From assembly GCA_965112155.1 (NCBI GenBank), contig OZ218105.1: a stretch of 64,000 nucleotides of DNA; one strand, written 5' to 3'. Shown here piece after piece: positions 1 through 64,000 of this stretch (positions are counted from its first letter, which is position 1; each line of letters starts with the position of its first letter). This DNA is from Podarcis liolepis (lineage: Eukaryota). A program made the position numbers and the translations under genes. Under the pieces are notes generated by a model. The model did not search any database, was not told the DNA's origin, and saw nothing but the letters and a program-made list of their open reading frames with translations.

Positions 1-210
1 TTGACTGAGGAACTCTATTGCAATCAACCACTTTTTGTTAGTGTTTGGCACCTCCTGTTTGTGCCTAAGCGGCTTGCCAGTGGCTGCTAGCCTGTGTTAG
101 TGGAGACCATTGCAAGAAACTGGGAGGAGTTGGCCCTCCCATCTGAGCAGTGACTCTGGGAACAGCTATTTTACTCCACGCCTAACAGGGGTGAGCATCT
201 GAACAGAACA

Positions 211-366
211 NNNNNNNNNNNNNNNNNNNNNNNNNNNNNNNNNNNNNNNNNNNNNNNNNNNNNNNNNNNNNNNNNNNNNNNNNNNNNNNNNNNNNNNNNN
301 NNNNNNNNNNNNNNNNNNNNNNNNNNNNNNNNNNNNNNNNNNNNNNNNNNNNNNNNNNNNNNNNNN
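211..366. other. Assembly gap (run of N)
   Basis: 156 consecutive N. Confidence 0.99.
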
Positions 367-477
367 CAGAGAACAGCTGGAGATTTGGAGGCCAATTTGT
401 GTGACGGATCTGATGTGATGGAGAAAGTGGGGAATGGGGTCACTTTTGAGATTTGATTGTGTTATTTATTACATTTA

Positions 478-833
478 CAGTGGTACCTCGCAAGACGAAT
501 GCCTCGCAAGACGGAAAACTCGCTAGACGAAAGGGTTTTTGTTTTTTTGAGTTGCTTCGCAAGACGATTTTCCCTATGGGCTTGCTTCGCAAGACAGAAA
601 CGTCTTGCAAGTTTGTTTCCTTTTTCTTAAAACCGTTAATACAGTTGCGACTTGACTTCGAGGAGCAACTCATAGCACGCGGTGTGGTAGCCTTTTTTTG
701 AGGTTTTTGAAGACTATGGTGATTTTTGAAGCTTTTCCAAAACTTTTCCGATACCGTGCTTCGCAAGACGAAAAAAATCGCAAGGCGACAAAACTCGCGG
801 AATGAATTAATTTCATTTTGCGAGGCACCACTG
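478..833. mobile_element. Tc1/mariner-pogo (Tigger-like) MITE, family B
   Basis: TIRs cagtggtacctcgcaa...ttgcgaggcaccactg flanked by TA; related copy at 19257-19566. Confidence 0.8.
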
Positions 834-1749
834 TATATATCCTACCTTTCCTCCAGGGATCTCAAGGTGGTGTACATTGTCCACATGTTAACCTCCCAAC
901 AACCCTGTAGGTGAGCTTAAGATGAGAGAGAGTGCCTGGCTCAAAGTACGTGGCTGAATGGGGGATTTGAACCCAGATCTCCCTCATCCTAGTCCAGCAC
1001 TCTAACCACAACCCCAGTATGTGATAGTTTCAGATTTTTAATTTCTTTAACGTGCAATTTTAATAACAGGATTTTGACGGTGTTTTCTGATATTTTTCAT
1101 ATGTAACCTCTTGACTGAGCTGCTTTGGCTTTTTTTGGTTTTGAAAAGCAGCATGCAAAGAGCGGTATGATAGTACAGTTACTCACAAAGTGGTCATGTA
1201 AGGTACCCTTCCTTTGTTGCAGTGATAGCTCTCTCTCTCTCTCTAGCCCAGCTCTCTCTCCTCCCAGCTGTGGAATGTGCTTGCATGGAAATTCCCTGAA
1301 CTATTAAGGAGCCCTGGAATTTATCTTCTTTCTCTGAAAGTGGAGTGATCTGTTTAATAAACTTGACAACTTACCCAATGAACAGTAGAGACTAAAGGGT
1401 GGGTGAAGAAACTAGAAAGTAGGGAGCCAGCCATAACATACTGACTCTAATGTGGTGGTTGTTTTCATTCACGTATGTTTCACTTGAGACACTAAGAAGC
1501 TTTGTTTGCTCCACATGTGAATTCTGTTAATGAAGAAAAAAAATAGATGCAGGCCTGATGTGGGCACCTGCCATCCTAAAGTAGCAGGCCCCACCAGAGC
1601 TGACGCCTGCCTGCCTCAGGGCTCCCCATTTCACACTGCTGAGTTGGCTAGACTCTATTTTAAGTTCCCTGCAATAGCATTACTGATGTTCCTGGGCATT
1701 GTGGGAAATTCAAACAGCAACTCATAGCCCTCTGCCCCAGTTTGGAGTA

Positions 1750-1958
1750 CAGTGGTACCTCGGGTTACATATGCTTCAGGTTACAGACTCCGCTAACCCA
1801 GAAATAGTGCTTCAGGTTAAGAACTTTGCTTTAGGATGAGAACAGAAATCATGCTCTGGTGGCGCAGCGGCAGCAGGAGGCCCCATTAGCTAAAGTGGTG
1901 CTTCAGGTTAAGAACGGACCTCCGGAACAAATTAAGTACTTAACCTGAGGTACCACTG
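1750..1958. mobile_element. Tigger-like MITE, family A
   Basis: TIRs cagtggtacctcgggtta...taacctgaggtaccactg, TA TSD; near-identical copies at 18260, 22061, 26271, 59127. Confidence 0.85.
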
Positions 1959-4409
1959 TACTGCTGTTGTTGCCACTGTCAGATAAGCCCAGTGTAATAT
2001 GGGGCCCACCAGAGAGCACTTTACAATGGGGCCTGCGCAATGCTGGAGCTGGTCCAATAGGTGATACATTTTTGTCAACATTAAGACCAGTTAGGGGAAT
2101 AGAATCCAAACTTAGTGTATGAAAATTTCATGAGTGCTGAAATTCTGTGTAGTCCAGGGAAAATCACAATGCTTTTGGCATTACTTTAGCTTGTGTGAAT
2201 TCTCTGGCTAAACTAGCATTAAGCACAGCTCCAAAAGCTGCCTCTGCTGTCCAGAAGGATTTGTGGCAGAGCACCCTGCAAGACTTCAATTGCAAAATGC
2301 TTCTGTCACAATGTATTGATTCCTACTAAAGGCATGGAAAATAACCCTGGTGCATTATAGGTTCAAGCCTTAGTTCCATTATTATCTCCAGTAAAAACTT
2401 GAATGACAGCCTGCCTACTAGAGATTTATAGGTGCAAACCATTTGTCTTCAGCAGTGCAGTCAGATTGCTTTGCTCGCTTATTAGACTTGACAGCTCCAC
2501 TGTAGTGGGCCATAAGTCATTCCCAGATCAATCGTAGACAATGAATGGATTGGAAGCCGTCTAGGGTCAGCATGCCAGCCCAATTGACCTGCTATTATTT
2601 GGTTGCACTCAGATACTGTATTGTCAAATATTCCATACAGTCAAGAGTGCCCTTCTGTAAATGCATTTCTTTCTTGACTGAATCATGGGGCTGTTCAGAA
2701 TTCCAAAGGCTACCTCAATATAGGCTGGAGAGGTTTCAAGGCAGAGAAGGAAAATCTCGGAATGTGGCTCTTCTAGAACTTGTACAGAAGTACGGATTCC
2801 TTGAACAAATTCATGTCCAAGATGCACAAGCATATACAGTACAGTACGCAGTTTCACTGCATTAGTGGTTATAGTAGGAGGGAATGCAGAGGAGTGTGGC
2901 TCTCAGATGCTTTTAGAGCAAGGAGTGGTGATGTCATTGGCTGGAGTGCCAGGTTAATCTATAGACTCTCCTTGCTCTGACAAGTGAATGAAGCATTCAG
3001 GTTTTGCTTTAATTGCATGGAGAAAGTCTGAGAATAAGGTCACTTCCAGATAACCTGTTTATTGAGCGTTCATCCTGATTTGTTTGCGCAAAGTTTGTGG
3101 GGAGGTTATGCAAAGTCCAACTGTTTATTGAACAATTGTTCTGATTTATTTGTGGGGAATTTACATCACAAGCAATTGTTAAACTTCAGGGAAGTTTTTA
3201 ATGTGTGACATTTTAGTGTATTTTTGGTCTCTGTGGAAGCTGCCCAGAGTGGCTGGGGAAACCCAGCCAGATGGGCGGGGTACAAATAATAAATTATTAT
3301 TATTATTATTACCCACCATTTCCAGTGCATTTTCCCATCACTTTCCATATTGCAAAAAATAGAAATATTTGGGGGGGGGGGTTGGAAGCAAGCTTTTTGC
3401 ACAAAAAGCATCAAGCCCACTTTAACTGTGTGAGCTGAATCTGCTGGTATGAAATTGCATTCTGTCTGAAAAATAGTGACAATCAAGCAGCCTAAGAAAA
3501 ATAATCAAGTGCCTGGGGGGGTATAGATCCTCCTTAATGCTCACAGTTTAAATGGTCACACTTATTTGTGTATCTAATGAAAAGCCAAGGGTTGCATTTC
3601 ACCTACCTGAAGATCTCTTGTTAAAACTGTGGTTTACAAGACAAACGTATGCAGCCAAAAGAAAGCTCCACTGAATGCAATTGAGTGTATTCCCAGGAAA
3701 TGGCTACTAGTCATGATAGCCATGTTCTACCTCCACTGCTGGGTATCTCTGGTGGGCAGAGTGCTGTTGCACATATGTCCTGCTTGTGGGCTTCCTTCGG
3801 GCATCTCATCAGCCACTGTGAGAACAGGATGCTGGCCTAGATGGACCATTGGCCTCATCTAGCTGACTTGTCTTACGTTCATATGAAACTATGCATCAGG
3901 ATTGAAGCCATGCCAGCCCTTATAGATTTAGCATTATGTTATGTACTGCTGCTCTTTTGGGATAGGGTTGATGGACCCAGCTACCTGCATTTTATACTTT
4001 CCTTGGGATTGTGGCTATGAAGGCTGAAATGACGAGCTCCAGCAGGCAGCTCAAACTTTTCCACTACACAACTTTGCATTACATAGATTTTCAGTTTGGA
4101 CAGAACAGTTATTTTCGGTTTGACCAAAAAAAACCACCTTCTGTACTGGCAAATTTTGACAGACAGACAAGAGAGAGTTGATCTTGTCATTCCAGAAGTA
4201 CAAGTTGTGACCTCCCCAGGTGCATTCCCTGAAATACCAGACATAGTGCAGACCTTAACTACTATGCAGCAGCTGGAAATCAAGTAACACCAGCCAGACA
4301 TAAAATAAAATAGATCCACTCCTGTCTGCCAGGGCAAAATTCCCTGTCTCAGTAATATGGTTTCCGTCATCAGATATTAACTTAAGTTGATCAGAAAAGG
4401 CATTGGCTA

Positions 4410-4580
4410 CAAGGGGTGTAGTTCAGTGGCAGAGTATATCCTTTGTATGCAAAAAGTCCAAGGTTCAACCCCTGACATTTTCCATTAAGCGTAGGAAAAA
4501 CTCTGAAACACTGCTGATCTGCTGCCATTCTGTGTGGATGACACTGAGCTTGCTGGACCAACAGTCCAACTTATTGTGTA
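4410..4580 (+). mobile_element. Decayed tRNA-derived SINE
   Basis: Box A/B-like head (tagttcagtgg...ggttcaacccc) plus body shared with copies near 7030-7220, 15100-15300 (-) and 36290-36450. Confidence 0.55.
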
Positions 4581-7500
4581 TGGTCATAAAATCCACCTTC
4601 AGGCAGCCATCTTGGGCAGAATGGCTTCTGCCATGCCTTCTTCCCCTCTTTGCCTCTTTGAATATGACTTGATAAGGATTCACGTGAGCCTCAATAGTCT
4701 CTGTACTTTAGAACAAAATCTGTGCCCATTTTGCATCAGGGAACGACACACAACTGGGCAGTCTTTATATATTACACAAATTAAATACATCTGCATTTTT
4801 CTTGCTTTATCATAATTCAGTTTGCTTCTGTTTATCCTGGAAAGGGGTCAAAGAGATGCAGAATTCTAAAGCCCCACCTTCTCACCATCAAAAGTCATGT
4901 CCAGACATGTTGCAGGTTTTTCTCTCGCCTTCTCTCAGAGATTACAAATTTACACTTGGAGTCTGTATGGGGCATTTTCAAATGAGAACCTTAAAATGAT
5001 ACATGCTGAGAGACCTAAAACACTTTTATCTCAGCATGGGTACAATATATTTTGATGCCTAAAGTCAAGTAGGAAACGGTGTGTTCTCCCTCCCAGGTCA
5101 AGTTGCACAAAATTGGGCTTAAAATAATATTTTATTCTAGATCAATAGGTAGAGCATATATAATCCACACTAGCGTGCTGCCTGTTTTCTCTACCTATAT
5201 GGCCCCCCAAACCCAAATCACTGAGGTGGAGCCAGAGGTCAATATCTGTACTGCATATTCTATGGGTTTGAGCATGCTTTGTTCCACCCTCCCTTCTTTT
5301 TGGGGAGGGGGCACCCCATTTACCCATGAGGAATTACTGCTGCCAGCCCCTAGCATCTGCTGTCTAAGATGGCTGCCTCATTTTGCCTAATGATAGGACT
5401 GGCTCTAGTTAACCTTGAGGAGACACATACCATTTATTTATTGGCACACAGGCTGACAACCGCTTTTCTGAGGCAATTGCATTCTGATGGACATACTGGT
5501 TCCTCAGAGCGCCGTTTACCCTCTTGAGTCACCCATTAAGTCTCACTGGACATTTTCCCAGTGAGGGCCTGCTGAGGTAATTTCTAATGATTTGAACATT
5601 GGCACCAGAGGTCTGCTGAAGTAATCCTGCTAAAAATGGGACGGATCATTACAATCTGTGGATTAAGAGCTCCAGCAAACTCTGCATGTCAGTGACATCA
5701 CATTCTGTTCACATGGCCACTTTTAACGGAAAGGAAGCCACAATATTGGAATTGGAGCCCCTCTATGCCCAGATCAAGCTGGGTAATGGTGACTGTCCCC
5801 TTTCTCCTGAGCAAGTTGGGGCATCAACCTGCTACAATTACACAGGAAATGTTTAACTGCACTAAATCCAGACATCCTGGTTTCCAAGTAGACTCCTTGG
5901 TAATTGTCTAATCTACCACACTTAATGGGCAATATGCAAATACCCCTGTAGCCAAAAACTTAATGTAATGTACACAGTGGAAAGCTCAGATCATTATCTC
6001 CTTTATTTCCCAATACGTATATGATGAAATGAGAGAGAAATAGATGTCTGGACTGCTGATTCATGTCCACAGTGAGGCTGTGCCAATAGAGAGTGTCTTC
6101 TGTATGACTTGGATAAACATGTTGCGTTTAGAAGGACAAAGCTGACAGCAGCATCAGAAAATATTATCCAGCAGTTTGTGCCCATAAATATGAGGAATTG
6201 TATGTGAACCTACCTGTTACACCTGCACTAGCCAGAAGGCTGGAACATGGGGAAGGCTGGGCTTTATCCAGGAAACTGCTTTACTTGCCAGCCATAATAA
6301 TGCTCTCTGGATATTGCAACCACAATACTGGTGGGAGGCCAAGGGGTGGGGGACACAGGGTGGGACAGAACTCAGGCCATGTGGGGCATGCTCAGCAGTA
6401 GGTACTGGAGCAGACCTAGGCAGTGGGGCACAGTAGGGGCATAAGGCCAAGGTGACAGAAAGCAGTAGGAGAGATTTCTGTGTTGCCTGGGGGGGGGGGT
6501 CAGCTGGTGGCATGTGTACTGGATGGGCCTGAGGCCAGAGTACGCAAACAGCATGATGGTCCACAGGGGAGAACTGGGGCAAGTAGCATCACAGCCCAAA
6601 GATCTCCACAGCAATATGGACCTATGGGGCAGTGCCAGAGAGGCACTGTCTCCGCACTGTCTCATCCCCTGCCAGTCCCAACAATGTCCATATCTATGGA
6701 TAGCTGCCACAGCAGCACCATGCTGAGCAGACAGCACAAGCCATTGTCACCTTCTTAGAGAAGCAGGCCATGTGCCACCACCAGCTCCTGTGTCACAGAG
6801 GCAGCAGAACCACATAGTGAACACCACAAATGCATGTTAAACAGTGTGCCCTGTTGGAGCAGTCCATGTAGTAGGGAATGAGCTCCTGACTGAACTTAGG
6901 TAAGCGCCTTGGCCTCTTGCTCTTAGGCAGCTATTAAAACTTTACAATGAGTAATGTGATGCTGTGGAACTCTCCTTTCCCTTTCCCCGCACCATTTCCT
7001 GTAGTATGTATATTTTTAAATAAGGAGGAGGAGCCTATCTCTGTTGTAGAGCACGTGCTTGGAAGGTCCTGTGTCTTATCCTGGTGTCTTCAGTTCAAAG
7101 GATCAGGTAGCAGGCTATGGGAAAGTCCTGTAACCCGAGACAGCCCAAGAGCAGCTGCCCAGACAATACTGGGCTAGATGGATAAATACTCTGCTCTTGT
7201 ATAAGGCCACTTACTGCATTCCAAAAATGCTGCCCTTCTGCTAGCTGCTGTTTTATTATTATGTTTCATTGAATTTCAGACCACTCCCTTTGTGTGTTCT
7301 AGCCTACTTCTGCATCAACAGCAAACTACTTTGCATTCTTTTGACAAGGTCAAGAGCAGAGTTGCTTTTTTTATTTTTGTGGTGTGGATGTCATCACTTA
7401 TTTGCATGTCTTCCAAGGCTGTGGGGGGTTTTTAAGTGGGGGTGGTGGTGGTGTTGTCCAGAGATTGCGCACTATCAGTGTGTCAGCCCTGGCTTTTCAA

Positions 7501-8852
7501 GGGTAATCATCCCCAAATAGGCAGGAAGAAAGGAACTGGAGAATGCACATATTGGAGCAGACTGTAGAGATGCACACACGCAGGGTATAAGATGGTATAC
7601 AACCCATACATTGAAACCACATGGGTTCCGCCAAAGAATCCTGGAAACTGTAGTTTACAGAGCTACAAATGTCAGCGCCCTTAACAATCTAGGCCCCAAC
7701 AGTTTAGTCCTGGGGGAAAGTAATGTGCTTTAGATGTATAATACTGGCCTGCTTGGGGGTACCTGCTAGTGTGTCTCACTATGCACACTGGCTAAATGTC
7801 TCCTGGATTGCATTTTGAGACTCATACCCATCTTGGAATCTAAGACTTGTGAGTCGAGAGGCTGCTAATATTGCCACCGTAAGAGCGGAGTGGAGTCCCT
7901 TAAGGCAGCTGGGTGGCACCTTGTACACCTTCTTTCAGCAACTCCTGTGGCCAAGCTGGTGTCAAATGCATTGCTCTGCTTTCCTCTGGACCACATCAGT
8001 GAGGCCAAGAGGGGGGAGGTCTTATTGTCTGGGCAGCCCAGGACCTCCATACACACTGCCCAGGCTTGCGTCCCAGGGAGGTCACTTCAGTGCTGATGAT
8101 GCAGCTGTTTGACTTCACCCCTGGACGTGCACTCTGTTGTCTCCTGAGACAGACGGATGCCAACATGGTTGAAGCCAATGTCAATTGGGACTGGAAAGGG
8201 TTCTAATTTCCTGACATACAATAAAAGAAGAAATATTTTATTTGCTTTTTATTGAAATTTTCCACAGAAAACAAAAGGCATATAGCAAAAGAAAAAGAAG
8301 AAAGAAAAAGGACAAACAAAAAAAGTAAAAATAAACACTCTTATCAATCAATGTTAAGTATTGTCCACTTATTTACATTGCGTTAACATGAAATAAAACA
8401 AGAAATAAATGTATGTATAGATAGTTGATAGCAGAGGCAAATACGGAGAAAGAACTGCAGCTCTGGAGCAAAGAGACCTGAAAGCAAAATCTCAAGTTTC
8501 CAGGTCAGGTCATTTCTTAAACTGAACTGTCTTTTAAAATGTGGTGTTTAATCTTAGTTTGTTCCTACCAGCAAAACTGCAAAGCCACCTCCTAAATGCT
8601 TTGTCCTATATTTGTTCCAGTCTTCTTCAATAGTACTCAAAAAAGATTTTCCAGTTTAGCATTCAAGTAGGTCACTGTGACACCAGGTAAAGTTAAGAGA
8701 ACACTGTTACAACATTGGAATAGAAACGGAGATTCAGCCTTAAGTGATGTAGCAGTTACTACTGCTGCTACAGCTGAGTAAAGGCTGCATTGTCCTATAA
8801 TACTTACTTGGGAGTATATCCCATTGAATTCAGTTGGATTTGTGTCTGAGTA

Positions 8853-9168
8853 GCCTAGGACTTTCCAATCAGAAGGTCGGCGGTTCGAATCCCCGCGACG
8901 GGGTGAACTCCCGTTGCTCGGTCCCTGCTCCTGCCAACCTAGCAGTTCGAAAGCACGTCAAAGTGTAAGTAGATAAATAGTACCAATCCGGCGGGAAGGT
9001 AAACGGCGTTTCCGTGCGCTGCTCTGGTTCGCCAGAAGCCGCTTAGTCATGCTGGCCACATGACCTGGAAGCTGTACGCTGGCTCCCCTGGCCAATAAAG
9101 CAAGATGAGTGCTGCAACCCCAGAGTTGGTCATGACTGGACCTAATGGTCAGGGGTCCCATTACCTTT
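8853..9168 (+). mobile_element. Sauria SINE, 5'-truncated
   Basis: ggttcgaatcccc box B, body cctgccaacctagcagttcgaaagcac, tail ggtcaggggtccc..ttaccttt; matches copies at 43725 and 52304. Confidence 0.85.
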
Positions 9169-9203
9169 AGTATGCATAGAATTAGGTTGCCCATCTACTA
9201 TGA

Positions 9204-9700
9204 CAGTGGTTTTCAACCAGTGTGCCATGGCACCCTGGGGTGCCTTGAATTATGGTCGGGGTGCCACAGGCAACACTGACCTCTGTCCCTCTTTCATTCC
9301 CTCCCTCCCTCTGATGTGTCTCTGCCTCCCAAAGGCTTGCACAGCTGTTTGCTGCAGCAGCCCTGGCTACAAGCTCCACAGGCGAATGTTGCTTCTGGAG
9401 CTGGCCAGAGGGTGCTGGTTGCCAGGAGCTGAGGCGGCCTTGGAGTCAGGCAGGCGCTGTGCTGGCCTTTCTTGTGCTTGCTGTGTTCAAGGCCTGCCTG
9501 GAAACTGAGAGTCTTTCCACCTTGCAGGCCCAGCAGCGCCTGCTGCTGTCTCCCAAGGTAAGGTGTTGGCCTCATGTTCACCTTTGGCCAGTCTCTGTTG
9601 GGCCAGTAAGCCTGGGAAATCCTCTTCCTAGACCCCCGTGGAGCAGTGTGAGAAGGCACCTTTCTTTGGGGTGGGGAGGCAGCTCAGAGACCAGGGGCGG
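9204..9700 (+). mobile_element. One end of a hAT-like element followed by GC-rich exon-like internal sequence
   Basis: Starts cagtggttttcaacc (hAT-type terminus); matching other end not found; end coordinate approximate. Confidence 0.45.
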
Positions 9701-11906
9701 CAGGTTATCTGACCTATTTGCAAAAGTTGTTCTGTAATAGCACCCCTGTGAGGTAGGAGGAGCTGAAACCTGGCGGTTTACCACTCAGGGTAACCAAGGT
9801 TTTGGTTAACCAAGGATTTGGTGTGATGTCTCCTAAGCCCTGCATCCTCTCTACTGTATAACAACAGCTCACAGGGAACAGGGAGGAGTTCACAGATTGA
9901 TTAGATGCAATTTGGTCTAATTAAGTCACTACATCAGCTCACAAGACCCACCAAACCTGTTTCTCTGGCCAGTCAGATAAAACATGCAAGGTTTCCTGAA
10001 GAGGAAAAAAAAAGGTAGCAGTTATGTTTGGGCCCAAATATTCCCTTTTGGAGCTGCTCTAGATTTTGCATGCTTTGGATGTTGTTGTTTTGCAGATGTG
10101 GGGTGAATTTCCACATCTGCACCAGCCACATATAATGCAAACATGAAAAGCCACAAATCACATCATTGCCTCTGTTCTGCTGGAATAACCTCCTTATCTC
10201 AGACATGTCTCTTCATGGTTCTCTCTCTTCCTGGACAAGAGGCACAAGAGCTGGAGACTTAGACGCTATTACATGGGCAGCTATCCGAGGGGCTCACCAG
10301 ACCACCAATATTCTGCAACAGAGAGTTAAGCACATACCAGAGCACTAGGTTTGTGAAATTAAAGTGGACTGAAGCACTCCCTCACCCAACTGCAACAAAT
10401 CCACTGGACAATATGCTACTGAGTTCTGGCAGTGCAAGGATCTCTGCTTGCACAATGAACCTTCCCCCCTCCTTTCCCCACATACTCTCCCCCCCCCCAT
10501 CTGCTCTGAAAGGTTGGGGAGAAACCCAGTACAGAATTAAGGGTGTGCAGGGAGAAGGGAGGGAAGGCATTCCACTGCACAAGCAGAAATCCTTGCACTG
10601 ATGGGATGTGGTACTTAGTGCTACAGAGAGAACCCACTTTTTAATTTTTTTAAAAAACACAGTCTTATGTGGTTTCAAAAGTGATTGGAAAATGCATCAA
10701 AAACTGTGGGATGAACAAAAGGATATGTAAACACCATGAAAGCAAATCAGGAAACTAATTTTAGAAAGATTGCCCTTAACTTTCCACTTTTTTATAAAAG
10801 AGGAAGCAAAAACCTATATTGAGTGTCCTTATATAACCCCTTTCTTGCTTTCTCTTTCTTCCCTGCAGACTTTGGCTGCAAAGCACAATAATTTTCTCCT
10901 GCCCAAGTTGCCATTTGCTTTCTTGTCAACTAGACTTCTGCGGACGTTCCTTGGTGGACTCTACTTACACAGTAATATTTCTCTACATTTAAACAAAAAA
11001 CAAAAAAACCTACTGCATCAAAATAACATGTATCAATCAGTATTATTTTATTTTCTCATCACATCTGCAAGTTGTTGCATCACAAATATAGCTCTCCTAC
11101 CCAATCGTATTCCCCATCTTCAAATCGCCTCCTTTTAATTCTGAATATACTTCAAGGCAATTTTCCCTTCTCTCCCTACCCCCCCCCAAACACTTTAACC
11201 TTCACCTTCTCTGCAAATCACAAACAGAACTACAAGGCTCCTGTTCCACACCAGTTAGAGCCCTGAAAAGGAGTATTCCTGCTAGAGGAGTTGGAAATAC
11301 ACTGCAACCTATTACTGCAGGTCCCCACTTTTATATACTAGCATACACTTGAGAGGGAGTTATTGTTTTACAAAAAGCTTGCCATTTAGGCCAGCAGAGT
11401 CCCAGTGTGAGAAACTTGGTTGGCATGAACCAAAGTGAAAGACCTTGTCACAGCTGAACCCAAACCAGAACAAAACAGACATGAATAAGTTTCATTCCTT
11501 GGCCACAACCCTCTTGGGTTATAGAGAGCTTTCAAATACTAACAGTGTTATCCCTGTGGGAGTGAGATGGTGGGCCACACCAGCCAGTGTACACATTTAG
11601 GACACATGCACGAAGGAAATGCAGGCTTTTGATTTAGCACTACAGAGCTCTTTTCACAAGGGTTTGCCAAGAGATTCAGGGCCAGCCTTAGCTGACAGTT
11701 CTGGGGGGTCTCATTAATGGGCACCCAAATAACTCCTACTCCATTATTTTTAACCACTGGATTTTCAGCCCCTGGCATCAAAACACTGTGGTATTGCTGC
11801 AAGTGGCTTATAGAAAAACATACTTAACATCAGGCCCTGAATAATTAGGATGCATGGGTGTAAGTGTGTGTGCCCAATCCTTCAAGACCTTGCTCACTTC
11901 CAAACT

Positions 11907-11927
11907 GAGCATGCCCCTAGCATGCCC
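11907..11927 (+). promoter_or_regulatory. Candidate p53 response element upstream of TP53INP1
   Basis: GAGCATGCCC c TAGCATGCCC: two RRRCWWGYYY half-sites (second has 1 mismatch), 1-bp spacer. Confidence 0.6.
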
Positions 11928-12289
11928 TCTCTCTCTTGGTCAAGACAGCTGGAAAAATTGTGTGGAGACACTTGCGTGCAGGGGACTTTCCAAAGTGGTC
12001 TGGCACTTTGGTCAGAATGACGTCTCCTCGGCTCCCTTCATGTTCCCCCGTCACCAGGGTGGGAACTGGGTATTCTTCTGAGGACAAGAGGGTAGCAATA
12101 AACGAGGGCTGTGCATTTCCAGGCTCTTTCCCTGCACCTTGCCCAACTTCTCTTGTATTTTTCCACTTGGGCCATGCCTCTCCTTCCCCCCACCCCTCTC
12201 CACATTTGGTTCCGCGCACCCCTTCTCCTCCTCTTCCTTCCCCAGCTCTCCTATTCTCTGCTTCTCCTTCTCCCTGCCTTCCTTTTGTT

Positions 12290-14560
12290 GCCCGGGCTCG
12301 CTATCCCGGACGCTGCAGGCCGCCTCGTCTGGCTCCGCAGCTCGCAGAGCCGCGTCACGTGCGTTAGTGACAGCCTGTCCCGGCGCGTCCCGGAGCACCG
12401 CGGGGCTCCCAATTGGTGCAGGAGCGGCTGTGCGGCCCTCCCCCTTTCCCTTCCTTCGCGCGCCCCCTGCTAGCAGCGCGCCGCGGGGTGGGAACGTCGA
12501 GGCAAAAGAGGCGGGCGGGGCGGGGCGAGGGGGCGGGCGCTGCCGATCAGCTGTTCGCCGGATTCTATAACAACAAAAGGCTCTGCGGGGAGCGCAGACT
12601 GGCCGGTGCAACAGGGCTCGGGGCGCCCGCAGGAGCAGCTTCCCCGCCATCTACCTCACTCCGCCGCCGTCCAGGCTCCGGATTTGCCCGGCTGCTTTGC
12701 GGACGGTGAGTGAAGGGCTGCGGGCGTCCTTTGTACTGGGTGCGTGTGGGTGTTTTTTGGCCACAAGTGACCTTAGGCGCGATATTCTTGGCGTTGGGTG
12801 CGCGTTCCGTTTGGATGCAGCGGGGGGGGGGGAGGGAGAGAAAAGGAAATCTGGTCTATTTTAAGAACTGGGCAAGGGGGATTCCCACCATCTCCTCCGC
12901 CTATAAAGTTTAGTATATTTATATATCTGGCTGCTGAGCAGAATCGCTTACCCACTGGCCCTTTCCTGCGTTCCGCTTTCTGGGAAGGGTCCGTCTCGTC
13001 CCTCTGCAAAGTATGCAGAGATGCGGGGAGGGGGGCGAATAACACCGGAGTTCATGCAGGGAGAACTAACTCTCAAAGTCTTCTCTTCTCTTCCTTCCCC
13101 CCCCCCCGGCTCTACTTCCTTAAAGGTAAATTACTGCGCGATCCTCCTCCCAGCTTTGTCCGTCGCTCGGCAGCGCCTTCCGACTGGGCTGCTCACAAAC
13201 CACTTGTGGCGTAGTTTTGCCAGCCAGCCTCGCAGCCAGCGAAGCCGCTTCCCTGGAAGCGAGCCCTGCAAAATTCAGTTGTTCCTACTTCCTGGTTAAT
13301 GAAACTGCTGCGGGTTTCATCTGAGGCTGAGATCGTTAAAAAAAACAGAAAAGAAAAAGCGTCTTATAGCTTGTCCTCTCGAGTACCTTAAGGGGTGTTT
13401 TCGTTTGGTGATGGTGGTGGGGTTGTTTTATTAAAATTCGCGGAATTAACTCTTATTTTCGTGAGATCTAGTAGTGCAGCCCATAGCCCGTTAAATATAA
13501 ATTAGTAGTTAAAAAAAATACACTATCCCTAACATACTAACTTGAAAGGAGAGCCCCACTGATTTCGGTGCGACTTTATATTTCAAATACTGTAAACTGC
13601 TCCTGTGAGTGCTCAGTGCCAAGTGATTTTATCCCGATGCGAGCTCGCATAGGATCGCATCCTTCAACCTTACTATCGTCAGATCTGTAGGATCGGGGCT
13701 CGGGATCCCCTTTTCAATATCAATTGCGGGCGGGCGCGTGGATCCCGGCAGCGTTCCGCGCGCGATCCTGCGGAATAATAATCCGGCGCGGACAAACTTT
13801 ATGTACCCGCGGAGAAGGGCGCGAGCGTTTGCCCGCCTGCCCTGCGCGCTCCGTCTCCGGAGCGGAGTTTCAAACTGCTGGCGAGAGAGGCGCAGGGTGG
13901 AGTCCGGCGCCCATCTGGGCGGGCGGAGAGCAGGGGACCTCCCTTTTCCCCCTAAAGGGCGGGGGTGAAGGTCGTCCTGCGGCCAGGGCCGCGGGGCGTG
14001 GACAGAGAGCTCTCCGGCCTTGGAGATGTCCTTTCCAAGCCAACTGCCCAGGCAGTGCAGCCGATCCACGCGCCTTGTGGATGCCCTCCGCTTCCTCTCC
14101 CCGCTTTCTACCCGGCCTTGCGGTTGGAGCAACCCCCCCTCCCTTTTGTCTCTGTCCTTGCCCGCCCCCTGGAGAGGGAGTGGGGGGACTGAGGCCGAGG
14201 AGGAGCTGGGGTTGCCTGATCCGCCCAAGGGGGCTGGAAAGGGATCGGGTTGCTTTCCCCCCGCCTCCCGCGTATCCTGTTTTGTTGACAGTGCCGAGAG
14301 ACCGCCCTTCCCTTGGTGTAAGGCTTCCGTCTCTTCCCGTCGGGGCGGATCTTGGACTCCGAAGTTGAGTCGGGTTCAGGTGTGTGACTAACCTCGCCGG
14401 AGCAGCCAAGCGGCGCCGCCCGGGGAAGAGGCAACTTGCGCGATCAAAACAAACCAGGAACTGGTGACTCACGGCCGCCAAGGGCGGGGAGAGGGGGGCA
14501 ATCCGGGTCGGCACCCCGAGGCGTGATTCCTGCCGAGGCCCCATCCTGAAGCCCAATATA
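12290..14560 (+). promoter_or_regulatory. TP53INP1: CpG island / promoter and non-coding exon 1 of TP53INP1
   Basis: Dense CpG; GTCACGTG E-box at 12354, CCAAT near 12409, GC boxes near 12513, TATA-like ctataac near 12565; donor ACG|gtgagt after 12705. Confidence 0.75.
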
Positions 14561-14614
14561 CATGAACAGACAAGAGCAAGCTATGAGCTCTGGTAAACAC
14601 GCACAATCCCCCCC

Positions 14615-14800
14615 CAGGGGTGCCAACTTAAATAAAATATTGGGGAGGCAGGTAAGCCCTGCCCTATATAATTGATCACAAGATGTGGCTCGCACACACC
14701 ATTTGAATGACAGTGCCTATCAACTTGGGGGGCCCTGACCCCCTCAAATATTTTATGGGGCCCCCGAAGGGACCTCAGCTCCTAGGAGGTGGTTCCTATG
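14615..14800 (+). mobile_element. hAT-type MITE (caggggtgccaac family)
   Basis: Degenerate TIRs; homologous to the fragment at 38138-38275. Confidence 0.6.
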
Positions 14801-16743
14801 AAACACACACATGGATAAGCAGTTGTGTAAGTCACTCTTTATGTAACTACAGTTAGGAAGTTGCCTTTGGCAGTGTTTCCCAAATTTTACGCACACACAC
14901 TACCATAGATCACTTGAAAACTGGCAGACCACTCAAGATTTCTCTGCCTGTAGTAATTGTGATGTGTCGTGCTAGACTTATTATTCTTAATTGCAGTTTA
15001 ATTGCTTTGTATGGTATTACGATTTACAGAATTCAGATTGCAATGCAATAAAATGTAAAAGCAGCAATAAAAATCAATACAGTATGGGCACAACCACAGA
15101 TCCACACTGTGGACAACCTGGATGAAGCTCTGGTTCATTGACCGCAGTTTGAGACCCCTGCCCATTGGTCCACCCAGTGTCTGCACTGATTGGCAGCAGC
15201 TCCCCAGGGTTTTTAGATGGAGACCTTTCCCAGCTTTACCTGGAGATGCCACCAGAACAAAGCTGGGACCTTCTGCTTTTGCATGCAGCTGCTGATCACA
15301 GACTTCATGGCTCCTCCCAATTGAGTATAGTGGGCATTCTGCTGTGCAACTTTCCAATAGGAGTTCCTGATGCTTTGTGGGGCAAGGAAGTTAGTTGTTT
15401 CCCCCCCCCCCCCTGTGTGTTTTAAAGTTTCACAAGTATTTATTTTTCCACAGAAGGCTCTAGTCTTTGGCAAACTGTTCTGGACTTGCATTTGTTTTGC
15501 TTTGCAAGAACATTTCACATTTGATGCAACCTCCGAGCATTTGTCTGATGCAACCTCTGAGCATTCTGATAGGCTTCCGAGGGCTTTTGGAGATGGTTTT
15601 GGGTGGGTGGGTGGAGAATGATTGCTTTTCAGCTCTTACGGTAGGCAGTTTCAAACTTCTAAGTTCTCTTTAAGACTTTTGCCCACCCATATAGTGGAAT
15701 GTGGTAGCAGAATTCTTCCATGGTAAAATTAACAATACCACTTCAAACTGCACACAGGGCAGGAATCGTTTTTTTTTAATCCTTCACTATGTTTATTGTA
15801 AATATCCTTTGATTTGCAGTCCATTCTTCATGGCCATCTTTTTCCTGTCTTTCAACATATCTGTGTCTCCCCTTAATTGGTGTCTGTTTCTGTCTCAGTG
15901 GTAACAAAAAACAATGCAAATGCAAATACAAATACAGTACAGTACTTTTTTTAAAAAAAAAAAAGATGGCACCCTCTAATGGCAGCCTGATATATCACAG
16001 TCTCTTCTGTTAACTTCATTCTCTTCTATATGTCGATCAGACCAAAATTGTGCTGATTGGATTAGAGGGAGCCAGCCATTGTTCAAGCTTTTGCAACCTG
16101 TTTTCAGTTTTCATGGAGCTGCCTTTGAAAGCAGTGAAAATCAACAAGAAGAGAAGTCCTGAATGGTGCAGAAAAATATTTTATCAAATGATTTACCTGT
16201 TGGCTGCTGCCTGCTGCACAGCTTTGAATGAGCTCGGCTTTGCAATGAGGTCTTTGCAATGACGCATCTCACTGCCTTGAGAGTGGTATCATTTTGGCAG
16301 TAGGCACAGATATACCTCTTTGCCCAGTCTTTGGTGGAGGGTTGAGGTGTACTGCACATCTGAATTAATGTTGCGGCTGCATATTTGGTTTTATGCTGTT
16401 TTAATAGTACTGTTTCATTTTTATTTAGAATGTGCATATTTCTGCCCTGGGCCTATCGGGTGAAGGGCAAACAATGCTTTACACTAAATAATCCACTCAA
16501 GACAATGCCCCCTCCCTGAGAGACCCTGGAGAATCTGCCAGCCTGAGCACAGGCCTGATGGGTGATCTGAATCTGCCCACTCATGTCTGAGAATCTCTCG
16601 ACAAGGCTTTTGCTTTTGGACAATGGGGTGGCTGCAGAGTTAAAAACTGAAGGGCTTATGGGGAAAAGGTGGAGGAGTTAACTGGGTGTTCTGTTGGTAC
16701 CTTTTAATCTATTGTTCTCCTGCCAAAAAAAGTCACTCTAGCC

Positions 16744-17003
16744 CATGGGTAGGCAAACTAAGGCCTAGGGGGCCAGTCTGGCCCAATCACCTTCTAAATC
16801 CGGCCCGCGGATGGTCCAGGAATCCACAAGTTTTTACACGAGTCGAATGTGTCCTTTTATTTAAAATGCATCTCTGGGTTATTTGTGAGGCCTGCCTGGT
16901 GCATAGGAATTCGTTCATTCTTTTTTTCAAAATCTAGTCCGGCCCCCCACAAGGTCTGAGGGACAGTGGACCGGCCCCTGCTGAAAAAGTTTGCCGACCC
17001 CTG
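16744..17003 (-). mobile_element. hAT MITE (caggggtcagcaaac family)
   Basis: TIRs; 8-bp TSD ctctagcc/ctccagcc; copies at 25983 and 31701. Confidence 0.8.
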
Positions 17004-18259
17004 CTCCAGCCTGTGACTTTGGGGAGAAGTAGATTTAAGCAAGGGGTAGTGAGAAGAGGCGCAAGTATCATTTAAGGTAGATCTGGGGGGAAATTCCAGG
17101 CAGCTTACCCAAATGCCTAGAACATGGGGGGTGATTCTCTTCTCTTCTCTCCCCCCGCACCGGGTGCATCAAGGTGTATCTGAGAAAGAATTCCTAAGTA
17201 GCAAAAGCCCTGAAGAAAAAGAGCCCCAAGCACTGGAGCTATGAAAATTAATATAGGGAATCGGATAATGCTGTGTACAGGACGGTGCGGATTGGGAAAT
17301 ATTGGGGTGGCTTAAGAGGGTAGGGATCAGACCTCCTTAGAGAAGCCTGTCCTGGACTTTGTCCCATTGCTCTGCTTTCTACCAGTCTTTGTGTGTGTTT
17401 CTTACTTGGTTTTCCCTCAGCATTTTAATACTGCCCATTTACAGTAAGTTTGGGAAACATAGATCAGGTCTACTGAGATTATGTAAACTGTATAATGTGC
17501 TATTACTTTCACGTTATCTGGCTGCCGCATGTCCTCAAACAAGAACTCTCTCAGTATCTCAATATCATTAGCATTAAGACAATTTCCATAAGCTAGTGAG
17601 ACTCCCTACCTGTGCAACTGGAATCTCGCTGCAGAATGCTATCCTGATAAGTGAAGGGGGGGGGAATGCTACTTTTAACTTAAAACCCGCGCTTCTGAGC
17701 CCCCTGCTGGAAGCAGTGATATTGCTGATCTTTGAAACTGTGAATGTGGTACTATAGAACTGATGGACTTTCATTTCTGTAAAGCTTATCCCTAGAACAC
17801 TTAATAAGAGATGAGAAGGAGGCTGATAAGTTTGTCCTTGCAGCTGAGTTGAAACATCTCAGAAGAAAATATTTGGATTAAGAACCAGGAGTTTCAGAAC
17901 ACTGGCTGTTCTTTAGATACAACCTTAAGCCCTAGCGCTTCCAGGAAACTAACTACTGTTGGAGACTAGAGAGAAGGAAAGCATTCTAATTTGGTGATAG
18001 AGACATGATTTATGCAGAATGTCCTGGGTTCAAATCCTGACACCTCCAGGCAGGACTGGGAAGGGGGGGAACCTATGGAGCAATGGGGATGGCAAGCACA
18101 ATATGATGGTTCAGTGGGCAGAGCTGATTACCCTGTGAGTCTGGTTTCACCTATATGGGCAAGTATAAAGATGAGAGAGATGAGGAATCTTAATTGCCCT
18201 GCAATTATCTCAGATTTTCTATAGTGGTATTGTTTTCTCTTTTTTAAAAAATGGAACTA

Positions 18260-18480
18260 CAGTGGTACCTCGGGTTAAGTACTTAATTCATTCCAGAGGT
18301 CCGTACTTAACCTGAAACTGTTCTTAACCTGAAGCACCACTTTAGCTAATGGGGCCTCCTTCTGCTGCCGCCGCAGCATGAATTCTGTTCTCATCCTGAA
18401 GCAAAGTTCTTAACCTGAAGCACTATTTCTGGGTTAGTGGAGTCTGTAACCTGAAGCGTATGTAACCCGAGGTACCACTG
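18260..18480. mobile_element. Tigger-like MITE, family A
   Basis: TIRs plus TA TSD. Confidence 0.85.
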
Positions 18481-18910
18481 TAATGCTTTTGAAAAGCCAC
18501 TGGTTGTTTTGTACTTGAAGACACCATTGGAACCAGCTCCCCTCTATAGAAATTTGAAACTGCCCTTTTATTGTGCCATTGAATCTACTTGATAATGGTG
18601 CCTGCAGCTCCAAGTGGCTCAGTGACAAATATGGGTCGCTGCCATGTAATGTGTGGAATAACCCCTGAACAGTATATGTTTTCTGTGTGTGCATGTAGCA
18701 TTAAGACTTTTTCTTCTTCTCTTTTTTGCAGGATTTTGTAGCAACCGTTTACAAAGAAAGCCATGCCTCCCCGTGTTCTGTGCCTAAGCAGATAAAAGTA
18801 TTTGTGCACTTTAATCTTCTACCTGCGCCCTTGGCTAGTACATTGTGAACCTGTACCTTAACTCTTGCATACGAAGACGTTCCAGCCAGAGTCTTGTTAT
18901 TGCCTTAGTA

Positions 18911-19022
18911 ATGTTCCAGAGGCTGAATAATATGTTCGTGGGAGAAATCAATAATTTGCCCAGGCAAGAGCCAGAGTTCAGCGAGAAAGAAGAGGAGGAG
19001 TGGATTCTGGTGGATTTTATCG
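18911..19022 (+). CDS. TP53INP1: TP53INP1 coding part of exon 2 (exon starts 18732)
   Basis: ATG at 18911; donor G|gtaag; contains LIR WILV. Confidence 0.95.
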
Positions 19023-22000
19023 GTAAGATCTCCGTTTCACTATAATTTCTGCATCAGGAAGCAAGTTTTATTTTCTGTTTACAAAGGTTTTTTTTTTTTT
19101 AATTGCAGGGAATATTTCATGTTAAACATGAAATTGTGTACGGGGGAAAAAGGAATAAAAAACAGCTTGTTCAAGCTGGTAAAGTATCTTGCCCCCATCA
19201 CAGGGCATTTTCCTGGGCCAAGTTCTATACTGCCAACAAATTTCCACAACTCAGTACAGTGGTGCCCCGCAAGACGAATGCCTTGCAAGACGGAAAACTC
19301 GCTAGACGAAAGAGTTTTCCGTTTTGGAGGTGCTTCGCAAAACGAATTTCCTATGGGCTTGCTTCGCAAGATGACAATGTCTTGTGAGTTCCTGCGGGTT
19401 TCCCCCCCCCCTTTTCTAAGCCGCTAAGCCGCTTATCAGCTGATCCGATCAGCAGATAAGCCGCTAATAGCGCTAATCCGTCAATGGGCTTGCTTCGCAA
19501 GACAAAAAAACAGCTAGACGAAGAGAATCACAGAACGGATTCTTTTCGTCTTGCGAGGCACCACTGTAATTATAAATGGTTGATCTCTCCTCTCTTCCCC
19601 CTTCCCTTGCCCCAACTTTGTTCAACTATTGTAGACTGTAAGCCACCCCCCACCCTCTGGAAGGATTTGTGGGTTGGTTCAGATGCTTACCTTGGCGTAA
19701 AACGGCTGATGACCAGTTGACATGCTATCACCAACATGCAGGTCCTTTTGGACCCAGAAGAAGAGCATGGTGGGTGTAACAGGGCAATGCATGCTTATGC
19801 ATTGGGGCTGGGATTGGAACCCCCACGCAAAATCCTTATCCTTATCCCTATAGAGGAGGAGTGGGCATTTATGCCCTGCTCTACCATGGAAGGAGAATCA
19901 TCATCCCATGTAAAGATCTGAACAGATTTTGTCATTCCTGTATTTTTACACTGCCTATTGCGCTAGTGCCCCTATTCTTGTGCTAGCAAGAATTAGTGGG
20001 ATTTTGCCCCCATGAATGTTCACGCCATCCCCAAATCTGCTCCAGAGGTTGGGGAAAACCCCAGGACACATTTAGGGGGCATGTGGGGGGGGGGAGAATA
20101 TTCCATAGTACTACTAAAAAAAAAATGCACTGGCAACAATAATCATAGGTGAATACAACCGATTATTTCATTTATTAGACACTTGTTACCTAAAAGGTCT
20201 TCCAAGCATCCATTAGCGGTATAAAATTGTGGATATTTTGTTCCTTGCAAACTAAGACTGGGGAACCTATGGCTCTCTGGATGTTCTTGAATTCCAACTC
20301 TCAGATGCGGCCAGAACGGCCAATGCTGCTTGCAGAGTTGTAGTCCAACAATATCTTGAGGGGGGGACATATTCTTTGCACCTACTGTAAACCATCTGAA
20401 CTCTGGCTGCGTCAATCAACCTCGCCCATCTATCTCAATGGCTGTTGTAACTCCCAATAGACACCTGTACTAACTTCTCAATGATTGAAGAGGAGGAGGA
20501 GGTGGAGGAGGAGGAGGAGGAAGAAGAAGAAGAAGATATCCATAAAGCATCGCCTGTGGACAATTCACCCGTCTGCTCTTGTCTGCCTCCTTCCTTGGAA
20601 TGTTTGGCTGATGCCAGTGAATCTTGCTTTATCCAGTTTGACTCGTGCCCCATGGAGGAGAGCTGGTTCATTACGCCACCTCCGTGTTTCACTGCGGGTG
20701 GCCTGACCGCTCTCAAAGTGGAAACCAGCCCCTTGGAGAACCTTCTGATTGAGCATCCCAGCATGTCTGTATATGCAGTTCATAATACCCGCCACAGCCT
20801 CAACAAGACGAGCTGTGGTGGTGATGAGGAGGAGGAGGAAGAAGAAGAAGAAGAGGAGGAGGAGGAGACAGAGCCTCGTGATGTAAGCAATCCTAGGTAA
20901 GATATTTGCTCCTTGATTTGTACAGAACATCAAATAATGTTCACTAGGGAGAAAATATTCCTTTAAAATTAGCACATTTTGGAATACAGTCAACTTCATC
21001 AGACGTATGAAATGTTATCCTCCGTGGTGGGGTGAGCCCAAGACACCTAGCAAAACTCCCTGTGTGCAAAAGAAGCTTTTCAAACATGTGCAGAACACCC
21101 CATACATCATCCCATGACTAATCTCCTTAGTATGCTCCATTTTCCTTCTCTTATTTCTCTTCCCCTCACTCCCCAATTCTTCCCACTGGTACATTTCTAC
21201 TATTTCTCTGTATTTGTGACACTACTCCCTCCCCAACCAAATTTCCCATTTGGTATATGCCCATCCTCTCCCCCCGTGATTTTTTTATCCTTGGTACATG
21301 CAAGGATTTTCCTCTCTTCTCCTTATGGTACACCCTCCTTCCTACTCGCCCCCCGTCATGAATGCTTCTACTACAATGTTCTGATGTAATGGAATGAACC
21401 CCATTTCTTCTCCTGCCTTCCTCTCCTTAACTTGGTCTACCTTTCACAGACACATATACACAATGCATGTCCCCCTCTCTTTAACAAGCACACTCAGACC
21501 ACACATCCCTCCCTTCCAGACCATATATGCATACATAAATTCTTCCATCCATCCATCCATCTATCCATCCTTTTGCAGGCACACACACAAAATACTTCTT
21601 CCCATCTATCTCAAGAGCACATCTTCACACAATGGAGTCCACCATCAAATGCATTCAGGCCACATGCATCCAGCACCAGCCCAAAGGGGGTTCACGTACA
21701 TTGAGCTCAATAGCGAACATTAATCTGTGCAAGCCCTTTGCCTAAAGCAGAAACAGGGTACAGGGTCCTCCATATATTGTAGGATTTCATCTCCCATCCA
21801 CCCTAGGGAGCTGCTTGCACTAGTAAATCTTTTGGATGGGCAAAATACGGACTGCAAGAATAAGGATCTAATCAGTTTTCTTCTATTAGCAGCTCGTTAA
21901 TTTTTACAAGATGCTGGAAATATTTGGGAAATTCCACTTTAGAATATTGGTAGGATAGAACCGTGAACTGGACCCTATCTGAATAGTTAATCCAAAGTTC

Positions 22001-23264
22001 ATGTGTTTACATAAAGGCATAACAAAAAAGATATTTAACATGGTGTGATTTTATTAAATGCAGTGGTACCTCGGGTTAAATACTTAATTCTTCCGGAGGT
22101 CCATTCTTAACTTGAAACTGTTCTTATCCCAAATCACCACTTTAGCTAATGGGGCCTCCTGCTGCCGCCGCGCCACCGGAGCACAATTTCTGTTCTCATC
22201 CTGAAGCAAAGTTTTAAACCTGAGGTACTATTTCTGGGTTAGCGGAGTCTGTAACCTGAAGTGTATGTAACCTGAAGTGTCTGTAACCCGAGGTACACTG
22301 TATATCATAGAAGCAACAAAGGCTTCAGTAATTCCAGCAGCAACAGACCACCTCACACTTAAGTATTTCCCACTTCATTTGCTGAATACTGCCAAAAATA
22401 TAAACAAGATTCGTTTAACTGTATTCTTTTATGTACAGTACTAGGATAGGATAGGATAGGATAGGATAGGATAGGATAGGATAGGATATTGGAAGGGTGT
22501 ATTTGTTTTAAACATTTTGTAATGCCAATCCACCATCACAACTTTTCTTCTAAAAATCTCCTGCCCTCCTTGACCATTGGCTATGCAGGCTGCGATAGAT
22601 GAGAGATGTCATCCAGCAACCTCTGAAGGGGGCTCCATGTTAGGTCCCCTGGGCCTTTTCATTTGCCTCTCCCTGTGGACCCAATCCATAGCACCTTCCC
22701 GAGGAGAGAAGGCAAAGGCATATGTAGAGGTCTCTTCTCCTTGCTCTCAGGTGCAGCAGCCGGGCCAGAGATCAGCAGAGACCACCCTCCGAGAGACACA
22801 CACTGGGGCATGACAGCTGCCCAGCCATGCCCACCCTTGATGCTGCCCCTAAACAGGATTCTTAAACCCACAGGACCAGATCTTTACCACATGACAAAGA
22901 GCTATCTTTGTGCCAACCACAAGCACACACTGACTTGTGTCAATGTCACCAGAGCGTCTTGACATGCAGACCATCAGTGGTTGTGCCATAACCTCTCTCT
23001 CCTTTGAATTCTAGATCAGAAGCCCAAAGCGAAAGGGGTCAACACATCCGATGCTATTTTGCAGCAATCACTGCTCACTCAACCTTTCTCGAACAGACCA
23101 AGAGTTTTCGTCCTTCCCAGTGGATAAAAGAACACAACAAAAGACAATATCTGAACAGAAACTGCCTCCGTCGCCAAAACCTCACCAGGGATTGCTACTC
23201 TCGGCAACTCAAGAACAACGGATTGTTTGTTCACCAGCCTTGCCAGCGTCAGTATAATTACTGA
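18911..23264 (+). CDS. TP53INP1: Tumor protein p53-inducible nuclear protein 1, 265 aa; join(18911..19022,20461..20896,23015..23264)
   Basis: MFQRLNNMFVGE...EEEEWILVDFID (LIR motif), MEESWFITPPPCFTAGG..TSPLENLLIEHPSMSVY (DOR/TP53INP family core), C-terminus HQPCQRQYNY*; canonical GT-AG; 798 nt in frame. Confidence 0.97.
19257..19566. mobile_element. Tigger-like MITE, family B
   Basis: Same termini as 478-833, TA TSD, different internal segment. Confidence 0.8.
20461..20896 (+). CDS. TP53INP1: TP53INP1 exon 3
   Basis: caatag|AC ACC TGT...CCT AG|gtaag; two poly-Glu tracts. Confidence 0.95.
22061..22300. mobile_element. Tigger-like MITE, family A
   Basis: TIRs, family A body. Confidence 0.8.
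22442..22487. repeat. (TAGGA)n microsatellite
   Basis: About 9 perfect pentamer units. Confidence 0.95.
23015..23264 (+). CDS. TP53INP1: TP53INP1 last coding exon
   Basis: ttctag|A TCA GAA GCC...TAT AAT TAC TGA. Confidence 0.95.
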
Positions 23265-25500
23265 GGGCATCTTGCGTAGTTGTTTTTTCCTCCTTCAAAA
23301 AAATATTATCGGTTGACTTGCTGTTTGTATTTTTCATGTGTAGGCAATGAAGGCGAGATCAATCTTAGGCTGAGCAACAGTTATTTCTACACAATCACTA
23401 AGTGTTACATTTAGGTTGTAAACCACATTGTTGTAGCCGTGTGCGCCTCACAGAATGACTTTACTACATTTTATTCATGGCTCGGAAACATATCAGTACA
23501 ATAGTGTTTGTGTGACTGGGGGTTTGCTCTTTTCGTTTTTGTACATGACTTTCTAGAAACTTTTTATGACGGACGGATGGGTGGATGGGTGGGTTTGTTT
23601 TTATATTGGCCTTTTTAACCAAGGCAGAGCAGGCGACACATCACTTTGTAGTCCAAATGCAGTTACAGAACTACTCAGGGTCAGCCATACACTTGCAACA
23701 ATCTGTGTATACTGTATATCCTCTTAACCTAATGGGCGTGGCTAACCTTTGACCTGCCAGATGTTGCTGGGCCACACCTCCCATCATTCTTGGCTGTTGA
23801 CCAACCTCGCTGGGACTGATGGGAGTTGCAGGTTAGCAACTTCTGGAGGGCCACAGGTCCCCCACCCTTGATGTTAACATTTGAACACGATTATTAAAAT
23901 GTGATAGACTGTATGGTGTTGAACTCTGAATGACGAGCGAATTGTCTATGGGGCAGGAGAAGAATCTTGTGTGACCTGACTTCCTCCCATCAACTTCTGC
24001 TTAACCTCCATTGCGCAGTGTGGTTTAGCCGGCTTCCTCCACAGAGCAGAGCCTGAAGCAGGCATGCAAGTGAGGGTCATTGTGGTATGTTGGACCTTCT
24101 AGACCCAAAAGACAGTGACAAACATTTCCAGTGTCTCAGGCTATAAAATATAAGTATAGAGACAGATGATCACTTGACCAATACTCGCCTTCACTTGAAA
24201 TACTACCAGCTTAACTAATATATTTTTAACGAGTTAAAAAACAGCAACCATTCTATTATAAAGTGGTTTAATTTGACCAGTTAGTCCAAATAACTTAGAA
24301 GTTTTAAGAAATATGTGGTGGTAGTCTTCATCTGTCTACAAATTAATATTTTGGGTCTAATGCTTGACATCTGGAGTTCCTCAGAGCCATTTTTCTGTTT
24401 ACTTCCATACTAGGATATCCTGAATTTCAGCCAGTTGTTCATTTTTTTAAGTTACACAATGTTTTACCTTATTTCAGTGGTTACCCTATACTGTTAAGCT
24501 TCTATTGGTTTCATGGACAAACACCACAGATATATTTATAAACTCAGGAACGCTTCAGTGTTTGACTGTGGTCCTAGGTACACTTGTTTAGAGGTTTGCC
24601 TAACTGAAATAAAGTATTAGCAAATAGCTCTGTGTAGGTTCTTAGCTTTGATCTTTTGTCTCCAGAAACCATTCTCCTTCCTGTTTATAGGAATATTAAA
24701 ATGAAGATTACCTTGCCCACCTTATTTGTGTATGTTAGCAAACGTTTGAAGTTAGGCTTTCTAGTTGAGATATACAAATATTCCTTACCATTATTTTACT
24801 GGATAACTTTCTAGTGATGGAAGCTTATCTTTTTTTGAGGTAGACACACAAGCTTGTTGCACAAATATATGTGCTTTTTGGTTCTTAATATTGGAAATAA
24901 TACAGTTGGGAAAGGAATGATTGCATTACATCATTATGTTTGACTCTTAATTGTCTTGCATATTTATGTTACTAGTTCTATAATGTGCCTGGAAGTCTTG
25001 GACTGTTAGAATTTTTTTGCTTTTCTAATGCTATGTGTTTTGTGAGTAGGTATGACTTTTTATATAGTTGTGGTTTTTTTTTAAAAAAATGTATTAACTT
25101 GTAAAAGTGGGGGCCTTGTGCTGTACTGAATGGTGATTCAATAACTTTGCTTAAACTGTTTTTTCATATGTATTGTAAACAAAACTGTGCCTTTTTAAGT
25201 GACTTGTATACAGCAGACTTGAACTTGAAGACTAAAAAAAGGGATATTTCTGTTGGGATAAATACTGTACACCAGTCTATGCATTACCAATGGCAGCTTC
25301 TTTCTAGAGACATTTCTGTTTTGTCCTTGTAGCAGTTCTTTAGCTATTCAAGGTTCTAGCACCCTGATTCTACAATATACAGTAATATCTCAATGTAGCT
25401 TGTGCTTGAGTAGTTACTGCAAATCTGTTTCCTGTGCAGAAAATGAGACAGAGATACGCTATTATGGTACTTATTAAACATAACCCCTTTGGAAATGGTT
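23265..25500 (+). other. TP53INP1: Long AT-rich 3' UTR of TP53INP1 (end approximate)
   Basis: Repeat-poor AT-rich stretch; candidate ATTAAA signal at 25473-25478. Confidence 0.5.
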
Positions 25501-25982
25501 ATTGCAGTATAGCAGGTGCATACTTCAGCTGGTTCTGTATACCATTTAGTTTTGTGATGGGAACCTGTTGCCTTTCTGAAGTTGCTGAACTGTAACTCCC
25601 ATTATACCTGACCATTGCCCATATCTGCTGGGATTGATGTCCAACAAGCAGCTCAACGGCAACAAGTTGTCTATAGACTTCAATGTGTTTATATATTTCC
25701 CCCATGTTCCATCACATCTATAGGATCTGGCTTATACGGGGCGGGGGGCATTGTTTTCCCATTTAATTCCATATTAAGTTACATTTTCCATTTATATTAA
25801 TTGCATTCCTTTTGTTTCTTGATGGTTATTCTTGTTTCTTTTTCTGCATTGATTTCAATGGGAGATCCATCCAATCTTCGGCAGACTGCAACCTTTTGGT
25901 GATCCCCACTTAAATGGCATAGGATTTGCCTTTGTTCATATATACAAACAATATCAGACCTGCACATTTCAGATAGTTTAGA

Positions 25983-26234
25983 CAGGGGTCAGCAAACTTT
26001 TTCAGCAGGGGGCCGGTCCACTGTCCCTCAGACCTTGTGGTGGGCCGGACTATATTTTTTGGGGGAGGGGGAGAATGAATTCCTATGCCCCACAAATAAC
26101 CCAGAGATGCATTTTAAATAAAAGGACTCATTCTACTCATGTAAAAACACGCTGATTCCCGGACCATCCACGGGCCGGATTTAGAAGGCAGTTGGGCCAG
26201 ATCTGGCCCCCGGGCCTTAGTTTGCCTACCCATG
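25983..26234 (+). mobile_element. hAT MITE (caggggtcagcaaac family)
   Basis: Same body as 16744 and 31701 copies. Confidence 0.8.
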
Positions 26235-26270
26235 GCTTAAACTGTGCTAGCAGCTTCTGATGGGGTTGTA

Positions 26271-26493
26271 CAGTGGTACCTCGGGTTAAGTACTTAATTC
26301 ATTCCAGAGGTCCGTTCTTAACCTGAAACTGTTCTTAACCTGAAGCACCACTTTAGCTAATGGGGCCTGCTGCTGCTGCGCCGCCGCTGCACAATTTCTG
26401 TTCTCATCCTAAAGCAAAGTTCTTAGCCTGAAGCACTATTTCTGGGTTAGCGGAGTCTGTAACCTGAAGCGTATGTAATCTGAGGTACCACTG
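26271..26493. mobile_element. Tigger-like MITE, family A
   Basis: TIRs plus TA TSD. Confidence 0.85.
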
Positions 26494-26740
26494 TAATTCA
26501 AAACATCTAAAGCACATCAGGGTGGCCAAGGCTAGATGAGGAACCAGCCAATTTTTAAAAGCGCCCAGTACAGACATAGCATAAGGGTTATCAACATACA
26601 AGGTAGAGCTTTACAGTCTGTCTTACTTGATTTCACACGCGCTCTATGCCCCAGAGAGATGCACATATACATCACATTTCAGGCTATGTAGCCAGTACAA
26701 AGCACCTTGAAAATGAATGGGCAGTGGGGAAGCCCTAGGT

Positions 26741-27155
26741 CAGGCATCCTCAAACTCTGTCCTCCAGATGTTTTGGGATGACAACTCCCATCATCCCTAG
26801 CTAACAAGACCAGTAGTCATAGAATCATAGAGTTGGAAGAGACCACAAGGGCCATCGAGTCCAACCCCCTGCCAAGCAGGAAACACCATCAGAGCACTCC
26901 TGACATATGGTTGTCAAGCCTCTGCTTAAAGACCTCCAAAGAAGGAGACTCCACCACACTCCTTGGCAGCAAATTCCACTGTCGAACAGCTCTTACTGTC
27001 AGGAAGTTCTTCCTAATGTGTAGGTGGAATCTTCTTTCTTGTAGTTTGGATCCATTACTCCGTGTCCGCTTCTCTGGAGCAGCAGAAAACAACCTTGGGG
27101 GATGATGGGAATGATAGTCCAAAAACACCTGGAGGGCCGAGTTTGGGGATGCTTG
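26741..27155. mobile_element. hAT MITE interrupted by a CR1 LINE 3' fragment
   Basis: caggcatcctcaaact...agtttggggatgcttg; TSD-like ccctaggt/ccctaaat; same family as 52730-52865. Confidence 0.7.
26818..27096 (-). mobile_element. CR1 LINE 3' end (5'-truncated)
   Basis: ORF2 C-terminus RTRSNGSKLQERRFHLHIRKNFLTVRAVRQWNLLPRSVVESPSLEVFKQRLD, then 3' UTR and ctatgattctatg tail. Confidence 0.9.
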
Positions 27156-29747
27156 CCCTAAATGGATTTCACACACCCATTTCCACACTTTGCAATTTGT
27201 TTTCTTCCCTTTCCGTTTTCATTATAAAAATGAAGAGAGCTCATTTATTTCACTGTGAAAATCAATGCACATCTCTACAGAGTGTGCCACCGCAAGTTAG
27301 TGACTGCACAAACCCACAGGATTGGGAGGGGAGAGAAATCCTTACACCTAATAAGCCAGATGAGATGAGGGTTTCCAGCAGAGCCAGCCTTTGGCTGGAT
27401 ATTTTTGTACTCTGCATGGAGATACTTCTACCCCATTACCTGCTGTCTGTTTTGACTGAAGCTTGCAAGCAAGAACATTCCCTTAATAGTGCCAGCTACA
27501 TGGCGTAGCGCTCCTGCAGGTGGTCTGCCCCCTCACATTGAGAACTTGCTTCCTTTGAAAACTCATAAACATGTAAGCATTATTCCACCAGTCATTTTGC
27601 AAGGGCTTCATCTGTAAGACTGGCTTCAAGTGGTTTGGTTCTTATATAAAACCAGACATTACCTTAGCATGCATCTTGGAACAATGAAACCTTAGTCATG
27701 CACCTGATGTTCAGCAAGGAGAGTGCTTGTCTAATTTCAGGTGGTGGAGAGTACCACAAGCTTGGGCCCACAACCCTGAGTACATTGATTTATTTTTTAA
27801 TGCCAACTGAATTGATGGCATTAAAAATGTATTAATGAAGTTTATATCATGCCAAACTGACATTCTGAGATAGGAACAGGAGAGGAGCCCTGCTGAATCA
27901 GATCACAGGCCCATCTAGTTCAGCTGCTCCTTTCCCACAATAGCCAGCTAGATGCACCTGGGAAGTCCACCAGGACATGGAAGGCAAGACACCTCTTCTG
28001 ATTTTGCTCTGCAGCATCTTGTATTTAGAGGCATGCTGCATTTGAATATTTGCATACTCTGTTCCTGTAAATGGGCGTGGGGGGGAGGGATGGTGTTGTA
28101 GAATTGAAACATAAAAAGATGTGTGTTTATCTCTACATTTCAGATCTAACATTGTTATCCTTGAAACAAAATATTTTAAAAAAAAATCCTTCCAGTAGCA
28201 CCTTAGAGACCAACTAAGTTTGTTATTTGTATGAGCTTTCGTGTGCATGCACACTTCTTTTTGCTATCCTTCTTTATACATTTGTCCAAAGACACCAGTA
28301 TGAATCCATTGGCCTTTGCAAAAATGTTAAATTGCTGCCTGGTTTCCATAATCCTCATTGCATTTACTATGCATGCTTCACCTGTAGGTCCCTGGGCAGA
28401 GTGCAACAATTAAAAACTAAAACCAGGTGAAACCGATTACAATCACAAGGATAGGGTGGAAAACACACACCTCAGGTATCAGATAACACTTTTCAGGGTC
28501 AAGAGACTCGTACAGCACAATCCTAACCATGTCTACTCCGAAGTACTCAGTGGATCTGACTCTTAGGTAAGTGGGTTAGAATTGTAACCTTAGTAGGACT
28601 CATAACTTAATTTATAACTTGAACTGTAGTAGGCCCTAAAGCCATCTGAAAGTTAGCCTTCTCTCCCTTAAACCTCTTCTTAATGTAAGTTGATGGAGAG
28701 CCAATTGATGTGATGGTGAGAGGAAAATACTTCAGGCATGCATGTTTATTCTTTCTCTTCACCTGTTGCCAGCTTCCAAGGATGGTCTGTGGCTGATTCT
28801 ATGATCTTGTAAAACTTCCACTCTTTCTTTTAACCAGCCCTCTGGCAACCAGGTGACCCCCCCCCCCGGATGTTTTGGATTACAAATCCCATCAGTCCTA
28901 CGCAGCTGTGGTTGATGGGAGCTGTAGTATGAAGAGTGCCAGCTTGGAACAGGCTGTTTAAAACAGAACTGGAGCCACACTGATTACTTTTTCAGTTGCT
29001 GTTTCTCTCGCAGCTATGAGTCATCACAAGTTCCTTGCAGAGGCTCATTTTTGACTGCGTTATCTTATGATTGGGCAGGCTAATCTCCTTATCTGCAAAC
29101 TGAAGCACATCACTGTACTTTTTATGGCTAAGGCAATGGAATATGGATGACCTTGATCACACCTTGCTGCAGTATTTTGGCCACACCACACCCAGGAGGC
29201 TGAGTTCTGTTAGTATAGTGATGCAAATTGCTCTGATGGGAATGACCTCTTCACCAGCAGTTTCAAGTGAGATTCAGCTGCTGTTTTTAAAAAATGAATG
29301 TGAATCCCAGAAGGGAACCTGGTAATTCAGGTCACTACCAATCTCAAAGGAGGGGCAAAAACAAAACAAAAAACCCACATTGCATTTAAATGCAACCCAA
29401 AGGTGGTAGGCAACACCTACAGGTTTTGTACAGAAAAATGGCCTGCCAGCTGCTTTCTGGTCCTTTAGAATTCTTTCCTATCTTCACAATGGTCCTGTGA
29501 GGTGGGCTAGGCTGAGAGAGCGGATAGGCTTAAGCATCTCTGCACTGAGCAGAGATTTGGGACTGGGTCTCCACATCAAAACACAAGGGTTTTGCCTTGA
29601 TTCTGATCACATTATTTGGCAGCAAGTTCCACAGAGCTTTAAGGAACTTTTATTTCTTTTCTTCTTTGGAAAACAGGTATGCTGAGGATTGCAGCCACAG
29701 CTCGGGGTAGGCTTTGGCAATGCAGCTTTGTGCACTTCAAGCTTATT

Positions 29748-30441
29748 TTATTTTATTAAAGATTTCCTTGTTTTAGAGAAGTAAGTATAATGTCTCTCAT
29801 ATTTTTTCCATGTAACATTTTTACAAATCTGTTTCATTTGTTGAGACATTAGGGGGAGAAGGGGGGGAAAGGGGGTGGAGGGGGGGAAGATAGGTGGGGG
29901 TGGGGTCGGGTGGCGATGTTTCTATTATGCTTAATGTATGTAGGGTTTGGTGTCAGCGTTGCTTGTGCTGTTCACTTGTGTTCCTTTGGTGGTGAGAGAG
30001 GTTGGGGTTGTCCTAGGGTGTGGTTGTTTGTTCGTTTGTGATTGGCTGTGGTGGTCTTTGTTTTCGTGTGTGAGTGGGGTGGGTGGGTGTTTTGGATCAG
30101 GTTAGCCATACTGATTTGTATGCTGTTGGTGGATTATTGTCATTGTCTTGTTGGGCTGTGTATGTGATAAAGGGGAGCCATACTGGGGTGAAGGCGGCGT
30201 CTTCTGTTTGTCCCCGTGTCAGTTTCAGTTTATTGGTTAATTTTTCTAGTAGGGGTGTTTCCCATACTATTTGGTACCATTGGTCCATGCTTGCTCCTGA
30301 CAGGTCTCTCCAGTGTCTCCTTATGGTGTTTCTGGCTGCTGAAAGTACATTGCCAACCAAATACACCATATAATAGCATATATACTCAAAGATGAGACAA
30401 AACAATGGGTACACCTAGAGAGGGACACAACTGAAAATATC
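29748..30441 (-). mobile_element. L1-clade LINE 3' end with 17-bp TSD and inverted 5' segment
   Basis: Minus-strand ORF2-like C-terminus AARNTIRRHW..W...LEKL..F.PVWLPF; A-rich tail; TSD tgcacttcaagcttatt at 29731-29747 and 30442-30458. Confidence 0.8.
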
Positions 30442-31700
30442 TGCACTTCAAGCTTATTAACCCTGCTTCGTTCGCTCTGCTTACAACATCATCCAGTCCT
30501 GAATGCTGTTTAAGCAGACAATGGAACTGTTTCTTTAACACATATTGGCAGTGAAGCAGTTAACAATGATGGCAGTAGGTGTAATCCACACCATCCTACT
30601 ATGACAAGACTTTCACTGATTGCATTTGCAGGAGGGCTCCTGTCTTAAACCAATTATGCACTCCCTAAGATGCCATAATGCCTTTTGTCTTGCTACAGTA
30701 GACTCAACACAGCTTCATAAATGGCATTTCTTTCTCCTTTCTGGGATTTCACATCCACATATGCTCTTGGCAATGCCTGCTTGTGCTGCAAAACAGACAT
30801 GCAGTATTTAAGCAAACCCCACCTCCCACCCCCATTTCTCTCTATCTTTCTCTTTTAAATGCTATTGTATTTTATGATTGGTTTAAATCGCTGTCAGCTT
30901 TTCTGGGTGATGCATAGCCAACAGAATGGCAGGATATCAGTTTTCATATGAATAAATACATTAATGACGCAGTCCCAGCATTTATCTTTGGCAACTGATT
31001 TTAATATCTGTGAAGGGTCCCACCATTAAAAGAGGCTCAGCTGGTGCTTAGGGAACAATCATTGAAGCATCAAAGTGGTCTTCAAGGGAAAATCTGACCT
31101 TTGTTGGACTTCCTTACACATTCTTCCCCCTTTTTTGTATTCTCATTACTTACTCCCAACAAAACCAAGGGGCGGACTCCTAATGTAGACTGAAATAATG
31201 CAAGGATGGCTCGCATTAACATCTGACATATGTGCATTTACATCTCGGCATATATTTAAATTTTGTGTCATTTTAGAAAGTAATCTTTTATTTTATGTTT
31301 TAATATTTTTATTTTGAATTACCTATTGGGAGGCACCAAAATCTTTTCAGCGTTTAGGGCCTCTAATGGTCTTCATCCAGCCCTGAATTTAATCAAAAGC
31401 AAAGGATATCAGCATGGGCTGGTTAAAACAGAAAATGCAGAAACAATCTTGTCACTGTGCTGCTGCAGTTTGAAAGGATTATATAGGGAAAGATGAAGAT
31501 TATAATTTCCTAAATGGTAATTTTGCACAATGTTCATTCAAAAGCCTTGGGGTGGTATTCAAGGAATACACACTGAAATTAATGTATTTAAGTTAGTCAA
31601 TATATATTGACTTCAACCAGTCTGTTCTGAGTAAGACTATCTTTGAATTGGTCTGAGTACTCAATTTGCTTAAATGATCACTGTTGGGAAGTGTTTTAAA

Positions 31701-31927
31701 CAGGGGTCAGCAACCTTTTTCAGCTGTGGGCTGGTCCACTGTCCCTCAGACCTTGGAGGGGGGTGGACTATATTTTTTGGGGGGAATGAACAAATTCCTA
31801 TGCCCCAGAGATGCATTTTAAATAAAAGGACACATTCTACTCATGTAAAAACATGCTGATTCTTGGGCCGGATTGAGAAGGCGATTGGGCTGCATCCGGC
31901 CCATGGGCCTTAGGTTCCCCATCCCTA
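31701..31927 (+). mobile_element. hAT MITE (caggggtcagcaaac family)
   Basis: TIRs; flanking duplication gttttaaa. Confidence 0.8.
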
Positions 31928-32639
31928 GTTTTAAACATCTAGGGAGCAAGGCCTGGTTTTGTTTGTTTTTCCTTTTCCCTTTGCAAGCCACTTTGAGGGG
32001 TTTTTTAAAAAACAATCAAGCGCTGTATAAACTTTGGTAAATAAATGCCAGTTGCAGGAAACTGCAGGAGAGAGTGCTCTTAGAATCATAGAACTGCCAA
32101 GTTAGAAGGGATCCCGTGGGTCATCTACTCCAGCCCCCTGCAATAAAGAAATCTGATAGTGCATTTGGAATACTTCTTTTGTCTTTAATCAATCTTGAGT
32201 TACAACACCCTTAAAATGAAGAGTCTCATGCTCTACGGATTGAGCAATCCTGGGTTATTCTTGCTTGAAGGCTTCCCGCAGGCAGACATCTGCCTGGCCA
32301 TCGTGAGAACAGACTGCTGGGCTACTAGGTGGGCTTACCTTAAGTCCTCGTCTTCCTTATAATGACTTACTAATAATTGTATACAGTACTCATCAGGATA
32401 CTGCCAGTACTTATTTACCTATAGATCGTATTCTATTACAGTCCCAAGCACTTTTTCCTTTCTTTTTCTCCTCACCCCTGCGAGAAATCTCCCCCCTCCC
32501 CCATTATGTCGAACATTTCTCGTGTTCCTGACCACATGCCAAAGCCTGGACACAGCCCTGCGCGCTGCAAGAAGGTCCAGCACCCCTTAACGGTGCTTTC
32601 ACAGTCCCTCCATCTTTGACAGCGGCCTTCCTCCTGGCT

Positions 32640-35400
32640 TCCCGCGAGCCGTGTTTACATTCTGCCGACAGGTCCACGTTGCCGAGCCATTCGGCCTTCT
32701 GATTGGCCGCGGCGCGCGGCGCGGCTCCGCCCAGAGGTGGAGCCCGACGTGGCGAGCTGTCTAAGCGCGCGTGTTGCTAATGCCAGGCCGAGAGCCGCGG
32801 CCGGCGCAGGAGCCGTTCTGGTTGCACGGGCTCCCGGGAACGCAGCTGACACGGCTTTGCAGGGTTAACGAGCTGTTAACCGGTATGTAAAAGACGCGCA
32901 ACAACGGGCTGAGAGGACGTTTGGGGAGGGAGGAGGGCTGGTTGCTTCCATAGCTGTCAACTTTCAGATTTGAAAATAAGGGATCGGCAGCCTCACCTGT
33001 CCTGGGGACAGTCTACGGGATATCTAACAATCCAGGATAGCAGCGGGAAACTGCGCTGGAATAAGGGAATTTCCCGCAAAAAAGGGAAGGTTGACAGCTA
33101 TGGTTACTTCCCCCACCTGCCTTGGCGGGGGGCTTCTCCCCTCCCGCCTCGGCTGTCAAAGCCCCATGGGTGCCAACTCTTTGGGACCCTGGGTGCCCGA
33201 GCACCCACCCAATTCCCCATGAAAGGGCCGGGCACCCACACATTTCGGGGCCAGGGCCTTTCATGCGCACTGCATGGCACCCACGGCTCCGGAGAACCAA
33301 CGATCACGGGGTCAAACTCTTGCAAAAGCCCCGTCGCGTCTCCGAGTCGCGGGCACAGCCGGTTGCCATCTACGACCGGCCTCGGAGGCGAGCGAGCATT
33401 TGGCGGGACTGGCGGGGGAAGCGAGACGTCCTCCAAAGGGGACACTCTTACGCAATGTCCCCCCCGGGGGCGGGGGAGAGAAGACGGACGGGGTGCGGGT
33501 ATGGCTGGGCGATGCGCGGGAGCGTGCACCGGGCGTGCCTAAAAAGCTGCCCTGCTGTCATTGCATATAGTATATTTTTGGTGTGTGTGTGTATATATAT
33601 ATTTAGTAGTGTTTCCCTCTCCGAGGGGAAAAAACCGCAACAGGAACGAGCCGGGGGTTCCTAATGTCTGTCCGCGGCTGGGAATCCGCGAGGTTCGTCC
33701 TTTCTGTAGCGCGCGGGGCGCCGGGCGCGCTCCACCTCGGGGTTCCGGGGCGGTCGGGCGGGAGAACTCGCAGCCCGGGAACTGCAGGCGGCGACGAGAG
33801 GGCTGAGCTGGGACCCAGGCCGGCGCATGCGCAGGCGGCGCCCTATATAAGCGCCTTGGCGCCGGCGCCAGCTGAGAACAGTCCAGGTTTGGGCGGCAGC
33901 GGCGGCTGAGGTGCGGTCTTGGGGGGTCTTCTCTATGGGGCGGGGGGGCGGCAATGCTCGGGAAGGAGCTGGATGGCGGGCGAGGGCAGCGAGGGCTGCT
34001 CGCGCCCTGCTGCTTTCGGCCTATATGGGGAGGGGGGCTGGCTTTTTAAAAATTCCCCCCTCCCTGCGTGTGGTGAATGTCCTGGCGAGGAGGGGGCTGA
34101 GGGTGCCGGGGCGCCGCTTAGGGGGCTGCCCCAGAAAAGCGCTGAGGGGGGGGGGAAGGCAGCGGGCGGCAGGGCTCCAGCGCCGGCTGGAGGAGGAAGC
34201 GGAGCCAGAAGGCGGGATGCCCGCCCTCCCAGCTCGCCGGCCGGGCTTTTTTTGGAGGGAGAATGAGGCGGCGGCGAGGAAAGAGAGGGGATCCCCCACC
34301 CATCCGGCCCGGGGGGGCCTCTCGGGGGCCGAGGTGGGGGGTGGCAAGGCGGGAAAGTGAGGTGTCTCCCCTGCAGCACATTGTGGGGGGGAGTTGCTCC
34401 CGGTTTTTCCTAGGGCGCCTCTGCCTTTTTTGGGGTGGGGGCGATGGGGGTCTCCCTATGGGGGACCCTTTGCACCCCCGCCCCACCCCCGGCAAACCTG
34501 TTCCTCTCGTCGGTGTGGTCTGGGAACTGGCTGGGTCGGCCTGCCCTTGCTGGGCGTGTGAGGCTTTTTTGGAGGGAGAGCGACTCCCTCCTCCGGGGCG
34601 GGGGGCGGGGAGCCCGCCTGGTGGCTTCCCGGGCTGACCCGAGAGCACTTGCCTCCGTCTTTCGCCCCCTGACCCTTCGGGGTGTTTTTGCGGGGGGGGG
34701 GTCTCCACAGAGGAAAAGGTGTGTTTCGGGCGGCGGAAGGGATCTTCCCCCTCCCCTGGAAGGCGGGAGAGGCAGGTTGGGGTGCGGGGTCCATTCTGCA
34801 GAAGCCCCCCGCTTTGGCTCTGGACTCGATTTATTGGGGGACGGCGGGAAGAGAGGGGGGCGCATCTTGCCTGGGGAGGGGGCTGTGTTTGTGGGTCTTT
34901 CCCTCTCTTGCTGTCTTGATGCAAGGAGGGGGGGGAGCAATCGGGGTTTCTACTCCTATCCCGTGCACCCCATCTGTAACATTTCCTCTTTTGCAACCCC
35001 AGTATATAAGGGGTCGTCTACTCAGCATATATAAGTGTAGGCGGGAAATGCTTTTCTTAAAAAGAGAGAGAGAGAGAGTGCTCTTGCCCCCCCCCAAAAA
35101 AACTCCCTCCGGTATCCCTCCCCCACTTTTTTTAAAACACTGTGCTCTTTTCTTCATTATTATTTTTTACGTTTCACCCTCTTAGGGCAAGCGGGAGTTT
35201 CACCCGCATGCTGGATGGAGGGTGGTGGCAGAGTCCAGCCTGCTGTTGCCGCCTCCTGCATTTACCCGCTTTCTGTAAATTGGCGCGGGCCGGAGAGCCG
35301 CGTATAGCTGGCTCGGCAGCTTGGGGGTGGGGTGGGGGGCTCCTGAAGCTGCTGCCCCCCCCCCTTCCCGCTTGGCAGGCAGCGGGGAGAACAAATGGCA
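32640..35400 (+). promoter_or_regulatory. CCNE2: CCNE2 CpG island / promoter with non-coding exon 1 (about 33870-33910)
   Basis: NRF1-like GCGCATGCGCA near 33823, TATATAA 33844-33850, E2F-type TTGGCGCC at 33856, further GCGGGAAA/TTTGGCGG sites; donor GAG|gtgcgg after 33910. Confidence 0.75.
32949..33102. mobile_element. 154-bp hAT-type MITE in the CCNE2 promoter
   Basis: TIRs catagctgtcaac/gttgacagctatg; 8-bp TSD gttgcttc/gttacttc. Confidence 0.8.
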
Positions 35401-36539
35401 GAAAGAGGAGGGGGCAGCTCGAGTCTTTGTGGTTTACTTAGTTCACTCAAAACAAAATGTGTGTCTTTGCAACAAGTCATCATAAGTGATAAGATCCTAG
35501 TGAAAGTACTGTAAAGCTTGGCAATCTCCTTGCATGTAGGATTTTGGTGTGTAAACTATATTCATGTACAGTAATAGCTGTTTATAGACATGCAAGTAGT
35601 CTCGGCTCCTGACAATGCTATGTATGGGGTTTGATTCTGAGCGCATGGGGCATACATATTTGCAAAATATGCAAACCAGCGCTGCTTATGATTGATGGGG
35701 GTACAAAACTTGCAAGTCGGCAAATCTTACCTTGGGACTACATGCTCATAGCAGAGTTCTCTGAGGAAGCAAATGGAATGGTGCCTGGAGCAAGGCATGA
35801 AGTGGAACAAAATGGCTACTGGCATTGATGCTGGGAGGCAGCAGATGGAAGCTGGTTGAACCTGAAATTGACCAGTGAGCACATGGATGATGAGAAAGGG
35901 TGACCTTCAGTTTTGTAAAGAACTCTTGCTTTGAGCTGAGATGGAGGCAATTAACACAGACCACCCTTACTAAGAGGGATTGTGGGGTAATGTACTGCCA
36001 GTTCACTTCTCTTAATTCAGGTGTGCAGGGTTTTTCAGGGACTGGAGGAACATGACTAATGTGGGCAGTTTGCCCAGATTTCCTGTTCCAAGCGCAGGAT
36101 TGTCACGAGGTAACAGGTGCCTGCCTCCCTGTGGAACACTTGTAGGCTCCTGGCTGTACATAAAAATGCCTTGCCCACGATGTTGGGCAGTTGCCATTTG
36201 GATGTTCTTGGTCTCTGCTACTTTCTGGAAATATCTTTGGGGTTTAGGCAGCAGGCATGCACACACTGGGAGCTGGACTTAATTTGAGGGGAAGGGCTGT
36301 AGCTCAGTGGTACAGTATCTGCTTTACACATTCAATCCCCAGCGTTTCCGGGTAGTGCTAGGAGACAGCCCTGCCTGAACACCTGGAGAGCCACTGCCAG
36401 TCAGTGTAGACAGTACTGAGCCAGATGGACCAATGGTCTGACTTGATGTAATTCATGAGCTAAACAGCACTTTGTATGTACTTTGGGTTAACCTATAGTC
36501 TTCTCTCATTTGCAGGCAACTATCTGGAATCCTAATAAG

Positions 36540-36553
36540 ATGTCAAGGCGCAG
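36540..36553 (+). CDS. CCNE2: CCNE2 exon 2 coding part (exon starts 36516)
   Basis: ATG TCA AGG CGC AG|gtaaac. Confidence 0.9.
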
Positions 36554-39500
36554 GTAAACATCACTTTTATAATATGCTAACTGTATACAGTCTGACTGCA
36601 GCCCATAAATATATGCCATCATAAAAATGGTTAGTCTTTAAGGGGCCACAGTGTATGTATAGCAATACTCTCTACTGCTGTCTTGATGGGAAAATGTATT
36701 TACACTTCCACAGTAGTCGTTTACAAGCCAAGCTGCACCAGCCCTGCCAGGATATGTCTCCTCAAGAACTGCAGCTGCCAGAGTCTCTTCAGAACAGAAA
36801 AAGGAAAGCAATGCAGGTAAGTAGGAATTGAAACGGTCTCCTGGAGCCAGATGTGGTTAAGAATATGAGCAGGATTGCCTTGTTCAAGCTGAAACAAGAA
36901 TTCACGGCATTGATATTGGTAAAACCACCTTCCTCTTGGCCTCATCCTCACACCTGAAATGTAGAGATAATGGGTGGAATTCAGCACCACACTATTACAA
37001 ATGTTCCGTCTCTGCAAACATATCAACTTGCCAGATGGGACAGTGGCACACTGTTCTAGGGGTTCTCCCACCCACTCCAGAGCCAATTTCAGGGCAGTGG
37101 CGTAGCGTGGGGGGTGCCAGGGGTGCCGGCCGCACCGGGCGCAACATCTGGGGGGGCGCCCGCCGCCTCCGGAGTCGCCGAAGAGCCTCGGGCGCAGGCT
37201 ATAGCAGAGCCCCATGTCTCGAGAAGGAGGAAACCCCGGCCATGGGCGCTGTCCCCAGGTGGTGCAGCAGGAGCTAGGTGGCGAAGGGGAGCCCGGGGGA
37301 GCGGAGGCGCCGCGGGGACACGGCTCGGGAGCTGCCGCTGAGGAGCCAGAGCATCGTCCCCGGGAGGAGCGGTGGTGGCGGCGGCGGCGGCTGCTACTGC
37401 AAAGCAGGGAGAGAAGGAGGCGGCGGCGGGGGGGAGCCAGGCAGGGAAGTTGCTGCTGGGGATGAAGAGGCGGCGGCGGCGGGAGACGGACTTCTCTCCC
37501 TCTCTGGTGCTGCTGGCGTGATGCGCTCGCCAGCCCACCGGCCCCTCCTGAGCGGGATATGGGTGGGCGGACGGGGTGGGTGGGGGAGAGGCGCCGGGCC
37601 TGCCTCGTGCCCTGACAGGAGCCGCCGCTGCGCCCGCGGGCGCCCTTGACAGGGCGCCCCTCATGCCGCCTCAAGAGGCGTTGGGAGGCAGCGAGACTCC
37701 GCCGGGCCCCGCCCCTCACTCCGCGCTCGGCTTCAGGGCTGTCTTGCGAGGGGGCGGCGGGAAAAGGCTCTGAGGAGAACCTCGCTGGCTGTCCCGCCGC
37801 GTCGCTTTTCCTCACGTCGTTTTTCCATTCCCTTGAGGGGACGGGGAGGTGAAGGGAGCCCGCACGTGGCGAGTCGTCGGTGGAGGTAGAGAAACCACGC
37901 ACATTAGATATTAATAATAATAATAATAATGCTTTGAAATTTAAGACTCCCCCCCCCCAAGGAAAAGGCACTTTCTTGCCCTGCCCGTGGACCAGGAGGT
38001 CGTGGCGGGCGAGGCCTTCAGCAGCGGGGCCCTTATTTGCGCTGCCAGCCTGACCTTCACCCTCTTACATATAGAGAGGAAAGGAGACGCGGAGGTGCAA
38101 AGGCTTACGGGGCAGAAGTAAGCCCCGCTGAGTTCATCAGGGGTGCCAACGTGAATACAGTATGATATTGGGGGGGGGGAGGCAAGTAAACCCCGCCCTG
38201 CATAGTTGATCACATTGGCAATGCCCATCAACTGGGGGGCTGGCCCCCTCAAATGTTTTATTGGGGGGCCTGAAGCAGCGGCGTGGCGTGGGGGTGCGGG
38301 GGGGCTGGGCGCAACGTCTTGGGGGGGGGGGCGCGCTCGCACTCAAGTGCTAAAATCCACGGGTTAGGGGGCGCAAATTACTTGCCTTGCCCCGGGTGCT
38401 GACAACCCACGCTACGCCACTGTTTCAGGGACATACAGTACATGAGGGGAGGGGAGGGAATCCCCATTGTGGAAGCCTTTGAGCAGGCCTTCTGGGGATG
38501 GGATTTGTTAGATGAACCCCACACCATATTTGTAAACAAGGCAGACATCGGCACCTGGCACTCTCAAGTGGTTGCCAAGAGGCTGCTGATGTTGAAGTCT
38601 CGAATTCCTTGGTCTGCTTCTTCCCCCACCCCATCCCAATTTTGGTTTGTGTGGAGCTTCCCCAACATTTTATATTTTCCACAATAACCAAAGCAGCTCA
38701 TTGTTTCTGTGGTTTGCAGTCATCTGCCACAGATCACAGCTCTGTTGCTGCCTGTCCACGCTGCCAAGTCAAGGGAAGGGGTGCTGACACTAAGCAGCAC
38801 TTTGTCAGGGAAGATTTTAAACCTCGTCCTGAATTATCACTGTTTAATAGCTGTGATCAGTGGTTGGGCATATGTCGCCAGTAAATGACTTTCAAAAATG
38901 AATAGTTGTTCACTGACGGCTTTAATGCTCCTATTTTTGAGGGAGGGATTTGAAATTGAGGGAGCCCTTGATGTACCAGGAGAATTTGGCTTCACTTGGT
39001 TGCTGCTTTGCTCTTAATCAAGGTGCATCTGTGTCTGTTTTCCAAAGGACCCCACGAGAACAGAAGAGATCAACATGAGACATCAGTATGAAATTAAGGT
39101 AATAATGACCTGCGTAACCATTGATTTTTAACTTAAGTTGGTTTGCATTCTTCAGTATGTATGAGAATTTAGATTGTTAATGTGTCCATTGTGAGCAGGA
39201 GGTTCTTCACTTTTTGTCAGGGAAAGCAGCTTTTTTCTTTTTAACTAAATACATAAGGGAGAATTAATGAATCCAGCTGCATAGTGTGTGATTTGTATTC
39301 ATTTTGTTGTGTTGGCTGCTGCAGTTTGTGTTCAATGAATATTTCACCACGGAAAAACTTACTTTCAACTTCCAGGAATGTATAGTGTTAATTATATCAC
39401 TTCCCAATATCCCACCTAATGTCTTGCTGCTGCAAGGGTTTGGATAAAATGCTTTAGGGTTTGATTTGCAAGGCCTAGTAAACATTAGCTGGTTGATGGT

Positions 39501-42500
39501 GTACCTTATTTTTCGCCCTATAGGACGCACTTTCCCTCCTCCAAAAATGAAGGGGAAATGTGTGTGCGTCCTATGGGGCGAATGCAGGCTTTCGCTGAAG
39601 CCTGGAGAGCAAGGGGGGTCGGTGCGCACTGACCCCTCTCGCTCTCCAGGCTTCAGGAAGCTATCTGCTAGCCGTGGGAGATGCAGCTCTGTTCTGGGGG
39701 CTGGAGTCGGGGGAAGCTCAGGCTTCCCCAGCCCCGCACCTGGGGGGAAAATAATTTTTTTCCCCTTTATTTCCCCCCCAAAAAACTAGGTGCGTCCTCT
39801 GGGGCGAAAAATACAGTATTCTATGTGACAGTGAAAATGTTTCAAAAGGCTGGGACAAATTCTGCTACTCATAAACTATCTTGCTTGGTGTTGTATGTAT
39901 TTTTCTCATGCTAGCTCTTAATATCTCATTTGTAGAGTTGTTGGCCATCTACAATATCAGGCGGCATCTCCCCTTGTATTATAATAGAAACTCCTCACAA
40001 AGAAGCGACAACCACTGATTTTTCCAGATTCAAAAAATACAGGTTCAGAAACCTCTTCATAAATCCATCACCTTTACCGGAACTTAGGTAAGTTACCTAT
40101 AACCAAAAGCAATTGTGATGCTGCTATACTTTGATATGTCAGCAAAGCGAATGTAGTGCAACCCCCCTGTGTTCTTCACCAATTTGTATTGGTGGGTAGT
40201 CTTTGATTTGGAGCTAGTGACATATAGAAAACACAATGAGGAACACCACTAATAAAACCGTCTTGTTTTAGTCCTTGGTCTGAATGCTTTGCCTATCATC
40301 AAGGGCAATATGTGAGCTGTGAAATTTTGATGGACAAATTATATTCCAAGGTGTCATCTGTGTTTGATGGAAATTTCATATAAATCTGGCATTCTATGAA
40401 AAATGTGTTAAGATCATGTCTGCAAGTATTGTTGCTGTGTAGTCTCTTACACTGCTAACTTTTTGGAACTGCACTGACTAGAATAGTCTTCCTCAGTACA
40501 GTGCCCTCCAACTTAGATGTGCTACCTCCCCGTATACACCACCTCTCCCCATATAAACATACCTGGACTCTGCGATTATCATACGAGGCCCTTCTTTGTG
40601 GGCCCCCCTCCATGAGAGGCCCAGAGGTTGGCAACACAGGAATGGGCCATTTCTGTGGTCACTCCCCATTTGTGGAATTTCCCCCCCTGGGTGGCTCACC
40701 TGGCGCTTTCACTACACATCTTTAGGCACCAGGTGAAAGCATTGATAACCATGCTGTGAATATTTTATTGCCTTTGAAATGGGTTTGGGGGAAGAGGGTT
40801 ATTGATTTGTTTTTGTTCTATTACGTATTTTTTGTTCTCATATTTTTACGTTGTGAAACCACCATGTGATCTTTGGATGAAGGGTGGTATACAAATTTAA
40901 TCCATAATGAGAGGACTCACAGGAACTGTAGTCTGAAGCATCTGAAGGGCATCAAATTGGGGAAGACTGGACTACAAGAAGGTGGCGAGATTGGGAACAA
41001 CACATTCATGCATATAGTAAAGAGAAGCACCTATACCGTATTTTTCCATGTATAAGACGTCCCCTATTTTGGGGGACTCCAAATTAAGAAAATGGGGAGG
41101 ATTACTCAGAGTTGTTTAGCTTTTTTGTGGGGGGAAATTGCCGGAAATCGCTCACCCGCCACTGACAATTGCATGCATTGCTGAAGACACGCAGTCGCCA
41201 AATGGCCACCCTATTGCCGCAGCGGCAGCCAATCACCAACAGCCCTTCTCACAGCTACCAATCACCCACACTATCGCCACTGTGAATCTCCTGCTCACGG
41301 CTGTGACCAATCGCACCCCCCCCCCGCACTACCCATGTATAAGACGAGGGCTAATTTTAAAGCTCATTTTTTAATTAAAAACCCTTGTCTTATAGATGGA
41401 AAAGTATGGTATGTGTTGGTTTTCATGTCCTTTCTCTTTCCCTGCCCTGCTTGAGTGAAACTGACCATTGTTGTGAAACTGCCCAATTGTCAACCTAGTC
41501 CTAATAGTCATTCATTGTTGTCAGTCAGAAAAATCATCTGTTACAGTTTTGCTTAATGACAAAATGACAATAATTTGAAGCAGTTGTTGAAAACTTACTG
41601 TCTTCTGACAAGTCTCTATAGCCACTTAAAAGCTCAGTGAATTGATTACTGAGTAATATCTACCTCTTTTCAGTTTTTTCCCTTGAAGGCATGCAACATT
41701 GACCATCCTTGATTGGATTTACAAACCTCAAAGCAACTCCATTTGATCAGGGGCAGCAGCTGAAGGGAAGAGCAAGCACCTTTTATTATGCTTGTCATTG
41801 GCATAATTAAATCATAGAAATGGTGCAGGGGTGAAGGATTGAAGCCTCATCCCAGGGATGTTACCTCAATCTCTTATCTTGTTGGGAGTAGGAAGTAGCC
41901 ATGCTGTGAGACCTTTCAGTTGAGAGGGGCTAAAATGCTATAAAGAAATGTCCCATCCCTTCAGCTCCCTTTAAAGTCTGAAAAGTCAGATACAGCCATC
42001 TGCATCATATGTAGTCTTCAGGCAAATGGACTTTCCTTATCTGTTCTACCTCAGATATTTTTTTTTAAAAAAACCTGTATTTCATGAAATCCAAACAAGC
42101 TTCGAGTAGAACCCCTTTGGAAAACTAAGGTCATTAGAGTTTGGAGACTAGAAATAATACATTGAATGCACTAAATCCAAGCATTTGGCTTCATGCCATT
42201 GAAGTCCAATTTTTGCTGAGACCACGTATTTTATGTCTTTTTAAAAATAATCTGGAATTTAAAATGTCTGTCTTTGATTTTAGCTGGGGAAATTCTAAAG
42301 ATGTCTGGTTCAACATTCTCAAAAAGGAGAACAAATATTCTCACTGTAAGCATTTCACATCTCTACACTCCAACTTGCAGCCACACATGAGATCAATTCT
42401 ATTGGACTGGCTTCTGGAAGTGAGTATTGAACTTATAAATGTAATGTGTGTATAAAGGACAGTCCTGAGAAGTAGCAAGACTGACCCAGAGTGCTTCATC

Positions 42501-45500
42501 CCCCCCTCTTTTAAGTATTAAGCTTGTTTATATTCTGCTTTTTCAAATTGTGCTGAAAGCACCTCACAAGTTTAGTCAGCATATCAGTATATAGCAGGGG
42601 TCACCAAGGTTTATCTTGCCTGGGCCGGATCGGTCCCACAGAGATCCCTCTGTGGGCCAGATTGGTGTGCATGTGAGTGCCCGAGCCCACGATTTTCGGC
42701 ATCTGCACATGCGCAGATGCCATTTTCAGCGTCTGCGCAGATGCCATTTTCAGTGCCGCAGAAGCAAGTCTCCACACCGTGCTGGTTTAGTGCAGCGCAT
42801 GAGTGGGCAGCTCAGTTCAGGGGCGGCTTGGGGGCAGGTCAAACGACCTCCACAGGCCACTTCTGGCCCATGGGCCTTAGGTTACTGACCCCTAATATAT
42901 AGGCACAACAAAAACATAGGCATAAATATATCCCCTGCTGAATTACAACTTTTTAAAAATGTTTTGTCTCGCTGTTTGTAGTATAGTGACTGTGAATAAA
43001 CAAAGCTTATTCTGTAACAGGTATGTGAAGTATACACGCTCCATAGGGAAACTTTCTACTTGGCACAAGACTTTTTTGACAGATTCATGCTGACTCAAAA
43101 TAATTTAAACAAAACCATGCTTCAGCTCATAGGAATTACAGCCCTGTTCATTGCTTCCAAGCTTGAGGTAAGTAGCTGTCAGTGAAACCATTCTGCCGTT
43201 GACAATATAGCATTTTAAACCCATAATTGTGCTGCATGTCCTTTACAGGCAAAGGCCCATCCCAGTATAGCAGCTGAGGAAGAAATGGGTCTTTTTTCTT
43301 TTGATTAAAGTAGTTTGGCTTATTACTGAGGAAAATGGAAGGTCTGAGTTGCAGAGTTTGCACACTGAAAGAGCAGCTCTTGGAAGTCTGTGTGTGTGCT
43401 CACAAATGATAGCCCTAATTGCCATTAGCAAATAGCTGCCTGTGTTCTTAGCCCTCAGAGTTCTTACTAGGATTCTAATCACGGGGAAATGCATCCCTCA
43501 GTAACTGAAGGCTGGGAGTTTCCTAATACAGTACTTAGCTGAGACTGAACACTTTATTTTGTATCCTTTCTGCTTTACAACTTGCCTTTTCACCAAGAAC
43601 CTCAAGGTGACCTGCATCGTTTCCCCCATTTTATTCTCACAACAACCCTGTTAAGCTGAGAGGTGGTGACTGGTGTAAGCTCCCGCAGTGAACTGAATGG
43701 GGGTTTGAACCCTGGTACTCACAAGGGACGCGGGTGGCGCTGTGGTCTAAACCACTGAGTCTAGGGCTTGCCGATTGGAAGGTCGGCGGTTCGTAGCTCA
43801 GTCCCAGCTCCTGTCAATCTAGCAGTTCGAAAGCACGTCAAAGTGCAAGTAGATAAACAGATACCGCTCCAGCGGGAAGGTAAATGGCGTTTCCGTCCAC
43901 TGATCTGGTTTCGCCAAAAGTGGCTTAGTCATGCTGGCCTCATGACCCGGAAAAACTGTCTGCAGACAAATGTCAGCTCCCTCGGCCAGTAAAGCGAGAT
44001 GAGCGCCGCAACCCCAGAGTCGTTTGCGACTGGACTTAACTGTCAGGGGTCCTTTACCTTTTTACTCCCAATTCTAGTCAGAAACTCCAACCACTACCAT
44101 ACTGGCTTTTGCTAAGACTTGCTAAAAGAAGAGCACCGATATGTATGCCTAGCAGGCCAAACATGTCAACATCATTTGAATGATGCAACATGTTTTCGTT
44201 GTAAACTTCACCATCTTTTAATGCACTCTATGGGCCGGGCCTGTACATCTTAAAATGTTTCAATTAAGCTGGCAACTGATGAGATCTGTAAAGATCTCAA
44301 GCACAGCTTAGGTTGGGGACATGGTAAAGGACTTGGTTCTAATCGTCTGGCTTCAAATTTCACCTCTGACTCCTGCTTTGTGACGGTGGTGCTTTGCAAG
44401 TCAGACCTGGGCAAGTGACAGTGGTTCAGTGAAGCAGCTTTTGGACTGCCCTGTGCAATGGGCCTTAGGATTTCATGGCGTTGCCAGTGGGCTCATGATA
44501 TGAGAGTTTGCACAGTAGTACCACTTCTGTGAAGTTTCTTCTCCATGTGTGGGGATCAGTGCATAACCGTAGTGGCTGAGGATCTATCTCAGCGAGTGCT
44601 TGGCTCTTTGCTTTTTCAAGTACTTGCCCACTCCTACATGGAAACAAGGATTTGCAGCTGAGCCTATAAGTTGGCATGCTAATGGCTGCTCTCCCATGGG
44701 TGGTAACAGGAGCCTAAAAGCATCTGAATCTAATTTGTGAAATTGAAATAGCTGTGGTATGCAGAATAGGGTTGTAGGAGAATGGATCAACAAGTCTGTA
44801 AGCCCTGTTGGATTTGCTGTGGTTTGTTCTAACATTCTGTCTTTTTCTTCTTCCTTTAAGGAGATTTATGCTCCCAAACTACAGGAATTTGCCTATGTTA
44901 CTGATGGTGCTTGTAGTGAAGATGATATTATAAGAATGGAGCTCATTATATTAAAGGTAACAAAATGAAGATGCTGACCATTTTAGCACATATTTAAGAG
45001 TCTGCATCCTAGGAATTACTCTATTGGATGGGTAGCTAACATGGTGCCTTCCAGATGTTTTAAGTGCAGTTCCTATTACTCTGACCATTGGCCATGTTAC
45101 CTGCTCTTGATGGAAATTGAAGTCCAAAACATCTGGGGGGGGGGTTATCATATTTGCTCCTCCTACTCTATTGGCTTCTTAGGCAGAGCAGATCGTATTT
45201 ATTTATTAGCAATGTCTCCAAAATTTGGAATCTGACTCTGATGTGTACCTTGAAAGCTGCTTGGATACACTCTGTGAAAAGAGTGGATCCATTTTAAGCT
45301 TTGTATTTTACAGAAGATATTTCTTGACCACCATCTCAGGGCTGGAAAGAGTTGGAGCTATGTATAAAGCAGCTAAACATCTCATGCCAGTGTATACATC
45401 CTGGAATGCTCTAACAGTACCCTCTGGGATAAGAGAATTGCCTGTGACTTGAGCAACTTTACTTGATTTTACATAAGAACTGGTTTTGCTTGGCATTCTC

Positions 45501-48500
45501 AGAATGGAAGTGCTTAATCGGAGGCTTGTTGCCAGTACCAGGAGAGGGCACTGGGATCTTGTACATATTTTCAGGCAGGAATGGGGTATCTGTGGCCCTC
45601 CAGATGTGTTGATGGGAGTTGGAATCCAGCAACGTCTAGAGGGCAACACAGGCTCTCTATTCCTGATTTAGGGCATTGTGCAAGGGTTAAGTCTTGCAGA
45701 GCAGTAGATGAAAAGACCGAGTGGATTTCTGTATCATAGGATAGCATGAGGGGAGGGCTCACAACTTGAATTCTGCTTCATTCTACACAAAGAATGCTGA
45801 GCATGTTGGGGAGAAGGGAAAAATAAAGAACTGTTCTCCCTGACGCGTCAGTGATACAGTGCAGAAACAGTTCTGCACACTGCTGTGTGAGAACTTGTGC
45901 AGGGTTTTGGGCTGCATGAATAGAAGTTTACTTGCTAAGTTTGTAGATGTAGGCATCATGCCCTAAAGCCTTTGTTATGATATTCACACACATGTAGGCT
46001 CTAAAGTGGGAGCTGTGCCCAGTAACGATCATCTCTTGGCTGAACCTTTATCTCCAAGTGGATGCTCTGAAAGATGTCCCAAAGGTGCTGCTACCTCAGT
46101 ATTCTCAGGAAAAGTTTATTGAAATAGCACAGGTAAGTTCCTATTCCAGCACATCTGGTGCATAAGAGCACCATACAGATATATAGATGCAAGATTTCAG
46201 CTCAGGTAGACAACTTGCAGGGTTCATGTTTGAACACCAGGAAGATGACATTGAGGTACAGGGCAAGAATCAAGTGATGGAAATTTCTTCAGTGCTTGAT
46301 CATACAGCTGTCTCCAGCGTTGGTCTCCCACAGACGACTTGAAAATTGTGAAGGGTCTTGGCAGACCACGTAAATGATTTTTTTGCCTGTTGGAGCAATT
46401 GTGCTAGATGCTGTATTATTTTTAATTGTATTTTAATTCAAGCTTTTCTTATGTATTGCATTGTAATACAGTAAAATGCAGAATAAGAGAACATGCTTGT
46501 TGCATTGGTTATAAAGCCTGTATGATATAACCCCACCCACCCCGCTTCAAAATATATGGAGGTACCCAGTTCACCTGGTCTCTGGATGATTCAAAGCAGT
46601 GCTTGGTTGCAAACAAATTATAAGATGAGAAACCTTTAGTGCAGCACATCGAGCTCTTGGCAAGTGGATACATAAGACAATTGGTTTGGATTCTAAAATG
46701 TGATGAGGAATCTCATGAGCTAGCATCAGTGCAGTGTTGATCTCGAGGACTCAGGACGATTATGTGAGACTGTAGCTTGCAAATGTTTTCCAAATACATT
46801 TGATCTTAATTCAGTTAAAATATTTTTAACATCTGGATTTTATTAAATTAATTTGTCCTTTGGATAGCCCTACTCAGACACAATAGTCTTAAGTGTTATG
46901 AGGAACCTCCATGTATCAGCTCAAGTAACATAAGCTTAGTGAAACTGGTGCTATTCCTAAACTCTAAGCCACCGACAGGCATCATTTGTAATCTTGCACC
47001 CTCATAATCCAAGCAATGGACAAGCAGCCATCCATCACGGATGCTTTAGTTGAGATTCCTGCATTGCAGGGGACTGGATTAGATGACCTTCAGCATCCCT
47101 TCCAACTTTGATTCAGTGAGTTACTTCAGCTTCTAGTGATTAGCTATCTAATACGGAGATTGGTTATAACCAAGTATTTATACTAATAAATGTGGTTTTT
47201 CCCTCCTTGCAGCTTTTAGATCTATGTATTCTAGATGTCAATTCTTTGGATTTCCAGTATAGAATATTGGCGGCGGCTGCACTCTGTCACTATACTTCAG
47301 TACATGTAGTTACAAGAGTCTCAGGTAAGATGGAGCATCTTTTTTGTTGTTACTCATGTTTTCATGTCCTAGCTATTGTAAGATGTCTGAGGCTGCAGTA
47401 AATATGTGGGCATGCAAACTGGCACATTAAATAAATATGTGGGCATGCAAACTGGCACAAACTGGCTGGATACCTTTTTATTTTAGAAATAAAGTACAAG
47501 CAGGGCTCCTCAACAATATTGTATCACTGGTGTGTTACCCAATATTGTGGCTGAGGGGGCTGTTGGCTCAGGATTGAAAGGGGTCGTTCTCACTCTCTGG
47601 AGGGTTAGTTATGGAGCCTGCTCACAAATTGTGTCTGTGTACTTCTCAATAGGCTAATTTTTCCTCTGTTTCCTCCCTTCCACCTCTGCCCTTAGCTCAT
47701 GCTTTCTCATAACTCTGCTGCCCCTTGAGCTTTCTTGCATTTAATCGTGCTACATTAAATTTTGAATTCTAGGGTTACCTCTCACTTTATCCCTGGCACA
47801 TTTAAAAATTGCCTACCCAAACAATGGGATTTTTCCTGTCTTTTACACAACGTCTCTTCATCCTGTTCTGTTCCATTTCTCTCCATGTGCAAACTGTGAT
47901 TACTCCAAGCATGATAAGATTAATGAGAAACAAGAGGGCGTTTTATCTGCAGTTGTCACTAGCTGAGTCTATTAGGAGTTATCCTTGGGCATGCTGGGTA
48001 CTACTTTATCCCTTTGCAATAGGAATAAGAATTGCTACATCCTCTTGCCAGCACACCAGCCACTATCTTGGAAATAATATCTTGCACTTATGCTCATCTA
48101 GCTTCGCTGGGCTGTGGCTGTTTATATCTGAAACAAGGCATTTTAAACTCTGCACAAGGTTCAGAGTTTCAGAAATGCACAGTAGTGGCGGAACCAAGGG
48201 GTTCATGACTGTTGTTTCCTAGTTTTGAGGTTGCCTTGAGTCTGAAACTGATGGCCAATAATGAAACTGAAAGCTATTTCAGCGAGTGCAAGAACGTTAA
48301 GCTGTGAATGAGAGAAGCTAGAAACTGAAAATCTTGCCTCTGCCATGAACTCAGTAGTTGGCCTGGAACAAGCCACTGTTCCAGTAGATTTGTTCTAGCA
48401 TTAATGGCTTAGTAATATACGCAGAGTGCCATATAAATACTTAAAGGCTTTTATTTGTAATCATGTAATTTTATTTACATTCTGTCCAACTGTTTATGTA

Positions 48501-49706
48501 AAATATCAAGTGTAGCTCTTGTATGTTGTAGAGCAGTGAATACGCATTATGAAGACCTAGACTCAAAATTTCTCTTTTATTATTAGGCTTGGAGTGGGAC
48601 AGTATTGCAGAATGTGTAGAGTGGCTAAAACCGTTTCTTAAGGTTGCAAAAAAATCACCAGTGAAACTAAAGAATTTTAAGAAAATTGCAGCAGAAGACA
48701 GGCATAATATACAGACGCACACAAACTACTTGGACATGCTGGTGAGTTGTTTCTCCCACTCTGAGTTTCATGTTGTACCTCTGAGTGTTAAAGTAATGTC
48801 ACGTATCTTGCCCACTTCCAGTGTAAAAGTTATTTGGGCTGGCAAGACATATTTGTATAGCACTACAGAGATGTTTAAAGAAATAGGTTCAAGTTCAAGG
48901 TCAGGAGCTAGTGAGTTCTGGGCCAGATCCAGCTGCTTCCTTCTCCACTTGAGCTGGTCCAGGACAAACCTCTGACCCTTAGGTCTTTTAAAACATGAAA
49001 CACTATCGTCCCTGACCATGTTCATACTGACTAGGGCTGTAAAGACAGTGATGTACATTTTTGGCAGTTAATATAGTTGCATTAGAAAGTAAAACTAATG
49101 TATAAAGATAACTGAAATTTGAAGATGCATCTAGTTTTAAATACATGAACACAATAAGAAATAAGCTGTGTTGGAGCAGTAGTACAGTTGGTCTTTTATC
49201 AGTAGACAGGCATACTGTAAACAGAACCAATGTGCCCCCAACTCAGACTAGGTGGGCTACTGGCTTGATCCAACAGGGCTATTTTGACCAGTCACTAGGC
49301 TTGTTTAAGGGCAATGGGTAGGGGTGGATACATGTCCCCTTACCTCCCTGGAGAAAAAGGAAGGAAATTCTTGCCATTTGCATGAAAGATGCAGACCATG
49401 AGGTGAGGAGAGGGCACCCTAGCTGTACCAGTTCCTTTTCAAGGAAAGGGGGACTATATGTAGGAATGCAAGGGAGCAATTTTCTGCCTTTGAGTCCACA
49501 GGCAAAAGCTCTCATGAAGGAATGTGCTCTGAACCATAGGGGAATAGCAAAGCAGAAATTGCTTGGTTTACCATTTTGGTGCATTAATTTAAATATTAAT
49601 TAAATAGGATGAAGTCAACTATGAAGTAGCTGTTGCAGCACCAGGCCAGCTATCACCGGTGTCTACAGGAGGAATAATTACCCCACCCAAGAGTTCTGAA
49701 AAATGA
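36540..49706 (+). CDS. CCNE2: G1/S-specific cyclin E2, 399 aa; join(36540..36553,36714..36816,39048..39098,39936..40087,42284..42419,43021..43167,44861..44956,45998..46132,47213..47324,48587..48741,49608..49706)
   Basis: MSRRSSRLQAK start; [15 protein letters not shown]; cyclin box [33 protein letters not shown]; [18 protein letters not shown]; [13 protein letters not shown]; C-terminal IITPPKS degron; 1200 nt in frame, all GT-AG. Confidence 0.97.
36714..36816 (+). CDS. CCNE2: CCNE2 exon 3
   Basis: [12 protein letters not shown]...RKRKAMQ|gtaagt. Confidence 0.9.
37095..38422. mobile_element. Young non-autonomous hAT-type transposon carrying captured GNAL 5' region (Pack-type element)
   Basis: Perfect 17-bp TIRs cagtggcgtagcgtggg/cccacgctacgccactg; perfect 8-bp TSD tttcaggg (37087-37094, 38423-38430); CpG-rich cargo. 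Confidence 0.9.
37159..37900 (-). pseudogene. GNAL: Captured fragment of GNAL (XL-Golf isoform) first exon and promoter; first about 19 codons from ATG at 37215
   Basis: Translates [19 protein letters not shown], matching recalled human XL-Golf start [13 protein letters not shown]; GCC-rich 5' UTR-like leader; truncated at the transposon end; upstream limit approximate. Confidence 0.75.
39048..39098 (+). CDS. CCNE2: CCNE2 exon 4
   Basis: [17 protein letters not shown]. Confidence 0.9.
39504..39816. mobile_element. Tc2/pogo-like MITE (ccgtattt termini)
   Basis: TIR-like ends, TA TSD. Confidence 0.65.
39936..40087 (+). CDS. CCNE2: CCNE2 exon 5
   Basis: [23 protein letters not shown]...NPSPLPELS. 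Confidence 0.95.
41036..41409. mobile_element. Tc2/pogo-like MITE
   Basis: ccgtatttttccatgtataagacg...gtcttatagatggaaaagtatgg, TA TSD. Confidence 0.65.
42284..42419 (+). CDS. CCNE2: CCNE2 exon 6
   Basis: [15 protein letters not shown]...[11 protein letters not shown]. Confidence 0.95.
42595..42894. mobile_element. hAT-type MITE
   Basis: caggggtcac...tgacccct ends; TSD gtatatag/atatatag. Confidence 0.65.
43021..43167 (+). CDS. CCNE2: CCNE2 exon 7
   Basis: [23 protein letters not shown]...FIASKLE. Confidence 0.95.
43725..44062 (+). mobile_element. Sauria SINE nested in an older SINE
   Basis: gggacgcgggtggcgctgtgg head, tttaccttt tail, TSD-like tactcacaa/tactcccaa. Confidence 0.85.
44861..44956 (+). 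CDS. CCNE2: CCNE2 exon 8
   Basis: [32 protein letters not shown]. Confidence 0.95.
45998..46132 (+). CDS. CCNE2: CCNE2 exon 9
   Basis: [45 protein letters not shown]. Confidence 0.95.
47213..47324 (+). CDS. CCNE2: CCNE2 exon 10
   Basis: [29 protein letters not shown]. Confidence 0.95.
48587..48741 (+). CDS. CCNE2: CCNE2 exon 11
   Basis: [12 protein letters not shown]...[16 protein letters not shown]. Confidence 0.95.
49608..49706 (+). CDS. CCNE2: CCNE2 exon 12 (last coding)
   Basis: [32 protein letters not shown]. Confidence 0.93.
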   Translation, partial: DEVNYEVAVAAPGQLSPVSTGGIITPPKSSEK

Positions 49707-50595
49707 AATCCCTGCACAACAGGAGTGTGTGCCAACCTGAACAATATTGTAAGACTGTTGGAAAATACATCCTGGACTTTTTACACTTGACAAGTGGTTG
49801 GGAAGCCTATCAAAAGGAAGCTCACATTCAACTTTACTGACTTTGCAGCCCAGTAAAGAACAGACTATGAATTAACTGTTCAGCAGTCAGAATGAACTAC
49901 ACATTTTTAACCTGTTGAATGGCCTCAAGTAACTGAGTTTTTTGATACCTGTGGGTGAGTGTGTCAGTGGTTTAGCTATGTATGAACTTAAGATATATTC
50001 TGCTGACTTCTGTTGAAAGCACATTGTACAGTCAACTTCTACACTCAACAGCATTAGTCAGATTTTAGAAGCCTGCATAGCAGTGTAACTGCTACTGGGA
50101 GATCAATCTTGCTACTATACTTCTGTAGTATAGCTATGAGATAAGATGAAACTGGTTTTAAGCATTGGCGTAGGAAAGTGGGGGTGAGAAGAGGCTGCAG
50201 TTAAACATTGAAACTACTTCTAAAATCAGCAGGCAACTTAAGCAACCAGCATGTAACTGGAACAACACCTGCTTTACCGTGAATAAATGTCACATACTAC
50301 CTCTTTCCTCATGAGGTGCTATCTTTCCTTTTATACAAGAAAAGCTGCCACAAAGCAAGGGTGAAAAAACAAGCAGGTGAAGTTAAGACTGTTCTGCAAC
50401 AGCTTAAGTACTACGGAGAGTCATGCTCTGTCCAAGGTATTTTACTGTCCCTCTTTATGCCAGCTTGCATTACAAAAGCTAATCCGCTTCTGTATAATCT
50501 TGTAAAAAGAAAGGAAGAATTTTTAAGTTTTCTAAATAGGAAGATGCCACACAGTATGTTTATAAATTTGTAAAAAAAAAAAGGTCTTATGCGTT

Positions 50596-50601
50596 AATAA
50601 A
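50596..50601 (+). terminator. CCNE2: Candidate distal CCNE2 polyadenylation signal (proximal candidate at 50282)
   Basis: AATAAA followed by GT-rich gtgttgg. Confidence 0.5.
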
Positions 50602-50658
50602 GTGTTGGAAATAACTTGCAGCTGCCATCGTTTATCTTGCTCTCTTAGAAATGGTGCT

Positions 50659-50775
50659 CTAAAAGTAAAGCTTTGCCATTGCTTGAAGAAACTTCTTTTT
50701 CCGTCTTTGAGCAGCAAGCTGCAGCACTTCTTCTGGATTACTGGAATTCAGCTCAGTCTGCCCAATAGCTTTAAT
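50659..50775 (-). CDS. INTS8: INTS8 last coding exon
   Basis: IKAIGQTELNSSNPEEVLQLAAQRRKKKFLQAMAKLYF*. Confidence 0.95.
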   Translation of the reverse strand: MKAIGQTELNSSNPEEVLQLAAQRRKKKFLQAMAKLYF

Positions 50776-53168
50776 CTAAGTATTGAAACAAGCATCAGCA
50801 TAAGTTAGTACTGGCAATAAGCAAGTTCTGAGAATCATTTCAGTGTTTTATATGCAATGCATATTGTTTATGTAATGGCTGCACAGAAGAAAGCACATAG
50901 TAGCAAAAGTTAAACAGCAACTTACTGCTATTTGCTTCTTGTCTGTCTCTCCTCGCTTATGATGAAGGTCTGAAACACAATTAAGGAAACCTAGAAATAC
51001 AGTGAGCAGGACTTTATATAGAAAGTTTTCACATCCTTTAGCCTCTCACAATTATTAAATACTCCTATGAATGGAAGTTCTGCTTTATTATCTTTTTCAT
51101 CTTAGTAAAATAAACCATTTTAAAATGTCATTAATACAACAAAATAGAATCGTGGAATCATACAGCAGAAAAAATAAAGTGAAGTTTATATACTTTGATG
51201 GAAAGAATCCTTCTGTGAGCACAATTCAACAGTATAAGCCACCCTGGTTTTCAAACCAATCCCACGGTGCTGTTTTTATAAAAGGATACATGTCAAGTAT
51301 TCCAAGATGGTAATATCCCAGATGTAGTCATAATAGGAGTCCATTGCATCATGGCTAAGAAAGAAATCTTAGTTAATGTACGTCAATACATTCAAATGCA
51401 CAGTATGTGGAAAGTTAAAACCTTGCTTACCTGTTTTGCTCCTGAAGTGCTTTAAATGCAGTTTTATAATCTATTTCTCTAAGAAACTGGCACAAAATGG
51501 CTACCTAGAAAAATTGAGAGTTGATAAAATGTAACTATGTCACTAACTCCAGATAAGGGAGGCTCCTATTTCATTTATATTATACTGCAATATACATTAT
51601 ACTATACAAGTCTGTGTTTTATTCTAGCAGACTTGTATTGGTAGGACTTGTTTCTAGGTACACAGCGGATATATGCCTTACCTGCGTATGGCAGTTGAGC
51701 AGAGAACAACATTTTATCATTCGTTTTATCACCTGGAGAGAAATGGATATACCATTTTTAGTAAGTCTATAATGTATCCAATCATCTGAGATAATCATCT
51801 GATACTCCAGATACAACTAACCCCTCCACAAAGCACTTAGCCTGCTACTTTTTTTGGCTGAAGCTAGCAATAATAAAGTAACAGAGCAAATATATCTGGC
51901 AACTATATCAATTATCTTTTTGCTCAACATGAATTTCTACAGGCTTCTGGTTTACTTAGAACTAGGTTTCTTTGGCTCTGGAACTGCTCAGAGCCTAGGG
52001 AAACCCATCGACTGAACTTGTGTTATCAAACTTTGAAAACCAGAGCCCTATTTTATGTTGAAGCGGAACATCTTTTGCCTGTTCGCTGACATGTAACTCA
52101 CCTGATCTGTATATACATCTGGCGGTACCATTTTAGTAAAGAAATCCGAACACACAGCTCCTGCCTGAAGATAGTAGTGAAGAGCAGCAGAGTACTGATT
52201 GGTTGCTGCATTGGGGAGAGAGCAATAAAAACAAGCAGTAAATTTCTATCCTGACTCTTTTGAAACAGCATGCAGTAGGTAAGATTAACTGAAGACAGCA
52301 GTAAAAGGTATAAGGATCCCTGACCATTAGGTCCAGTTGTGACTCTGGGGTTGCGGCACTCATCTCGCCTTATTGGCCGAGGGAGCCGGCATACAGCTTC
52401 TGGGTCATGTGGCCAGCATGACTAAGCCGCTTCTGGCGAACCTGAGCAGTGCACGGAAACGCCGTTTACCTTCCCGCCGGAGCGGTACCTATTTATCTAC
52501 TTGCACTTTGACGTGCTTTCGAACTGCTAGGTTGGCAGGAGCAGGGACCGAGCAATGGGAGCTCACCCCGTTGTGGGGATTCGAACCGCCGACCTTCTGA
52601 TCGAAAAGTCCTAGGCTCTGGTTTAACCCACAGCGCCACCCACGTCCCTAAAGACAGCAGTAGTTAGTATTTATTATGGCAACTAAGGAAGCAAGGGTAA
52701 AAAACAAATTTTCAGTTAAGAGTCTAGTCCAGGCTTCCTCAAACTCGGCCCTCAAGATGTTTTGAGATTACAATTCCCATCATCCCTGACCACTGGTCCT
52801 GCTAGCTAGGGATCATGGGAGTTGTAGGCCAAAAACATCTGGAGGGCCGAGGTTGAGGAAGCCTGGTCTAGTAAGCCTACATTTCTGTACTGGCTGTGGA
52901 GGAAGAAGATTCCTTTCTGCATGAAAGTGCAGCTACAAACCTTTTATAATAATAATAAATAATAAACCTTTATTGTCACTACGCCACCTGTGTGCAGTGA
53001 AATTAAACCTTCTAAGCAGGCTGGTAACCTGTTTATTTTTGAAGCTGCTCTACAAGAACAATGACCACTCATGAGACAGAACGCCCCACTTGCAATTCCA
53101 GGCATTGCTTCCAGAGGAGTCTCAAAACTATTATTCACCAAATCTTTCCTTCTATCTTACATAACAAG

Positions 53169-53253
<85 letters not shown>

Positions 53254-56200
53254 CAGCCAGTAACACAAATGAAAGAGTGAGAGGAAGAAGTTCATTCAAC
53301 TTACCAAAATAAATATCTGCTTGAATGATTAACCAGAAGTGATTATTTGAATTTACAGTCAGTGCATAACTGACCAACTCTTTGATAGTAACAGCTACAG
53401 CTTCAAAATCCACTGACTGCAAGCTGAAAAGACAAAACATTTTATAACATTTGTCACCTACTTCTAAACTGAAAGTGTAGCATTCAAATTTTAAAGATGT
53501 AATTAAACTCTCACATCGTCATACACTATTTAAACACATTTCCTGTGTGTGATTAAAGTACCCCAGGATCACAGAAATACCACCGCTTGGGCATGTTAAG
53601 TGTGATCAGGAAGAAGCCAGGCTGCAGCAAGAGCTACTTCATTTTTGTCTGCAGCTGGTGCAGAATTTGGCAGCCAGGTTGCTCACCAGGGCAAGTTGGT
53701 TTGAGCATATTACACTGATCCTGGCCTGACTGCACTGGCTGCCAATTCATTTCTGGGCCCAATTCAAAGTGTTGGTTTTGACCCATAAAGCCCTAAATGG
53801 CTCAGGACTGCAATACCTCAAGGACTGCCTCTCCCCATATAAACTGACCCAGACTGCATCACCTGAGGCCCTTCTTGATGTGCCCCCGCCACAGAGGGTG
53901 GAAACATAAGAAAATGCATTTTCTTATTAATATTCTACAGCCTTTTAAATGTGTTTGTGGAAAGGGGGGGTTATTGATTTTTTTTGTTTCTGTTTCAACT
54001 AATTATTTGTGCTTTTATCTTGTATTTTGTGAACTGAGATCTTTTGAAGATGGGTGGTGTGTACATCTGAAGAAGAATACAATCTCATTACAGTGGTCTA
54101 GTCACACAGGAAAGAAGTCATGTGCAGTTTTCCACTTCATTAATTCTCCTATTCTCCCTCACCATTATCAGCCAGGATTAAATAACTCTCTTTCCAACTT
54201 TGCATTTCACAGACATTCCAACAAAACACCTCAACCAGGAGATACATAGAGCAGACAGGGATTCCATTATTGGTGTTATACTGGCTCCAGGCTTAAAGAT
54301 GTACAGTTACCACCCTACACGATGCACTGCCAAAACTGGCTTGAGCCACTCTAGGAAGGATGGGGAATTTGCCCCATAATGTTCCTTATATATTCATTTG
54401 GCATAGTCTCTCCAAGCTGATCATTATCCAATTCCCCTAACAAACCCAGAGTCCTCCTCAGGCATCACCCGCTGTCACATAAGCTTTAAGAAAGGCACGT
54501 TAACACATGAGAGTAGTTAGTCAAGCACAACCAAAAGGTATCAAGCCCTAAATATTCTAGATTTAACAAACAGGCATTGCTCTCTCTGGGGAAAACAGAA
54601 TGGGAGGTGTAGTTCCTTGCATAATTGACAGGAAAGCCATTTTATTCTTTAAAATGGAAGGCGCAGAGTTGCTCCTGAAAAACTGTTAAAATATAATTGC
54701 CGCAGTTTTCACTCCATAAGACGCACCTGACCATAAGACGCGCCTAGTTTTTAGAGGAGGAAAGGGGGAAAGCCCTGTTTTGGGGGGATCAGCTCACAGT
54801 TCTGCAGCTTCTTTTGCAGAGGGGAAAAGCCCCCCCCCTTTTTTTGAGGATCAGTTCAAAGTTGTTGAGCTTACTTTGCAAAGGGAAAAAAATCCTGTTT
54901 TTATGGGGTTCAACTCACAGTTCTGCAGCTTCTTTAGGAAAGGAAAGGGAGCCATTTCCAGACAGATAATCAGCCAGTCAGCAGAACATTCAACAATGGA
55001 GGCCTGGGCATGGGGGCGGGGCCAGAAAGGGAGCCAGCGATCGACCACACGTTCGCTCCACAAGACGCACAGACATTTCCCCTTACTTTTTAGGAGGAAA
55101 AAAGTGCATCTCAAGGAGCAAAAAATACGGTAACACATAGACAACCCTTGAAACAAGACACTCAGGACCAAGAAGCAATCTGCAGATCCCCAGAAAAGCA
55201 CATTTCACAATTATAATTGGAGCAAAAACAATTTTCTTACTTAGGAATGGATGATGGCCAAATAGAAATATGTTCTGCGGTAATATCATTCACAATGTCT
55301 TCCTAGAAGAGGAAAGAATATGATATGGGAAATGAGTCCGAGAGGCAGACATCAAAGTCAAATATTTATGATAAGGAGAGTACTGCACTTACCCGAACAT
55401 TATGAAGCTTGACAAACAAAGATAATATTGTTGTCAAAACTAGAGGCTCCTATAGCGGAAAAACAAAAGTACATGATACAATGCTTCTTTTCAGTGTCAG
55501 GGAAATCCAGTTTTTCTTCGCAAACTTTCAAAATGCTTATACAACTTTGAAATGAAATCTATATACATAGCCTCTTAGATTACTGATAAGGATATTACAT
55601 GTCGTAGAAAACTATGCAACTTCACACACAGGTTAAGGCCATTTTGCAAGAGATGTGTGTCACTCTTTGCATTTCTCAAGTCTATTTTTTTTTAAAAGCT
55701 GCATGGCCTACGATGCACACTTGATTAAAATGACTGTCTTCCGAATCTCCCCAACATATTAAAATATGGCACTGTACAGAACAGGTGTTCTTGCAGTTAC
55801 TTGCGAAAATAGATTTAAGTAGCAATTCTTAGGTAAGTTACCCAAGCTATTTATCTGTAGGGCCACACCATAGCAAAAAATTATATGGCCAGCTGCATGT
55901 TTAGGTTTGGGCTTCTATTCAGAACAGGGAGCTTGTTTCCTACCACTGCACTGCTGTTTCTAGAAAGTCTGGTGCATATTATTGGTAATATACAATATAT
56001 AGCTAAGCCTGGATAGCTCAGAACATGGTGCTGATAATGTAAATGTTGCAGGTTTAATCCCCAGATGGTACATATTCCTAGATGATTCTCAGGGTCCCTT
56101 CCAACTCTGCAATTCTGTGATTCTATAATTTTCATTCTATGTATTTCTCAGTTTGTGGAGTCAAAGGCAGCCTCTTTGTTAAATCAATGATAAAACAAGA

Positions 56201-59200
56201 AACCTAAAGAATAGAGTCAGTTTGAAAAAGGGGACTGTCCACTGAGAACACAGAAGTAGTCACCCATCTCTCTGGAGTTTGATTGATTTGCTTTGGTTTA
56301 TTACATTTATTCTCGCATCTATCTGGAATTTGGCAAACTCAACCTGACAAAGGGGAATGCATCTCCTGTTACAACTCCCTTTGAACGAAGGATGAGGAAA
56401 TAACACATTTCTCAAGAAAAAGATAATATCCGCCTGCAAAATATTTTCCTGCAACAGTGGTTTTTTTACAGGGTTAGTCCATAGCAAAAACTTTAGCTCC
56501 AAACTCACCCGCAACTTTTTGATAAAAGAGAGCAGTTCACTCCTAAATAATAGAAGACATGTGGTTACTGTTATCAACTATTTAAAGAAATTCATTATTT
56601 ATATTTATTTAATTTATTTGTAAAAGGTTTTAAAAGCAAATTTTAATGCAACAGGAACTACAATGTACAATCAACCATCAGACCTGAACCAAAATGCTGA
56701 AGTGTATCTTCAACCCCAGAACAGAGTGCTATAAACCATAAGGGGCTCAAATAAGCAGGCCAGTTTACTCTTTTCCCTCCCCACCCATATATTCAATTAA
56801 TCCTATGCAATAATTAATTTAATTAGACTCAATTTAGGGGTGGAGCAATGTTGTAGCTCTTTCTAATGTTGGCTACAGGTACACCCATGTTCAGAAGACA
56901 CCTATTTTGGCTTTGAGTTGTATTTTTTAAAAAAACTATAGCAACTTACCTGTACATTATGCCCAACGTTGAATCTCTCTGCTTTATTAAGCTCACTCTG
57001 CCATCATTCCCTCGTTTGTGTTGGTTGGTTACACTGCAGATCTGTACAACCACCTCCCAAAGGTCTTTCGCTGCCCGTCTACTTTCTTTGGGTCCAGGAA
57101 GATCTTTACATGTGGCAGCCAAAAGCTGTCCAAGCTAAGCAAAACACACCACCAAGAAGGAACCGTCAGTCTTTGAAAGCTTTCAAGGAACGCTGTTTCT
57201 TTTTCCAGCAATCTATGCCTGGTTACAGCTAGGAAATCAAATCTGGCAAAGAAATCCTCAGCTACACAACCCAGAGACCTACTTCGGGGAAACCCAAAGT
57301 TGCTTGTGTATGTCCAGAATGTTTTACTCTTTCCTGGCAGCAGACAAACTCTTACACCTCATATAACACGTGCTTTTGGAATTCAGAATTTCAACAAGTT
57401 TAGCACATACCACATTTTGTGAATCTTTGTACGTTTGTCCATTTACTGTTTTTATGTTTCCCAATTTGAACTATCAAATGGTGATTTTCTTGAGTCAAAA
57501 TGAGAGCACCCCTAAACATTATTTTTTTAAAACAGCACTGTGTGTACCGTATTTTTCGCTCCCTAAGACGCACCTGACCATAAGACGCACCAAGTTTTTA
57601 GAGGCGGAAAGCAAGAAATAAAATATTCTGCGCAGAGCATGTAAGCGGCTCTCGTTTTTCTTGCTTTAAACCCTTCCATCCCTCTTCCCGCTTCGCTGAA
57701 AAGCCAGCAGAGCAAGCTGCGCAGCTCTCACTGAAACCAGTAGAGCAAGAGCGATAGCTGTGCAGCGCCTCTTGTTCTGCTGGCTTCCCAGCAAAGCAGG
57801 ATGAGGGACGAAAGGGAGACCTTACAAGGGAGCGCTGAGCAGAGCCCGGCAGCGGCTCTTGCTGGCTTTTCCGGGAGTTGTGGGAAGGGACATAGGGCAG
57901 CCCATCAGTCCCTTCTCCCACCTTGCGAAAAAGCCCCCAAGAGCCGCACACACACTTCATGCAGCTCTTTAAAGGGAGCACTGAGCAGAGCCTCCCACCT
58001 GCATTAGCTCCATAAGACACACACACATTTCCCCTTACTTTTTAGGAGGGAAAAAGTGTGTCTTATGGAGCGAAAAATATGGTATGTGTATATGTATATG
58101 TACATGTATGGGTGTATCTATATCTATATGCAATCTATATCTATAGCTAGACGAGTTAAAGCAAATGTTGTTGAAAAATAAAGCTCCATTAATTTGGGAA
58201 GCATTTGAACAGAATAACAGGTAAGTCTGGAGACAGTTTAGGATTTATACAATTTCAAATGTATTGGTAGTCAGTTCCGAAACATGCCTTACCTTCACGT
58301 AAGGATTGGTCTGAACCAGTGGGAGAGGAACTTGCATCGTTAAGTACTCATTCTCCCTCCAATTCAACAAAAAGGCAACGCATTCCTCTGCTACAACTTG
58401 TCGAAGTGGAATATCTAAAACAATATTTTTAAAAAGCAACTGATTAGATACTTTTAACATCTTATATGTTTACAAGCATACAATGTTTATTTGTTTGAGA
58501 AAATTTATATACCACGTCATTGTAGTCAAACCTCTAAGCCGTTTGTTTACAATAAACGTTAAAATTATCATTAAGAAGCTAAAATCAGTTAAAACATTTA
58601 AATATAATTAAAATTGACAGCAATAAAGATTGAAGTGCATCAATGTTACTTCAGCATCCTGCTGACATCCTTCCCCCAAGCACCAGGATTGAAGAATACA
58701 AATAAAATCATTCACTCGGATTACAAGCTAATATCTATCAGTTGTGGAGCATTCCCCCTCCTCTGATCCTAAGCTTCTGAAGAAGTTTTCTCACATAATT
58801 AGCCAAGCATTCTTACCAGGAACCCTCATTTCTAAGTAACCTCGAACTCTGCTGATCAGGTTAGAGGGGGGTGTTTCTCCCAAAAGCCCTGCTCCTGCTT
58901 CATGGGAATAAATGTCCAAAAGTAGCACCTCGTTCAGCATGACTTGGCGTAGCTTTGGAGAAAACTCTGTCACAAGTTCAAGGCAAGCGGCAAAAAGCTG
59001 TTTTGCATGGACAAAATCCTGTAATAATAATAAAAAAACAGTGTGAGGAGTTTGCCTATTTCTCTTCTAGTTGCACGTAGAGTGGGTTTTTTTGGGGGGG
59101 ACGATGACAGTAGCTATATTCATGTACAGTGGTACCTCGGGTTAAGTACTTAATTCATTCCGGAGGTCCGTTCTTAACCTGAAACTGTTCTTAACCTGAA

Positions 59201-62200
59201 GCACCACTTTAGCTAATGGGTCCTCCTGCCGCCGCCGTGCCGCTGGAGCACGATTTCTGTTCTCATCCTGAAGCAAACTTCTTAACCTGAAGCGGAGTGT
59301 GTAACCTGAAGCATATATAACCTGAAGCGTATGTAACCCGAGGTACCACTGTACTACAACAAAAAGTCCAGAGTCCTGTAATAAAACATTTAGCCTACAG
59401 AAGCACATAATGCAATACGCTTGCTAAAGTGGTGGTTTGTTTTGGTGGAGGCAAAGGGAATAATTAAATTCCACACTCATGATTTTGGTTGCTGCTAAGA
59501 AGGCTGGGATAAAAATCAATGGTCTCCATGCCCCCATACCCTATGAAGATCACTGTGCTGCATCATGACTGTCTATCACATGACTATCTCCATCCTGTCT
59601 TAAAGGGCTAGTAGGCTTTTGAAATTATTACTTTGAACCACAGAAACTGAAATCAACCCATAGAAAATAAGGAAAGTCAAAGTAGTAGGTTTTTAAATAT
59701 CTAAATATTGCATGGAGCACAATGTTTTCATGCTCATAATTGCCTTGCTCTGCACAGCAATGCAGGCTATGGAGCCAGCTACGCCTCTTTCTCAGTTGTG
59801 AGAACAGATCTGCCCAGAAAAGGCAGAACAATTCCAGAGCACCTATTGCTGATATACAGTGGGAAACCCATCCACAAACCTATCCCACCCCATGTGAAAG
59901 GCCAGTAGTCTTCAGGCAAAAGGAACATGGAGCAAATTAGGCGCACAGCCTAAAATTACAACAGTCAGCCACATTTCCCTCTCATAACGCTGGTGGCTTT
60001 ATGTGCAACTCAAATATGCCATTTGCGGCCTAAGACCAAGACACCGGACATCACAGTGAAGGGAACAACCACGGCGAATAGGAAAGTGGCACCATCTTTT
60101 TAAAAAAAAATCCCACATGCTTAATCTCCAACAACATAATACTCAGTCCTAGTAATAGTTATTAGTAGCATTCCATAATGTTAATTGGCAAGATTCTTAT
60201 TAGCAAGATAATGATTACCTCACCTTGACTGTACTGCAGTGTAGTCCCTTTGCCATAAGGATGTAGACCAAATCCCTGGTCAAATTATCTTTGATCCCTA
60301 GGATTACATTGCCGTAAACATTTGGCACTTCCCACTAAGAAAAAGCAACAACACAGAAATCAATAACTGTAATATAGCTCAGATTTAAAGAAGTTGCCAT
60401 ATTTTTCCATGTATTAGACAAGGTTTTTTGACTCAAGAATCATGTCAAAAAACTGGGGTTGTCCTATACATGGATAGTGGCTTGGGGGGGAAGCTGCGCG
60501 CAGCCAGCCAGCTGGTTGGTGGGCACGCAATTCCTTACCCCATGCCGCTGTGGGAGGCGCACACTCTAGGGAGCTTACCACCTGCAGTGGTGTGTGGGGA
60601 GCGGCTGCCCACTTTTGCAAAAACCTAGCAACGGCCCTGCTGGGGTGATGGTGCTCATGCAATTCCCCCTAAAAAAAAGTTCAACAACTTTGGGCCATCT
60701 CCCCTAATTTTCTTTAAATTTAGTCCCCAATAGTAGGGGCCATCTTATACATGGGGGTGTCTTACACACAGAAAATTAAGGTAGTCAAAAATTAAAAGTA
60801 CCTTGTTAGAAACTGTCCAGAACTGGCGTTCTGATGTCATGCCATGCAATTCAATTAAAATTTGGCGGATCCTCCAGGGATCGGCTGATAATATAAGCTG
60901 ATGTTCAAGCTGACCAATATTCACACTTGCTGAGGCTGGAAGAGAAAGTATCACGGAGGTCAATGAGCAATTTATTATATTGAGTTTTCCTTGAACCAAG
61001 CTATAACTAACTGGAGGCAACAGACAAAAGATTGACATTTTTAAGAAAAGATGGATCAACTAAAGATACTTTTATTTTACACCAAAATGAAATCACTTTA
61101 ATTAATGCTATCCACCATATAGAAGTTTGAATGTACAGTGCTAATGTCATTGCCATACGTAGACACAGACATACACAGGAAGCTTCAGGGGGCATCAAGA
61201 CTCTTTGTAGTCATAGCCCTCAGGACACATTAATTTTGGATTCCCTAAAAATGTTACACTTCTGTACCTACCACCCACACATCCACACTGTGTTTGGTCA
61301 TCCTTTTCAAGACAGGGAAAATGAAAATTCTGCATTGGGTTACAACAATAAACGAATAGACTCTTGGGCTCGATAAATAGTCTCAAAGAGAATCTCTGTC
61401 TCAGAAATACGGCATGACAGCAATATCCCACTGTTTCACATAATGCCCAAGATGATGCCTCTTTCCTGCTCTAAGCTCTCCAACTCAACTCCCAAGTAAA
61501 TATGGGTCATCCTAGCTGCAGCTCAGAAAGCCATGTAAGTCCAATTCTGTGCCTCCCTGAATTAAGCTGGGAAGGCAAGCAGAAAGATCTCTTTCCTGCT
61601 CCCAGGAGCACCTTGAGAGATTGTATGCTTGGTTCTACCACTCTCATTTCTGCCCTGAAGGGCCAGTAGCCCTTAAAGCAAAAGACAATAGCACCATCTT
61701 CACAACCTAGCACCGGCTAGTCCCATTATCTTAACTCTTTCAAGCCAGAGCGCAGCAAGCAACAGTACTCTACTGGCTACAGGTGTGCAGTTTAGATTTT
61801 TCACTCAGATGCTTGCCAGGGAGATAACTATCGCAGATTGAGTAGTGAACTGCAGGCCTGTTGATATCCCATATTGAGCTGGAACCCTTAGCACCTGGTA
61901 GTCAGAAGTGCATGGCTTCTGAATATGCAGGTTGCAATGTTAGCCATCTATGATGGCTAACAGGAATTTACAATAACTGCCAAAACACATACTATAGCAA
62001 CTTGTTGCATAAGCCGATTACTTCTTTGCACAGGGCTTAACTTACTGCAGGACTGTCATTTGTCTTCAGAAAAAAAGCTATCAAGGAATATTTTAGGGGG
62101 GGGGGAATAACCTGGAATATCATAAAATGAAGTTATAGGCTTAGTGCCTAAGTTGACTCGAGGCGACCTTTTCCTCATTTGATCAATAAGCAGCTTTCGT

Positions 62201-63859
62201 TCATCATCTTTCAGCAACGCTATGAAGAGCTCGTGGGAGGAAATCATGAAGACAAGTTGGAGGTCTTCCAAACCCAAACAGAGATTTCTGTAAAAAACAA
62301 TCAAAGGTCTCATTAAGTAAAGATTAGCAGAAAGAGAAATTGCAGCACTTTGTGTAGTTTGTAGTGGCATGACATTTGGAATATACATTCAAAGATGTTT
62401 TTAAACAAGGGGCTATTTACTAATCACTGCGTTTACAGTGAATCATGCCAGGTGTCCAACTGACCACATGAGAAAGGTAGTTGTTGAGACACTGGTGTCT
62501 TGTGTAGCAACGGCTAAGGAAATCAGCAGGTCTTAATTACAACTGCCTTTTGAATCACCTACCTAGAGTGGATCATGGCAATGAACAAAAAGCATTCTAC
62601 GTAAGAGTTATTTAGCTTAGGTTTGACCACAAATTACACCAGCAGTTATCACCCCACCTTTTAGAAGTGGCACATGTGGGAATTTGTTGAAGCTGAGAAA
62701 ACGTCTGAGGCCTATTTAGCTTACAGACAAACACTATTATGTTGTTTCTTCCTTGGTACCAATGATATCTTAGGACCTGATATACTTAGCACTTAACAAC
62801 TTCCCTGAATGAAAGATACTAATCAACTTTTTAAGGAGGACTGCAAGTAATCTAATATTGCATACTTACTTCAGAAAATAGGCCATTTTCCTTTTTGAGG
62901 ATTCTGAAGCACTTTCTACTTGTATTGATTTTGAACATACCTGCAAAGTTGAAATACTGAATTGAGCTTTAGTGAAAAATTAAGTAAGCTTAAAACAAAA
63001 ACAAAAGCACACACATTTAATTGTTTTTTCATATTGTGTATACTCCTTCAGAAAATAGACATTTTCATAAGCTCCCTCAAAAGAGTATGCAAAAGAGGAG
63101 TAATAAAGATAGCATGCTAGCCACTGAGGAAAAAAACATTCTAACAACAGCGATATGAAATGTTATAAGATCCTAGATGGATTTAGTGGTTCATGAGTAC
63201 AGCACCTCTACACAAATGCAGCCCTGCATGCTACTGAATGTCTGAATCAACCCCATGAAAGAGCAGATTTTACCTGAAGTAGTTGTCAAGGCAGACTTGA
63301 AGCTAGCCAGCAGATAACCTTTTCACATTCATAACATTAGTTCATTTGGGTGAGGGCAATCTGAAAACATACTGTGTATTGTGGCTTCCATATGCTGGTT
63401 GTATACCTTCTGAAGCAGTTAAGTGTATACACTCAATTGTCTGATAACTCTAACCAATAATTACATGGTAAGGAGATGTATCTAGTCAACCAATCTGCTA
63501 CCCAATACCGTAACTGAACGGCTAATGATTTCATAGCCACAAAACTAAGCAACACATATTTTAAAAGTTAAGTAGCACCCATTAGTTCAGATGCAACAGT
63601 GAAAAGCATAGCACTTAAAAAGTGCATTAGGATCAATAAGCTGTATTCAGTAGCTTTAAAAAGCAGCTTAGAAAACAGTTTAAGCAGATGTGCCTAAAAC
63701 TGAGGACAATTCCATACCTCTAGGAGAAAGTCTATTTTTTCTTTGGTGGGTCTAAGAAACAGCTGGTTAAAGTGGACACCGACTGGTCGGCCTTGCATTA
63801 CATCACAAACACTGTTGCACACACACACCTTGAAACATATTTCTTCCAAGACATCATTC
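50659..63859 (-). CDS. INTS8: Integrator complex subunit 8, 3' portion (last 18 coding exons, about 622 aa; 5' part lies outside the window)
   Basis: Exons splice in frame to ...LGLEDLQLVFMISSHELF...WPSSIPNLQSVDFEAV...DAMDSYYDYIWDITILEYLTYLHHKRGETDK...AAQRRKKKFLQAMAKLYF*. Confidence 0.96.
50926..50969 (-). CDS. INTS8: INTS8 exon
   Basis: (Y)LHHKRGETDKKQIA. Confidence 0.93.
50970..51289 (-). other. INTS8: U12-type (minor spliceosome) GT-AG intron of INTS8
   Basis: 5' splice site GTATCCTTTT; branch site TTTCCTTAAT about 10 nt before CAG. Confidence 0.9.
51290..51354 (-). CDS. INTS8: INTS8 exon
   Basis: HDAMDSYYDYIWDITILEYLT. Confidence 0.93.
51431..51504 (-). CDS. INTS8: INTS8 exon
   Basis: VAILCQFLREIDYKTAFKALQEQN. 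Confidence 0.93.
51682..51732 (-). CDS. INTS8: INTS8 exon
   Basis: VIKRMIKCCSLLNCHTQ. Confidence 0.93.
52102..52205 (-). CDS. INTS8: INTS8 exon
   Basis: TNQYSAALHYYLQAGAVCSDFFTKMVPPDVYTDQ. Confidence 0.93.
52304..52650 (-). mobile_element. Sauria SINE, near full length
   Basis: Reverse copy; TSD aagacagcagta at 52292-52303 and 52651-52662. Confidence 0.88.
52730..52865. mobile_element. Palindromic hAT MITE
   Basis: caggcttcctcaa...ttgaggaagcctg; TSD gtctagtc/gtctagta. Confidence 0.8.
53170..53249. repeat. Compound (TG)n(AG)n microsatellite
   Basis: About 20 TG units followed by about 19 AG units. Confidence 0.95.
53305..53423 (-). CDS. INTS8: INTS8 exon
   Basis: LQSVDFEAVAVTIKELVSYALTVNSNNHFWLIIQADIYF. 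Confidence 0.93.
53649..54070 (+). mobile_element. Decayed L2-type LINE 3' fragment
   Basis: LQLVQNLAARLLT...HITLILA*LHWLPI...FKVLVLTHKALNG.G..YLKD motif with an in-frame stop. Confidence 0.75.
54700..55130. mobile_element. Tc2/pogo-like non-autonomous element
   Basis: ccataagacgcacctgaccataagacg subterminal repeats; ends aaaaatacgg+TA. Confidence 0.7.
55241..55302 (-). CDS. INTS8: INTS8 exon
   Basis: EDIVNDITAEHISIWPSSIP. Confidence 0.93.
55393..55449 (-). CDS. INTS8: INTS8 exon
   Basis: EPLVLTTILSLFVKLHNVR. Confidence 0.93.
56509..56542 (-). CDS. INTS8: INTS8 micro-exon (34 nt)
   Basis: SELLSFIKKLR; restores frame between neighbouring exons. Confidence 0.88.
56950..57134 (-). CDS. INTS8: INTS8 exon
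   Basis: LGQLLAATCKDLPGPKESRRAAKDLWEVVVQICSV. Confidence 0.93.
57547..58082. mobile_element. Tc2/pogo-like non-autonomous element
   Basis: ccgtatttttcgctcc...ggagcgaaaaatatgg, TA TSD; same ends as 54700 copy. Confidence 0.75.
58293..58414 (-). CDS. INTS8: INTS8 exon
   Basis: IPLRQVVAEECVAFLLNWRENEYL...NPYVK. Confidence 0.93.
58817..59018 (-). CDS. INTS8: INTS8 exon
   Basis: DFVHAKQLFAACLELVTEFSPKLRQVMLNE...RVRGYLEMRVP. Confidence 0.93.
59127..59351. mobile_element. Tigger-like MITE, family A
   Basis: TIRs plus TA TSD. Confidence 0.85.
60224..60334 (-). CDS. INTS8: INTS8 exon
   Basis: WEVPNVYGNVILGIKDNLTRDLVYILMAKGLHCSTVK. Confidence 0.93.
60802..60935 (-). CDS. INTS8: INTS8 exon
   Basis: SASVNIGQLEHQLILSADPWRIRQILIELHGMTSERQFWTVSNK. 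Confidence 0.93.
62112..62287 (-). CDS. INTS8: INTS8 exon
   Basis: NLCLGLEDLQLVFMISSHELF...TSFYDIP. Confidence 0.93.
62870..62940 (-). CDS. INTS8: INTS8 exon
   Basis: VCSKSIQVESASESSKRKMAYFL. Confidence 0.88.
63718..63859 (-). CDS. INTS8: INTS8 exon (most 5' exon within the window)
   Basis: NDVLEEICFKVCVCNSVCDVMQG...KEKIDFLLE|gtatgg. Confidence 0.88.
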
Positions 63860-64000
63860 CTAGAAAAATACGGAAAGTTCACATGCTGTTAGAAGAAAAG
63901 CACATAAAAGGACACAAGGGACAGTTCTTACACTCCAGAATGCAGCTTGACTGCCCAGAAGGGACTACTGCAGAAGCAAGTTTGAGAAAGGTATTGATGA

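Follow-up and report, generated by a model that had tools for sequence, protein, structure and literature searches.

The element at positions 37095-38422 of the window (the whole 64,000-nucleotide stretch of Podarcis liolepis DNA that was analysed, G000:C8:25606001-25670000) has the tested features of a multicopy Pack-TIR, and combines an outer left end, a stub of GNAL exon 1, a separate piece of the BMPER gene, and a whole inner MITE that is also its right end. The same layout, in which a left end is followed by a stub of earlier cargo, a new locus and a whole inner MITE, was found in five more families, and this shared layout is likely to represent a repeated route by which such elements gain and spread gene promoters. 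The parts of the window copy, and one related feature outside it, are as follows.

37087..37094, no strand: left TSD copy (TTTCAGGG), 8 bp, identical to 38423-38430
37095..37163, plus strand: outer left end of a hAT-type MITE family, with a 16-bp TIR and an intact subterminal region
37162..37221, minus strand: GNAL stub, 60 bp, with a 2-nt overlap (GC) with the left end
37222..38137, minus strand: BMPER exon 1, 5′ UTR and CpG-island promoter; donor at G000:C13:53.306-53.308 Mb
38138..38275, plus strand: first 138 bp of an unrelated MITE, a component of the BMPER-derived cargo
38276..38422, plus strand: whole inner MITE, 147 bp; its left end is 9 bp short in the subterminal region and is followed by a 12-bp filler and a right end
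38423..38430, no strand: right TSD copy, 8 bp, matching the left copy
14615..14800, plus strand: separate and more distant example of the unrelated MITE type, outside the element

The element is 1328 bp long, has perfect 16-bp TIRs and is bounded on both sides by the 8-bp TSD. Short TIRs that start with CAG are hAT-like, and the TIRs of this element start with CAG; its TSD and TIRs, from which the hAT label is taken, point to a non-autonomous hAT-type Pack transposon. Among the features that define a Pack-TIR, sequence of a TIR element lies on both sides of the cargo, a TSD is present, and the genome holds 5 full-length copies with 5 different TSDs, all of which (5/5) keep the inner left end. 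The host cargo has parental copies, GNAL on C8 and BMPER on C13; as to whether a parental copy is unlinked to a TIR element, a family MITE lies 60 bp beyond the captured BMPER stretch in this genome. A search of the same genome with 37160-38137 returned the 5 full-length copies, 13 that are without the left 280 bp, 1 donor-like locus on C13, and many further matches confined to the first 62 bp. In all, 139 distinct TSD-bounded family members with an 8-bp TSD were collected. The variant of the outer left end at 37095..37163 is common to the window element and to another family, family X, and is carried by 4 of the 5 BMPER composites (L001-L005); it is absent from L005, the most diverged of them, and from all sampled GNAL-carrying copies, so an end swap between families is possible.

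The insertion lies in an intron of a plus-strand cyclin gene (window 33846-47400, with Pfam Cyclin_N at 42138-44965 and Cyclin_C at 47144-47398), which we take to be cyclin E2 and whose exon-like stretches were read by eye at 36517-36553, 36715-36817 and near 39050-39100. The BMPER promoter in the window copy is antisense to this gene. Rfam gave no match within 36000-40000. A stop-free frame of 447 codons on the minus strand, 36721-38064, passes through the GNAL ATG and extends 374 bp into the flank, and is probably due to chance.

A preliminary description of this DNA had placed a second, degenerate left end at 38276, and the alignment bears this out: 38276-38345 aligns locally to the outer left end with a score of 40, which none of 2000 shuffles equalled (maximum 38), and the best score elsewhere in the window is 28. 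That description was also correct in stating that the inner MITE abuts a truncated, unrelated MITE (38138-38275) of a type seen again at 14615-14800. Its claim that 38276-38422 is a complete MITE of ~147 bp holds in that the unit runs from a left end to a right end, but no TSD bounds the unit itself, and 9 bp are missing from the subterminal region of its left end. Similarly, the reported order of left end, ~1.1 kb of cargo and whole MITE is the one found, but the cargo is not a single piece, since a hidden junction at 37221/37222 separates two unlinked stretches.

The first of these stretches comes from GNAL. The stub (37162..37221) contains 6 nt of 5′ UTR and 18 long-isoform codons, with the ATG at 37215; over its 60 bp it is 98% identical to GNAL, and nothing else of the element is common to the GNAL locus. 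The true GNAL exon (L037) lies at C8:49.756 Mb, 38 kb before exons of the G-alpha family, and is 94% identical to the Zootoca G(olf) alpha isoform X1. It had been proposed that the cargo was one contiguous 1.1-kb copy of the GNAL promoter, reaching up to a MITE upstream of GNAL. The near identity of the 60 bp beside the left end is what this reading explains, and we regard it as almost certainly wrong: neither type of MITE has a copy in the ~10 kb upstream of the GNAL long-isoform ATG, the other 916 bp of cargo has no match there, and BMPER on C13 does match. The cargo is therefore a mosaic of GNAL (37162-37221) and BMPER (37222-38275), not a copy of GNAL only. Both outcomes that the preliminary description had named as refuting it, the absence of such a MITE upstream of GNAL and a cargo drawn from unlinked loci, were thus observed.

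The source of the 60-bp stub is a family of 420-543-bp elements that have the same ends and carry ~370 bp of GNAL exon 1. The 30 loci sampled for the stub comprise 25 members of this GNAL-carrying family, 4 BMPER composites and the GNAL gene itself; both ends and a TSD were seen in 23 of the 25 at first and in the remaining 2 on a later check. A first look gave 625 candidates for this family, a figure that is no copy number. When judged against a solo MITE of the subfamily that carries the 12-bp filler, the join between left end and GNAL has a 2-nt overlap (GC, 37162-37163). Among the GNAL-carrying copies, those in L025-L050 contain ~40 bp from another source ahead of the right end, and their right subterminal block occurs in variable tandem duplications. 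Two of them, L048 and L049, have one TSD in common and lie 23 kb apart, and are likely a segmental duplicate. As a candidate role, GNAL-derived copies could supply antisense or small RNAs against the parent gene.

The second stretch is a 1.05-kb piece of BMPER exon 1 and promoter, from a contig other than that of the window. The C13 locus matches 37222-38275, but not the first 60 bp of the cargo, and its exon encodes a 46-aa peptide that is 100% identical to Podarcis BMPER and 91% identical to Lacerta BMPER. In the element, BMPER exon 1 has its ATG at 37354 and ends ~5 nt before the splice donor; the BMPER frame of the window copy meets a stop at codon 27. Divergence of the cargo is 1.8-4.8% among copies and 4.9-6.4% relative to the donor, from which all 5 full-length copies differ by 34 fixed substitutions. 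The stretch at 38138-38275 is 90% identical to the unrelated MITE at the donor and at most 81% identical to other copies over most of its length. The possibility that the template switched to a copy of the unrelated MITE elsewhere, with a 147-bp MITE nested in it, was set aside, the sole non-composite close match being the BMPER copy.

The two joins that bound the BMPER piece differ in character. The GNAL/BMPER join has an overlap of 0-1 nt, and the overlaps of 2 nt and 0-1 nt at the two stub joins are at chance level. The join between BMPER cargo and inner MITE falls exactly at the first TIR base, directly after gcctgaag, and has no microhomology unless a 5-nt slip on TGAAG is accepted. Overlaps of 0-2 nt give template switching no edge over deletion. 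An old insertion made by transposase would be expected to leave an inner join at the exact first base; we infer that the exact inner junction marks such an insertion, and that the loose left junction is a repair join.

The state of the donor locus bears on this reading. Past the junction, the BMPER donor continues into the rest of the unrelated MITE, which is complete there, and no MITE was found exactly at the gcctgaag junction in this genome. The 147-bp MITE that had been predicted to lie nested at gcctgaag is thus missing from the donor here, and also from 5 of the 8 related runs, in which contigs (of X1, X2, X9, X15 and X17) cross the site uninterrupted. A family MITE of 169 bp does lie 60 bp beyond the junction, in the same orientation and with a perfect TSD. 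This TSD ends in TGAAG, as does gcctgaag; the chance that two random TSDs agree on those five places is ~0.002, from a set of TSDs that counts both orientations. The 169-bp MITE belongs to a plain subfamily, and the inner unit carries a 12-bp filler instead. Its site is empty in 6 of the 8 related runs (X2, X9, X15, X17, X3 and X8, the X15 contig having a shorter side of 30 letters), with X1 and X6 giving no information and with rows for joints and loose ends, mostly repeat-derived, left out of the count. One 119-bp contig of X9 runs 21 letters into the MITE, a weak hint of a filled allele shared with relatives. Given the empty sites, the 169-bp MITE may be younger than the capture, and its position near BMPER may be cause or coincidence.

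The inner unit itself was sought as a free MITE, and this candidate was rejected, since no solo was found. None of the best 40 matches to the 147-bp unit (30 taken first, 7 of family X, and 3 coinciding with the X copies L132, L141 and L142) is a solo with its own TSD, the best matches all being right ends of BMPER-type elements or of family X; likewise, there are no solo deletion-type units (0/14) in the sample of filler matches. This sample, a position-ordered 30 of 164 exact matches to the filler pattern, contains 12 X, 5 W, 4 Y and 2 BMPER-type elements, 1 truncated copy and 6 solos of 144-156 bp, which represent the solo parents of the filler subfamily. The subterminal CCGGCCGCAC motif is kept in 10/10 solos and in 137/139 TSD-bounded outer left ends, and is missing from 50/50 X and 6/6 BMPER-type inner units (counted by distinct flanks), with the caution that the members of one family descend from a single event and are not independent trials. 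The 9-bp deletion lies between short repeats and arose again once in an outer end (L164), and the X and BMPER types may share it or have acquired it in parallel. The inner left ends of families Y, Z and W are full length, with substitutions.

One proposal that unites these data is that the element was made by gap repair in which synthesis passed through a family MITE at the BMPER donor, and we give it about an even chance of being correct. Its first step, the uptake of ~370 bp of GNAL exon 1 by an earlier family that was then amplified, is shown by the present copies. A GNAL-type element might later have been broken or excised. Its right arm could then have used end homology to pair with a family MITE close to the BMPER promoter, and synthesis could have run through that MITE and ~1 kb of its flank; the product would have been joined, with 0-1 nt of overlap, to a left arm keeping only the left end and the GNAL stub. 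The MITE used may have been a filler-type insertion at gcctgaag that has since been lost, or it may have been the present MITE 60 bp out, with a slip between the two TGAAG words. Loss of 9 bp from the inner left end, which correlates with use of the outer left end, may also be its cause. The composite then moved to at least 5 sites, each with its own TSD, and its right 1.05 kb was later captured by a second TIR family, both of which the copies in the genome show. If the same cycle were repeated, with each new locus placed to the right of the last stub, families X, Y, Z, W and V would be accounted for.

These other families extend the pattern well beyond the window element. Family X is ~845 bp long and has different, CpG-rich cargo; 24 of 30 copies have a perfect TSD, and all 40 scored matches are full length. 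Family Y has ~35 matches, family Z has 38 full-length copies among 40 scored, and family W (1582 bp) makes up 5/30 of the filler sample. Family V is represented by one copy, L263, in which X and Z stubs are stacked: its left end leads into 22 bp from X cargo and then ~40 bp from Z cargo, after which come a new locus and a plain inner MITE. The join to the inner left end falls on its first base in every family seen, and at both the BMPER and the Y donor the sequence past this join is unlike that end. The inner MITE subfamily differs from family to family. The outer end belongs to another subfamily than the inner one in BMPER composites and in X, Z, W and V; in family Y the two left ends are one variant. 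At six loci (L072, L165, L166, L233, L241 and L246), internal deletion has reduced family X copies to 350-380 bp; these retain the inner left end, and most have TSDs of their own.

Where cargo donors were found, they are intact and on different contigs. The donor of the second half of Y is L211 (C1:1.72 Mb, 83% identity), which has no MITE at the junction or within 3.5 kb; at L211 ~1700-1985 (G000:C1:1.7227 Mb, minus strand), a first coding exon adjoins the intron stretch that Y captured. The family X donor is not among the 30 loci examined of the best 40 matches; of two pattern searches for it, one returned Y, Z, a nested form and four unrelated matches, and the other a single chance match. 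The family Z donor is absent from the 26 loci examined of the best 40 matches, and a pattern search for it gave only family V and two chance matches. The donor TSDs predicted are CCCAGCCC for family X, CTGTGCTA for family Z and CGTTGGAA for family Y.

Several results stand against the gap repair proposal. At neither of the two donors, BMPER and Y, was a MITE found at the exact junction, and the X and Z donors are not among the loci examined. The 169-bp MITE near BMPER is of the plain subfamily, and its site is empty in 6 of the 8 runs. In addition, it predicts mirror products with a whole MITE at the left, and no inner right end was present in 133 TSD-bounded elements of more than 300 bp, a sample biased by its left-stub and inner-left queries.

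Alternatively, two neighbouring insertions could have fused. A GNAL-carrying element would have entered where BMPER exon 1 ends, and a filler-type MITE, oriented alike, ~1 kb upstream of it; once aberrant excision or deletion had taken away the right part of the first element, the two would have moved together by their outer ends, and both insertions would later have been lost from the donor. We consider this rather unlikely, though it is the main competitor. Such fusion has been watched in real time for Pack-CACTA (PMC6379663) and is inferred for plant Pack-hAT and Pack-Mariner from fused AB and BB forms with deleted or mutated internal TIRs (PMC8903248). The model agrees with an inner junction that is exact, with an inner left end that is crippled (without the 9 bp in 56/56 X and BMPER-type units) and with the absence of the first element's right end; it fits family Y best, in which inner and outer left ends are one variant, as local hopping would give. 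However, it requires two insertions within ~1 kb at each of six donors, and two direct-orientation flanking insertions are absent at both donors found, those of BMPER and Y. The difference between outer and inner subfamilies, seen in all six families except Y, is also unlike local hops, and right ends of the family are rare outside the targeted elements (5 in ~850 kb of partly redundant loci). Gap repair is favoured over this model because it requires one insertion per donor and accounts for the mixed subfamilies and the stacked stubs.

The loss of a donor allele that gap repair may require is illustrated by the second TIR family, which has 8-bp TSDs and took the right 1.05 kb of the BMPER composite plus flank to 13 loci; five copies compared are ~98% alike. 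None of the 18 non-donor loci with BMPER cargo contains the source insertion that this young second-order family copied, and lost donor alleles are therefore normal here. The second-order Pack (L053, L054, L055, L056 and L060; L006-L018) is ~2165 bp long, has different TIRs and TSDs that are often like nTCTAGAn, and combines the right-hand section of the BMPER composite with a LINE-like piece, presumably CR1, and another promoter-like stretch, with later insertions in some copies. In L153 (1371-2666) and L156 (1371-2680), the second TIR family surrounds a first-family left end, 70 bp from its start, together with a family X stub and a further promoter-like locus, and without a first-family right end. 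A reading of these two loci as proof that templates were switched in trans was set aside, since nesting plus deletion yields them too.

Nesting offers another account of the window element, in which a longer BMPER Pack, made by gap filling, received a solo MITE at gcctgaag, after which the outer left end and the new right end moved and the rest was dropped. The exact junction and the absence of a MITE at any donor would both follow, with no lost donor allele required, and the left ends nested 70 bp inside another MITE in L153 and L156 provide a precedent. Yet no longer parent was seen, as 18 of 18 non-donor loci with 38138-38275 (at 95% identity or more) have the same junction type, and the examined Y and Z copies likewise end in an inner MITE. 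This account also leaves unexplained the MITE and the TGAAG word 60 bp away at BMPER, and we judge it improbable.

None of gap repair, neighbour fusion and nested insertion is proven. The two routes named in the preliminary description, gap repair with template switching and a composite transposon, are the two leading models, and the core of its interpretation survives, namely that the right end came from a whole MITE already present, to which a second left end was added, though not with GNAL as the donor. It does so because of the exact first-base join, the filler solos (6/30), the same-orientation MITE 60 bp from the BMPER junction and the five additional families.

Taken further, the favoured gap repair reading leads to a broader proposal, in which this hAT MITE family acts in lacertids as a plant-style gene-capturing machine that copies CpG-island promoters and first exons by repair, through a resident copy of itself. 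Stubs of earlier captures would be stacked behind the left end, a crippled inner left end would lock the long form, and hundreds of portable promoters would have been spread, some at polymorphic sites. This proposal is quite possible, if somewhat short of an even chance, and would make the inner MITE a fossil record of each capture step. Copies of these elements scatter whole CpG-island promoters, and how TIR transposons take up host DNA is still argued among gap filling, FoSTeST and neighbour fusion. With no fewer than six independent captures that share one layout, copies that can be dated, donors that can be found, and insertions present in some relatives and absent from others, this genome makes it possible to test the rival capture models in a vertebrate.

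Known systems offer comparisons in both animals and plants. A survey of animals reported 370 Pack-TIRs in 100 genomes, of which four were multicopy, and proposed FoSTeST (Tan et al. 2021, PMC8277862); its main text mentions neither ‘lizard’ nor ‘anole’. A literature search gave no lacertid or squamate description of these families, which may already have names in Repbase or Dfam, outside the scope of that search. Like Pack-hAT-N8_XT of Xenopus tropicalis (PMC8277862), the window element has non-autonomous hAT-type ends, host DNA with an intact parental copy, a distinct TSD for each copy, GC-rich 5′ gene regions and little or no microhomology. The multicopy animal cases given as examples have 3-5 copies (PMC8277862), whereas several families here have tens or more, and unlike the animal Pack-TIRs of that survey, these elements have serial cargo from several loci and a whole inner MITE as right end. 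Capture of flanking DNA by repair synthesis or from a farther end is similar to the gap filling and end bypass of P elements, as outlined in the introduction of PMC8277862; for P elements, capture was shown under induced transposase in flies, whereas here it is deduced from natural copies only.

There are also parallels with plants, in which the neighbour model, multi-locus cargo and fused AB and BB elements have been described (Catoni et al., PMC6379663; PMC8903248) and the neighbour model reviewed (PMC13317346). Like plant Pack-TYPE elements (PMC6379663, PMC8903248), the lizard elements have multi-locus cargo, deleted or mutated internal termini, and a smaller whole element retained inside. 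They differ in having a vertebrate host; every family seen keeps its whole inner unit on the right, the left partner has been reduced to a stub, and the outer end is mostly not of the same subfamily as the inner one. A multicopy Pack-hAT system of this sort is known in kind from plants and rare in print for animals.

What the first reader, a model, noticed from the sequence alone, without database searches (positions are those of the whole stretch)
37087..38430. Pack-type hAT transposon that captured the GNAL (XL-Golf) promoter and first exon and landed in CCNE2 intron 3
Seen: a 1328-bp insert (37095-38422) has perfect 17-bp TIRs (cagtggcgtagcgtggg) and a perfect 8-bp TSD (tttcaggg), and encodes no transposase. 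Its interior is an undecayed CpG island inside an otherwise CpG-poor intron. On the minus strand, an ATG at 37215 gives [19 protein letters not shown], cut off at the element end. Known: 8-bp TSDs with short CAG-starting TIRs are typical of hAT elements. From memory, the extra-long isoform of GNAL (G-alpha-olf) begins [13 protein letters not shown], and GNAL is not part of the TP53INP1-CCNE2-INTS8 block. Gene-fragment capture by TIR elements (Pack-MULE-like) is well known in plants and far less described in vertebrates. Inference: the cargo includes upstream repeats and promoter-like DNA and has no poly(A), so capture was DNA-mediated. Perfect ends and retained CpGs suggest a recent insertion, making this a mobile CpG-island promoter module.
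Basis: partly seen in the sequence, partly recalled or inferred. Interest (0 to 1): 0.92.

Follow-up and report, generated by a model that had tools for sequence, protein, structure and literature searches.

The report
Cargo-carrying hAT transposon in CCNE2 intron
A 1.3-kb transposase-less hAT transposon has recently jumped into an intron of the lizard cyclin E2 gene, carrying the first 19 codons of the olfactory G-protein gene GNAL and about 1 kb of CpG-rich DNA that does not appear to be GNAL's; it is one copy of a multi-copy, gene-fragment-carrying (Pack-type) family, a kind known in animals but rarely seen still moving.

Summary
The perfect 17-bp inverted ends, the perfect 8-bp target duplication, the CpG-rich interior, the lack of a transposase and the minus-strand peptide are all present.

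New evidence makes a real, recent insertion very likely. Contigs from three related organisms run straight from 37086 to 38423. That is an exact empty site with one copy of tttcaggg, in flanks only 1.4-1.7% diverged.

The GNAL call is right at protein level. [19 protein letters not shown] is 19/19 identical to the start of turtle GNAL isoform X1, and 18/18 to the same isoform in a lizard. These were the only two hits among 5.8 billion proteins.

The "captured GNAL promoter" is not supported.
- The GNAL-derived stretch seems to be only about 62 bp (37160-37221). Relatives' contigs carry a different sequence upstream of -6 from the ATG.
- A short variant of the element ends at the same point.
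- The remaining ~1.05 kb is a mosaic of unknown origin that includes a fragment of another hAT-like repeat and a second, complete MITE.
- The cargo is multi-copy in all three relatives, so capture predates this insertion and happened elsewhere.

The scan also noted, unchecked, a second GNAL-carrying hAT on another piece of this genome.

Verdict: a recently transposed member of a multi-copy Pack-hAT family. This is a new member of a known kind.

The parts
37087..37094 (.). Left copy of the 8-bp target-site duplication TTTCAGGG
   Evidence: Relatives' contigs hold only one copy (table 8).
37095..37159 (+). Left arm of a very abundant hAT-type MITE, including the 17-bp TIR at 37095-37111
   Evidence: Similar to the internal copy at 38276-38334 (D2/D4/D6). 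Thousands of relatives' contigs match up to 37153-37159 and then jump to 38353 or run on into other sequence (tables 5 and 7).
37160..37221 (-). GNAL (extra-long isoform) fragment: 6 nt of 5'UTR, the ATG at 37215-37213 and about 19 codons ([19 protein letters not shown])
   Evidence: 19/19 identical to Mauremys GNAL X1 and 18/18 to Zootoca GNAL X1. The right boundary comes from the loose end at 37221, the unitig breaks at 37223 and the short variant joint 37220->38361. Each boundary is good to about 2 nt.
37222..37907 (.). CpG-rich filler of unknown origin (GC about 70%, GC boxes, a CACGTG, (GGC)n runs)
   Evidence: No Pfam, Rfam or GNAL match. Present in relatives at about 3-30 times single-copy contig depth, with depth uneven between sub-pieces in organism F.
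37908..37930 (.). (ATA)n microsatellite inside the cargo
   Evidence: Contigs of relatives break here.
37931..38137 (.). Further filler of unknown origin, with lower GC
   Evidence: Relatives' contigs covering 37938-38149 have 0-4 differences.
38138..38275 (+). Fragment of another repeat that begins CAGGGGTGCCAAC (a hAT-like end)
   Evidence: 74-79% identical to window 14615-14769. Summed depth in relatives rises to about 70-370 times single copy here (table 2).
38276..38422 (+). Complete internal MITE of the same family. Its own left TIR is degenerate (CAGCGGCGTGGCGTGGG, 38276-38292). Its right TIR (38406-38422) serves as the right end of the whole element.
   Evidence: The canonical short MITE in relatives is 37095-37154 + TTAGGG(C) + 38353-38422 (tables 5 and 5c).
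38423..38430 (.). Right copy of the TSD TTTCAGGG
36700..36828 (+). Host exon of the E-type cyclin (…[14 protein letters not shown]…KRKAMQ), about 260 bp upstream of the insertion. Its start coordinate is approximate.
   Evidence: The next coding exon found is at about 39960-40090.

Best explanation
This is one recently transposed copy of a multi-copy, non-autonomous hAT element of the Pack type.

Structure:
- Its ends belong to a MITE family present at very roughly 10^4-10^5 copies in this lizard group.
- Between a truncated left MITE arm and a complete right MITE lies a mosaic of filler DNA.
- The filler holds a 62-bp piece of the first coding exon of the extra-long GNAL isoform (6 nt of 5'UTR plus 19 codons, antisense to CCNE2). 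It also holds about 0.9 kb of CpG-rich DNA of unknown source and a fragment of a second hAT-like repeat.

Inferred history:
- The mosaic was built before these species split. The likely route is error-prone gap repair or template switching after excision or at a stalled fork (filler-DNA or FoSTeS-type capture), in at least two steps, with the GNAL piece first.
- A hAT transposase supplied in trans then cut and pasted the composite around the genome, using the outer 17-bp TIRs.
- One such event placed it in the CCNE2 intron and made the 8-bp duplication. This happened after the window's lineage separated from three relatives about 1.5% diverged from it.

Shown versus inferred:
- Shown: the structure, the GNAL identity, the empty sites and the presence of the cargo elsewhere in relatives.
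- Inferred: the hAT transposase partner, the capture mechanism, the order of captures and any effect on CCNE2.
For: - Ends and duplication: TIR/TSD anatomy as described.
- Empty sites: X1 record 1, X6 record 23 and X11 record 10 each run from 37086 directly to 38423 with adjacent record coordinates. They skip 1336 bp, which is the element plus one TSD. Flank differences are 9/534, 9/643 and 7/508 (table 8).
- GNAL identity: in a search of 5.8e9 proteins only two hits came back, both GNAL isoform X1. Both begin with the same 18-19 residues.
- GNAL piece is short (all): a loose end lies at 37221 in X1, X6 and X15, with species-specific variants of one sequence. X15 has depth on 37195-37263 but none on 37264-37332. 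Unitigs start at 37223 in all three DNA runs. There is a joint 37220->38361.
- Multi-copy composite: the cargo contigs' depths are 2.5-6x (X1), 13-21x (X6) and 3-30x (X11) those of the single-copy flanks. X6 record 25 bridges 37172-37251 at depth 334 against 23.
- Abundant MITE: summed depth on the arms is 1.6e5-1.8e6 against 11-23 for single copy.
- Mosaic nature: 38138-38275 matches another repeat at 14615-14769.
- No transposase or other domain.
- Precedent: animal Pack-TIRs, mostly hAT, including a 5'UTR capture that became multi-copy (PMC8277862). Filler-DNA uptake by Anolis hAT elements (PMC3014272).
Against: - No reads from the window's own individual were available, so the filled junctions rest on the assembly alone.
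- Contig depth is only a rough proxy for copy number, as the tool itself warns.
- The second GNAL-carrying copy in this genome is an unchecked first-reader note.
- No autonomous hAT with these TIRs was seen.
- The TSD fits the hAT nTnnnnAn preference (recalled from memory) at position 2 only.
Confidence: 0.72

Rival explanations
1. One reading: one DNA-level capture of a contiguous block, the GNAL XL promoter plus 5'UTR plus the start of exon 1. On this reading all of 37160-38275 is GNAL upstream DNA.
For: The GNAL start codon and 19 codons are exact. The adjoining DNA is a CpG island, as expected for the XL first exon. X6 record 25 shows 37172-37251 contiguous in a relative.
Against: - That bridging contig is at multi-copy depth, so it reflects the transposon family and not the gene.
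- A different sequence adjoins 37221 in three runs, with 122 nt of it in a probable RNA contig.
- The probable RNA run has no cover on 37264-37332.
- A short variant ends at 37220 (all).
- 38138-38275 is a dispersed repeat.
Confidence: 0.12
2. Macrotransposon origin. Two nearby MITE copies in direct orientation (the left one truncated) flanked an ordinary genomic segment. The transposase used the outer left and outer right ends, so the whole interval became mobile. On this reading the cargo is one contiguous donor locus rather than stitched filler.
For: The element ends in a complete MITE with its own left TIR at 38276-38292 and has a separate left arm at 37095-37159. The repeat fragment abuts the internal MITE exactly where similarity to the 14.7-kb copy stops, as if that MITE had once inserted into that repeat.
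Against: The interval contains a 62-bp GNAL exon piece out of its genomic context, so at least one filler event is still needed. Sub-pieces of the cargo have very different depths in organism F, and a short GNAL-only variant exists. Both point to stepwise assembly.
Confidence: 0.15
3. Assembly artefact: a chimeric join or collapsed repeat rather than a real insertion.
For: None of the four laid runs shows the filled junction, and no run held more than 56% of the sampled words.
Against: A misjoin would not create a perfect 8-bp duplication flanking perfect 17-bp TIRs whose removal restores exactly the relatives' sequence. The laid runs are other organisms, so they are not expected to hold the insertion.
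Confidence: 0.02
4. The 19-residue match is not derived from GNAL. It would be either a chance match or an annotated GNAL X1 start that is itself a mis-predicted transposon fragment.
For: The database-wide E-values for the 40-residue query region are only 0.07 and 0.2.
Against: - Identity is 19/19 and 18/18, starting exactly at Met1, in a turtle and a lizard. These were the only hits in 5.8e9 proteins.
- Both hits are full G-alpha proteins with PF00503.
- A long XL G-alpha-olf isoform is recognised in mammals (PMC12408007).
- By my memory, the human form also starts MGLCYSLRP.
Confidence: 0.02

Closest known systems
Animal Pack-TIRs, especially the multi-copy Pack-hAT-N8_XT of Xenopus tropicalis (Tan et al. 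2021, PMC8277862)
   Same: A non-autonomous hAT element encloses a short piece of a host gene's 5' end (there 291 bp of the CAPSL 5'UTR). It was then amplified by transposition, with distinct TSDs, and orthologous sites in an outgroup are empty. Multi-copy cases tend to be GC-rich.
   Different: - This one is a mosaic of several fillers, with only 62 bp traceable.
- It carries a second complete MITE inside.
- It is in a squamate. The only lizard in that survey (anoCar2) scored 0 Pack-TIRs because almost no TIR elements were annotated.
- The parental locus was not located here.
Pack-MULEs of rice and other plant Pack-TYPE elements
   Same: Transposase-less TIR elements that carry gene fragments, often several from different loci. 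By my memory (Jiang et al. 2011 PNAS) they are biased to GC-rich 5' ends of genes, and they amplify.
   Different: They belong to a different superfamily (Mutator, 9-11 bp TSD, long TIRs). They are in plants, and thousands per genome are documented. Here only one copy was verified.
Anolis carolinensis hobo-N and other non-autonomous hAT families with 'filler' genomic DNA (Novick et al. 2010, PMC3014272)
   Same: Lizard hAT non-autonomous elements with conserved ends and very variable interiors, made by incorporation of extraneous genomic DNA that includes fragments of other TEs. The families are young and recently active.
   Different: The TIR here (CAGTGGCGTAGCGTGGG) is not among the TIRs of that paper's table passages returned by a search for 'CAGTG'; the full table was not read. 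That paper reports TE fragments and anonymous DNA, not host exon pieces. The species group is different.
Maize Ac/Ds: chimeric Ds elements with filler DNA, and Ac/Ds macrotransposons (from memory: Rubin & Levy 1997; Huang & Dooner 2008)
   Same: These are hAT elements whose excision-gap repair inserts short patches copied from ectopic templates. Pairs of nearby ends can also mobilise the DNA between them.
   Different: A plant system that has been shown experimentally. Here the mechanism is inferred from structure only.

Membership tests
hAT superfamily (non-autonomous member) | 8-bp target-site duplication | tested here: met
   TTTCAGGG on both sides, and a single copy at the empty site in three relatives.
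hAT superfamily (non-autonomous member) | Short TIRs (about 10-25 bp) beginning YARNG (consensus recalled from memory) | tested here: met
   17-bp perfect TIR starting CAGTG.
hAT superfamily (non-autonomous member) | Weak TSD preference nTnnnnAn (recalled from memory) | tested here: inconclusive
   T at position 2 fits, but position 7 is G and not A. One site cannot test a preference.
hAT superfamily (non-autonomous member) | An autonomous partner encoding a hAT (DDE plus hAT dimerisation domain) transposase with the same ends | not testable with these tools
   There is no such ORF in the window's element, and the rest of the genome could not be searched.
Pack-TIR / Pack-hAT (Tan et al. 2021 sense) | TIR-element termini enclosing non-TE host sequence, with no transposase | tested here: met
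   The 62-bp GNAL exon piece lies between MITE arms. No Pfam domain was found.
Pack-TIR / Pack-hAT (Tan et al. 2021 sense) | Parental copy of the captured sequence unambiguously identified in the same genome | not testable with these tools
Pack-TIR / Pack-hAT (Tan et al. 2021 sense) | Multi-copy status: several insertions with different TSDs | tested here: inconclusive
   Cargo contigs sit at 2.5-30x single-copy depth in three relatives. A second copy in this genome is an unchecked note (s1-844853). No second TSD was read.
   19/19 and 18/18 identities from Met1.
   A different sequence adjoins position -6 in X1, X6 and X15. The probable RNA run has no cover on 37264-37332. Unitigs break at 37222/37223. 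This is indirect, because the GNAL locus itself was not read.
   tblastn with both GNAL X1 proteins finds only residues 1-19. All other hits are low-complexity noise.

The most novel reading that the evidence does not exclude
This copy may be the visible tip of a lineage-wide burst. A hAT MITE present at 10^4-10^5 copies would have repeatedly picked up CpG-island and 5'-exon fragments of many genes. The scan holds 34 unchecked notes of this kind in this genome, naming PRKAR2A, UBE2G1, TAL1, PPAT and others. The family would still be transposing. That would make it a vertebrate counterpart of rice Pack-MULEs, scattering CpG-rich and possibly promoter-active modules and ready-made start codons into genes such as CCNE2 and next to olfactory receptors.
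Probability: 0.35. Interest if true: 0.75.

Novelty: new member of a known kind. Interest (0 to 1): 0.5.

Why it matters
Gene-fragment capture by cut-and-paste transposons is well documented in plants. In animals it has been catalogued once (370 cases in 100 genomes). Nearly all of those are single-copy relics, and squamates were in effect not surveyed.

This copy has exact empty sites in three close relatives, and its cargo is multi-copy in all three. That shows such an element can be mobile in a living lizard lineage. It offers a system for studying how filler DNA is acquired and whether transposed CpG-rich modules keep promoter activity or stay unmethylated.

For this locus, the practical point is a 1.3-kb CpG-rich insert 260 bp from a CCNE2 coding exon. 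No functional effect has been shown.

Tried and rejected
The GNAL locus could therefore not be read.
- The search of earlier findings by sequence gave nothing.
- Rfam at a permissive threshold found no RNA family in 36500-39000. SnoRNA, snRNA or rRNA-type cargo is therefore unlikely.
- Pfam found nothing in six element ORFs.
- tblastn with two GNAL X1 proteins found no further GNAL coding sequence in the window.
- Literature searches found no paper holding the TIR string or describing Pack-hAT in lizards.
- I considered spending the remaining large protein searches on ORFs of the CpG-rich filler. I did not, because none has a convincing ATG-led, non-low-complexity frame. The origin of that filler stays unknown.
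- The 6-base resemblance between 38269-38274 (cctgaa) and the reverse complement of the TSD was judged a coincidence, because that internal junction is already present in relatives' copies.
- The 164-codon antisense ORF from 37215 to 36724 is real as an open frame, but nothing shows it is expressed.
- The CCNE2 exons were searched one by one by reference.
Full report
**1. What is in the sequence**

The element spans 37095-38422 (1328 bp).
- Its ends are a perfect 17-bp inverted repeat, CAGTGGCGTAGCGTGGG (I2).
- With up to three mismatches this motif occurs only three times in the 64-kb window, against 0.02 expected. The third occurrence is an internal left-end-like copy at 38276-38292.
- TTTCAGGG directly flanks both ends.
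- The interior has GC 65% and CpG o/e 0.76. The surrounding intron has CpG o/e 0.17-0.28.
- Six ORFs of the element have no Pfam match, and there is no Rfam match.
- The minus-strand ATG at 37215 opens [19 protein letters not shown].

**2. Host context**

- On the + strand there is an exon encoding ...[14 protein letters not shown]...KRKAMQ that ends near 36828.
- A further exon lies at about 39960-40090 ([22 protein letters not shown]...).
- Cyclin-box exons at 42258-42437, 43018-43167 and 44855-44959 hit Pfam Cyclin_N. One of them (43018-43167) was searched against solved structures and is closest to cyclin E1.
- TP53INP1-like exons lie upstream at about 19.0 and 20.7 kb.
- Calling the gene CCNE2 and the intron 'intron 3' rests on my memory of the human protein. 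It is consistent with everything seen.

**3. Is the insertion real and recent?**

I laid Logan contigs of three DNA runs from three related organisms (coded A, E and F) on 36850-38900.
- In each run one contig runs from 37086 straight on to 38423 with adjacent contig coordinates: X1 record 1, 671->672; X6 record 23, 675->676; X11 record 10, 1280->1279 on the minus strand.
- These contigs lack exactly 1336 bp, which is the element plus one copy of the octamer (table 8).
- Their flanks differ from the window at 9/534, 9/643 and 7/508 positions.
- The insertion is therefore younger than a split of about 1.5%, or it is polymorphic.
- An assembly artefact would not produce this pattern.
- None of the runs comes from a carrier of the insertion, so the filled junctions still rest on the assembly alone.

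**4. Is the cargo GNAL?**

I searched residues 253-292 of the long minus-strand open frame against 5.8 billion proteins, so that candidate length matched full G-alpha proteins.
- Only two hits came back, both 'guanine nucleotide-binding protein G(olf) subunit alpha isoform X1'. One is from the turtle Mauremys reevesii and one from the lizard Zootoca vivipara.
- Their sequences begin [23 protein letters not shown]... and [22 protein letters not shown]....
- Identity is thus 19/19 and 18/18 from Met1.
- A long XL isoform of G-alpha-olf is recognised in mammals (PMC12408007).

**5. How much of the cargo is GNAL?**

Only about 62 bp, for these reasons.

*Left boundary.* The abundant MITE copies of the relatives match the window up to 37153-37159. 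They then either jump to 38353 (the short canonical MITE, with TTAGGG(C) between the arms) or continue GCTCGCACTC..., as in the internal copy (tables 5, 5c and 7). The GNAL codons start at 37160±2.

*Right boundary.* Four observations agree.
- Contigs in X1, X6 and X15 match up to 37221, which is six bases upstream of the ATG. They then continue with CGGAACCGACG(A/G)GCTGTGCGCGCG(T/C)CCGGG. This carries small species-specific differences, as expected of a single orthologous locus.
- In X15, a small probable RNA assembly with no cover on the intron flanks, this extension is 122 nt long. The next bin of the window (37264-37332) has zero depth.
- In all three DNA runs the unitigs covering the cargo start at 37223, which marks a branch point.
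- One contig in X6 joins 37220 directly to 38361. That is a short element holding the GNAL piece alone.

The simplest reading is that the alternative sequence is the real GNAL 5'UTR and that the original capture was 62 bp. I put this at about 0.8. tblastn with both GNAL proteins finds nothing beyond residue 19.

**6. The rest of the cargo**

- 37222-37907 is CpG-island-like, with GC boxes and (GGC)n runs. No recognisable coding start was found.
- 37908-37930 is an (ATA)n run.
- 38138-38275 is 74-79% identical to a repeat at 14615-14769 in the same window. That repeat begins CAGGGGTGCCAAC, an end reminiscent of the hAT TIRs CAGGGGTCCCCAAAC listed for Anolis.
- 38276-38422 is a whole MITE of the same family as the ends.
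- In organism F the cargo sub-pieces have very unequal contig depths (39.5, 417, 159 and 133 against 14 for single copy). In organism E they are even (295-480 against 23), and in organism A they are lower (29-67 against 11.5).
- Depth is only a rough guide, as the tool warns. Even so, the cargo is clearly present more than once in all three relatives, none of which has this insertion.
- X6 record 25 bridges the junction between the GNAL piece and the filler at about 14 times single-copy depth.
- Relatives' cargo contigs differ from the window by 0-2.5%.
- The composite is therefore an established, young, multi-copy family, and the CCNE2 copy is one of its transpositions.
- The scan's unchecked notes report another GNAL-carrying hAT next to an olfactory receptor on another piece of this genome (s1-844853, s1-844910).

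**7. Mechanism**

*Shown:* the ends and duplication typical of hAT, the exact empty sites, and a mosaic interior with a second left end.

*Inferred:*
- Mobilisation in trans by a hAT transposase that recognises the outer TIRs.
- Origin of the interior by template switching during repair of an excision gap or at a stalled fork. Tan et al. argue this for animal Pack-TIRs, with gap filling for single-copy ones and fork switching followed by transposition for multi-copy ones. Novick et al. describe 'filler DNA' of this kind in Anolis hAT elements.
- The CGC-rich similarity between the MITE interior (GCGC(GC)TCGC) and the GNAL piece (CCGCCGCC) at 37157-37167 could have served as microhomology. This is suggested by MITE contigs aligning a few bases into the GNAL piece (table 3, positions 37160 and 37164).

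A macrotransposon origin, with two nearby MITEs moving together, remains possible for the last step but cannot explain the isolated 62-bp exon piece. With only an exon-internal 62 bp of GNAL, whether the template was DNA or RNA cannot be decided.

**8. Consequences for the host**

- The GNAL piece is antisense to CCNE2.
- From its ATG an open frame of 164 codons runs out of the element and across the cyclin exon.
- The insert places a CpG-rich kilobase 260 bp from that exon.
- No expression data exist for a carrier, so any promoter or antisense effect is speculation.

**9. Comparison and novelty**

- Pack-type hAT elements in animals are known: 208 of 370 Pack-TIRs were hAT.
- Only four of those 370 were multi-copy, three in a frog and one in an alligator.
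- The one lizard genome surveyed had almost no TIR annotation and scored zero.
- No paper in the library mentions this TIR or Pack-hAT in lizards.

This is therefore a new member of a known kind, not a new kind. Its main value is as a verified example, with empty sites, of what the scan's many unchecked notes suggest may be a large and recent burst in this genome.

Noticed in passing
window 37095-37159 and 38276-38422 (family level, seen in runs X1, X6, X11): The MITE that supplies the ends is extremely abundant in all three related organisms. Summed contig depth is 1.6e5-1.8e6 against 11-23 for single-copy flanks, which very roughly means 10^4-10^5 copies. Its canonical short form has telomere-like TTAGGG(TTAGGG) motifs in the middle.
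   Followed up: partly
window 14615-14769: A second copy of the repeat that begins CAGGGGTGCCAAC, which is a hAT-like terminus. It is 74-79% identical to 38138-38275 inside the element and sits at the edge of the 12-15 kb CpG island.
   Followed up: partly
window 36724-37215, minus strand: A 164-codon open frame starts at the captured GNAL ATG, passes through the element's left arm and overlaps the cyclin exon in antisense. This was also noted by the scan as s1-844931. There is no evidence of expression.
   Followed up: partly
window 12001-15000 and 32001-35000: Two native CpG islands (CpG o/e 0.56-0.98). From their positions they are presumably the promoters of the TP53INP1-like gene (exons at about 19.0 and 20.7 kb, + strand) and of the cyclin E2 gene.
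   Followed up: no
window 37369-37391 and 37467-37483: (GGC)n runs in the cargo attract very deep contigs from the probable RNA run X15 (depth about 810, joint 37384->37469). These most likely come from unrelated, highly expressed GGC-repeat transcripts and should not be read as expression of the element.
   Followed up: no
window 211-366: A run of 156 N (an assembly gap or masked stretch), left untouched.
   Followed up: no
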